Of a stretch of DNA of 48,392 nucleotides, positions 1-48,392 are shown piece by piece. Numbering within the stretch: position 1 is the stretch's first letter; every line of letters begins with the position of its first letter. Below the pieces are notes generated by a model. That model made no database searches. It saw nothing but the letters and a program-made list of their open reading frames with translations, and was not told where the DNA came from. The position numbers were made by a program, and so were the translations under genes. The DNA is taken from the NCBI GenBank assembly GCA_965656495.1, contig CBFHKU010000004.1, positions 139,491 through 187,882 of the forward strand, written 5' to 3'. This DNA is from Coraliomargaritaceae bacterium. GTDB taxonomy: Bacteria; Verrucomicrobiota; Verrucomicrobiia; Opitutales; Coraliomargaritaceae.

Positions 1-118
1 AACAACTTCCCTGATGAAGATTAAGACTTAGGGTAATCCCAACCTTCCCACTTTCCCACCTTCAAACTTTCCCACTTTCCCACCTTTCATACTTTCCCAC
101 CTTTCCACTTTCCCACCT
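1..118. repeat. Remnant or variant of the composite intergenic repeat, ending in an ~8-bp CYTTCCCA-type tandem tract
   Basis: 1-20 AACAACTTCCCTGATGAAGA matches 17479-17498. GACTTAGGGTAATC(C/A)CAACCTTCCCACTTTC matches 17682-17712. About 9 degenerate 8-9-mers lie at 43-118. Confidence 0.85.
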
Positions 119-147
119 GCGCGCGGCGCGCGCGTTGCGCGGAGCGC

Positions 148-981
148 CTACGGCAACCAGGGGTAGTCTTTGAAATCGGGGGCGCGTTTTTCGTTCCAGG
201 CTTTGCGGCCTTCCTCGCCTTCTCCGGTGAGGTAATATAGGAGGGTGGCGTTGCCGGCGAGTTCCTGGAGGCCCTGTTGTCCATCGACGTCGGCGTTGAA
301 GGCGGATTTGAGGCAACGGATCGCGAGGGGGCTGTGCTGGAGGATTTCCTGTGCCCATTGCACGCCTTCCGCCTCGAGTTGCTCGTAGGGCACGACTTTG
401 TTGACGAGTCCCATTTCCTGGGCTTCGCGGGCGTCGTATTGACGGCATAAATACCAGATTTCGCGGGCTTTCTTTTGTCCGACGATGCGGGCGAGGTAGC
501 TCGCGCCGAAACCGCCGTCGAAGCTCCCGACCTTCGGGCCGGTCTGTCCGAAGATGGCGTTGTCGGCGGCGATGGTGAGGTCGCAGACCACGTGGAGGAC
601 GTGTCCGCCGCCGATGGCGTAGCCCGCGACGAGGGCGATCACGACCTTGGGCATGGAACGGATGAGTTTTTGGAGGTCGAGGACGTTGAGGCGTGGGACG
701 CCGTCTTTGCCGATGTAGCCGCCTTTTTTCTCGCCGCGAATCTTTTGGTCGCCGCCGGAACAGAAGGCGAATTTGCCGTCGGTTTGTGGGTTGAATCCGG
801 TGAGAAGGACGACCCCGACTTTAGGATCTTCGCGGGCGTCGGTGAATGCCTCGATCATTTCCGCGACGGTGTCGGGGGTAAAGGCATTGCGGCGGTGGGG
901 CCGGTTGATGGTGACCTTGGCGATCCCAGCGGATTTTTCGTAAATGATTTCTTCGAAGTCGCGGACTTTTTCCCAGTTCAT
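148..981 (-). CDS. menB: 1,4-dihydroxy-2-naphthoyl-CoA synthase
   Basis: Crotonase fold with MenB motifs [39 protein letters not shown]; adjacent to menD. Confidence 0.97.
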
Positions 982-993
982 AATTGGAGGACG

Positions 994-2742
994 TTAATTA
1001 AAAATTGAGGCAAGGCAATCCCGGTCGGCTTGTCGGTCGGTCTTGATTTCGAGGAGTCGGATTCCGTTGGGGGCCTCGCGGAGTTGGTCTTCGAGGGTTG
1101 GCCAATCGGGGATATGGTGGTATCCAATCCCGTGCGCCTCGCAGAGTTTCGGGAGGTTGATGCTTTGCGGGGTGGCGAAGTAGCGCTCGTAGACGGCGTC
1201 GTGTTCGGCGATGGGGAGGTGTTGAAAGACTCCGCCGCCGGAGTTGTTGAGGAGGATGATGGTGAGGCTGCCCTGCATTTCGCGGGCGAGGAGGAGGGCG
1301 GCGTGGTCATGGAGGAAGGCGAGGTCGCCGCAGAGGAGGACGGTGGGGGCGTGGCAATGGGCGATGCCCATGGCGGTGGCGAGGTTGCCGTCGATTCCGT
1401 TAGCGCCACGGTTCCCGAGGAGGGCTCCCCTGCCCTTGCCCGCCCGCCAGAACCATTCGGCGTAGCGGACGCTGAGGCTGTTGGCGAAAAAGACGGCGGT
1501 ACCGGGGGGGAGGCATTGTGAGAGGAGCCAGGGGACCTTGCCGCCGAAGAGAGAACCGGTGGCGCGGAGTTTCGCGTCGATTTTAGAAGCGGCATCGGAT
1601 TGGGCGCGCGCCCAGCGTTTTTGCCAATCGGGGTTTGCGGACTGGGGTTTGAGGTTTAGGGCGAGGTTATTGGCATCGCCCTGCAGGACGGTGGCGATGC
1701 GATGGAGGGGGTCGGTGTTGACCGGGCGCCCGGGCAGGAGGAAGGTAGCGGCGTCGAGGCCTGCGAGCCAATTGCGGAGAACCTTGCTGGTGGGAAGGGT
1801 TCCGATTTGCAGGATGGCGGTGGGGGCGAGTTTCGCGGCGTGTTTGGGGTCGCGCAGGATGGCATCGTAATGGGTGATGAGGGCGGGCTCGTCGGATGCC
1901 TGAGCGCGGAGGGGGTTGAGGACGTCGGCGAGGACCGGCCAACCGAGGGCGCGGGCAATGGTCTTGAGGGCATGGGTAAAGGAGGCGGATTTTTCGGGGC
2001 CGCCGGGGTTGACGTCGCCCACGATGATGCAGCCGTTTTGATGGCTGGCGAGGCGTTCGAGGGCAACCGCGTCGGGGCGACCGGCAACGGGCACAGCCTC
2101 GGTGAGTCGGGTGAGGACGGTGGCGGCGTTTTCGAGGGCTTGGTCGCTGAGGAGCGGTTCGGCGTCCGGGAGGGGCGCGAGGGGTTCGCGGAAGGGGAAA
2201 TTGAGGTGGACGGGGCCGGGATTTCCCTGGAGGGCGCGGTCGAGGATATGGACGAGGGTTTGACGGAGGTGGTGGAGCGCGGCGGGACTTGCGTCGGGCA
2301 GCGGGAGTTCCTCGAAGGCGCGGACTTGTTGGCCGAAGTATTGGATTTGGTCGATGGTTTGGCCGGCGCCGCAATGGCGTTCATCGGGGGCGCGGTCCGC
2401 GGTGAGGATCAGGAGGGGGGTACCGCTTTGGTCGGCTTCCGCGACGGCGGGGGCGTAGTTTGCGACGGCGGAACCGGAGGTGCAAACAAGGGCGGGCGGG
2501 CGACCGGTGTGCTTGGCGATCCCAAGGGCGAAAAAGGCGGCGGAGCGTTCGTCAAGGACGGGGACGACTTTGAGTTTTGGGTTGCGGGCGGCGGCGTAAA
2601 CGAGGGGGGTGGAACGTGACCCGGGGGAAATAATGATGGTCTCGACGCCGAGGCGGGCCAGAACTTCCATCGCAAGGGTACCCCAGATCGCATTGGGAGT
2701 GCTGCGACTGAGGGCATCGAATGTCTGGGGGTTGCTATCCAT
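994..2742 (-). CDS. menD: SEPHCHC synthase (ThDP-dependent)
   Basis: SPGSRSTPL, DERSAAFFALG, CTSGSA, NRGANGIDG, GDLAFLHD...NNSGGGVF. Confidence 0.96.
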   Translation of the reverse strand: MDSNPQTFDALSRSTPNAIWGTLAMEVLARLGVETIIISPGSRSTPLVYAAARNPKLKVVPVLDERSAAFFALGIAKHTGRPPALVCTSGSAVANYAPAVAEADQSGTPLLILTADRAPDERHCGAGQTIDQIQYFGQQVRAFEELPLPDASPAALHHLRQTLVHILDRALQGNPGPVHLNFPFREPLAPLPDAEPLLSDQALENAATVLTRLTEAVPVAGRPDAVALERLASHQNGCIIVGDVNPGGPEKSASFTHALKTIARALGWPVLADVLNPLRAQASDEPALITHYDAILRDPKHAAKLAPTAILQIGTLPTSKVLRNWLAGLDAATFLLPGRPVNTDPLHRIATVLQGDANNLALNLKPQSANPDWQKRWARAQSDAASKIDAKLRATGSLFGGKVPWLLSQCLPPGTAVFFANSLSVRYAEWFWRAGKGRGALLGNRGANGIDGNLATAMGIAHCHAPTVLLCGDLAFLHDHAALLLAREMQGSLTIILLNNSGGGVFQHLPIAEHDAVYERYFATPQSINLPKLCEAHGIGYHHIPDWPTLEDQLREAPNGIRLLEIKTDRQADRDCLASIFN

Positions 2743-2875
2743 TAAAAGTTAAAAGTGATATATGAGTCTTGGAACTCAGCAACCCCGAAAGCATCTTTAC
2801 AGCGGGGCGGGATTTATCGCTTGCGCCCCTGCCCCAGCGCGACAGACTCACTCTTTCACCTCAACCGTGCTTTTT

Positions 2876-3325
2876 ATGAATCGTATTTTGCTCCAATCCT
2901 CCAGCCGTCTCAAGCGCCGCAAAAGTGGTTTCAGTTTGATTGAAATTCTCATTGTGATCGCGTTGATCGCGGTGATTGCGACGCTCGCGATCGGGAACAT
3001 CGGCAAGATCTTCGGCGGGCAACAGGAGAAGGTCGCGAGTATTTTCGTGAACCAGACCGTGAAGCTCGGCTTCACCGCCTACAAGATCGACGTGGGCAGT
3101 TACCCGAACACCGAGGAAGGGATCGGCGCGCTCGCGAAAGCACCCGCCGGCAAGGAGACCCGCTGGAAGGGCCCCTACATTGACAAGGTCCCGGTGGATC
3201 CCTGGGGCAATGCTTATCAATATCGTTTCCCCGGCAGCAAGAATATCAACGGCTCGAGCGGCTACGATATTTGGTCGCTGGGTGAAGACGGCACGGAGAG
3301 CGCCGATGACATCGGCAATTGGTAA
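2876..3325 (+). CDS. gspG: Type II secretion major pseudopilin
   Basis: N-methylation site [10 protein letters not shown] and [33 protein letters not shown] at 2876 preferred over 2762. Confidence 0.92.
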
Positions 3326-3335
3326 GCGCGCCGCG

Positions 3336-3833
3336 ATGCGGCGCGGTGGCTTTAGCCTGATCGAGATCCTGCTGGTGCTCGCCCTCATGGCGATTGGCGG
3401 GACGGTCGTGATTCTCAATTTCACCGCCTACGCTGACCGCGGCGAACAAAATGACGCGGCGGAACTCCTCACGCAGGCGGTGCGCAAGGCGCGTTTTTAC
3501 GCGGTGCAGGATCGCCGCGAGACGCGTCTGCGCTTTGACCCCGAGGGCGGTCGGCTCGTGGTGGAGCGCGAGACCGTGACCTTGCATGCGGAAACCCTGC
3601 GGCCGGAATTTCGCGGCAACGGCGGGGGTTCCGTTACTTTCCTGCAGGTGCCGAGCGCGGAGGGTTTGAGTCCGCCCCCACCGGTCACGGCGGCGCGGGA
3701 ACCGCTTGCGGCGGTGCGTTTTGCGCCTGATGGGAGCTGCACGCCTTTTGTAGCGGAGATCAATACCGGTTACGGGACGCCGCAGCGCGCCGCCTTCGAC
3801 CCCTTCTCGAATTTACGAAAGGCGATGGAATGA
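3336..3833 (+). CDS. Minor pseudopilin, GspH-like
   Basis: [15 protein letters not shown] prepilin motif and VRFAPDGS; follows gspG. Start reassigned from 3180 to 3336. Confidence 0.8.
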   Translation: MRRGGFSLIEILLVLALMAIGGTVVILNFTAYADRGEQNDAAELLTQAVRKARFYAVQDRRETRLRFDPEGGRLVVERETVTLHAETLRPEFRGNGGGSVTFLQVPSAEGLSPPPPVTAAREPLAAVRFAPDGSCTPFVAEINTGYGTPQRAAFDPFSNLRKAME

Positions 3834-4276
3834 AGCGGCGGGGCTTTAGTCTGATTGAAGTGGTGGTGGCGGTGGCGCTCTTTGCCAGTGCGGCGGTGGT
3901 CCTGAGTTCCGCTTTTGTGAACGCCCTCCTCGCGCGCGACTTCGGAAAACGCAATGCCAGTTTCGCGGAGGATGTCCGGACGGTACGCCTGCAGTTGCTC
4001 CTCGAACCGAATCTCGAGGACGCGGAGGATGGCGGGCTATACGAAACCTTTGGTTCCGGCGAAGCGGAATGGGAGGCGGTGATCGAACCGATGGAAGTGG
4101 TGGACCTGTTCTACGTTCGCCTGCAGATCAACTTCAGCGAACCGCCCGAGGGGGTGGAACCGCTTTACCAGGAGGAACTCTACCTCCTTCGCCCGACCTG
4201 GTCGGAAAGCGAGGAACGCAGCGACCTCCTCGCGGACAAACGCGATGAACTCTACGACGAAAGGGGCTTTGAATAA
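3830..4276 (+). CDS. Minor pseudopilin, GspI-like
   Basis: MKRRG|FSLIEVVVAVAL; ATGA overlap with the upstream gene. Confidence 0.8.
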   Translation: MKRRGFSLIEVVVAVALFASAAVVLSSAFVNALLARDFGKRNASFAEDVRTVRLQLLLEPNLEDAEDGGLYETFGSGEAEWEAVIEPMEVVDLFYVRLQINFSEPPEGVEPLYQEELYLLRPTWSESEERSDLLADKRDELYDERGFE

Positions 4277-4277
4277 A

Positions 4278-5132
4278 ATGCGGGCAGGCTTAAAAGGATC
4301 GCCCCGGGCGGGAATGAGTTTGATCGAGGTGGTGCTCGCCATCGCGGTGGCGGGGTTTGTTTTGACCGCTGCCACTTCATTCGTGGTCTCGGTCAGCAGT
4401 ATTTGGAGCACCCGCGCCGAGCGTCATTTCTTCGAGGATCATGTCGATGGGGTCATGCAATTCCTGCAATCGAGTTTTGACCGCGCCGGCATCGCGATCG
4501 CCACCGAGCGCGCCGGGGACTCCGGGGATTCGGAGCAGGACGGCGACGATAGCGGGCAGACCCAAGCGCCGAACGGAGATGTGCCAACTGTCAAAATTGA
4601 GATTGAGGGGGACGGGGATGCAGGCATTGACCGCGAACAAGATGAGGAGCGTAACAAGGGGAAGGATGAGGGCGTGAGCCTTATCCAAGGAAGCGAGGAA
4701 CCGATATCCTGGGAACGCCTGCCCGGTGCCAGCAATTACGAGGATCCCTACCTGAGTTTTGAACTGAACGCCCTGCCCCCGCTCTTCAATGCCCCCGAGG
4801 AACTGCCGCAACTCGGCGGGGTGCGCGCCTACCTGTATTTTGACCGTACTCACGGCCTGCGTCTTCTCTGGCATCCCCTCCTACAGGAGGAAGTTGAGGA
4901 TAACGACGATCTCCGCAGCACCCAACTCAGCGCCTTGGTCGAACAAGTCGAATACATCTATTGGGATGAACGCCTCGAGGCATGGGAAATCGAAAACGAA
5001 CCCCTCGAGGGTGACGGACAGGATCAATTCCTCCTGCCCCGCTATCTGCGCTTCACCTTTTCCCATGAAGGCGTCAGCGAAACCCGCAAGCTCGCCATCC
5101 CGGTTCCATCCCGCTCCGTCTTCATTTTTTAA
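4278..5132 (+). CDS. Minor pseudopilin, GspJ-like
   Basis: RAG|MSLIEVVLAI prepilin motif and C-terminal LPRYLRF; position in the G-H-I-J-K order. Confidence 0.75.
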   Translation: MRAGLKGSPRAGMSLIEVVLAIAVAGFVLTAATSFVVSVSSIWSTRAERHFFEDHVDGVMQFLQSSFDRAGIAIATERAGDSGDSEQDGDDSGQTQAPNGDVPTVKIEIEGDGDAGIDREQDEERNKGKDEGVSLIQGSEEPISWERLPGASNYEDPYLSFELNALPPLFNAPEELPQLGGVRAYLYFDRTHGLRLLWHPLLQEEVEDNDDLRSTQLSALVEQVEYIYWDERLEAWEIENEPLEGDGQDQFLLPRYLRFTFSHEGVSETRKLAIPVPSRSVFIF

Positions 5133-5138
5133 TTCGCC

Positions 5139-6248
5139 ATGTCCGCCGCCACCAACCGCAGCCTACCCAGCCCGCCCGCTCGCCATGAAAAGCGCCGAGG
5201 GGGCGTGCTCATTGCAGTGCTCGCTATCATTGCGCTCCTTTCTTTTTTGGTGACCCGTTTCCTACAAGAAGCGAGCGATGCGATGGAATACCGTGCCCTC
5301 TTCAATGAACCGCCCGAGGCCCGCGCGTACGCCTTCAGTATGCTTGAGGCGAGCCTCGCCACCCTGCAGGAAGTCGCCCTTATCGACGACGGAAAACTCT
5401 ACGCCCCGGAACAGGGCTGGGCCGACCCCCTCGCCTATTGCGGGATTCAGGTGCCCAATGACTGGAACGTCTCGGTCGAGATCAGCGATGCCACCGCAAA
5501 GCTCCCCCTCAATACCATCGAGGAAGGCGAACTCAACCGAATCCTCGAGCAGTATTTCGAGTTCGACTTCGGCACCACCCGCGAATTGAGCAGCATGCTC
5601 CTCGATTGGATCGACCCCGACGATTCCCGACGCCTCAACGGGGCGGAGTCTGAGGATTATCTCGATGAAAACCCGCCATACCGCGCCGCCAACCGGCCCC
5701 TCCAATCCCTCGAGGAACTCCGGCTCGTGAAAATCTGGCAGGATGAATTTTTTGATGCGGAGGGTCGACCGAATGAAACTTTCAGCCGTTTGGCAGCGAT
5801 CTTCACGGTGGAGCACCGAGGTTCCGTCAACGCCAACAGTGCCCCTGCCGCGGTCTTTGAGAGCCTCGCTCCCGAGGACGACTACTTCGGCGAAAACCTC
5901 TTTGACCAAATTCAGGACGATACACCTTACCTCAAGCAAATGCCAGACAGCGCCCGCGGCAAAGCCCTCACCAGCGAGATCGAGCTCCTGCGCATCACGG
6001 TGACCCTCACCCGAGGCACCGTGCCCTTTGTGGTACAGGCGCTCGTCGAGCCCAATTTCAAAACAGGGAATTCCGGCGGCGGCGGTAGCATGCCCGGCGC
6101 CGACGCCCGCGACACGGTCCGCACCGGCAGCACCGAGGAACAGGATGCCCTCAATTATCCCTTCCGCATCATTGAACTGAGTACCGGGTACCGCCGCCCC
6201 GATGCCGCATCCGCCGCCCGTTATTCCACTGTCGACATTGACGTCTAA
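5139..6248 (+). CDS. gspK: Type II secretion pseudopilin GspK
   Basis: RRGG|VLIAVL leader lacking Glu5; LLDWIDPDD, GAESEDY, PYRAANRPLQSLEELRLV, VNANSAP. Confidence 0.9.
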   Translation: MSAATNRSLPSPPARHEKRRGGVLIAVLAIIALLSFLVTRFLQEASDAMEYRALFNEPPEARAYAFSMLEASLATLQEVALIDDGKLYAPEQGWADPLAYCGIQVPNDWNVSVEISDATAKLPLNTIEEGELNRILEQYFEFDFGTTRELSSMLLDWIDPDDSRRLNGAESEDYLDENPPYRAANRPLQSLEELRLVKIWQDEFFDAEGRPNETFSRLAAIFTVEHRGSVNANSAPAAVFESLAPEDDYFGENLFDQIQDDTPYLKQMPDSARGKALTSEIELLRITVTLTRGTVPFVVQALVEPNFKTGNSGGGGSMPGADARDTVRTGSTEEQDALNYPFRIIELSTGYRRPDAASAARYSTVDIDV

Positions 6249-6286
6249 TTCGCTTCATTAGAATCTTAGCCTCCCCCGATCGAGCC

Positions 6287-7489
6287 ATGGAAACCACCGA
6301 AAACGAGCCAACCGAACCAGCAGCAGAGCGCAGTCTTTGCCTCCTGCCCGGTCACCTCTTTTTCATTGAGGGCCTGGAATTGCCGGAGGGTTTGAGCGAG
6401 GAGGAGATTCCCTCTTTCGCGGAACTCAGCGTGGAAGCAAATGCCCCCTTTCCGATCGAGCAACTCAACTGGGGTTACCTCTGTGATCGTGAAGCGCGGC
6501 GCCTCCTTTACTTTGCCACCCATCAGGACCGCCTAAAGCAGGCGGGGTATCAGGATCTCGAAAGCCACACCTGGGTACTCCCTGACTTCCTGGCCCTTTA
6601 CGGTCTAAATCCCGGCAGCGGAACGCATCCCTTCCAGAGCGACCTCAGTCAAGCGGAGGTCAGCTTTGGCGACAGCCCCACCGTTCCCGATGCCATCGAG
6701 GCACAGCCCCCCGAGACAGACCGGACTCCTACCACCGAGCGCTTTGAACTCTTGCACGCCGAGGCCAGCGAAGAGGAAGTGGTGCAGTTTACCCTCCGCG
6801 CCCCGGATTCCGAGGCCGAACAAACCGTGCAAATGGAAGGCGGGAGCCTCTGGGCAGCGGACGTTCGCCCCGCCGAGTTCAAGAACAGCGAACGCCGCGA
6901 CCGAAAACTCAGTCATTATTTCTTGCAAGGCTTCAAATACGCTGCCTGTTTTGTAGCCCTGCTCTTGATCGCAGAGTTTATCCTGCTATCCGCCAATCTC
7001 TGGCTCAACACGCGCGAGGGCAAAGTTGCCAGCCAAGCCGGTCCCGTCGCGAAGATTCAGGAACAGCAAGCCCTCACCGTAAAACTCGAACGCGTCTTCG
7101 AAAACCAGTTGCGTCCAGTCGCCATGCTCGAGGTGCTCAACAAACTGCGACCCGCTAAAAGCATCCATTTCAACGAAACCAGCACCGAGGAAAACAATCA
7201 GGTTACGGTTGAGGGCGAGGCCACCACCGTCAACGCCCTCAACGCCTACATCAATCAACTCAAGGACTCAGGGCAAATCGAACTCCTCGCCCCACCCAAG
7301 ACCCTCACCCGCTCAGGTAAAACCACCTTCTCAGTTGAACTCGGTTACCAACACCGCGAACCCGAGCCAAGCCCGCCGGGTAAACCTGCCGCCGCGCCCG
7401 ATGCCCCCGCCGCGAAAACCGCCCAACCCGCCGAGGCGGAAGCCGAAACCGAGGCTGCAGCCGCAGCGAGTCCCGAATCTCAATCCTAA
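6287..7489 (+). CDS. GspL/PilN-like inner-membrane assembly protein
   Basis: Single TM segment, a periplasmic ferredoxin-like segment (VTVEGEATTVNALNAYINQL), and position between gspK and the gspM-like gene. Confidence 0.65.
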   Translation: METTENEPTEPAAERSLCLLPGHLFFIEGLELPEGLSEEEIPSFAELSVEANAPFPIEQLNWGYLCDREARRLLYFATHQDRLKQAGYQDLESHTWVLPDFLALYGLNPGSGTHPFQSDLSQAEVSFGDSPTVPDAIEAQPPETDRTPTTERFELLHAEASEEEVVQFTLRAPDSEAEQTVQMEGGSLWAADVRPAEFKNSERRDRKLSHYFLQGFKYAACFVALLLIAEFILLSANLWLNTREGKVASQAGPVAKIQEQQALTVKLERVFENQLRPVAMLEVLNKLRPAKSIHFNETSTEENNQVTVEGEATTVNALNAYINQLKDSGQIELLAPPKTLTRSGKTTFSVELGYQHREPEPSPPGKPAAAPDAPAAKTAQPAEAEAETEAAAAASPESQS

Positions 7490-8046
7490 TGCACGAGCAA
7501 CTACAACGTATCACCCGCACCCTGCGACGCCTCACGGTTCGCGAGCAACTCCTCAGTCTGCTCTTTGTGGTAGTAATGCTCGCCATCTGGGCGGGCACCT
7601 GGTTCGGGCGTTCCGGCGAGTGGAATGATGCCCGCCGCGCCGCCGCCGCCAGTCTTACCGAGCAGGCCCTCTGGCTCGAACGCGCCGAGAGCTACGACCG
7701 CAGCGCCCGCGAGGTCATGGAAAAACTCGACTCCGCAAAAACCTTTGGTGCCACGCAATTGTCCGGTAGAATCGACCGCCTCCTCCGCGAATCGGGCCTC
7801 TCCACCCGAGCCGATATGGATCCCGTCAAATCCCGTCAGGGTGAAATCTTCAACGAGCACACCCTGCGTGTGCAACTCAAACGCGCCTCCATCGCGCAAT
7901 ACGTCGCCTTCAACGAGCTCCTCCTGCGCGAGGCGCCCTACATCAACCAACACAGCGTCCAAATCAAGGCCAACCGGCGCAACCCCGAGGAACTCGACAT
8001 TCGCTTCGAAATCGCTTCCCTTGAACTCATCGATAGTTCGATTTAA
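7489..8046 (+). CDS. GspM-like inner-membrane protein
   Basis: LTVREQLL followed by an N-terminal TM and coiled coil, typical of GspM; 1-bp overlap with the upstream gene. Confidence 0.7.
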   Translation: MHEQLQRITRTLRRLTVREQLLSLLFVVVMLAIWAGTWFGRSGEWNDARRAAAASLTEQALWLERAESYDRSAREVMEKLDSAKTFGATQLSGRIDRLLRESGLSTRADMDPVKSRQGEIFNEHTLRVQLKRASIAQYVAFNELLLREAPYINQHSVQIKANRRNPEELDIRFEIASLELIDSSI

Positions 8047-8073
8047 TCCTACTATAACTTTATCCGGCACATT

Positions 8074-10170
8074 ATGAGAATCCCATTCCAAGCCCTGCAA
8101 GCCAGCCTGCTTCTCGCTAGCCTTTGCATCCTTAACTCCCTGTCCGCGCAGACCGCCGCCGATCCGAACGCCGAAATCGGCACCCTGATCCTCAGCGACG
8201 ACTCCGCCCTACAGGTCATTGAACTCTACGAACAACTCACCGGAAAAATCGTCCTCCGCCGTCAGGACATCCCCGCCGCCAAGATCAATTTCAATTCCCG
8301 CGGCCCGATCTCGCAATCCGAGGCGGTCCTCGCCCTCGAAAGCCTCCTGAGCCTCAACAACATCATGCTCACGGAAGTGGGCGGACGTTTTGTCAAAGCG
8401 GTCCCTGCGAGCAACGTTAATCAAAACACTCCCGTCATGCTCAGCGGCAGCACCCTTGACCTGCCCGCCAGCCAACAAATCTACACCAAATTTTTCCGCC
8501 TGAAATACCTCGACGCGGCGGAAAGCCGCGATGGAGTGGTCGCGCCGCTGCTGTCGGGCCAGTCTCATTTGGTCGCGTTTACCAAAGCCAATGCCATCTT
8601 GGTGAGCGACGCCCTCCTCAACCTGCAGCGCGTGGAAACCATGCTCCTTGACCTCGACCAGCCGCAGCAATACCGCGAGAAAATCGAATTCATCAAGCTC
8701 GACTACATTCAGGCGCAGGATATGCAACGCCAACTCGAGAACCTCTCGAAGGGGCCCCTCGCGCGTTACTTTGATGGCAACACCAGCATCACCGCCGACG
8801 AGCGCAGCAACCAGCTCATCGTGGTGACGCATCCCGACAACCTCGCCACTATCCTAGAGGTCGTCAAAAGCATCGACGTGGACGCCGCCCCCATCACCCG
8901 CAGCGAGGTCTTCCAGCTCCGTCAAGCAAAGGCCGAGGAAGTTGTCCCCATCATTGAAAACATTATTTCCGGGCAGGAAGAGGGCCGCGAGGAAGACGCC
9001 AAGGTCACCCGCAACCAGAACAACCAAAACAACCAGAAAAACAACAACGCGAATAATAAAAACGCCCCCAAGCCCGCACCGGCGCGCGCCGCCAGCAAAC
9101 CCACCAACGAAGCCAACAGCGCCCTCCAATTCTCCAACTTCGTCGGCCTCTCCGCCGATACCCGCACCAATTCCATCGTCGCCTACGGCACCGACTCCGA
9201 CCTCAAGTCTATTAGCGAACTCATCGACAAAATCGACATCCCCCTCCCACAGGTGCGCATCGAGGCCATCATCACAGAAGTCTCCCTCGATGAAAATCAA
9301 GGCAGCGGGCTGGAGACCTTCAACCTTAGCTTTGGCGATGGTGCCGCTAATATTACTGCTGGCATGTCCAGCATTACCTCAAAAGTCATTACTCCGGGTA
9401 CACCGACGTCCGGTAACGCTACTACTGCATTATCAACCTTCGGAAACTTCACCCTCGACGCGGTGCTCGACCTCGCGGAGGGCGACAACAAAGTTAAAAT
9501 CCTCTCCACTCCCTCCATCGTGGTGAGTCACAACGAAGAAGGCGTCATCAACGTCAGCCAATCGCGGCCCTTTGAAACTGGATCCACCACTTTCAATAAC
9601 AGCAATAACAACACGCAGACGCAGGTCGAATACCGGGATGTTGGCATCAAGCTCACCGCGACTCCCCTCATCGGGGCAGACGGTTCAGTGCAGCTTCAGA
9701 TCGAGCAGACCATTGACACCGTGCAAGAAGTCAGCAAAACCACCAGCGAAAGCGGCAACATTGATACAAAACCCATCATCGGCAAGCGCGAGGCAAACTC
9801 CACCATCACGGTGAACGACGGGGATGTTATCATTTTGGGCGGCCTGCAGGAGAACAAGAAGGATGTCTCCAACACCTACTTCCCGCTCATCGGTCGCCTT
9901 CCGCTTTTTAAGGAATTCCTGAGCAATGAATCGGTGGACTACACCCGCACCGAGCTGATCATCTTCATCCGCCCCACCATTCTCAAAAATCCCAGTGAAG
10001 CCAGCGAGATGAGCCAAAAAGCGATTGATCTGCTCGAAGAGAGCGAGGCGGTGAAGGACTACCTCGAAACCGGCACGACCGGAGACACCTACATGGATGG
10101 CAGCGGCTTTGAGGACGAGAAACCGAAGAAAGAAAAATCGGAAAAGACCTCCCTCCCGCGCTTTCGCTAA
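8074..10170 (+). CDS. gspD: Type II secretion secretin
   Basis: Signal peptide, N0-N3 domains (ADERSNQLIV, ADTRTNSIV), QVRIEAIITEV, ILSTPSI, YRDVGIKL, DGDVIILGGL, RTELIIFIRPTI. Confidence 0.93.
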   Translation: MRIPFQALQASLLLASLCILNSLSAQTAADPNAEIGTLILSDDSALQVIELYEQLTGKIVLRRQDIPAAKINFNSRGPISQSEAVLALESLLSLNNIMLTEVGGRFVKAVPASNVNQNTPVMLSGSTLDLPASQQIYTKFFRLKYLDAAESRDGVVAPLLSGQSHLVAFTKANAILVSDALLNLQRVETMLLDLDQPQQYREKIEFIKLDYIQAQDMQRQLENLSKGPLARYFDGNTSITADERSNQLIVVTHPDNLATILEVVKSIDVDAAPITRSEVFQLRQAKAEEVVPIIENIISGQEEGREEDAKVTRNQNNQNNQKNNNANNKNAPKPAPARAASKPTNEANSALQFSNFVGLSADTRTNSIVAYGTDSDLKSISELIDKIDIPLPQVRIEAIITEVSLDENQGSGLETFNLSFGDGAANITAGMSSITSKVITPGTPTSGNATTALSTFGNFTLDAVLDLAEGDNKVKILSTPSIVVSHNEEGVINVSQSRPFETGSTTFNNSNNNTQTQVEYRDVGIKLTATPLIGADGSVQLQIEQTIDTVQEVSKTTSESGNIDTKPIIGKREANSTITVNDGDVIILGGLQENKKDVSNTYFPLIGRLPLFKEFLSNESVDYTRTELIIFIRPTILKNPSEASEMSQKAIDLLEESEAVKDYLETGTTGDTYMDGSGFEDEKPKKEKSEKTSLPRFR

Positions 10171-10188
10171 GCTTCCAGTCTTGAATTT

Positions 10189-10725
10189 ATGACAGCACCA
10201 TTCCAACGCCGCCTTCTTTTGCCCCTCCTTCTGATGGGTACGGCTTCCGCGGTAGCTGCCTCCATTGAAACGCAAAGCCCCTTCCTGCCGCCCAACCACG
10301 GCGTTGTCATCGCAAAACCACCCGCCCCCGCTCCCAGCGGAATCCTCGCCCGCGAACTCGAATTGCGCGGCATCATCCAAATCGGCGGAACCTTCCAATT
10401 CAGTGTCTTCAGCAAAAAAGAAAACATGGGATATTGGATTGCGGAAAACGAGAACGCCAACGGCATCAGCATCCGTGATTTTGACGCGAGTGATCAATCC
10501 GTAACCGTGACCAAAAACGGGCGCAGTGAACGACTCAGCCTTGTGGCTGCCAACGAAAAACCTCTCCCTATCAAAAACACCGGCCCGGTTGTCTCGCGGG
10601 GCTCCTCCGCTCGGCCTGCCGCTCCGACCCCAGCGTCCCTGCCTGCCCTGCTGAAGAACCAAACCAAGGCCAATCCCACTCCCGGCAATGTGGTTCGCCG
10701 CCGCGTCATCCTCCCCAAGAAATAA
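10189..10725 (+). CDS. Exported Pro-rich hypothetical protein, possible GspC-like accessory
   Basis: Signal-like N-terminus and an SPFLPP...LELRGI beta-rich segment resembling the GspC/PilP HR domain; last gene of the gsp cluster. Confidence 0.55.
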   Translation: MTAPFQRRLLLPLLLMGTASAVAASIETQSPFLPPNHGVVIAKPPAPAPSGILARELELRGIIQIGGTFQFSVFSKKENMGYWIAENENANGISIRDFDASDQSVTVTKNGRSERLSLVAANEKPLPIKNTGPVVSRGSSARPAAPTPASLPALLKNQTKANPTPGNVVRRRVILPKK

Positions 10726-10734
10726 GCGACCGGA

Positions 10735-11379
10735 ATGATCGAGATCCTCGATTGGGGACGCACCCCCTACGCTGCCGCCCTCGAACGCCAAAAGGAACGC
10801 CTCCGCGCTCGTTGCGCCGACCGCGTCCCCGATGCCCTCATCTTTACCGAGCATGAACCGGTCTTTACCACCGGGCTCCGCAAAGACGCCGAACAACACC
10901 TGCTCTGGGATGCGCAGGAACGCGATGCCCGGGGCATCCAATTCTTCCCCTCCAACCGAGGGGGCGACATCACCTACCACGGTCCGGGGCAAATCGTAGG
11001 CTACCCAATCCTTTCCCTCGTGCACCGCCGCGACCTCCACGCCTACCTCCGCGACCTCGAAACGATCCTTATTCAAACCCTCGCGCACTACGGTCTCGAA
11101 GCCACCCGTCGCGAAGGCAAAACCGGGATCTGGATTGAAACCCGCAAAATCTGCGCGATCGGCGTCGCTGTCAAAAAATGGGTCACCTATCACGGCTTCG
11201 CCCTCAACCTCAACCCGGACCTCGCGCATTTCGAGGGGATCGTTCCCTGCGGCATCACGGACGGCACCGTGACCTCCCTTCAGGCCGAACTCGATACAGC
11301 GCCCGGCCCCGATGAACTGAAAGCACGATTAGCAGTTGAATTTAAGCAGGTTTTCGGGAACACTAGCACGTTTTCATGA
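10735..11379 (+). CDS. lipB: Octanoyltransferase
   Basis: EHEPVFTTG, RGGDITYHGPGQ, KICAIG, HGFALN, IVPCGI. Confidence 0.96.
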   Translation: MIEILDWGRTPYAAALERQKERLRARCADRVPDALIFTEHEPVFTTGLRKDAEQHLLWDAQERDARGIQFFPSNRGGDITYHGPGQIVGYPILSLVHRRDLHAYLRDLETILIQTLAHYGLEATRREGKTGIWIETRKICAIGVAVKKWVTYHGFALNLNPDLAHFEGIVPCGITDGTVTSLQAELDTAPGPDELKARLAVEFKQVFGNTSTFS

Positions 11380-12272
11380 AGACCCGTAAACCAGAATGGC
11401 TCCGCGCCAAACTCCCGAGCAGTCCCGCTTATAAGGCGACGCATAAAATTGTTGAGGATAATCAACTGCATACCGTCTGCAAAAGCGCCCAATGCCCCAA
11501 CATGGGCGAATGCTGGTCACGCGGCACCGCCACCGTCATGATCCTCGGTAATATTTGCACCCGCTCTTGCCGCTTCTGCGCAGTCCAGACCGGGCGACCC
11601 ACCGAGCTCGACCTCGGCGAACCCGCCCGCGTCGCGGAATCCATCGCTAAAATGGATCTCAAACACACCGTGGTGACCTCCGTGGCGCGCGACGATCTCA
11701 AAGACGGCGGCGCCTCCGTCTGGGCCGCCACGATCCGCGCCATTCACCACCGCGTCCCCGAATGCGCCGTCGAAGTCCTGACCGCCGATTTCCGTGGACA
11801 ACAGGAATACCTCGACGTGGTGCTCGATGCCTGCCCCGATATTTTCAACCACAACCTCGAAACGGTTGAACGCCTGCAACGCCCGATCCGCAAAACCGCG
11901 CGTTACGACCGTTCCCTCTGGGTCCTCGAACACGCCAAATCCCGTGGCTTCATCACAAAGTCCGGCATCATGCTCGGAATCGGCGAGACCGAAGAGGAAA
12001 TTGAACAAGTCCTCAAAGACATGGCTGCGGTGGGGGTCGACATCCTCACGATTGGACAATACCTTCAGCCCACCCAAGAACATCAACCGGTTGACCGCTG
12101 GGTTACCCCCGAGGAATTTCAGCGCTGGAAGGACTACGCCCTCGAAGTTGGCTTTGGAGTTTGTGAATCCGGCCCCCTGGTGCGTTCCTCCTACCACGCC
12201 GATGAGCAATCCATGAAATTCGACGTGCGGGCACGGCGGATGGAAATGCTCGCCGCGCAGAAAGAGGCCTAG
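11376..12272 (+). CDS. lipA: Lipoyl synthase (radical SAM)
   Basis: CX4CX5C (CKSAQCPNMGEC), CX3CX2C (CTRSCRFC), RSSYHA. Confidence 0.97.
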   Translation: MKTRKPEWLRAKLPSSPAYKATHKIVEDNQLHTVCKSAQCPNMGECWSRGTATVMILGNICTRSCRFCAVQTGRPTELDLGEPARVAESIAKMDLKHTVVTSVARDDLKDGGASVWAATIRAIHHRVPECAVEVLTADFRGQQEYLDVVLDACPDIFNHNLETVERLQRPIRKTARYDRSLWVLEHAKSRGFITKSGIMLGIGETEEEIEQVLKDMAAVGVDILTIGQYLQPTQEHQPVDRWVTPEEFQRWKDYALEVGFGVCESGPLVRSSYHADEQSMKFDVRARRMEMLAAQKEA

Positions 12273-12297
12273 GCTCGCGCTCGAGCTAGAGCTAGAG

Positions 12298-13362
12298 CTA
12301 GACCCAGTTCTCGCCGTGCGCCTTGAGGGCTTTAGCGATGTCGCGCGCCAGGGAAGGACCGCGATAGACCCACCCGGTGTAGAGCTGCACCATCGAAGCG
12401 CCCGCATCCATCTTTTCGCCCGCGCTTTCGGGCGAATCCACCCCACCCACGCCCACGATCGGCAAAGCTCCGTTCGTGGCGCGATAAATGTAATTGATGA
12501 CCGCGTTGGAGCGTTCCCGCATGAAGGGCCCGCCGCTCCAACCGCCGCTCGTCTCGCCGGAAAAATTTGGGGGACGCGCAATGGTGGTATTGGTCGCGAT
12601 GACCCCGTCAAAGCCCAACTCCAGCAAGACCTCCAGAATGCCGTCAATTTCCCGGTAGCTCAAATCCGGCGCGATTTTCAAGAGCATCGGGTGTTTCTCA
12701 CGCCCGAGTTTGCGCGCCAGTTTGGCGTTCTCCGTCTGCAGCGCCGTCAAAAGGTCGCGTAAATACTGCGCCCCCTGAAGGTCGCGCAGACCCTCGGTGT
12801 TGGGACTGCTGATGTTCACCGTAAAATAATCCGCCTGATCCGCCAAAACCCGGAAACCGGTCAGGTAATCCTCCACCGCGTGCTCCAGAGGGGTGACTTT
12901 AGCCTTTCCGATGTTAATACCCACCGGCATCCCGCGCTTTCCCTTGGGGTAATGCTTGGCGAGGCGTGCCTGCATTGCCGCCGCTCCCTTGTTGTTGAAT
13001 CCCATGCGATTGACAAGGCCGTCACCTTCGGGGTGGCGAAAAAGCCGGGGGGCAGGATTACCGGGTTGGCCTTCCGGGGTGACCGTACCGACTTCGCTGT
13101 GGCCAAAACCAAGGGCCTCAACCGCGCGGGTGAACTCGCCGTCCTTGTCCATGCCCGCCGCAAGCCCGACGCGGTTTTTAAATTCCAGCCCAAAGAGCTG
13201 TACCGGATTGTCCTCTTTAACCTGCAAAAGCGTCTGCAATACGCGGCACGCCAGCGGCACGGCCCCGAGGGTCATCAAGGCGCGGCGACCACGCTCATGC
13301 GCTTGCTCCGGGCTCATTTTGAATAAAAAAGAGCGTATAATATTTTCGTACAGAACTCCCAT
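12298..13362 (-). CDS. pyrD: Quinone-dependent dihydroorotate dehydrogenase (class 2)
   Basis: GLAAGMDKDG, NRMGFNN, NISSPNTEGLR, KIAPDL, ATNTT, VQLYTG. Confidence 0.96.
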   Translation of the reverse strand: MGVLYENIIRSFLFKMSPEQAHERGRRALMTLGAVPLACRVLQTLLQVKEDNPVQLFGLEFKNRVGLAAGMDKDGEFTRAVEALGFGHSEVGTVTPEGQPGNPAPRLFRHPEGDGLVNRMGFNNKGAAAMQARLAKHYPKGKRGMPVGINIGKAKVTPLEHAVEDYLTGFRVLADQADYFTVNISSPNTEGLRDLQGAQYLRDLLTALQTENAKLARKLGREKHPMLLKIAPDLSYREIDGILEVLLELGFDGVIATNTTIARPPNFSGETSGGWSGGPFMRERSNAVINYIYRATNGALPIVGVGGVDSPESAGEKMDAGASMVQLYTGWVYRGPSLARDIAKALKAHGENWV

Positions 13363-13564
13363 GAGAATCAGGCCTCGCCTTTGAGACCGGTAATATGGAC
13401 TCGAACGATAGGTAATTTAAGCACCTTCACAAGAAAAATGCCCCGGATATATATTTGACTCAAATGACCGGTAAATAAATCTTGCCAGCCACAAAATTTA
13501 AATGCTCAAATTTTCAAAGAAGAGCGAATGGAACTTCTAACTCCACGCTTTTACTCTTTTAAAT

Positions 13565-14278
13565 ATGTCACAATCATCTGCGAAACTTACTTGGTGCAAA
13601 GCCCGCCTCGGCGAGGACATGAACTGGTGGATCACCGAAATCAGCGACCCCATCCATTGGGACCTCGATGGGCTCGGCATCATCGACCCCCGACAGTTCC
13701 AACACATTGTCGATCTCCTCGAGGCACTCAGTGACTACGGGCTCCAGACCAACCTCGTGGAAGAAGCGTTCTACACCTTCAATATCGGCAAGGTTGAAAA
13801 AGACAAATCCGTCCACCTTGAGCGCCAACAGGACAGCATTCTGGACTGCGAGGATCAGGTCTTCGCCCTCCCCGATGTGATCGACGAGGAAAAAGGCCCC
13901 TACGCGGACTTTATCGACCACATCACGAAGCTTCGCATCAAAATGCTCAACGACCTCATCGATTTCACCGAAAATCTCACCGTGGAGGAACTCGAGGAGG
14001 AAATCCGCGAAGCGCAAAATGCGGACTTCATGGAAGGCCGCGCCTCCCATTTCTTTAACGAAATAACCGCAATCCTTGAATACATCCCGGAAGGCTTCGA
14101 GCTCGAGGGTGAAGAGGCTCCCAAGAAATCCGAAGACGAGGAACTGGAAGAGGAACTCTCTGACGTCGACGAAGACACCGATGAAAAAATCGAGGCGGAC
14201 GATACGATGAAATGGGAGGAGGAGGAAGAAGAGGAAGAGGAATACGAAGCGCCCACCAGCCCGCCCGACGAAGACTAG
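13565..14278 (+). CDS. Hypothetical protein with a very acidic C-terminal tail
   Basis: 237-aa ORF with host-like C-ending codons and an AT-rich upstream region; no family recognised. Confidence 0.8.
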   Translation: MSQSSAKLTWCKARLGEDMNWWITEISDPIHWDLDGLGIIDPRQFQHIVDLLEALSDYGLQTNLVEEAFYTFNIGKVEKDKSVHLERQQDSILDCEDQVFALPDVIDEEKGPYADFIDHITKLRIKMLNDLIDFTENLTVEELEEEIREAQNADFMEGRASHFFNEITAILEYIPEGFELEGEEAPKKSEDEELEEELSDVDEDTDEKIEADDTMKWEEEEEEEEEYEAPTSPPDED

Positions 14279-14300
14279 CAGGGGGATTGAACGCCGCGCC

Positions 14301-14993
14301 TCAACTGCAAATCCAGTCGACCGCCGCCTCGATCCCGAGGGTTCCACGCAAGCGCCACATCACCACGACGGCGGCAATGCCCGCCGCAAGGCGTTGGATA
14401 TTCTGAAGTAAACGCGGCCCGGCGATTCGCTGTAAGCGCATAAACTGGGTCTGCGCAAGCCAGAGCAAAGGCAGGGTTCCCAATCCAAAGCCCACTGCAA
14501 ACTCGGCGCCCTGCAGGGCGGAACCGGTAAAAAGCGCGAGCCCGAAAATCATATAAAGCGGGCCGCAGGGCAGCAAAGGGCTGGCGAATCCGATGAGCCC
14601 CGCCGCCAGTGGTTTACCGAGACTTCGGAAACGCGCCGTCAATCCGCCATAGGCACGTCCCAGCCAGGTCGGCTTTGGGAAAAAACGATCCAAGCGGAAC
14701 GCCACCGCGACAAAAAAGAAAACGAGGAACCAGGGCAGGTAATTCAACCAACTCTCCTGCACCGCCCTTAAAATCACACTGCCAAAGGCGCCCGCCAAAG
14801 CGCCCACGATCAGATAACCCATGAGCTTCGCAAAGTGATACACCGTCAGCACGAGCTGCGGCGAGGCTTCCCCCGAGCGCACCGGCATAAAGGCACAGGA
14901 CAAGGGCCCGCACATCGCCACGCAGTGCACACTGGTCACCAAACCCGCCACAAACGCGGTGCCGCCATTATAAACTGATTCCAACTCAAACAC
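14301..14993 (-). CDS. TauE/SafE / DsbD_2-family membrane protein
   Basis: HCVAMCGPL, LLPCGPLY, FGLGTLP and multiple TM helices. Confidence 0.88.
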   Translation of the reverse strand: MFELESVYNGGTAFVAGLVTSVHCVAMCGPLSCAFMPVRSGEASPQLVLTVYHFAKLMGYLIVGALAGAFGSVILRAVQESWLNYLPWFLVFFFVAVAFRLDRFFPKPTWLGRAYGGLTARFRSLGKPLAAGLIGFASPLLPCGPLYMIFGLALFTGSALQGAEFAVGFGLGTLPLLWLAQTQFMRLQRIAGPRLLQNIQRLAAGIAAVVVMWRLRGTLGIEAAVDWICS

Positions 14994-15063
14994 AGCAGCA
15001 AGCTAGGCGAGCAACTACCACAGGACAACTTATTATCACCTTCAATTGCCCTGCTGGGGTGGA

Positions 15064-15176
15064 GGTTGGTTGTTCGTTGAAAGTTGGATGTTCGCGTTGC
15101 TTCGCGGGCAATCGTTTCATCCGTAGCCCCCTTACTCTTATTCTTAATCTTAATCTTAATCCTACTCTTACTCTCA
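15064..15176. repeat. Micro-repeat modules, partly inverted relative to the downstream composite repeat
   Basis: GTTGGTTGTTCGTTGAAAGTTGGATGTTCG (7-mer period). CTTACTCTTATTCTTAATCTTAATCTTAATCCTACTCTTACTCT at 15131-15174 is the reverse complement of the TAAGAT-type hexamer module. Confidence 0.8.
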
Positions 15177-15223
15177 ATCCCCTTCAACGATTTGCGCCGT
15201 TGGTAGTTGACCTGATTGCTTAC

Positions 15224-15322
15224 GTAGAAGCGACAATCCTGTCGCTTTCCAGCAACAGGACGTAGAAGCGACACTCTTGTCGCTTTCTTACCCAAGCAAA
15301 GCGGCAGGATTGCCGCTTCCAC
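15224..15322. repeat. Cluster of three REP-like palindromes (GTAG/GTGG + AAGCGRCA-N4-TGYCGCTT)
   Basis: 15224-15248 (+), 15262-15286 (+) and 15298-15322 (-); further minus-strand copies at 15632-15656 and 17432-17456. Confidence 0.85.
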
Positions 15323-15953
15323 GATTTACCGCGCCTTCGTGGTGAACACCTTCCCCTGATGAAGAATATTCTGAACCACAGATGACACAGATTTCCGCAG
15401 ATAATCTTTTACGGTGTCGTGATCTGCGCCCATCTGCGCAATCTGTGGTTTAATTCAATCCAATCGCCCCGTTTCAATGTTCTTCAGAGTAAGATTAAGA
15501 ATAAGAATAAGATTAAGACTTTGGATAATCCCGCCCCCTGCCCATTCGTGTCGATTCGTGTCCATTTGTGGTTCCAACTAACAACCATCAACTAACAACG
15601 CCCTCCCCATTCGTGGTTCCAACTAACAAGCAAAGCGGCAGGATTGCCGCTTCCACGATTTACCGCGCCTTCGTGGTGAACACCTTCCCCTGATGAAGAA
15701 TATTCTGAACCACAGATGACACAGATTTCCGCAGATAATCTTTTACGGTGTCGTGATCTGCGCCCATCTGCGCAATCTGTGGTTTAATTCAATCCAATCG
15801 CCCCGTTTCAATGTTCTTCAGAGTAAGATTAAGAATAAGAATAAGATTAAGACTTTGGATAATCCCGCCCCCTGCCCATTCGTGTCCATTCGTGGTTCCA
15901 ACTAACAACGTTCAACTAACAACGCCCTCCCCATTCGTGGTTCCAACTAACAA
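15293..15953. repeat. Two tandem copies (A 15293-15626, B 15627-15953) of an ~334-bp composite repeat
   Basis: Near-identical direct repeats starting CAAGCAAAGCGGCAGGATTGCC; copy B lacks one 10-mer of the ATTCGTGTC module. Confidence 0.95.
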
Positions 15954-15968
15954 CGTTCCTCACACCAC

Positions 15969-15997
15969 TTGCGATCTGTTCACCCGCAATCTTTAAT
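15969..15997 (+). promoter_or_regulatory. Possible sigma70 promoter for the YhcG gene
   Basis: TTGCGA-N17-TTTAAT in the AT-rich region before 16121. Confidence 0.35.
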
Positions 15998-16120
15998 TTA
16001 CATTATAGTATTTTTGGTTTACTTATATAAATATACCCTACAAAAGATTAAATCGGCAGGTAGTATCGATTCCATGCCTGAAAAATTCACACCCAAGCAA
16101 GCTTACAATTTCGCATGTAA

Positions 16121-17197
16121 GTGAAATCAAAAATTGACAACCTTCATATCATCCAGAGCGATGCAGGCCTTATAGCCGACCTCCGCTCCATGATCACGCA
16201 AACCCGCGAGGGAGTCGCTCAGGTTGCCAATCAGAGCCTAACCCTGCTCTATTGGCGAATCGGCAAGCGGATTCACACAGAAGTTCTTGGAAAGGAACGA
16301 GCTGAATACGGAAAAATGATTGTGTCCGCACTGAGTGCACAATTGCGAGCAGAGTTTGGACATGGCTTCACCAAGCGAAACCTATTTAATATGATCCGAT
16401 TTGCTGAAGTTTTTCCCGATCCTCAGATAGTGCACGCACTGAGTGCACAATTGGGGTGGACTCATTTTCGTACTCTCATTCCAATTAAAGACGAGCTTCA
16501 GCGTAACTTCTACGCCGAAATGTGCCGCGTAGAGCGCTGGAGCACCCGCACCCTCGTCAAAAAAATCGACTCCATGCTCTACGAGCGCACCGCCATTTCC
16601 AAGAAACCCAAGGAAGTCGCCAGAGCAGAACTCGCTGAGCTTCGTGACGAGGACAAGCTCACCCCTGACCTCGTCTTCCGCGATCCCTACCTCCTCGACT
16701 TTCTCGGCCTCCGGGATCGCTACCTTGAGAAGGATCTTGAAGACGCTATTCTGCGCGAACTCGAAACCTTCCTCCTGGAGCTCGGCCAGAGCTTCACCTT
16801 TCAGGCACGCCAGTTCCGCATCCCCATCGATTCAGACGACTTCTACCTCGACCTCCTTTTCTACCACCGCGGGCTCAGGCGCCTCATCGCCATCGACCTC
16901 AAACTCGGCGACTTCCAAGCGGAATACAAAGGCCAAATGGAACTTTACCTCCGCTGGCTCGCCAAACACGAACAGCAACCCGGCGAAAAACCGCCCCTCG
17001 GCCTCATTCTCTGCGCCGGGAAAAAGAAGGAGCAAATCGAATTATTAGAGTTGAACCAGAGCGGCATCCACGTCGCAGAATATTTGACTGCACTCCCTCC
17101 GCGCGAATTGCTCCAGCAAAAACTCCACACCGCCATCGAGATCTCGCGGGCACGATTGGAGCACAATTCTGATGATGACGCAGATTTCCGCAGATGA
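16121..17197 (+). CDS. YhcG/DUF1016 PD-(D/E)XK nuclease-domain protein
   Basis: LYWRIGKRI, GFTKRNLFNMIRFA, LGWTHF, WSTRTL, FRDPYLLDFLGL, EKDLE, FLLELG, DLLFYHRGLRRLIAIDLK, GQMELYL, PPLGLILC. Confidence 0.93.
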   Translation: MKSKIDNLHIIQSDAGLIADLRSMITQTREGVAQVANQSLTLLYWRIGKRIHTEVLGKERAEYGKMIVSALSAQLRAEFGHGFTKRNLFNMIRFAEVFPDPQIVHALSAQLGWTHFRTLIPIKDELQRNFYAEMCRVERWSTRTLVKKIDSMLYERTAISKKPKEVARAELAELRDEDKLTPDLVFRDPYLLDFLGLRDRYLEKDLEDAILRELETFLLELGQSFTFQARQFRIPIDSDDFYLDLLFYHRGLRRLIAIDLKLGDFQAEYKGQMELYLRWLAKHEQQPGEKPPLGLILCAGKKKEQIELLELNQSGIHVAEYLTALPPRELLQQKLHTAIEISRARLEHNSDDDADFRR

Positions 17198-17749
17198 TTG
17201 TTTACAGTGCCGTGATCTGCGCCCATCTGCGCAATCTGTGGTTTAATTCAATCCGATCGCCCCGTTTCAATGTTCGATGTTCGATGCACTTCAGAGTAAG
17301 AGTATGATTAAGACTAAGACTTTGGATAATCCCACCCCTGCCCATTTGTGTCGATTCGTGTCCATTCGTGGTTCCAACTAACAACGTTCAACAAACAACT
17401 ACCTCCCCATTCGTGGTTCCAAACAACAAGCAAAGCGGCAGGATTGCCGCTTCCACGAGATACCGCGCCTTCGTGGTGAACAACTTTCCTGATGAAGAGT
17501 ATTCTGAACCGCAGATGACGCAGATTTTCGCAGATGATTTCTAATGGTACCTTGATCTGCGCCCATCTGCGCAATCTGTGGTTTAATTCAATCCGATCGC
17601 CCCGTTTCAATGTTAGATGTTCGATGCACTTCAGAGTAAGATTAAGAGGAGGAGAAAGAGTATGATTAAGAATAAGAGTTGGACTTAGGGTAATCACAAC
17701 CTTCCCACTTTCATACCTTCAAACTTTTCCACCTTCCTACCTTCCCACC
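17174..17749. repeat. Composite repeat copies C (5'-truncated, 17174-17426) and D (17427-17749, ending in the 8-mer tract)
   Basis: Same module order as copies A/B with point differences. Copy C overlaps the YhcG stop codon; the D tail matches 25-118. Confidence 0.92.
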
Positions 17750-17756
17750 AGAGTCC

Positions 17757-20700
17757 CTACTGACAGGCCTCGCATTCTCCGCCGTTGATCATGGCGTCGA
17801 GGGAACAGGCCTGCTTTTCAGCTTCGGTAAATTCCTTCTTCGGCTCGGCAGCGGGGACGGTTTGATTTCCGGCGCGACCCCTTACTTCCTTCTTAACGCT
17901 GGTTGTAGCCTTCTCGATATTGGAGGCCCCGAGGGTGCGCAGGTAATAAGTGGTCTTGAGGCCCTTGTGCCAGGCTTCGCGATACATGTGTGAGAGGGTC
18001 TTGATGTCGGGCTGGGCGAGGAAGAGATTGACCGATTGAGACTGGTCGATCCATTTCTGGCGTCGCGCGGCGGCGTCGATGAAGTATTGGTATTCGATGG
18101 TGAAGGCGGTCTTGTATTTGTCGCGAAGGTCATCGGGGATGCCCTCAACGGAGTCCAGTTCACCGTCGAAGTATTTGAGCTGGTCGAGCATCTCAGCATT
18201 CCATAGGCCACGATCCTTGAGGTCGCGAACGAGCGGCCCATTGAGTACAATGAAGTCGCCGGAAAGGTTACTCTTCACGAAGAGGTTCTTATAGGTGGGC
18301 TCAATGCAGGGGGTGGTGCCCATGATATTGGAAATCGTGGCAGTGGGCGCGATTGCGAGGACGTTGGAATTGCGCATGCCCTGTTTGGCAATCTTTTCGC
18401 GCAGGGGTTTCCAGTCCATTTTTCCGGCGCGGGGTACCTTGACTTCTACGCCACGTTCTTCCTGAAGGAGGTCGAGGGTATCCTGCGGCATGAGGCCACG
18501 GTCCCACTTGGAACCCTTGTAGGTGCTGTAGGTGCCATGCTCGGCGGCGAGGTCGGAGGATGCCTCGTAAGCGTAGTAGGCAATGGCTTCCATGAACTCG
18601 TCGTTGAAATCGACGGCGGCCTCGGAGGCGAAGGGAATGCCCTTGCGGTAGAGGGCGTTTTGGAGCCCCATGATACCGAGCCCGACGGGGCGGTGACGGC
18701 TATTGGCGGTCTTGGCAGCCTCGGTGGGATAGAAGTTGATGTCGATGACGTTATCGAGGGCACGCACTGCGATACTGATGGTGTCGCGAAGTTTCTCGTG
18801 ATCGAGGTTTCCATCGCTGTCGAGGTGCGAATCCAACACGACCGAGCCGAGGTTACAAACGGCGGTTTCTTCGTCGCTGGTGTTGAGGGTGATCTCGGTG
18901 CAGAGGTTGGAACTGTGAATGACGCCGGTGTGGTCCTGGGGGCTGCGGAGGTTACAGGGATCCTTGAAGGTGATCCAGGGGTGCCCGGTTTCGAAGATCA
19001 TGCGGAGCATGGATTTCCAAAGGTCGATGGCGGGCATTTTTTGTCCGACGATTTCACCGCGCTCGGCTTGGGCTTCGCATTCGAGGTAGCGTTCTTCGAA
19101 GGCCTTGCCGTAGAGTTCGTGCAGGTCGGGTGCTTCGTTGGAACGGAAGAGGGTCCAGTCCTCGCGAGCCTCCATGCGCTTCATGAAGAGGTCGGGAATC
19201 CAGTTGGCGGTGTTCATGTCGTGGGTACGACGGCGGTCGTCCCCGGTGTTTTTGCGGAGTTCGAGGAAATCGAGGATGTCGTTGTGCCAGGTTTCGAGGT
19301 AAGCGCAACCGGAACCCCGGCGTTTGCCGCCCTGATTGACCGCGACGAGTTGGTCGTTGTGGAGCTTCAGGAAGGGAATGACGCCCTGGCTTTCGCCGTT
19401 GGTGCCCTTGATGAAACCACCGGTGCCGCGCACCGCAGTCCAGGAACCACCGAGTCCGCCCGCCCATTTGGAAAGGAAGGCGTTGTCGGCGATGCCTCGG
19501 TGCATGATGGATTCGATGCTATCGTCGACCTTGTAGAGATAACAGGAAGAAAGCTGTGAATGGAGGGTGCCGGAGTTGAAGAGCGTCGGCGTGGAGGAAC
19601 AGAAGCGGCGGCTTTTGTAGAGGTTGTAGAGGCGAATGACGTAGCCCTCGCGATCTTCCTTTTCGGCATGGAAGAGCCCCATCGAGACGCGCATCCAGAA
19701 GAACTGTGGCACTTCGAGGCGGCGGTGCGATTTGCTCGTTTTATCAACGATGAGGTAGCGGTCGTAAAGGGTTTGAATACCAAGGTAATCGAAGTCGAGG
19801 TCGGCAGATGGATCAAGGGCATCGCCCAGGCGCTCAAGGTCGTATTCGAGCAGCTTCGGGTTGAGGCGTTCGATTTCAATGGCGCGCTTGAGGTAGGTTT
19901 TCAAGCCACGGCGGTGGGCATCCTTGAGTTGATCCACCCCATCGCGCAGGATGTCCCAATCGAGGACTTCCTCGTAGATGAAGGTGAGGAGGATGCGGGC
20001 CGCGAAACGTGCGAAGTCGGCGTCGCGCTCGATGAGGGCTTTCGCGTTGAGAATGATGGTTTTCTTGAGGTCGCTGCGCTGCATCTCAGGGTAGATCGAG
20101 CGGCGCAGTTCCGATTCCACGTCCTCGGGGCTCATGTCGATTTTCAGACCGATCATGGCGTATTCGATGCGGCGCTTAAGGTCGACCCCGTCCCAGAAGT
20201 TGCTGTCACCATTAGCCTCGGTGACCACGATCATGGAGTCCTGCTGGGTTTCGTCCTGCGCGGCGACACCGCTCTCCTCACGGAGACGGGCGCGGTGCGC
20301 ACGGTAAAGAATGTAGGATTCCGCAACTTTGAAGTGACCCTGGCGCATCATTTCTTCCTGCACGCTGTCCTGCACATCCTCGATATTGATGAAAGCCTGC
20401 CCGGAACGGTTGAGGCGATCCGTGACGGCCTGCGCAATCGCGACCGCGGGTGACGAATCGAGCTCGAGGGAGAGAAAGGATTTGCGAACCGCGATTTCGA
20501 TCTTGGCCTCATTCCATGGAACGACCTGCTTGTTGCGGCGGATCAGACGAATGGATACCGGAAGCCGCTCCGTTTCGGTATCGCGCTGTTGGCGGGAAAG
20601 AACGAGGCTCTTGGCAACATCATAGGCGTCGTTTTCGATGAGGGCCTTTTCAATGAGGAGGTTGATGTCGTGCGCGGTAAGTTTTAACTCCTTGCCCTGC

Positions 20701-21011
20701 TCGATTTGCGCAGCGAGCACTTCCCCGACGTTTTCCGCGACCTTCGCGACGAACTGGCGATTCATCTCGGTAAAGATTTCCTCTTCCTGACGCGACAGCA
20801 GCAAATCCGTCAGGGCGGTGCCGATGGTTTCTGCGATTTCGGCGAGGTCGAAGGCACGCTCTTCACCGGCTGCTTCGACTTTGATCTCAGGACGGTTGAG
20901 GCGGTCTTCGTTAATCACGCCGCGCCAATCAAAGCGGGGCTTGTCTTCCTTGGGAGTAGAGGTGAAACGCTTCAGTTCGAGATCTTCGTCAAATGCCAGT
21001 TTGTGAATCAT
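17757..21011 (-). CDS. nrdA: Class I ribonucleotide reductase alpha subunit with multiple N-terminal ATP-cones
   Basis: TPTLFNSG, SSCY, SSNLCTEI, VCNLGS, APTATIS, DQSQS, KTTYYLR and C-terminal CEACQ. Confidence 0.97.
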   Translation of the reverse strand: MIHKLAFDEDLELKRFTSTPKEDKPRFDWRGVINEDRLNRPEIKVEAAGEERAFDLAEIAETIGTALTDLLLSRQEEEIFTEMNRQFVAKVAENVGEVLAAQIEQGKELKLTAHDINLLIEKALIENDAYDVAKSLVLSRQQRDTETERLPVSIRLIRRNKQVVPWNEAKIEIAVRKSFLSLELDSSPAVAIAQAVTDRLNRSGQAFINIEDVQDSVQEEMMRQGHFKVAESYILYRAHRARLREESGVAAQDETQQDSMIVVTEANGDSNFWDGVDLKRRIEYAMIGLKIDMSPEDVESELRRSIYPEMQRSDLKKTIILNAKALIERDADFARFAARILLTFIYEEVLDWDILRDGVDQLKDAHRRGLKTYLKRAIEIERLNPKLLEYDLERLGDALDPSADLDFDYLGIQTLYDRYLIVDKTSKSHRRLEVPQFFWMRVSMGLFHAEKEDREGYVIRLYNLYKSRRFCSSTPTLFNSGTLHSQLSSCYLYKVDDSIESIMHRGIADNAFLSKWAGGLGGSWTAVRGTGGFIKGTNGESQGVIPFLKLHNDQLVAVNQGGKRRGSGCAYLETWHNDILDFLELRKNTGDDRRRTHDMNTANWIPDLFMKRMEAREDWTLFRSNEAPDLHELYGKAFEERYLECEAQAERGEIVGQKMPAIDLWKSMLRMIFETGHPWITFKDPCNLRSPQDHTGVIHSSNLCTEITLNTSDEETAVCNLGSVVLDSHLDSDGNLDHEKLRDTISIAVRALDNVIDINFYPTEAAKTANSRHRPVGLGIMGLQNALYRKGIPFASEAAVDFNDEFMEAIAYYAYEASSDLAAEHGTYSTYKGSKWDRGLMPQDTLDLLQEERGVEVKVPRAGKMDWKPLREKIAKQGMRNSNVLAIAPTATISNIMGTTPCIEPTYKNLFVKSNLSGDFIVLNGPLVRDLKDRGLWNAEMLDQLKYFDGELDSVEGIPDDLRDKYKTAFTIEYQYFIDAAARRQKWIDQSQSVNLFLAQPDIKTLSHMYREAWHKGLKTTYYLRTLGASNIEKATTSVKKEVRGRAGNQTVPAAEPKKEFTEAEKQACSLDAMINGGECEACQ

Positions 21012-21064
21012 AGAGTTAGTTTTTCTTTTAAGTTTAGGTGGGGAGTCGGGGTAAAAATAGGAAA

Positions 21065-21091
21065 AGGGTTCGGCGCGGGACGCCGAACCCT
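21065..21091 (-). terminator. GC-rich hairpin between nrdB and nrdA
   Basis: Perfect 11-bp stem AGGGTTCGGCG/CGCCGAACCCT with a 5-nt loop, followed on the minus strand by TTTCCTATTTTT. Confidence 0.55.
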
Positions 21092-21104
21092 CGTGAAAGT
21101 TGAT

Positions 21105-22187
<1,083 letters not shown>

Positions 22188-22365
22188 TATTGAGGGAATT
22201 GCGCGCTTGATTGGCATTGTTGATGGTTGATTCTACAACAAATCAGCGTTTGCGGCCATTTTAGGCAGCCGATCCACTAATTTTGTGCAGTAGGTATATT
22301 TCATCAGCAATTTACGTTACTGATGAAGGAAAATGAGCCCGTTCTATCCCCCTGTCAACTCATCA

Positions 22366-22412
22366 ACACAATATATTGTACTTTTTTTAAAAAAAATCAC
22401 TACATCTAGTAA
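22366..22412. promoter_or_regulatory. Tandem NrdR boxes
   Basis: ACACAATATATTGTAC (22366-22381) and TCACTACATCTAGTAA (22397-22412), 31 bp apart, match acaCwAtATaTwGtgt upstream of nrdBA. Confidence 0.85.
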
Positions 22413-22432
22413 TAATCCACAAGTTATTCACA
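22413..22432 (+). promoter_or_regulatory. Possible DnaA boxes beside the NrdR boxes
   Basis: TAATCCACA (22413-22421, one mismatch) and TTATTCACA (22424-22432, fits TTWTNCACA). Confidence 0.45.
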
Positions 22433-22609
22433 ATCAAGCGTGAACAAGTTCCGTCTGTATTCTCGTAACTTTTTAAAAATATCCCCACTCAGGAGCGTAA
22501 CTTTCTAGTTTTGAGGACGATACCCATCTTTGCCATGCTTGCCAAGACCCTCAACTACAGTCATTCTTTTTTTCCGCTACCCTCAGCAGCGCCGGATCCA
22601 AAACCTGTC

Positions 22610-23185
22610 ATGAGCCCATCCCCTCGTTCGGAATCTTCTATTGAGAACATCGACAGTGCCTGCATGCGCGCCGCCGCCGAGGGCGATACCAGCGCTTTTA
22701 AAAGTATTGTCGATCGTTGGCAAACGCGCCTCATCGGCTTCTTCTACCGCAGCCTCGGCAACCGGGTGGATGCCGAAGACCTCACCCAAGAGACCTTTGT
22801 TCACCTCTATCGCGCCCTTCCCCGCTATGAGTCCCGCAACACCTTTAATGCCTACCTCTTCACCCTCGCCCGCCGTCGCCTCATCGATTTCCAACGGCGC
22901 CGCGCCCGCCGGCCCCTCGAATTCATCGACCCAAATGACTGGCCTCTCCAGCAACAAGCCAGCCCGGAAAATTGCACTGCCGAAATCGAAAAAGCCTTTC
23001 ACCGCGCCCTTCACGATCTGCCCGCCAAACAGCGGCAAGCCATCCTGCTGCTTCAACAACAAAACCTCAGCTACGAGGAAATCGCGCAGGCCCTCGGCGC
23101 CAGCATCGCCTCCGTCAAAACCTCCATCCACCGCGCCCGCACCCATTTGCGCGAAGCCCTCAAAGAATTCCGACACATCCTTTAA
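22610..23185 (+). CDS. ECF RNA polymerase sigma factor
   Basis: Region 2 DAEDLTQETFV..FNAYLFTLARRRLID and region 4 LPAKQRQAILL..LSYEEIAQALG..VKTSIHRAR. Start uncertain (22511-22610). Confidence 0.92.
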   Translation: MSPSPRSESSIENIDSACMRAAAEGDTSAFKSIVDRWQTRLIGFFYRSLGNRVDAEDLTQETFVHLYRALPRYESRNTFNAYLFTLARRRLIDFQRRRARRPLEFIDPNDWPLQQQASPENCTAEIEKAFHRALHDLPAKQRQAILLLQQQNLSYEEIAQALGASIASVKTSIHRARTHLREALKEFRHIL

Positions 23186-23199
23186 ATCCAACACGCCCG

Positions 23200-23592
23200 A
23201 TGAAAGACAAGCATTCAACTGATCCACTCGATGCCACTATCGATTCCCTCCTCCGCGTCCAGCCGCTCAAGGCTCCGGACGACCTGCCCGAACGAGTTCT
23301 CACAGCAGCACAGCAGGCGTCTCATGAGCAGCACGACGCACGGCAAAGCTATCCCATGGGAAAAAGACCATTGTACTGCGCCCTGCCCCTTGCCGCCGCC
23401 CTCGCGCTGGCCTTTATCCTCTGGCCCGGCATGCAAACTCCGGAAAACGCACCCAGCCTGAGCTTTGACGAAGCGCAGGAAATTCTGCGCATGGAAGCCA
23501 GCCTGCAAGCGCTCATCCCCCTGCAGGACGATGAAAACTTTACCGCCAATGGTCTCCTCGCCACCTTTGAAACCGCCACCTTCACACTCTGA
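23200..23592 (+). CDS. Putative membrane anti-sigma factor
   Basis: DPLDATIDSLL..PLKAPDDLPERVL followed by a single TM (LPLAAALALAFILW); directly after the ECF sigma gene. Confidence 0.7.
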   Translation: MKDKHSTDPLDATIDSLLRVQPLKAPDDLPERVLTAAQQASHEQHDARQSYPMGKRPLYCALPLAAALALAFILWPGMQTPENAPSLSFDEAQEILRMEASLQALIPLQDDENFTANGLLATFETATFTL

Positions 23593-23595
23593 CGC

Positions 23596-24147
23596 ATGAT
23601 GAAAGCGCTCCACGCCATCACCACCCTCCTGTTGCTCTGCCTGAGCCTGCTCCCGCTGCAGGAAACCCATGCCCAACACAGCAAGCAACACGAGCACCAA
23701 AACAAACCCCAAGGCCGCCTCCTCATGCACCTCCTCAAGATGGATACCGCGGAGCTCACCGAACTGCGCCGCACCCTCGAACGCATCGAAGCAATGTCGC
23801 CCGAAGAAAAAAAAGCCTTCAGCAAAAGCGTGCAACGCCTCCAAAACATGCCGCCCGAGACCGCTCAAAAACTTCACCATGGGTACCACTCCATTCCACC
23901 CGAACAACGCGAAGCCATGCTACAGCGCTGGCGTGAAATGACCCCTGAACAACGACATGAATGGCGCGAGCGCATGAACGCACTCGAACCCGCAGAGCGC
24001 CTCAAACAAATCCAGAAAGAAGGCATCCTGCCCGGCCCTCGCTACGGCGGCAAACGCGAAGGCCTCCCCATCCCACCCAAGAAAAGCAAGCGCACCGTAG
24101 CGCCTCCCGAGCCCTCCAAAAGCGACGCCCCACCTGAAGAAAATTGA
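23596..24147 (+). CDS. Secreted helical-repeat protein, DUF3106-like
   Basis: Signal peptide and repeated (M/I)xPE(E/Q)(K/R) helices, e.g. WREMTPEQRHEWRER. Confidence 0.7.
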   Translation: MMKALHAITTLLLLCLSLLPLQETHAQHSKQHEHQNKPQGRLLMHLLKMDTAELTELRRTLERIEAMSPEEKKAFSKSVQRLQNMPPETAQKLHHGYHSIPPEQREAMLQRWREMTPEQRHEWRERMNALEPAERLKQIQKEGILPGPRYGGKREGLPIPPKKSKRTVAPPEPSKSDAPPEEN

Positions 24148-24220
24148 CTCAGCGCAGGCTTGACAGTTCTGGCCCGCTCAACACGCTTCTCAACTCGGTC
24201 GCCACTAGGTGGCCTCACCT

Positions 24221-24293
<73 letters not shown>

Positions 24294-24310
24294 GGACCTG
24301 AATTTTGGAC

Positions 24311-24386
<76 letters not shown>

Positions 24387-24402
24387 CTCAATCCCAGTAA
24401 AT

Positions 24403-24432
24403 AAGCGGTCTCCAGACGGAGGCCGCTTTTTT
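24403..24432 (+). terminator. Intrinsic terminator after the tRNA pair
   Basis: AAGCGGTCTCC-AGAC-GGAGGCCGCTT followed by a T-run. Confidence 0.85.
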
Positions 24433-24647
24433 GTGCCCAATCGAAATATATTAATAGGCGATTTATACGGGACTCATTTAACCTGCGATGACCCTGAGAC
24501 GGTAGTTATTAAAGTTTTTGAATCCGTATGCTCTACGCTGAATGGCTCAACTTTGTAAAAGTGAAAGGTTTTTAGCTTCATACTAAAGGGGCCAAGCGCA
24601 AAAAGTCCATCGTGTGAAGTCGCATGCGCAGCATGAAAAGACCGCGC

Positions 24648-25880
24648 TTAACCCAGCACCTTTCTCAACCCAAGTATTCGTTTCTGAATCAAACGACCCA
24701 CCGCGACTTCTGCCTCGCTTTTAGAGTTTCCAGACTGGACCTCGACGATTTCCGTGAACTGAAGAACCTGCTTCCGGGCCTGCTTTTTCGAAAACCCGAT
24801 CTCGCCCCAGAGTCGTTCCCAGTCATTCAACCTCAACTTATCGGGCAGATATTGTCCGCCTATTTTCATCGCCATTTTGGGCGAAAGTTCAGGGTAAGTT
24901 GCAGTGCTGACGCAATCGTAGAAGGGAGCCAGCTCGACGACGCGCCCTCCCCGCACCTCCCGATACAGCAGGGAAAAATTTTTGCCATGTGCATCATTGT
25001 TCCCGATGAGGTAGTTAAAGACGACACCATTAAATAATTGAATCAAATCACGACCAGGCGCAGTGGCAGCACGTCGCACCAAGTCGAAACAATCGCTCAA
25101 CCCAGGACCACCTTCATTCTGATACTTGATTCGCGTGGGGATCCCCAGGGCCTGACAGAAGTCTTCCTGGTGCAAACGCAGGATACTGCCCTCCGCATCG
25201 ACCCTTCGGTCGTATCGCTCGACCAGCAGGCAACGATGTTTACCAAAGTTGGCCGGCACCGCACGCGATGCGGGCAGGCCACACGCCCCGGCCAGTCGAA
25301 GACAATAGGCTTCATTCTCTACCAAATGCGGAAAGCGTTCTATCTCAGGTTTGAGGATATGGGTGCTGGGCGACTCGTTCAGCGGCAGGGCAAAACCTTC
25401 TTTTCCCTTGTAGAGTGCGATCTTGTTCTGTGCCCCCGCCAGCGACAGCCGAACCTCGCCTTGCCCCGCAAGCAAGGGTCGCTGCGGCAACTGATCAAGC
25501 AGATCGACGAGTTCCACATCGGAGACGGATTGGTAGTCTTGAGCATGCGACACCTCCGGAGCATCCGCTTCCAATAAGCTGACGGCACCCGCGCATTCGC
25601 CACCGATCTCGCGCAGCATCGCAAAATCGTTCCGTGCACTGATCCCGAGATTTCGAGCAATAATTTCGCGGTTGTATTCTTCAGGCAGCAGGCCTCCAAA
25701 AAATCCCACGCACTGGCGCTCATCAAATAGCCGATCCTCGAGCGGCAGAGATTGCGAAAGCGGATGCGCCCCCACTTTCTGCAGCCAGTCTTTCGTGTAA
25801 CGAAACTCAATCCGCCCAGTTGACGTCTGCTCAAGGTTTCCGACTGGCTGACCCAGTAAATAAACCTGCAGCGTTTTCAT
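24648..25880 (-). CDS. hipA: HipA-family Ser/Thr kinase toxin
   Basis: N-terminal couple domain (LSQSLP, FFGGLLPE, GGECAGA), SLAGAQNK, HILKP, RLHQEDFCQALG, GNNDAHGKNFS, LAPFYD. Confidence 0.95.
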   Translation of the reverse strand: MKTLQVYLLGQPVGNLEQTSTGRIEFRYTKDWLQKVGAHPLSQSLPLEDRLFDERQCVGFFGGLLPEEYNREIIARNLGISARNDFAMLREIGGECAGAVSLLEADAPEVSHAQDYQSVSDVELVDLLDQLPQRPLLAGQGEVRLSLAGAQNKIALYKGKEGFALPLNESPSTHILKPEIERFPHLVENEAYCLRLAGACGLPASRAVPANFGKHRCLLVERYDRRVDAEGSILRLHQEDFCQALGIPTRIKYQNEGGPGLSDCFDLVRRAATAPGRDLIQLFNGVVFNYLIGNNDAHGKNFSLLYREVRGGRVVELAPFYDCVSTATYPELSPKMAMKIGGQYLPDKLRLNDWERLWGEIGFSKKQARKQVLQFTEIVEVQSGNSKSEAEVAVGRLIQKRILGLRKVLG

Positions 25881-26107
25881 GATCCCTCACCCCCTGACGA
25901 CGCGTCAGACCCACGCAAGCCGATCCGTATGCCAAGCGCAGCCAGCACATCCAGCGTCTTGCCGAGCTGGCAGGTCGGCTTGCCTCGCTCCAATTCGGAG
26001 ATGAAGCGCTGGGCGGTATTCGCGATCATTGCCAGATCCGACTGCGTGAGCCCCTGCGACTTGCGTGTCTCACGTATCAGCGCTCCTATCTCTTGACTCG
26101 TCTTCAT
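25877..26107 (-). CDS. hipB: HipB-like XRE HTH antitoxin
   Basis: IRETRKSQGLTQSDLA..FISELERGKPT; 4-bp overlap with hipA. Start at MKTSQ (26107). Confidence 0.9.
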   Translation of the reverse strand: MKTSQEIGALIRETRKSQGLTQSDLAMIANTAQRFISELERGKPTCQLGKTLDVLAALGIRIGLRGSDASSGGEGS

Positions 26108-26116
26108 ATCAAATAA

Positions 26117-26226
26117 TACAGAACGGTAATAAAATACACCGAGGCGCACGATGCAATCAAAATTTTCCCGAACGGTAAAATATCAAAAGATTCTCAACCT
26201 CAGCCCCATTATGATACCGACCGGTA
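26117..26226. promoter_or_regulatory. Three palindromic operators (TACCGNNCGGTA) upstream of hipB
   Basis: TACAGAACGGTA (26117), TCCCGAACGGTA (26166) and TACCGACCGGTA (26215), spaced exactly 49 bp apart. Confidence 0.8.
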
Positions 26227-26403
26227 ATATAAAAAACAACAGATTTGCCGTGTAAATCAGCCGCCGGAGCCATATTTGAGGGATTTGCTCCAGATTCAGA
26301 ATGCTCTTACACAACATTCAAAACGTTTTGATAGTCGTACAGAGCTCCACTTTTATTTGGGTCCATTAACAGGTTCAGCTTACCTGACTTCGAATAAGAC
26401 CAC

Positions 26404-27408
26404 TTACAGGCCCTCCTGTCGGTCCATCCATTCGACGACAAGGAGGTGTGGTACGGTAAGGGATGAAATCACCACGAGGTAGATCCCTATGAATGCGCTG
26501 AGGTCGACCGATCCGCGAAGGAGAAGCAGGACTACCGCGAGGATAAGAACGGAAGCGAGGGTAAAGGGGAGCGCCTGGCAATAGAATCGTTTGAATTGTG
26601 CAAAGGCTGTGCCGCATTCGTCTTCGCTGCCTTCGTAGCGGATGAGACGCAAGACATGCCGGAAACCATGCCACAGGCAAAAGTACAGGCCAATCGCAAG
26701 GACTGGTGGTATCAGCACAAAGAACGCGATAAGCCCGAGGTCTTCCGCCAAGCGCAGCTTCCGTTGTTCTCCTTGGTAGCTTAGGTAGGCAAGCTCGCTC
26801 AAAAGAAGCAGGATCAGGGCGATCAAAATGATGAATGGAAGTGTCGTGCCCAATTCATATTCATAGCCAAAGGCAATAGAACAACTGTTCAGAATTGCCT
26901 CGGTTGCATCCGGAAAGGCCAAAAAGGGAATTCCGATGGGGAACATTCCGCGCAGGAAGCTGTGGTTGAACTTTAGAATTCGGGGGGTGGTTTGAAGTGC
27001 CGCAGGATTGAGCAAGCCTTCAAAGGCGAGGTCCGCCCTCCCCCAATGATAGATCGTGATTCCGAGAAATAGAATCACTGCCACAAGTGGAGCGAGCCAC
27101 CACAAGCAAAGCATCGCGACCACAAAACTCAGATAGATGAGACAAACCAGCGTGAGGGCTTTAAGGCTAAGGCTGCGCTTTGCGAGTCCCAGAACCACTA
27201 GATGATCAATCGCACCGTGCGGGAGGCCAAACAGAAGCACACTGGCAAGCATCGGGAGGTAAAGCGGCAGACCCGCATCGAGGTCCAGCACCACCATTAC
27301 CAGGCCGAGGAGACCCCCCGCGAGCGCGAGGCCATTTGCAAAACGCGTTCCCATGCTGGGTTTACCGGCAGGCGGCTTGAGCGGGCTCCAATGAAAAATC
27401 GGTCTCAT
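26404..27408 (-). CDS. blh: Beta-carotene 15,15'-dioxygenase (Brp/Blh)
   Basis: GLPHGAIDH, YHWG, YFCLWHGFRH and LTVPH His ligands; multiple TM helices; last gene of the rhodopsin operon. Confidence 0.93.
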   Translation of the reverse strand: MRPIFHWSPLKPPAGKPSMGTRFANGLALAGGLLGLVMVVLDLDAGLPLYLPMLASVLLFGLPHGAIDHLVVLGLAKRSLSLKALTLVCLIYLSFVVAMLCLWWLAPLVAVILFLGITIYHWGRADLAFEGLLNPAALQTTPRILKFNHSFLRGMFPIGIPFLAFPDATEAILNSCSIAFGYEYELGTTLPFIILIALILLLLSELAYLSYQGEQRKLRLAEDLGLIAFFVLIPPVLAIGLYFCLWHGFRHVLRLIRYEGSEDECGTAFAQFKRFYCQALPFTLASVLILAVVLLLLRGSVDLSAFIGIYLVVISSLTVPHLLVVEWMDRQEGL

Positions 27409-28136
27409 ACGCGCCGTAAGCTATGCCAAAGTACAAGGCCCTGAGCCAAGAGCAGACTGGTTATAAAGAAAAAGAAGGTTTCCTCAAAAGGCAGCTGTCC
27501 CATTTCCCAACCCGTGCGAGTCATTGGATTAATGCTCCAAATCCCGTCCGCAATCGCAAAGGCATCTGCGATTGAAAAATAGAGCGTAGGCAAAAGGCTT
27601 GCCACAAGAATAAGCCCAAGCTTTTGCTGCAGTGCCCGTGGATCAAAAAACCACTGGAGCACGAGCGGCGGCACAAACCAGAGCAAGGTGAGCGAAAGGT
27701 AACCGAATCGTTCCTGTTTTAACAGACTGGCAGCAAGGAGCATCAGCAGGATGCCTGCGATTAGGACGATGGCGCGACTGCCCATCTGCCGCTCGCGCCA
27801 AGTGCTCTCTATCTTGAGCCCTCGCAGAAAAAAGGTCGCGAATAAGGTGCTGTTAAAAAGCGGCATCAAAATAAAAAAGAGGTATTCTTCGAGTGGCACG
27901 TAGCCCATTACCCCGATCACGCGCTCCGCGCCATAGGACCATATCCCCCGCGCCACGATAAAATTATCCCAGGGCGTCGTCCAAAGGAAGGCGATCAAAG
28001 CGAGTATGGCGCTACCCACCCAATGCCATTGCAAGAGCATGGACTGCGGTTTGAGGTGCGCGCGGGCTTTCAAATATAAAAGGAGAAGGCAGGTCGGTGC
28101 AACCACCCACAGCAGAAGAAAAGTCAGGTAACTCAT
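27405..28136 (-). CDS. crtY: Membrane-integral lycopene beta-cyclase (fused CrtYc/d type)
   Basis: Two repeats, TTPWDN..GIW..PLEEYLFF and D.FAI..GIW..LPFEETFFF. Start MSYLTF at 28136 overlaps the crtB stop. Confidence 0.88.
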   Translation of the reverse strand: MSYLTFLLLWVVAPTCLLLLYLKARAHLKPQSMLLQWHWVGSAILALIAFLWTTPWDNFIVARGIWSYGAERVIGVMGYVPLEEYLFFILMPLFNSTLFATFFLRGLKIESTWRERQMGSRAIVLIAGILLMLLAASLLKQERFGYLSLTLLWFVPPLVLQWFFDPRALQQKLGLILVASLLPTLYFSIADAFAIADGIWSINPMTRTGWEMGQLPFEETFFFFITSLLLAQGLVLWHSLRRV

Positions 28137-29065
28137 GGGGTTTTGAGTGAGGAGCTGCTGACCCCCGCAGCCTCCAATTTTTGACGGAGTTCCATACAAT
28201 GCGCGGGCGGGCTTGGGTCGGTCCATTGCTTTGCCTGCGTGGGCGGTGCAAAACAAAGGGTCCGCAAACAAAGCTTGATTTTTTCACCAGCCGAAAGAGT
28301 TCGGCGTTTTCGCCACGCCCCACCCCCAAGTCGAAGCAGGCTTTGCCCGATTTCACGATAGAGCATGGTGGCAAGCAGGACCGCCCGCCGGTTGCGCGCT
28401 CCGATAAACCAGAAACCCTCCAAGGCGCTATCATAGAAGCTTTCCGCGAGAGACAAGAGGCGTTCAATGGCGGCATCCACTGTTTCGATTGAGTCAGAAT
28501 CGCCCGCAATGGCAGCCTCAATAACGGCGGGCTCAATCCATGCTCGCGGGAGGTAATAACGCCCAAGCTCAGCGTCCTCGGGAACATCCCGCGCGATATT
28601 GGTCAATTGAAGGGCGATACCCAAATCGACCGCAAAAGGAATGGCACGCGGGTCGTGCACCCCAAGCACCGGACACATCAAGACCCCAACCGTGCCCGCC
28701 ACCCCAAAGGCGAAGGCAAGCAATTCATTTTCATCCTCCACCCGGCGCGTTCCGCAGTCGTCACGGAGGGCTTGCGCGAGGAGCGTGGCTGCTTCAAGGG
28801 AGAGTCCGCGTTTGGCGGCAAGGTCGAGAAAATCAAGCACCACCGGGTCGGTCGCACTTACGGCGGGATCGAGTTCGCTAATAACGCGTTCCAGCGCGGC
28901 GGTCTCGCCCTGCGCGGAGGCATCCGCTAGATCATCGAGGACTCGGCAAAAATAATAGAGACGCGCTACTGCGTTCTGGTCCTCACGCGAAAAGAGCTGC
29001 GCCGCCAGCGAAAAGGTGCGGCTCTTAGCGCGAAAAAGCGCGGCAGGATTTGTTTCGGGTGGCAT
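28133..29065 (-). CDS. crtB: Phytoene synthase
   Basis: SRTFSLAA, YYFCRVLDDLAD, VAGTVG, LGIALQLTNIARDVPEDA..GRYYLP. Confidence 0.95.
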   Translation of the reverse strand: MPPETNPAALFRAKSRTFSLAAQLFSREDQNAVARLYYFCRVLDDLADASAQGETAALERVISELDPAVSATDPVVLDFLDLAAKRGLSLEAATLLAQALRDDCGTRRVEDENELLAFAFGVAGTVGVLMCPVLGVHDPRAIPFAVDLGIALQLTNIARDVPEDAELGRYYLPRAWIEPAVIEAAIAGDSDSIETVDAAIERLLSLAESFYDSALEGFWFIGARNRRAVLLATMLYREIGQSLLRLGGGAWRKRRTLSAGEKIKLCLRTLCFAPPTQAKQWTDPSPPAHCMELRQKLEAAGVSSSSLKTP

Positions 29066-30534
29066 CAGGCAGGCGGGCTTACTCGGTCTAAGACTTTGGC
29101 AGAGCAGAGAACGCCCGGTACGCCCGCCCCCGGATGCGTGCCCGCTCCAACAAGATAAAGATTCTGGAGGGCCTCCGAGCGGTTGTGGAAACGGAACCAG
29201 GCGGATTGAGAAAATATTGGAGAAACAGAAAACCCGCTCCCCTTTGAGCTCAGGTAATCCTGCGAAAAATCCTGTGGCGTCATGAAAAAATCGGAGCGAA
29301 TGGACTGTTGTAATCCGGGCAGAATGGTGCGGTCCAGGGCTGCGACAATGCGGTCGCGTAATTGTGGCCCCTCCACTTCCCAGTCAATTTGTGCCTGCAT
29401 ATTTGGAACCGGAGCAAGGACATAGAAGGAATCGTGCCCCTCCGGCGCGAAGCTCGCGTCGGTAGCGGTCGGGCGATGCAGGTAGAGGGAGAAATCTTCG
29501 GGCAAGGTGGAACCGTGAAAGATTTCATGAATGAGATCCTTGAAGCGTTCGCCTAGCCAAATGGTGTGGTGAGCGACCTCGGGGTATTGTCGGGCCGTCC
29601 CAAAATAAAGGACGAATAAACCCATGGATTGCTGCATGCGCATGCGTTTTGCCCTGAAACTCCAAGGGAGGGATGTGGGTTTTATCATCTTGGAATAGAG
29701 GTGCAGCGGATCGGCATTGGAGACCAGGAGATCGGTCGCAAAGGCATCGCCGTCATCCAATTCAACACCAGTGGCACGGCGACCTTGCGTCGTAATGGAA
29801 TCAACCGTCACCCCGGTGCGTATTTCAATCCCGGTTTCCAGCATGAGTTTGGTGAGGGCATCGACGATTGCGCCGGTGCCGCCCTCCGCAAAATAGATAC
29901 CCCACTTACGCTCCAGGTAGTGGATCAGACTGTAGATGCAGGTCGTTTCAAAGGGGTTGCCGCCCACCAAGAGTGGATGGATCGAAAAAGCGCGCCGCAG
30001 GTGCTCATTCTTTAAGTATTTGGATACAAGTTGCCAGACAGTGCGGTGGCAACCAAGTCGTGCAAGATTAGGAACCTGTTTGAGCATCGTGCCCACCGAG
30101 TGAAAGGACTGGTCTGCCAGTTCAGTGAAGCCAATATCAAAAATGCGCTTTGAATGATCCAACAGTTTGCGGTAGCCCTCGCAATCGTCCGGTTCAAAGG
30201 CATGGATTGCCGCTTGGGTGTCCTCCACCGTACCACCGTAATCAAATTCCCGACCATCGTGAAAATGAAATCGATACCAAACATCCAGCGGAATGAAATT
30301 CAGGTAATCCTCGCGCCGTTTGCCAAACAACTCGAAGAGTTCATCAAAGAGAAAAGGAGCGGTAATGACGGTGGGTCCCGCATCGTGGCGGTAACCATCG
30401 CGTTCAAAAACCTGGGCGCGACCTCCCAAACGGGAGCAGCGATCCAGGAGACTGACGTCATAGCCACGGGCGCGAAGGCGGAGGGCGGCTGCAATTCCAC
30501 CAAAGCCCCCGCCTATGACCGTAGCCTTTGGCAT
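29065..30534 (-). CDS. crtI: Phytoene desaturase
   Basis: VIGGGFGG FAD motif, DAGPTVIT, LLVGGNPF, LYLVGAGTHPGAGVPGV. Confidence 0.96.
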   Translation of the reverse strand: MPKATVIGGGFGGIAAALRLRARGYDVSLLDRCSRLGGRAQVFERDGYRHDAGPTVITAPFLFDELFELFGKRREDYLNFIPLDVWYRFHFHDGREFDYGGTVEDTQAAIHAFEPDDCEGYRKLLDHSKRIFDIGFTELADQSFHSVGTMLKQVPNLARLGCHRTVWQLVSKYLKNEHLRRAFSIHPLLVGGNPFETTCIYSLIHYLERKWGIYFAEGGTGAIVDALTKLMLETGIEIRTGVTVDSITTQGRRATGVELDDGDAFATDLLVSNADPLHLYSKMIKPTSLPWSFRAKRMRMQQSMGLFVLYFGTARQYPEVAHHTIWLGERFKDLIHEIFHGSTLPEDFSLYLHRPTATDASFAPEGHDSFYVLAPVPNMQAQIDWEVEGPQLRDRIVAALDRTILPGLQQSIRSDFFMTPQDFSQDYLSSKGSGFSVSPIFSQSAWFRFHNRSEALQNLYLVGAGTHPGAGVPGVLCSAKVLDRVSPPA

Positions 30535-30537
30535 CCT

Positions 30538-31419
30538 TTAGGTGTAGCTTTGCCTGACTTGTTCGATCAGTTTCCCGATGCCCGCTCCGCTGTGCTCCGG
30601 CAGTTGCGCCGCAAGCTCAAGTGCTTCATTGAGCACAGAGTCCGCGACTTGACGCGCTGCCATCTCCGCCTCGACGAAACTCAAGTCCGTCTCAAAGGCA
30701 TTTACAATGTTGGCATCGACTGCCTGCAGACGGTCGGTGGCACGGTCTTTCAAATCATCGAGCGCCTGATAACCCAAGCCGAAGAGTTTCCCGAGGCGTC
30801 GGGCGGTTTCGAGCGCTTCCTTGTGACCCGCCGCAAGGAGCGGGAGACTCACGGAAAGTCCAAATAACGGTCCTGATTTCATGGATGCCGTTAGTTTAAC
30901 CTGCTCGACCGCCTCAATCTTCGTATCGTCCTGATCCCAGGTTTGACCCAGAATCGTGTCGGCGACCGCCTGATGCACCTCCATAGTCAGGGAACCAAGC
31001 TGCTCAACATTTTTGATTTGGCTCAAGGAAACAAAAGCAGTGGTCGTAAGGCGCAGGGTCAATCCCAGGGCAACATCACGCCCAAAAAGCGCACATACCG
31101 TCGGGTGTCCACGGCGTTCAAGGGCGCTGTCCTGAAAATCATCCAGCACCAGCGAGGCGTTGTGCAGCGCCTCCACGCAGGCCGCGAGGCATTGCGCGGT
31201 ATGCGAATCCAAGCCAAGCGCCTGCGAGGCATCCAAGCTGAGGGAGGCCCGCATTTGTTTGCCAGAAGCTTGGAAGTGATGCTCAAAGGCATCACGAATC
31301 GGATCGTCATCACGAGAGGAGGTGACCTCTCCGAAATGATTTCGTATTAGGCAGATAACCCCCGACAGCAGGGAGCTGTCGGGGGCTACGATAAAAGAAC
31401 TATCGGTTTTCATTACCAA
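30538..31419 (-). CDS. crtE: Geranylgeranyl pyrophosphate synthase
   Basis: GKQMRA, HNASLVLDDFQD..RRG, GYQALDDLKD. Confidence 0.88.
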   Translation of the reverse strand: MVMKTDSSFIVAPDSSLLSGVICLIRNHFGEVTSSRDDDPIRDAFEHHFQASGKQMRASLSLDASQALGLDSHTAQCLAACVEALHNASLVLDDFQDSALERRGHPTVCALFGRDVALGLTLRLTTTAFVSLSQIKNVEQLGSLTMEVHQAVADTILGQTWDQDDTKIEAVEQVKLTASMKSGPLFGLSVSLPLLAAGHKEALETARRLGKLFGLGYQALDDLKDRATDRLQAVDANIVNAFETDLSFVEAEMAARQVADSVLNEALELAAQLPEHSGAGIGKLIEQVRQSYT

Positions 31420-31436
31420 TAGCTAAAGACCGTGAC

Positions 31437-32195
31437 TTAAGCGGCAATGGATTGACCGCCTCCTTGAGACTTCTTCAATGCGATCACGAAGATCAAGACA
31501 CCAAAGACAGCCTTCGCAACGATGTCAGCAATTGAGTAGCCCACTTCTACGAAGGTGGTGGCGTCGCCGCCGTCAATACCGAGCATGGGGAAGATGAAGA
31601 CAATCGGATAGAAAGCCCAGGAAGCCACTACGAGGAAGCGTGCTTTGCCGACCAGGGAACGGACCGACTCCGGTTGCTGTGCTTGAGCATCTTTTAAACC
31701 TACAAAGAGTTCGTAAACAATCACGATGAAAGGAACCATGGAAATCGCCCAGAAGATCCAGCGGGTGCTGTTTACGTCGGAAATTTCACCGGGATAACCA
31801 AATATAATCATGATCGCCGCAAGAGATCCCAACTTGATTGATTTGTTGGCGGTTTCCGCAGCACTGAGTTTCATAACCAAAATGAGCTCAATGAGAAGGA
31901 GGGGCACTGTTAGGAGCCAGTCAACGTAGCGGTAGGCAGGATTGAAGGCTTTACCGGTCGCAACGAGTACGCCGTCAACAATCGCATACGCCTCTTCCCA
32001 GCTAGCGAATATACGCCAGTAGTGGTAAAGAGCAATGAAGGTAACAAGTCCGCTGATAGTAACGGCAGTCTTGTATTGGTCAGCAACCTGAGAGCGGTTG
32101 ATCCACAAGAACGCGGTAGCCGCGCCCATTGCTGCGATGGTGAGCGAGAAAAAATTGCTCACGAGGTGGTATTGTCCAATGGTTAGTTCTGTCAT
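31437..32195 (-). CDS. Microbial rhodopsin, xanthorhodopsin-like DTE proton pump
   Basis: Seven TM helices; RYVDWLLTVPLLLIE (R89, D92, T96, E103), H58, GYPGE, WAFYP, and DIVAK (retinal-binding K228). Confidence 0.96.
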   Translation of the reverse strand: MTELTIGQYHLVSNFFSLTIAAMGAATAFLWINRSQVADQYKTAVTISGLVTFIALYHYWRIFASWEEAYAIVDGVLVATGKAFNPAYRYVDWLLTVPLLLIELILVMKLSAAETANKSIKLGSLAAIMIIFGYPGEISDVNSTRWIFWAISMVPFIVIVYELFVGLKDAQAQQPESVRSLVGKARFLVVASWAFYPIVFIFPMLGIDGGDATTFVEVGYSIADIVAKAVFGVLIFVIALKKSQGGGQSIAA

Positions 32196-32480
32196 ATTTA
32201 GTTTTGGGTTAAAAGGGGTAAGAACATAATCAAAATTACGGTAACAATCCTTACAAGTGTATTTTAACTAAAAAAAATTGTAAAATACGGGGAATAAACC
32301 ATCTGAAATTCGATACTGATCGCCCTAAACCTTGATGCAAACCCGCATCAACGCCCAACTGTCTGGAAAAACCAATCCTCCGCGTAGAAATACATTAATC
32401 CAAGTTGTCCCAGATGCCTCCAAGAATGCAGCAAGGGCGCGATTCGCTAAAAATTTCCTCTTTTGAATCAGATGCCTTGA

Positions 32481-34751
<2,271 letters not shown>

Positions 34752-34774
34752 GCGGACCTGGCGCCCCAAGCGCC

Positions 34775-35026
34775 TCAAGCGTCAGTGCTCCGCCCACGAA
34801 GGTGTTGCTCAAATCGCTTGCGGTGCTTGGTGATGCGTCCGCTGACTCGCTCCCGCCAACGGCGGAAACTTGCGGGTTTGAGTTCGCGCCGCATCAGACG
34901 AATGACCTCCGCTTCCGGCAGACCATAGGTTTTTTCAATGACCTCAAAACTGGTGCGGTCGTGCCACGCGAGGCGAACGATCGCATCTTTGGTCTTGGGG
35001 CTGAGGATGGACTTCGGCTTTGGCAT
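34775..35026 (-). CDS. TIGR03643/DUF2805 family protein
   Basis: AWHDRTSFEVI..YGLPEAEVIRLMRRELKPASFRRWRERVSGRITKH. Confidence 0.9.
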   Translation of the reverse strand: MPKPKSILSPKTKDAIVRLAWHDRTSFEVIEKTYGLPEAEVIRLMRRELKPASFRRWRERVSGRITKHRKRFEQHLRGRSTDA

Positions 35027-35043
35027 AGTTCAACGAGGCTCGC

Positions 35044-35196
35044 TCAGGCTGCGGATTTTTTGCATCGCTCCGAGCAATAGCGAACTGCCTCCCACGAACG
35101 CGCCCATTTCTTGCGCCATTTGAAAGGTCGCACGCAAACCGGACAAATTTTCTCGGGCAGATCGCATTTGTGGACTGTTTTTCCCTTACGTTTCAC
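35044..35196 (-). CDS. DUF2256 small Cys-rich protein (50 aa, absent from the ORF track)
   Basis: Translated by hand from GTG 35196: [50 protein letters not shown]. Matches LPxKxCxxCxRPFxWRKKW...YCSxRC. Confidence 0.92.
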
Positions 35197-35461
35197 AAAT
35201 TCGAATGAGTCACAAAGCAAAGAAAGCTCAAGTTGCGACGTCGTTTATTTCGTAAATGAGATTTGAGGAAACCCTTTGCTTGGTGAAGATTTCGAAGCGA
35301 TAAATAACCTCCTAATTTGTCGATGCGCTCCTGGAATTGAATGCGTTTTCAGGTGCTTACCCGTTTAGCAGGCAAGAATTTTACTGCAATCAATACTAAT
35401 TACGAAAACTTAATATTTTACATTTAAATTTTTTAACCCCTTTAACATAGTTCCAAAACCT

Positions 35462-36157
35462 ATGAATAAAATATTTATAATCCTGTTCATTACACTCTGT
35501 GCTTCAATCGCAGATGCGAGAGAGTTTCGGACATTTAAAGACAAGCAAGGTCGCGAAATGAGCGCTAAAGTAACTCTTGTTAGTGGAGATGATGTTTATA
35601 TCGAGCGCAGTGATCGGCTAAGAACAAAGCTTTCCATTAACATCTTCTGTGAATCAGACCAAAAGTACATTCGCGACTGGGCTATGAAAGAAGCCCTAAA
35701 AAATGGCGCCTTTGAAATACGTTTCACCAAGGAAGAATCAGATAAAAATAAATCTGAAAACGGAGGCATTATTACTACGAGTTATAAAGCTTGGTATGAG
35801 ATTGTTCTCAAAAATACGACACAACAGGCAATCAAAGATTTGAGGGTTGAATATATCTGCTTTAAATTCACCGATAAGGTAGCAGCAATAAAGCGCAGTG
35901 AAGGTGAATTTGAGCGTATCAATGGTGAGGTTCTTTTTGAATCCTTAGCTGCACGCTCAGAGGAGAAACGCCCAACCAAAAATTTCAAAATGAAGGAAAC
36001 GGGACTCATGGATGGCTGGGTTTGGTCAGGGGACGCGAGAAAATCACGAGAAAGTAAAGACAAGTTAGAGGGGATTTGGGTTAAAGTTTATGCCGGAAAT
36101 TCACTTGTTTTAGAGACTGCGCGACCCGAAAGCCTGATGAGAAATGAAGTTTGGTAG
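35462..36157 (+). CDS. Secreted hypothetical protein with an N-terminal SHD1-like domain
   Basis: Signal peptide (SIADA|REFRTFKDKQGR..SDQKYIRDW); visibly AT-rich relative to its neighbours. Confidence 0.7.
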   Translation: MNKIFIILFITLCASIADAREFRTFKDKQGREMSAKVTLVSGDDVYIERSDRLRTKLSINIFCESDQKYIRDWAMKEALKNGAFEIRFTKEESDKNKSENGGIITTSYKAWYEIVLKNTTQQAIKDLRVEYICFKFTDKVAAIKRSEGEFERINGEVLFESLAARSEEKRPTKNFKMKETGLMDGWVWSGDARKSRESKDKLEGIWVKVYAGNSLVLETARPESLMRNEVW

Positions 36158-36318
36158 CTACCTAACATTGAAAATATTGGTCTGTGAGTCCCGGTTTTTC
36201 GCACAAAGCATCAGGTGAATTAGAAATAATTAGCCTTTCATCATTGGTAGCCAAAGGATCGAATTAAGCTAAGAAAATGAATTGCAGGGCAGCGGGGAGA
36301 CCTTGAGGATGCTTGGCG

Positions 36319-37479
36319 ATGTCGACGACTGAGTACAATTTTACGAGCTGCCCGGAACGGCGTGGCCATGGATCCCTCAAGTGGGAGAAATACGCGGATC
36401 CGGAGGTCTTGCCGCTTTGGGTCGCCGACATGGATTTTGAGACGGCGCCGGAGATTGTATCCGCTCTGCAGGCGCGATTGGATCATGGGGTCTTTGGTTA
36501 CACGATCCCGCATACTGAACCGATCGAGGCAGTGCTTCGCTATCTCGAACGGGCACATGGCTACGCCGCAAAAGCGGGATGGCTCAATTTCCTGCCGGGC
36601 CTGGTGCCGGCGATCAACCTTTGCTGTCACGCCTTCACCCAGCCCGACGAATCGGTCATGACCGCGACCCCGGTCTACCCTCCCTTTCTAAGCGCTCCGG
36701 ACTATGCAAAACGGGAATTGATCGGCGTGCCGCTCTGTCTGAATGCATCCGACCAATGGACCCTCGATTTTGAGGCAATGGAAGCGGCGGTACGTCCAAA
36801 TACCCGCCTCTTTATTTTATGCAGTCCGCACAATCCGGTAGGAAGGGTCTTCACGCAGGCAGAATTACTGGCATTGGGGGAATTCTGCGAACGCCATGAC
36901 TTAATCCTGATCTCAGACGAAATTCATTGCGATTTAATCTTTGACGAGGCTGCCAAGCACATTGTGACTGCGAGCCTGAACGAAACGCTTGCGGCGCGCA
37001 CCATCACCCTCATGGCGCCCAGCAAGACCTATAATCTGCCCGGTCTCGCCTGCGCCTTTTCCATCATCGAAAACCGCGAACTGCGACAACGATTCAACCA
37101 AACCATTCGCGGAATCATCACGGAGGTGAATTGCTTCGGGTATGCCGGTTGCGCCGCGGCCTACAATCACGGCGAAGCATGGCGCCTCGCTCTGGTCGAT
37201 ACCCTCCGGGACAATTACAACACCCTGCGGGCATTCCTCGCCAGCGAACTGCCTCAAATCATCTTCCGCCCGATGCAGGCAACCTACCTCGCCTGGCTCG
37301 ATGTGCGTGGCCTCGAATTGAAACAACCGGCGCAATTCTTTGAACAAAACGGAATCGGACTTTCCTGCGGCGAACCCTTTGGCGGCCCGGGGCATGTGCG
37401 CCTGAATTTTGGTTGCCCCAAGACCCGCCTCGAGGAAGGACTGGAACGCATGGCGCGGGCATTCAAGCACCGTGGTTAA
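36319..37479 (+). CDS. PatB/MalY-family PLP-dependent C-S lyase (cystathionine beta-lyase)
   Basis: SLKW, PLWVADMDF, HGVFGY, LCSPHNPVGRV, SDEIHCD, APSKTYN, RLNFGC. Confidence 0.92.
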   Translation: MSTTEYNFTSCPERRGHGSLKWEKYADPEVLPLWVADMDFETAPEIVSALQARLDHGVFGYTIPHTEPIEAVLRYLERAHGYAAKAGWLNFLPGLVPAINLCCHAFTQPDESVMTATPVYPPFLSAPDYAKRELIGVPLCLNASDQWTLDFEAMEAAVRPNTRLFILCSPHNPVGRVFTQAELLALGEFCERHDLILISDEIHCDLIFDEAAKHIVTASLNETLAARTITLMAPSKTYNLPGLACAFSIIENRELRQRFNQTIRGIITEVNCFGYAGCAAAYNHGEAWRLALVDTLRDNYNTLRAFLASELPQIIFRPMQATYLAWLDVRGLELKQPAQFFEQNGIGLSCGEPFGGPGHVRLNFGCPKTRLEEGLERMARAFKHRG

Positions 37480-37482
37480 ACA

Positions 37483-37857
37483 ATGGAAAGCGTGCGACTG
37501 GACAGGTGGTTATGGGCGATGCGGGTTTACAAAACTCGCAGCGATGCTCTGGATGCCTGCCGCGGTTCAGCGGTGCGCCTGAACGGCAATATCGCCAAGC
37601 CCGCTGCCAAAGTGCGGATCGGTGATATCGTGGTAGCACGCACCCAAGCGCTGCGCCGTACCCTGCAAGTGCTCGCGCTCAGCGATAAACGCCTCGGCGC
37701 GGCGCGGCTCCCTGAATTCATGGAAGATCAAACCCCGCCGGAAGATCTGGAGGCCGCCCGCGAGAAGCGTGCCAACGCGAGACTCTTCAAACACGAGGGC
37801 GGCGGTCGCCCTACCAAAAAAGACCGGCGCACGATTGAACGCCTGCTGGGACCTTAA
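37483..37857 (+). CDS. hslR: Ribosome-associated heat shock protein Hsp15 (S4 domain)
   Basis: VRLDRWLWAMRVYKTRS..AKPA..GRPTKKDRR. Confidence 0.92.
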   Translation: MESVRLDRWLWAMRVYKTRSDALDACRGSAVRLNGNIAKPAAKVRIGDIVVARTQALRRTLQVLALSDKRLGAARLPEFMEDQTPPEDLEAAREKRANARLFKHEGGGRPTKKDRRTIERLLGP

Positions 37858-37902
37858 AGCGGGATGCTATTTGGGGCTTATGGGCGTCCCAAGAATTGAT
37901 AT

Positions 37903-37940
37903 TTGACATCGCCAAAATACGTACATTATCCTGTTCGTAT
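37903..37940 (+). promoter_or_regulatory. yefM-yoeB promoter with an overlapping inverted-repeat operator
   Basis: TTGACA (37903)-N18-TATCCT (37927); inverted repeat ATACGTACA-N6-TGTTCGTAT (37917-37940). Confidence 0.65.
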
Positions 37941-38196
37941 GAAGGCTATCACATATACCGCTGCCAGAGAAAAACTGGCCACTACGATGGATCGAGTCTG
38001 CGAAGACCGTGACCCGGTCATTATCACAAGAAAACGAGAACAAGCAGTGGTCATGATCTCGCTGGAGGATTATGAAGCCTTACAAGAGACCGCCTACCTC
38101 ATGCGGAGTCCGGCGAATGCGAAACGCCTCATGGAATCGATTGAAGCCGCCGAAAAGGGCGATGCCCGCTCGCAAAAGATTGACCTCGAAGGATGA
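37939..38196 (+). CDS. yefM: YefM (Phd family) antitoxin
   Basis: MKAITYTAAREKLA..DPVIITR..ETAYLMRSPANAKRL. Confidence 0.95.
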   Translation: MKAITYTAAREKLATTMDRVCEDRDPVIITRKREQAVVMISLEDYEALQETAYLMRSPANAKRLMESIEAAEKGDARSQKIDLEG

Positions 38197-38450
38197 ACCT
38201 CAGCTTTACGCCTCAAGCCTGGGAGGATTATCAATATTGGCAAAAGACGGATCAACGCGTCTTAAAGCGGATTCATTTATTGATACGTGAAATTTTGCGT
38301 GACCCCTATGAGGGCATTGGAAAACCGGAGGCCCTAAAGCATAATCTGAGTGGTTATTATTCGCGGCGCATCACCGAGGAACACCGCATTGTTTACAAAC
38401 AAATCGAGCGCAGTATCATCTTAGTGCAATTGCGCTACCACTATCACTAG
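38193..38450 (+). CDS. yoeB: YoeB (Txe) mRNA interferase toxin
   Basis: AWEDYQYWQ, GIGKPEALK, SRRITEEHR, RYHY. Confidence 0.95.
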   Translation: MNLSFTPQAWEDYQYWQKTDQRVLKRIHLLIREILRDPYEGIGKPEALKHNLSGYYSRRITEEHRIVYKQIERSIILVQLRYHYH

Positions 38451-38456
38451 GATAGT

Positions 38457-39815
38457 CTAAGCGTGTTCCCGCATGAAGGCCTTGATCGCCTCCGGGGTGG
38501 GCTCGACGTAGTGCTTCACAATGGGACGATCCTTGAGCACTTCGAGGCTGGGATGAGTGGGTTCTTCGCCAATCGCCTCAACAATGGTGTCGGGGAATTT
38601 CGCGGGGTGCGCGGTGGCGAGAATGATTTCCGGCCCGTCCCCTGCCCCGTCTTTCTGGAATCCACATGCGGTATGGGGATCGACGACGTAATCATACTGA
38701 GTATGAACCGCCTTTATGAGGCTTGCGATTTCAGCATCATCGGTACGGGAACTGCCAAAGCTTTGGCGGTCAAAATTCTCAAATTCATACCGCCCGGTGG
38801 ATTTAAAAGTCTGCATGATTTCGCGCACCTCAGTGGGGTCGGAACCCACTGCGTAGTAAAGGAAGCGTTCAAAATTCGAGGCGACTTGAATATCCATGGA
38901 GGGGGCAAGGCTGGGCGCGACATTTTCAAGGGCGTAGGTGCCGGTTTGAAAGAGGCGGTGCAGGATGTCGTTTTGATTGGTTGCGACCCGGAAACCCTTG
39001 AGGGGCACTCCCATTTGTTGCACCAACCAACCCGCGAGGACATTCCCGAAGTTCCCGGTCGGTACCACAAAGGTGACGTGTTCGCGCTCCGCGGCAGGCA
39101 GGCGGAAAAAGGCGTAAAGGTAGTAAACGCACTGGGCAAGAATGCGGGCGAGATTGATGGAATTGACGGCAGAGAGCCCGACCTCCGCAGCGAAGGCGCG
39201 GTCTTCAAACACCGTTTTCATCGCAGTCTGGGCGTCGTCAAAGCTGCCCTTGATCGCAAGGGGAAAGACATTATCCGCACCGGTGCAGGTCATTTGACGC
39301 TCCTGCAGCGGCGCAATGCGTCCATCGGGATAGAGAATAAAAGTTTTGACCCCTTTCTTACCGAGGAGGCCGTGAATCGCAGCGGCGCCGGTATCGCCGG
39401 AAGTCGCACCGAGGACCGAGATGGGGCGTCCGGTGCGGGCGATTTGCGCCTCGTAGAAATTGCCGAGGAGTTGCAGGGCAAAATCCTTGAAGGCGAGAGT
39501 CGGCCCGTGGAAGAGCTCCAGGACGTAGCGTCCGGGACCCAGTTCCCGAATCGGGGCAATGGCGGGATCGTCAAATTTATCGTAAGAAAGGGAAACAATA
39601 CGGTGTAGTTCAGCCGCATCCAAATCGGTGGCAAAGTGCGCAAAGAATGCCTCGCACAATTCGGGGTAAGTCAGGGATTCCCATTCGTGGAGGTACCCGC
39701 TGAGGTCGGGGAGTTGCTCGGGCAGGTACAGTCCGCCGTCGGGCGCGAGACCGTGCTCGACTGCCGTGCTAAAGGAAACAGGAGGGACTTGACCGCGGGT
39801 ACTGTGGTAATTCAT
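38457..39815 (-). CDS. thrC: Threonine synthase
   Basis: YHSTRG, GLAPDGGLY, ELFHGPTLAFKD, ATSGDTG, NSINLAR, PTGNFGN, TAHPAKF. Confidence 0.97.
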   Translation of the reverse strand: MNYHSTRGQVPPVSFSTAVEHGLAPDGGLYLPEQLPDLSGYLHEWESLTYPELCEAFFAHFATDLDAAELHRIVSLSYDKFDDPAIAPIRELGPGRYVLELFHGPTLAFKDFALQLLGNFYEAQIARTGRPISVLGATSGDTGAAAIHGLLGKKGVKTFILYPDGRIAPLQERQMTCTGADNVFPLAIKGSFDDAQTAMKTVFEDRAFAAEVGLSAVNSINLARILAQCVYYLYAFFRLPAAEREHVTFVVPTGNFGNVLAGWLVQQMGVPLKGFRVATNQNDILHRLFQTGTYALENVAPSLAPSMDIQVASNFERFLYYAVGSDPTEVREIMQTFKSTGRYEFENFDRQSFGSSRTDDAEIASLIKAVHTQYDYVVDPHTACGFQKDGAGDGPEIILATAHPAKFPDTIVEAIGEEPTHPSLEVLKDRPIVKHYVEPTPEAIKAFMREHA

Positions 39816-41038
39816 GAATCGCTGGCGGCGTCGAGACCGAAGGCACGATGCACGACCTGCGCCGCTTTTTCGGCGTCCTGCGGGTCGATACCAACGGAGA
39901 TCTTGATTTCTGAAGTGCTGATAAGCTGAATATTGACGGCGGCTTCGGCGAGCGCCTCGAAAAGCGTCGCGGCAACTCCGGAATGGGTCCGCATCCCGAC
40001 ACCGACCACCGAAACCTTCGCAATTTCACTGGCCTCAAAACCCTCACCCGCCTCCAATTCCGGAAAGGCTGCCTTGACTGCTTTTTCCGCGCGTTTCACG
40101 TCGTCGCGCGTCACGGTAAAGGTCATGTTGGCTTTGCCCTCGCGCCCGATATTTTGAACGATCATATCGACCGAAACACCGGCATCTGCAATCGTTTGGA
40201 AGAGTTGCGCGGCGGTTCCCGCCTGATCCGGCAAGTCACTGACTACCAACTTGGCCTGATTCTTATCAAGTGCGACGCCGCTGACCACGACATCTTCCAT
40301 TGAGGGGACTTCTTCTTTCACAATAGTTCCGGGGTTGTTGTTAAAACTGGAGCGGACTTCAAATAGAACCTTAAATTTTTGAGCGAATTCAACCGCACGG
40401 TTCTGCATTACCTTAGAACCGGCGCTCGCCATTTCGAGCATTTCCTCATAAGAAATCGATTCAATTTTTTTGGCGAGCGGTACGACGCGGGGATCCGCAG
40501 TATAGACGCCGTCCACATCGGTAAAAATCTGACACAAATCCGCTTTGAGCGCTGCCGCAATCGCAATGGCGCTGAGGTCGGAGCCCCCGCGGCCAAGCGT
40601 GGTCACCTGACCCTCCGGCGAGAGACCTTGAAAACCAGCGAGAATGACGACTTTCCCGGCATCGAGTTGTTCGCGGATGTCGCCACCGGTAATACGAAGA
40701 ATGCGGGCGCGGGTGTGAGCGGGATCGGTCTCGATACCCGCCTGTGAACCCGTGCGAGATACCGCCGGAATGCCCAAGGCATGCAAGGCCATCGCCGTCA
40801 GGGCGATGGTCTCCTGTTCGCCGACTGTGAGCAGCAAGTCCATCTCGCGCTCATCGGGATTCGGGTTTAATTGGTAAGCCCGCTTGACCAGTTCGTTAGT
40901 GACACCCGATCGCGCCGAGACCACGACCACCACTTGATTGCCGGAATCGTAGCTTTCCTTGACGCGGCGGGCGACATTCTGGATGCGTTCGACATCCGCA
41001 ACAGAAGTCCCGCCGTATTTTTGAACAATGAGTGCCAT
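39812..41038 (-). CDS. lysC: Aspartate kinase with two ACT domains
   Basis: VQKYGGTSV, TTLGRGGSD, TDVDGVYTADP, ISTSEIKIS. Confidence 0.96.
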   Translation of the reverse strand: MALIVQKYGGTSVADVERIQNVARRVKESYDSGNQVVVVVSARSGVTNELVKRAYQLNPNPDEREMDLLLTVGEQETIALTAMALHALGIPAVSRTGSQAGIETDPAHTRARILRITGGDIREQLDAGKVVILAGFQGLSPEGQVTTLGRGGSDLSAIAIAAALKADLCQIFTDVDGVYTADPRVVPLAKKIESISYEEMLEMASAGSKVMQNRAVEFAQKFKVLFEVRSSFNNNPGTIVKEEVPSMEDVVVSGVALDKNQAKLVVSDLPDQAGTAAQLFQTIADAGVSVDMIVQNIGREGKANMTFTVTRDDVKRAEKAVKAAFPELEAGEGFEASEIAKVSVVGVGMRTHSGVAATLFEALAEAAVNIQLISTSEIKISVGIDPQDAEKAAQVVHRAFGLDAASDS

Positions 41039-41083
41039 TTATAGGATGAGTAATTGAGGCCTAATTTCTGCCAGAGCAAAAGT

Positions 41084-42412
41084 TTATACCTCCGGTTCAA
41101 AAATGCGGAAACTGACCGAAGGGGAAAGCACAATATCCAGCCCTGCGAGCGCTTCTTTTGCGGCGCGAATATTGGATTCACGGCTCTTGTGGGTAGTGAG
41201 CATAATCCGTGCAGTACCGTCGCTGAGCTCCTTCTGGTTGACGGTCGCGAAACTGATGTGGTGCTTGGTCAAAAGATCCGTGAGGGCGGCGAGCACCCCT
41301 TCCTGATCCTTCACATGAATACGGAGATAATAACGACCCTCCAGATCCTCGGGGGCGGTCAACTCCAAACCGTCTGCAAGGCGGGCGTAAATAGCCTCAT
41401 CTTCTTCGGAAATCGCAGGTTTGGGCGCACCCTGCAGCATAAAGACCGCATCGGCGATATCACTGATGACAGAACTGGAGGTGGCATCCTGCCCTGCCCC
41501 GCGCCCGATCAGGACGGTGGTTCCCACCACATCACCCGTTACGCTCACGCCATTATAAACTTCGTCCACTCCCGCGATGACTTCAGACTTTGAAATTAGG
41601 GCGGGGTGTAGTCGAACCGAGAGCTGGTTTGCTTTGAAATCGCGGGCAATGACCGCGAGGAGCTTGATCTTAAAGCCGAGTTCTCCCGCGATGCGAATAT
41701 CGTCCCCTGTGATCTCGCGAATCCCTTCGCAGATGATTTCGTTGAGCTTGACCCATTTGCCGTGCGCGAGGAAAGCGAGGATAACGGCCTTGTGGGCAGC
41801 ATCCACCCCATCGAGGTCAAGGGCTTCATCGGCTTCGACATAGCCCAACTCGCGGGCATCGCCCAAGGTGGCATCAAAGCTCAGGCCCTCGCGTTCCATG
41901 CGGGTGAGGATGTAATTGGAGGTGCCGTTTAAGATGCCGAAAATCATGCTGAAGCGATTCGCAACGAGCGCTTCGCGGATGGTCTTGATAATCGGGATGC
42001 CGCCCGCGACCGAAGCCTCGTAGAAGTAATGCCCGCCATTTTCATGCGCGATTTTAAAGAGCTCCTCGCCGTGTTCACAGATGAGCGCTTTGTTGGCGGT
42101 GACCACAATCTTACCTTTCGAAAGGGCGCGACGTGTGAGTTCGAGGGCCGCGCCGGTGCCGCCCATCAATTCGCAAACAATATCAATTTCGGGATTATCG
42201 ACCATGCGGGCGGGGTCGTCGGAATAAATTTCGCTTGGAACCTGCACGCCGCGCTCGCGGTTCAGATTTTTTACGACGACTTGGGTAATGTCGAGCGCCG
42301 CACCGAGGCGGTATTCCAAAGCCTGGCGATTTTTTTCAATATTTTTCCAGACGCCTTGACCCACAACCCCGAAGCCGAGGAGTCCAATGCGAATTGTGCG
42401 TTTATCAGCCAT
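41084..42412 (-). CDS. hom: Homoserine dehydrogenase with a C-terminal ACT domain
   Basis: GLLGFGVVG, VTANKA, EASVAGGIP, NGTSNYIL, GRGAG. Confidence 0.96.
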   Translation of the reverse strand: MADKRTIRIGLLGFGVVGQGVWKNIEKNRQALEYRLGAALDITQVVVKNLNRERGVQVPSEIYSDDPARMVDNPEIDIVCELMGGTGAALELTRRALSKGKIVVTANKALICEHGEELFKIAHENGGHYFYEASVAGGIPIIKTIREALVANRFSMIFGILNGTSNYILTRMEREGLSFDATLGDARELGYVEADEALDLDGVDAAHKAVILAFLAHGKWVKLNEIICEGIREITGDDIRIAGELGFKIKLLAVIARDFKANQLSVRLHPALISKSEVIAGVDEVYNGVSVTGDVVGTTVLIGRGAGQDATSSSVISDIADAVFMLQGAPKPAISEEDEAIYARLADGLELTAPEDLEGRYYLRIHVKDQEGVLAALTDLLTKHHISFATVNQKELSDGTARIMLTTHKSRESNIRAAKEALAGLDIVLSPSVSFRIFEPEV

Positions 42413-42450
42413 TATAAATACAGGGGGGTTGTCGATGCGGAGCGCAGCAG

Positions 42451-43059
42451 TTATTTTTTAAAAGAGTTTTCCTCGCCCTTAAGCAGGCGCTGAATGTTGG
42501 AACGATGACGGGCGATAATGAGTAGCGCCAACAAAAGACCAAGACCAAAACGCAGGTCTCCCGCCCCGTACTTGAGAAAAGCACCTAGCGGAAGGCTGAT
42601 GGAAAAACATATCGAAGCGATCGCGACGATGCGCGTGGCATAGAAAACAATCACCCACACCAAAAGCCCTACCAAGAGAACCGGAGGCATCAAAGCCGCG
42701 AGTCCTCCCATCGTAGTGGCGACCCCCTTCCCTCCCCGGAAATTCAGGAAGCAGGAGAAGCTGTGGCCTGCAATCGCGGCAATGAGTCCCAAAACACCGA
42801 AAGCCAGCGTTTCGCCCTCATTGGCGCCCAGAAATAGCAGGGGCCAGCCGGTCGCAACAAAGCCCTTGAGCACATCGAGAAAAAATACGGCATTACCCAA
42901 GCGCGAACCGAGGACGCGTTTAACGTTGGTTGCGCCGGGGTTCCCGCTGCCCACTTTCAAGATGTCAACGCCCTGAGTGCGCGCTACCAAAACCGCAAAA
43001 CTGATCGATCCCAGCAGATAACCGACGATCAGGACGAGCAGTATAATTGGAATCAGCAT
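42451..43059 (-). CDS. plsY: Glycerol-3-phosphate acyltransferase
   Basis: GYLLGSI, GSGNPGATN, DVLKG, GHSF..FRGGKGVAT, RHRSNIQRL. Confidence 0.96.
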   Translation of the reverse strand: MLIPIILLVLIVGYLLGSISFAVLVARTQGVDILKVGSGNPGATNVKRVLGSRLGNAVFFLDVLKGFVATGWPLLFLGANEGETLAFGVLGLIAAIAGHSFSCFLNFRGGKGVATTMGGLAALMPPVLLVGLLVWVIVFYATRIVAIASICFSISLPLGAFLKYGAGDLRFGLGLLLALLIIARHRSNIQRLLKGEENSFKK

Positions 43060-43117
43060 GGTGTTGAGCGGTTTGCCGGGTAAAGCCGCGGTCTATGAGA
43101 CAGACCCTAACTTGTCC

Positions 43118-44704
43118 CTAGAGCTTGATAATACGATATTTTTCGATGGCTTCGTGATCCGTGATTTTCTTGGCAGCGGCCTCCGAGGGCACGCTGTCGA
43201 GTTCAAAGACACTGACTGCAAAGCCTTCGCCCTGGTCACGACTGAGCGACATGTTTGCAATGTTGACCTGATCTTCTCCGAGGGTCACCCCGATGAAGCC
43301 CACGATCCCGGGAACGTCTTTGTTCTTTAAAACCAAAAGGGTGGCGTCGGTGTTCACCTCCACCCCGTGTCCGTCGATGAGAACAATGCGCGGCAACTGA
43401 TTTTTCCCAACGAGGGTGCCGCCAATCGCGCGGGTTTTGCCGCCCTTGCAGGTGACGACGACCTCAATCAATTCATTGAAGTCTGCGTGGGCACTGCTCT
43501 TGACCTGTTCGCATTCAATCCCAAGGCGTTCAATTTTCTTGGGGGCGTTGACGTTGTTGACGTTGTCAGAAATCTCACGCAGGAAGCCGCGTTGAATCGC
43601 ATTGGTGAGCGGCAGGGTATCCAACTCAATCATCTTTCCATAATAACGGATCGAGAGTTTCTCCACACCATCCGGAGCGAGCTGCTGCGAAAAGGTCCCG
43701 ACTTTCTCCCCCAGCGTCATGTAAGGGGCGAGTTTTTCGAGTACTTGCGGATCCACTGAAGGCATATTCAACGCGTTTACCACGCGTCCGCCATTCAAGG
43801 CTTCAATCATCTGCTTGGCAACATCGATCCCGACATTCTCCTGCGCCTCGGCAGTCGATGCCCCGAGGTGCGGCGTCAAAACAAGATTTTCAATCCCGCG
43901 CATGGGGTGATCCTGCACCGGCGGTTCGTCCTCGTAAACATCCAAGCCCGCCGCTGCGACCTTGCCGGACTCCAAAGCGGCAATCAGCGCGGCCTCGTCG
44001 ATAATGCCGCCACGGGCACAGTTGAAAATACGCACGCCGTCCTTCATACGGGCAAAGGCATCAGCGTTCAGCATGTGTTTGGTGTCCGCGGTCAGGGGCA
44101 TGTGAACCGTTATGTAATCGGCATTTTCAATGACCTCGTCGAGACTCGCTTGCTGAATCCCTAAGCTATTGGCGCGGGATTCGGTCAAATAGGGATCGTA
44201 GGCGAGGACCTTCATTTGAAAGGCCATGGCGCGCTTGGAAACCTCCGCACCGATCCGCCCCAAGCCAAGGACACCGAGGGTCTTACCGTTCAGTTCAGAT
44301 CCGGTGAATTTTTTGCGATCCCAACCACCCTCGCGCATACGGGCGCAGGCCTGCACGATGGGGCGCGTTCCCGCGAGCATGTGCGTAAAAGTCAATTCGG
44401 CGGTGGCAATGGTATTCCCGGTGGGGGTGTTCATCACGATCACGCCCCGGTCGGTGGCGGCCTCGATATCGATGTTGTCAACCCCGACTCCGGCACGACC
44501 GACCACCTTGAGTTTCGGAGCCGCAGCAATGACCTCGGCACTCACTCTGGTATCGGAACGGACCGCAATGGCGTCCACTTCAGGAACCAATTCAAGAATT
44601 TGTTCCGGGGAAGAACCATAGGCTTCAATGACCTCAAAACCGGCTTCGGCTTTGAAGAGATCCACACCAATGGGAGAGATTCGATCTGCAACTAGAATTT
44701 TCAT
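43118..44704 (-). CDS. serA: D-3-phosphoglycerate dehydrogenase (ASB and ACT domains)
   Basis: GRAGVGVDNID, GLGRIG, NCARGG, TPHLGAST. Start MKILVAD at 44704. Confidence 0.96.
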   Translation of the reverse strand: MKILVADRISPIGVDLFKAEAGFEVIEAYGSSPEQILELVPEVDAIAVRSDTRVSAEVIAAAPKLKVVGRAGVGVDNIDIEAATDRGVIVMNTPTGNTIATAELTFTHMLAGTRPIVQACARMREGGWDRKKFTGSELNGKTLGVLGLGRIGAEVSKRAMAFQMKVLAYDPYLTESRANSLGIQQASLDEVIENADYITVHMPLTADTKHMLNADAFARMKDGVRIFNCARGGIIDEAALIAALESGKVAAAGLDVYEDEPPVQDHPMRGIENLVLTPHLGASTAEAQENVGIDVAKQMIEALNGGRVVNALNMPSVDPQVLEKLAPYMTLGEKVGTFSQQLAPDGVEKLSIRYYGKMIELDTLPLTNAIQRGFLREISDNVNNVNAPKKIERLGIECEQVKSSAHADFNELIEVVVTCKGGKTRAIGGTLVGKNQLPRIVLIDGHGVEVNTDATLLVLKNKDVPGIVGFIGVTLGEDQVNIANMSLSRDQGEGFAVSVFELDSVPSEAAAKKITDHEAIEKYRIIKL

Positions 44705-44857
44705 GAAGGGCACAAGTAAATTTGTAGCGGTCAATTTTGCAATGAAAACCCTTGTATATCTTACATTTGGCACCGAATTGAAGAATGCCTGACATACCTA
44801 TTGCTCCCTGCACGGAAATACCTAGCATAAATTTTGGGAATTTAAAAAAACTGCAGC

Positions 44858-46342
44858 ATGAAAGACCATAATCGCAAGCATATCCTTTGGGGCTTACCCG
44901 CTCGTTTTCAGGCCACCATTCGCAATGTGGTACGTGATCTCTGGATCATAGAAAAACAACAAAGCAATCGGCTCCGCGAGCATGGTTTCCGTTTCCTGCG
45001 GATCCTGATCCTCGCCTGGCAGGGGCAAAAACGCAACCAACTGCCCATCCAGTCCGCCGCTCTTACATTTTACAGCATGATTGGAATCGGCCCGCTGGTG
45101 GCCTTCAGCATTATGGTTTCGGGATTCCTGATCGATAAAGACATGGCTGAAAAAGGCACCGGAGTCGCGGACAGCGTGGTCATTGAATCCATCACGAAAG
45201 CCATCACCTTTGCCGCACCACAGGTCACCTTGTCCACCACCACCGATGACACCGACGCTGCAACTGAAATCGCGCCCGAGGTCCTTGAACTCATCGACAA
45301 TTTCAGCAAGCGAGCCAAGTCCGGAACGGTGGGCGTGGTGGGTTCCCTGATGCTGCTCTTGATCGGCATCCAAGTGCTCACCTCCATTGAAAAATCCTTC
45401 AATACCGTTTGGGGCGTGGAGAAAGGCCGTAAAATCCCGGAGCGCATCGTGACCTACTGGACCTTTATCAGCCTGGGTGCGGTACTGGGAACCGCCGCCC
45501 TCTCGCTCATAACCGCCAATGCGATCCTGGGCGCAATGGAGACCCTGCCCTTCGGCGCAACCCTTGCCGCCCTCTTTCAATTCTCCCTGCCCCTCCTCGC
45601 CTTCCTGATCTTCACCCTCGCACTTGCAATTTTCTACCGCTTTATCCCCAACACCACCGTCCGCTGGAAACCCGCCCTCATCGGAGCCGCCCTCGTGACT
45701 GCCGGTTTAAACGCCTACCAAATGCTTTCCTTTTTATACGTTCAACGCGTGGTCGACACCAAAAGCCTCTATGGCTCGGTCGGTATAATCATCGTCCTCA
45801 TGCTGGGCCTTTACATCTTCTGGCTCCTGATCCTTTACGGCGGTCAGATCACCTACGCCATTCAAAACGCCGACCACCTCACCAACGAAAACGCCTGGCA
45901 ACGCACCAGCCAACGCGCCCGCGAAGCCATTTCCCTCGCGATCCTCATCCTCGTTGCACGCCGCTTCCAGACCGGCGAACCTGCCCCCACCAGCACTCAT
46001 TTACAGCACCAACTGCGCGTGCCCTTCCATATCCTCAACTCCAGCATCAATCACCTTTGCGAGCTCGGTTACCTCAGCCCGATTCACCAAACCGCCGGAA
46101 ATGGGCTCCACGACCGCAGCTATCAACCCGGTAAACCGCTCGATGCAATCACCCTTGGCGGCTTTAAAATTGCCTACGACCTCCACGGCAACAACGAAGG
46201 GCTAGAATGGATCGCGCAGGATTTCCCCGCGGTAAAACAATACCTCGCCGATGCGGCACAATGGAACCACAGCCCGCAAACCCAACAAAGCCTCCTGCAA
46301 ATCATACAGAGTGAAAACGCTACCGAAACTGCCTCCGGGTAA
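44858..46342 (+). CDS. YihY/BrkB-family membrane protein with a C-terminal HTH-like extension
   Basis: SAALTFYS, IEKSFNTVW, YRFIPN, LYGSVG..LYIFWLLILYG. Confidence 0.9.
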   Translation: MKDHNRKHILWGLPARFQATIRNVVRDLWIIEKQQSNRLREHGFRFLRILILAWQGQKRNQLPIQSAALTFYSMIGIGPLVAFSIMVSGFLIDKDMAEKGTGVADSVVIESITKAITFAAPQVTLSTTTDDTDAATEIAPEVLELIDNFSKRAKSGTVGVVGSLMLLLIGIQVLTSIEKSFNTVWGVEKGRKIPERIVTYWTFISLGAVLGTAALSLITANAILGAMETLPFGATLAALFQFSLPLLAFLIFTLALAIFYRFIPNTTVRWKPALIGAALVTAGLNAYQMLSFLYVQRVVDTKSLYGSVGIIIVLMLGLYIFWLLILYGGQITYAIQNADHLTNENAWQRTSQRAREAISLAILILVARRFQTGEPAPTSTHLQHQLRVPFHILNSSINHLCELGYLSPIHQTAGNGLHDRSYQPGKPLDAITLGGFKIAYDLHGNNEGLEWIAQDFPAVKQYLADAAQWNHSPQTQQSLLQIIQSENATETASG

Positions 46343-46405
46343 GCAAGGGATTGACAGCTATATGCCGAATCCTAAGTTCGCACCTTTGGCTAACCACTCC
46401 TATCA

Positions 46406-48061
46406 ATGATTTCCTGGATTCAACACCACTTAATCCGCCACGGTCGCTGGATTTTCCTTACCCTCCTCGCAGTTGTTATTGTTGCCTTCGTCGGCACCAT
46501 CGGCAACACCCCCGGTTGCACCACCAACCGCTCCAACTATCAGGCGCTGGATTATTACGGCTATGACCTTAACTCCGAGCGCGACATGCGTCCGGTGGGG
46601 ATGCGCCTTTCATTGAGCAATGAACTCAATCAGCTGAACCGCAACAACCAGCAGCAGCTCAGCAACCAAATGCTCTCCCGCATCGCCCTCCTCCATCTCG
46701 CCGAAACAATTGGTATTCCCGCCCCGACCCAAGAGCAAATCAGCAGCTACCTGCAGGAAAAACCACTCTTCCGCAACCCGACCGGGGAATTCGACCGCGA
46801 CCGCCTCACCCGTTTCATTGATACCATCGAGGCCAACCCCCTCCTCCCGGAAGGCATCCTCGTCCGCGTCCTCGAAGAAGACTACCGCATCGAACAAATC
46901 TCTGAGGCGCTCGCCGGCCCGGGCTACGTCATTGATGACGACGCGCGCCTGCAGGCCCAGCGTTACCAGACCAGCCTTACCCTCAGTACCGCCAGCATTG
47001 ATTACGCAAGTTTTGAGCCGGAAATAGATGCCGCCCAGCCCGAACTGGAAGCATACTATAACCAAAACGCCAGCCGTTACGAGATCCCGGAACGCATTCA
47101 GGCGAGCTATCTGAATTTCAAAGCCGAGACCTACCTCCCGCAAGTGGGCACCCTTGAAGAAGACGCCCTGCGCGAACACTTCATCGCCAACCGCGCCCGC
47201 TTTGTCGAAGCTCACGAAGCTGCTACCACCGGAGACGATGCCGATGCCGATACCGACGCCGAAAAACCCGTTGTTAAATTTGAAGACGTCCGCGATGCGG
47301 TGAGCACCGACCTTCGCAAAGCACAGGCAAACCGCCTTGCCAACGAAGCCGCTCAAAATTTCGCCTACGAACTCTACAATAAATCCATCCCCCGCGAGAG
47401 CGCCGCCTTCAACGCCGCCCTCAATTCCGCCGGACTCGAACTGATCCCGGTGGAAGCTTTCAGCACGCGCGAAACCGCGACTCGGGGACTGCCCGCCGAA
47501 ATGCTCCGTAGTGCGTTTGCCTTGAGCGAGGCACGCTACTTTTCCGACCCCTATCCCCTTGAGGATGGCTTTGGAGTGTTGATCTACCAAGCGCGCCTAC
47601 CGGTGGAACTGCCTCCATTCGAGGCCGTCGCCGAGCGCGTAAAAACGGATTACGCCGCAGAGGAAAAACGCCGCCTCTTCTACGAAAAAGGAGTTGAACT
47701 CAAAAAAGAGCTTGAAGCTCAACTCGCAGAGGGAGTCAGCTTTGCGGATGCCGCCGCTAAACTTGAACTCACAGTTGAGGACTTCGAAAGCTTTAAGATT
47801 TCTGAAGCCCCACAAAACCTCAACCGCTCCGCGCTTCAATCCGCAATGGAACTCAAAGCCGGCGAAGTTACACCCATGCTGCAAACCGGAGCTTCGGGCA
47901 TGATCGTCTATGTCGCGGAACGCGCCGTCCCTGAAATCCCTTCGGACGACGCCACCCTGCAACAAGCCAGCAGCTTCCTAAAATACAACAGCTCCATGCT
48001 TCGCATGAACGCCCTCGCCAGCGAACTGGTGGAGCGCGGAATGCCCGCTGAGCAAAACTAA
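46406..48061 (+). CDS. PpiD-like membrane-anchored periplasmic chaperone (SurA-N domain)
   Basis: MISWIQ plus TM, F.NPTGEFD, LEAYYNQNASRYEIPERIQASYL, PFEAVAERV. Confidence 0.8.
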   Translation: MISWIQHHLIRHGRWIFLTLLAVVIVAFVGTIGNTPGCTTNRSNYQALDYYGYDLNSERDMRPVGMRLSLSNELNQLNRNNQQQLSNQMLSRIALLHLAETIGIPAPTQEQISSYLQEKPLFRNPTGEFDRDRLTRFIDTIEANPLLPEGILVRVLEEDYRIEQISEALAGPGYVIDDDARLQAQRYQTSLTLSTASIDYASFEPEIDAAQPELEAYYNQNASRYEIPERIQASYLNFKAETYLPQVGTLEEDALREHFIANRARFVEAHEAATTGDDADADTDAEKPVVKFEDVRDAVSTDLRKAQANRLANEAAQNFAYELYNKSIPRESAAFNAALNSAGLELIPVEAFSTRETATRGLPAEMLRSAFALSEARYFSDPYPLEDGFGVLIYQARLPVELPPFEAVAERVKTDYAAEEKRRLFYEKGVELKKELEAQLAEGVSFADAAAKLELTVEDFESFKISEAPQNLNRSALQSAMELKAGEVTPMLQTGASGMIVYVAERAVPEIPSDDATLQQASSFLKYNSSMLRMNALASELVERGMPAEQN

Positions 48062-48064
48062 GGA

Positions 48065-48392
48065 TCAAGCCCCCAACAGTTCGGTTGCGTGCGCCCGCGC
48101 CGACTCCGAGTTGCGGTCGCCCAACATGCGCGCCAACTCATCGATCCGGCCTGACTCTGAGTCATGAACCGGGCCGATCTCAACCGTTGTTGAATCGGCA
48201 TCCTGCGTCTTGGTGACCAGAAAATGTTGTTGGGCAAGTGCCGCAACCTGCGGCAAATGCGTCACACAAAAGACCTGATGCTTTTTGCCAAGCCGCGCCA
48301 GCTCAGCGCCAACGGCACGACCCACTTCCCCGCCCACATTGGCATCGACCTCAGGCAAGGCCGAACTCCAGGACTGATCAGCGATGCTGCCC
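48065..48392 (-). CDS. recN: DNA repair protein RecN, C-terminal fragment (runs off the window)
   Basis: EVDANVGG, QVFCVTHLPQVAA, RIDELARMLG, AHATELL. The last ~40 nt of the window do not look like RecN. Confidence 0.85.
   Translation of the reverse strand, partial: GSIADQSWSSALPEVDANVGGEVGRAVGAELARLGKKHQVFCVTHLPQVAALAQQHFLVTKTQDADSTTVEIGPVHDSESGRIDELARMLGDRNSESARAHATELLGA

Follow-up and report, generated by a model that had tools for sequence, protein, structure and literature searches.

The repeat array between the DsbD_2 and nrdA genes of this Coraliomargaritaceae genome looks like a mosaic island of the BIME or NIME kind, one of 41 composite islands in the genome, with yhcG as an opportunistic passenger and a RAYT transposase as the probable engine of spread. 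I put that reading, taken whole, at slightly better than even. The island is not a dedicated gene-capture system. Positions given without a contig prefix are those of the window, the whole stretch of 48,392 nucleotides that was analyzed.

The array consists of two full units, a leader joined to yhcG, and two partial units, with a unit period of 334 bp. An earlier note on this DNA had the named modules, their order and their spacing right, but it placed two copies on each side of yhcG, where two complete ones precede the gene and the two that follow are only partial. It also called the gene at the left tauE; the Pfam match is DsbD_2. The left end begins (15065..15109) with an inverted CAACTAA-type arm (G-), a short ATGTTCG arm (D+) and a TTCGCGTTGC arm (I+), the last a GxxExxY-type end whose reverse complement matches the arm that lies upstream of the GxxExxY gene at C1:149172. 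The G006 allele shares the G-/D+ pair. There follow an opening TAAGAT arm (E-; 15131..15179) of the four-helix-bundle cassette type, which matches the arm upstream of the four-helix-bundle gene at C3:105086, and three GT(A/G)G-tagged REPs, two plus and one minus, that include a REP doublet (15224..15322; fold z -7.5). The earlier inventory lacked the extra modules of this left end (15065-15322: the inverted CAACTAA, TTCGCGTTGC and inverted TAAGAT arms and two more REPs), and it lacked the arm that closes the array.

Unit 1 (15293..15626, plus strand) is complete, running REP, B arm, empty C hairpin, D, E, F, G, F, G. Its C module (15374..15450), the CAGAT/ATCTG inverted repeat, consists of both arms of a GxxExxY cassette around a 19-nt loop with no gene (folding z = -5.3), and the arms match those around the GxxExxY gene at C8:35181. 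Unit 2 (15627..15955, end approximate, plus strand) is a complete and recent tandem copy, with 268 nt identical between the two. The ATGTTCG module is there as claimed, but in units 1 and 2 it is reduced to TTCAATGTT. Unit 3 (17174..17426, plus strand) begins inside the left C arm, its start overlapping the stop codon of yhcG, and continues C, D, E, F, G, F without REP or B; its C loop is identical to that of the orthologous unit in G006. Unit 4 (from approximately 17427 to 17690, plus strand) runs REP, B, C, D, E, without F and G. It matches C5_150642 over 185 nt at 96.8%, and its C loop is like that of the copy in the C5:151 kb island. The four C loops of the array represent three pedigrees. 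Last comes the closing arm (H+; 17698..17749), an 8-mer ACCTTCCC arm of the type seen in four-helix-bundle cassettes. It lies 7 nt from the stop of nrdA and is found also downstream of the four-helix-bundle gene at C3:150269. None of this is CRISPR, as the earlier note had said: the units are head-to-tail near-copies with no unique spacers, and Rfam finds no family on the array and only two tRNAs in the window.

The array goes far beyond what chance would give. A control genome, shuffled as 3-mers inside blocks of 1 kb, has 1 match to the REP pattern where the real sequence has 201, and the real and control counts are 22 vs 0 for C, 34 vs 1 for F and 49 vs 0 for G, while the loose B pattern does not discriminate (115 vs 93). 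Seven of the modules have matches at the ends of intact elements: the REPs of a RAYT gene, the arms of GxxExxY genes and the arms of four-helix-bundle genes. The association of these module types with the three families, proposed in the earlier note, is thus borne out. Arms around intact family genes in G000 are matched by B (loosely), C, F, I, E and H, and D is matched beside an intact family gene in G106. By this assignment B, C, F and I are of GxxExxY type and D, E and H of four-helix-bundle type. A search of eight genomes with one spacing window found no parent gene for the CAACTAA (G) arm, the single match being a nested gene-less island. Inverted arm pairs are present for C, outer E and outer G and absent for B, D, F, H and I. 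Five GxxExxY and four four-helix-bundle genes remain intact in the genome with matching arms, and gene-less shells are common in other genera. No publication that links such arms with their genes, or that reports composites of this kind, was found in a search that covered subscription papers poorly. The REP family lists in the supplements of PMC3733652 and PMC6006769 may include the REP of the array.

The modules are ends of the elements themselves, in most cases just the closing arm, and the idea that the unit is a set of target sites for gain and loss of these gene families is not supported. The idea of a landing pad fails where it was tested: none of 11 parent-family genes (5 GxxExxY, 4 four-helix-bundle, 2 RAYT) lies inside any of the 41.

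Then there is the passenger. The gene at 16121..17197 (plus strand) encodes a 358-aa DUF1016 PD-(D/E)XK nuclease, and its identification as YhcG is secure, with DUF1016_N (E 2.7e-47) and YhcG_C (E 2.5e-45) both far above cut-off. Its GTG start is supplied by an AT-rich, island-linked leader (15970..16139, plus strand). At C5:170349-170519, between an island and a RelE-like toxin gene, stands a leader with 81% identity to this one, the similarity stopping just past TTGACA. The last codons of yhcG and its stop sit in unit 3, within the left C arm. The earlier view of yhcG as acquired cargo holds up: it was not found in any of six congeners, and the one-unit allele of a sister population lacks it. 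Other lineages have relatives with up to 82% identity, and comparison of the interval across related genomes, as the earlier note had suggested, turned up empty, one-unit and filled alleles. The insertion is recent. It is too much, though, to make yhcG a member of an arm-bounded cassette family, since these modules lie within 600 bp at only 1 of 80 loci with yhcG relatives.

Across the genome the REP pattern occurs in 34 of the 41 islands, and 4 of them contain nested E(REP REP)E cores; G006 has the complete form G(E(REP REP)E)G (L353). The period of a within-island duplication contains a REP in all but two of the 39 listed. Distant islands share multi-module segments along with their linkers, over 185-270 nt at 85-97% identity. 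Islands mostly hold one arm per pair, and arms within an island face the same way in 115 of 129 cases, against a null mean of 90 (0/20,000 simulations). These are not independent counts, as the islands descend from a few ancestral composites.

The earlier note reported no transposase or integrase, which is true of the 39 window ORFs scanned, but a cognate RAYT lies elsewhere in the genome, at C9:69018-69623. It is above the Pfam Y1_Tnp cut-off and below that of NCBIfam NF047646 (50 vs 80 bits), with NHVH and Y motifs visible and REP arrays on both sides. The REPs of the array, short palindromes tagged GTAG or GTGG, are represented at 15224..15322 by the same REPs that flank this RAYT and its closest homologues in G009, G083 and G096, where the RAYT-REP pairing is repeated. 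REP matches number 183 in G000, which has the RAYT (reversed control 0), and 0-40 in its six congeners, which have no match to it. Composites are present in G006, G003 and G005, whose assemblies are fragmented and show no match to the C9 RAYT. Inverted REP doublets recur in many of the islands (A+A- 54 times), and one stands at the left end of the array; the 334-bp unit, by contrast, carries just one REP. Another genus has tandem units of REP and arm built on different REP families (L342, L349). As far as the available text of PMC3333891 goes, TnpA-REP cleaves and recombines single-stranded BIMEs in vitro, and IS200/IS605 elements favor the lagging-strand template.

I propose that the islands arose in four steps. 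The starting point is a lineage in which REPs with their RAYT, GxxExxY cassettes and four-helix-bundle cassettes are seen to coexist, and in which both kinds of cassette leave gene-less shells near gene ends. The nested forms suggest that REP doublets and shells inserted into one another, producing seeds like G( E( REP REP )E )G. In the third step, pieces that consist of a REP and the arms to one side of it undergo tandem duplication and are copied from island to island over long distances. Such copying is visible in the shared segments, and it leaves stacks of same-facing arms. The engine is probably the RAYT, nicking and transferring strands on the lagging-strand template, with host recombination between shared modules helping. 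Finally, a yhcG gene, whose family often turns up in type I restriction-modification operons, would have joined through short homologies, taking its start from the island-linked leader and its stop from the C arm. The junctions are plain in the sequence; the route to them is my reconstruction.

An alternative view keeps the same origin of the modules and dispenses with the RAYT. Replication slippage and RecA or microhomology recombination among hairpin-rich repeats, through ectopic conversion or transforming DNA, would do the copying, and orientation would come from selection or base composition, for example through FtsK-orienting motifs. I consider this possible, though on balance rather unlikely. 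The short shared words at both yhcG junctions and at the left junction suit it. So do the tandem duplications that lack REPs (a GxxExxY triplet at C4:74845 and two within-island cases) and the direct duplications of neighboring DNA, some apparently the coding end of a gene, that flank 9 of 72 other yhcG relatives. The clustering of alignment ends at REPs is weak (25% vs 19% of positions). Yet most duplicated units contain a REP, and the largest REP expansion is in the genome that bears the RAYT.

Strand polarity bears on both views. The G-rich strand is taken as leading because it carries 776/1404 genes, 22/35 tRNAs and 360/418 GGGNAGGG motifs outside islands. With the GC-skew strand called per contig, 27 of 31 islands are oriented to it (p 3e-5), as are 19 of 21 merged clusters; local gene-based strand calls give a weaker bias (24/33, p 0.013). 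Relative to the direction of flanking genes there is no pattern (13/11/8/7 over four classes). Modules B (17:16) and G (29:27) have no strand bias, and REP feet fall on the G-rich strand 29:9 when unpaired and 77:73 when paired. Within islands all 12 GGGNAGGG motifs lie on the G-rich strand. The island plus strand is C-rich in its own right (skew -0.14), so the orientation could be due to composition or selection. Selection on GGGNAGGG is insufficient as the sole cause, however, since islands free of the motif are still oriented 20/24, and the D and E arms, which are not C-rich, are nonetheless biased 32:5 and 28:17.

A bolder idea, which I find doubtful, is that REP-RAYT systems take up arms from unrelated hairpin cassettes into strand-polarized mosaic units that are copied around the chromosome at the replication fork and act as portable, gene-capturing crossover sites. 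If it were true, the unit-yhcG-unit blocks of three distant lineages, each made of different modules, would be independent products of a single undescribed acquisition route, and RAYT-driven capture would be a function of RAYTs at the level of the host.

Less probable again is a selected gene-capture platform, the idea of the earlier note in a NIME-like form. A specific recombinase would use the composite units as portable points of crossover, and unit-cargo-unit blocks would be exchanged between strains or excised as circles. The layout of unit, yhcG and unit invites the thought, and direct repeats built of repeat sequences bracket two distant yhcG relatives: a composite one of 225 nt, 97% identical, in L156 and one of 69-77 nt in L112. 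One type of leader stands ahead of two unrelated cargo genes, yhcG and the RelE-like toxin gene. At the corresponding site, congeners lack accessory genes that here stand between islands: VapBC in G001, G004 and G005; a RelE-like pair, a second gene pair and ORF6N in G005 and, in part, G001; BrnT in G004 and G005. However, one cargo cluster also holds a tRNA-Leu gene (C5:166075), an ordinary integration site, and toxins are not enriched at islands, which tells against the landing pad as well: 2 of 31 toxins lie within 600 bp, vs 29 of 537 small genes in general (p = 0.5), and 2, 2 and 3 of the 31 lie within 0.6, 1 and 2 kb (p 0.47-0.61). The 31 came from searches with PIN, ParE, BrnT, Gp49 and PIN_3, a list that is incomplete because the PIN search missed one island-side VapC. 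The neighbors of islands are higher, not lower, in codon adaptation and GC, no parent-family gene sits in any island, and the yhcG joints cut through the leader and the C arm and do not fall at a fixed crossover site. No recombinase gene adjoins the locus.

It is very unlikely that the GxxExxY nuclease or the four-helix-bundle proteins, acting in trans on their own arms, join shells and carry REPs along as passengers. The nine intact genes and the shells common in other genera would fit, but no activity for either family was found in print, and paired arms are predicted where islands hold mostly one arm per pair. An error of assembly, whether artefact or chimera, is a thought prompted by the scaffold gap in another island (C4:139391) and the want of a contig across the array; it is extremely improbable, as the window has no N and units 1/2, 3 and 4 differ among themselves in sequence. 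Moreover, contigs from two studies hold yhcG and both junctions with no differences at a depth about that of the flanks, runs from four studies hold yhcG (contigs throughout), and X1 and X11 each provide one contig across leader, gene and C-arm junction with 0 differences. Collapsed unit contigs have about 1.5x the flank depth. That the duplication of unit 1 into unit 2 is genuine is supported but not proven, because no piece spans the array.

How does such a mosaic compare with known systems? Integrons, CRISPR arrays and composite transposons come to mind, with a gene between direct repeats or tandem hairpin repeats, but the array has no unique spacers, no integrase or transposase among the scanned window ORFs, and joints inside a module. 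Another comparison is with the cassettes of four-helix-bundle (TIGR02436/PF05635) and GxxExxY (TIGR04256/PF13366) genes and the intervening sequences of 23S rRNA, so far as PMC4990558 describes them: modules B, C, F and I and modules D, E and H are the terminal arms of such GxxExxY and four-helix-bundle cassettes, respectively, and C is an intact empty shell. The array differs in having no such gene, mostly closing arms, and a secondary structure made from remains.

Close too are the REP, BIME and REPIN systems with their RAYTs, as described in the available parts of PMC3333891, PMC3116915, PMC3733652, PMC8266576 and PMC6006769. The array shares their GT(A/G)G hairpins, inverted doublets and REP-flanked cognate RAYT, their intergenic position, their tandem units of REP and flanking DNA, and their variation in copy number between relatives. 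Unlike them, it has between its REPs the ends of two other element families, mostly a single REP per unit, arms that face one way, islands oriented by replichore, and a 1.1-kb gene fused at both ends. The mechanism by which REPs disseminate is called a still open question in that part of PMC8266576, and heptamer tandem repeats have been little studied (PMC4692102). This genome ties together the origin of bacterial 6-11-mer tandem repeats and the spread of REPs with the role of RAYTs in the host. It offers one candidate enzyme, a measurable strand bias and 41 islands whose modules are asymmetric and can be traced, and the empty, one-unit and filled alleles of one site co-occur in environmental samples. 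Asymmetric modules record their orientation, as symmetric REP doublets cannot, so lagging-strand targeting by RAYTs becomes testable from genomes alone.

The NIME arrays of dRS3 and RS elements are also alike in architecture, being syntenic, variable in length, and built of a short palindrome alternating with many families of module (PMC1797815). In the text available from that source, NIMEs are reported in Neisseria only, and the proposal is that they promote exchange of the genes beside them, by way of either a recombinase or homologous recombination. The recurring palindrome of the array is the GT(A/G)G REP and does not fit the dRS3 consensus, ATTCCC-N8-GGGAAT. The modules of the array, unlike those of NIMEs, have been traced to parents that carry genes, and the enzyme proposed here, an HUH tyrosine transposase, is not a phage recombinase. 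An island assembled from the ends of three kinds of small element, with a nuclease gene spliced in, suggests a little-described route by which bacteria shuffle DNA and pick up genes.

The array of ~334-bp units around yhcG (15064-17749) lies between a DsbD_2-domain gene (14301-14993, minus strand) and nrdA (17757-21011, minus strand). Its modules and their order are as the earlier note gave them, but just two of the four copies it counted, units 1 and 2, are complete. The third is partial, starting at 17174 inside the left arm of module C (the CAGAT/ATCTG inverted repeat), and unit 4 terminates in the 8-mer H arm, 7 nt from the nrdA stop. The left end adds an inverted G (CAACTAA) arm, an inverted E (TAAGAT) arm, an I arm (GxxExxY-type) and two REPs (GT(A/G)G-tagged hairpins).

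Where do the modules come from? The source genome, G000, has four four-helix-bundle genes, five GxxExxY genes, two Y1 transposases and one yhcG; a family check gave TIGR02436 for one four-helix-bundle gene and TIGR04256 for one GxxExxY gene. The array's REP borders the REP-associated Y1 transposase (RAYT) gene of contig C9 and, in G009, G083 and G096, the homologues nearest to it, at 50-55% identity. Flank comparison within G000 assigns C, F (10-mer ATTCGTGTCS), I and, more loosely, B to the arms of four separate GxxExxY genes, and E and H to those of four-helix-bundle genes, and D (ATGTTCG) stands on both sides of a TIGR02436 gene in genome G106. A search of eight genomes for a parent gene of G found none. 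Because parent-gene flanks identify the modules, the association with these gene families made in the earlier note was right, but the modules are element ends and not target sites. The arms around every parent are inverted, and the array has them in the sense of the physically right-hand, closing arm. Other genera have gene-less E hairpins directly after stop codons. A second RAYT-like gene (L011, G000:C15:9121-10173) is flanked on each side by a distinct REP family of its own. The REPs that precede the C9 RAYT (L010, 1495-2424, minus strand) are in frame with the gene, giving a 341-codon open frame, and may be likened to the REP insertions that PMC6006769 describes in subclass 2.4 tnpA-REP genes.

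The array is one island among many. BLAST of its region gave 880 matches throughout G000, and an unbiased 13-mer screen found 112 repeat regions, 41 of them islands with at least three module types (22.5 kb in total). Long segments, linkers included, recur at distant sites. Examples are B-C-D-E-F at C5:151 kb (269 nt, 86%; against unit 4, 185 nt, 97%) and, at C1:400 kb, G-F-REP-B-C (219 nt, 91%). Units 1 and 2 have one C loop in common, unit 3 has that of the orthologous unit in G006, the closest relative, and the loop of unit 4 resembles the C5 copy. Judged by these pedigrees and the shared distant segments, the locus was assembled from pieces imported from elsewhere and a single local duplication. 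Positions 1-130 of the window are the end of another composite island (C4:138732-139623); immediately beyond the window edge this island contains a 277-bp duplication and a scaffold gap.

The islands are polarised. Arms face the same way in 115 of 129 type-level calls (31 islands with at least three scorable arm types); the null gives a mean of 90, and none of 20,000 simulations reached the observed value. Orientation shows no correspondence with flanking-gene direction and tracks GC skew: 32/40 by 30-kb skew with ties counted, 24/33 by local codon calls (p 0.013) and, on the 12 largest contigs with ties dropped, 27/31 by contig (p 3e-5) and 19/21 by merged clusters, all counts being of islands that share ancestry. 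The leading strand appears to be the G-rich one. If it is so taken, unpaired REPs (29:9, G-rich against opposite strand; paired, 77:73) show their tagged form on the lagging-strand template, which IS200/IS605 transposases favour (PMC3333891). Modules B and G have no strand bias, and the island strand itself is C-rich. The motif GGGNAGGG, the FtsK KOPS consensus of E. coli, occurs five times in the array and is strongly polarised on the 12 largest contigs (360:58 outside islands, 12:0 inside); islands that lack it are still oriented 20/24. In a ribosomal-protein region (G000:C1:227000-273000) GC skew is reversed (intergenic -0.18). The right edge of the region lies where two neighbouring islands (271-275 kb) have opposite polarity; the region may be an inversion that has an island at one breakpoint.

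Nested E(REP REP)E cores occur in 4 of the 41 islands, and G006 has a full G(E(REP REP)E)G nest, which suggests that such cores are seeds of which one half was then amplified. I propose that nesting of elements would seed an island and that RAYT would be the engine of its growth, a RAYT-assisted mosaic whose chances I put slightly above even. TnpA-REP cuts and joins single-stranded BIMEs in vitro (PMC3333891, PMC8266576). REP is present in 34 of the 41 islands and inside the period of 37 of the 39 listed within-island duplications (several rows are the same array). G000 has the C9 RAYT and 183 REP matches; its congeners, in fragmented assemblies, have 0-40, and this RAYT was not found in them. 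In G106, of another genus, tandem units are built on other REPs: in L342 and L349, different GTAG REPs coupled with ATGTTCG arms form long arrays (units of ~170 bp and ~255 bp, at least five copies). Against a RAYT role stand the duplications that lack a REP, the weak enrichment of breakpoints at REPs and the microhomology joints, which need no transposase. I consider host recombination alone rather unlikely.

The gene yhcG is a recent gain. The DsbD_2-nrdA interval, which the earlier note proposed to compare across relatives, indeed has empty and filled alleles. In G001, G004 and G005 it is ~170, 155 and 325 bp, with the island absent. In G006 (~95% identical), contig ends overlapping by 55 nt give one unit, G-D-B-C-D-E-H, without yhcG; G002 is rearranged at the site and G003 broken. 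The gene was found in none of these six congeners and in 14 of 100 family genomes. Metagenome run X11 contains two populations. The dominant one (depth 74-78, many differences) has 17281 joined to 17629 and 15064 joined to 17464, the one-unit allele; the rarer one (depth 12) has yhcG with 0 differences. G005 has an additional gene, NYN-like by eye, on the other side of the DsbD_2 gene (L054, 450-1090).

The junctions are legible. Relatives of this YhcG/DUF1016 nuclease (358 aa), the closest being in many cases in Verrucomicrobiota-labelled records, align from residue 6-7, where the closest have their own ATG. The labels of those records suggest that the host, too, is probably a member of Verrucomicrobiota. 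The first codons here belong to a leader of 170 nt that has a single counterpart elsewhere in G000, at 81% identity (C5:170.4 kb, between an island and a RelE-like toxin gene), the similarity stopping just past TTGACA. The 3' end runs into a C arm at GATGAC, and the stop is a TGA within that arm. Direct repeats span yhcG at 9 of the 72 loci with full flanks. Two of these, L156 (225 nt, 97%) and L112 (69-77 nt, REP-like hairpins and 7-mer arms), consist of hairpins with short tandem arms, so other lineages have arrived at the unit-cargo-unit layout with different modules. By position, some of the remaining seven appear to be duplicated coding gene ends. Four 23-nt direct repeats, presumably an IS21-family end, adjoin the left unit of L156 (1467-1581). 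A type I restriction-modification gene lies beside yhcG at 15 of 36 related loci and another methylase at 2 (44 of 139 flanking frames scanned). L092, L074, L126, L109 and L120 are yhcG relatives in restriction-modification contexts; immediately upstream they have arms of GxxExxY type, a GxxExxY gene or a four-helix-bundle-like frame with arms, and such donors may already possess arm homology.

Are the islands then a dedicated gene-capture system? Several accessory genes of G000 have islands next to them or on either side (a VapBC pair, a RelE-like pair, a second gene pair, ORF6N and BrnT), and some congeners lack them at the corresponding sites; to that extent the suggested hotspot stands. 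But G000 is rich in toxin-antitoxin genes for its 2.06 Mb, and 31 toxins (20 PIN, 6 BrnT, 2 ParE, 2 PIN_3, 1 Gp49) are not enriched near islands; nor does any composite island contain a parent-family gene. I find such a system improbable. Island neighbours resemble well-adapted housekeeping genes (by a simple custom gene caller that missed some low-GC genes), and one cargo cluster includes a tRNA-Leu gene. Elsewhere in the window are tRNA-Lys and tRNA-Thr genes followed by a HipA-family toxin gene with a small upstream ORF (24221-26149), and a rhodopsin gene with a carotenoid/retinal synthesis cluster (26404-32195: Bac_rhodopsin, polyprenyl synthase, amino-oxidase family, phytoene synthase, lycopene cyclase, BCD). 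That the cassette proteins are themselves the movers is very improbable. An assembly artefact is scarcely credible. In runs X1 and X4 the depth of yhcG comes close to that of its flanks (38.5 vs 41 and 7.5 vs 10.6, respectively), with 61 and 13.5 for the collapsed unit contigs. No piece among the run contigs compared spans the array. The stretch occurs in runs whose labels are marine, aquatic, aquaculture or freshwater metagenome, and one that carries yhcG could be the source of the assembly (2.06 Mb, 31 contigs).

By the defining features compared, the array does not qualify as CRISPR, in line with the earlier note, nor as an integron or a NIME array. It has a REP and a cognate RAYT, and works in the manner of NIME arrays (PMC1797815) and of BIME/REPIN clusters, for which PMC3116915 describes tandem units with flanks and REPINs inserted in REPINs; GTAG REPs were already known from Verrucomicrobia (PMC3733652). 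The main texts of the literature searched described no mosaic of GxxExxY and four-helix-bundle arms. To those systems this locus adds a polarised composite that is genome-wide, strand-biased and exchanged between islands, as well as a captured gene whose site occurs in both empty and filled form.
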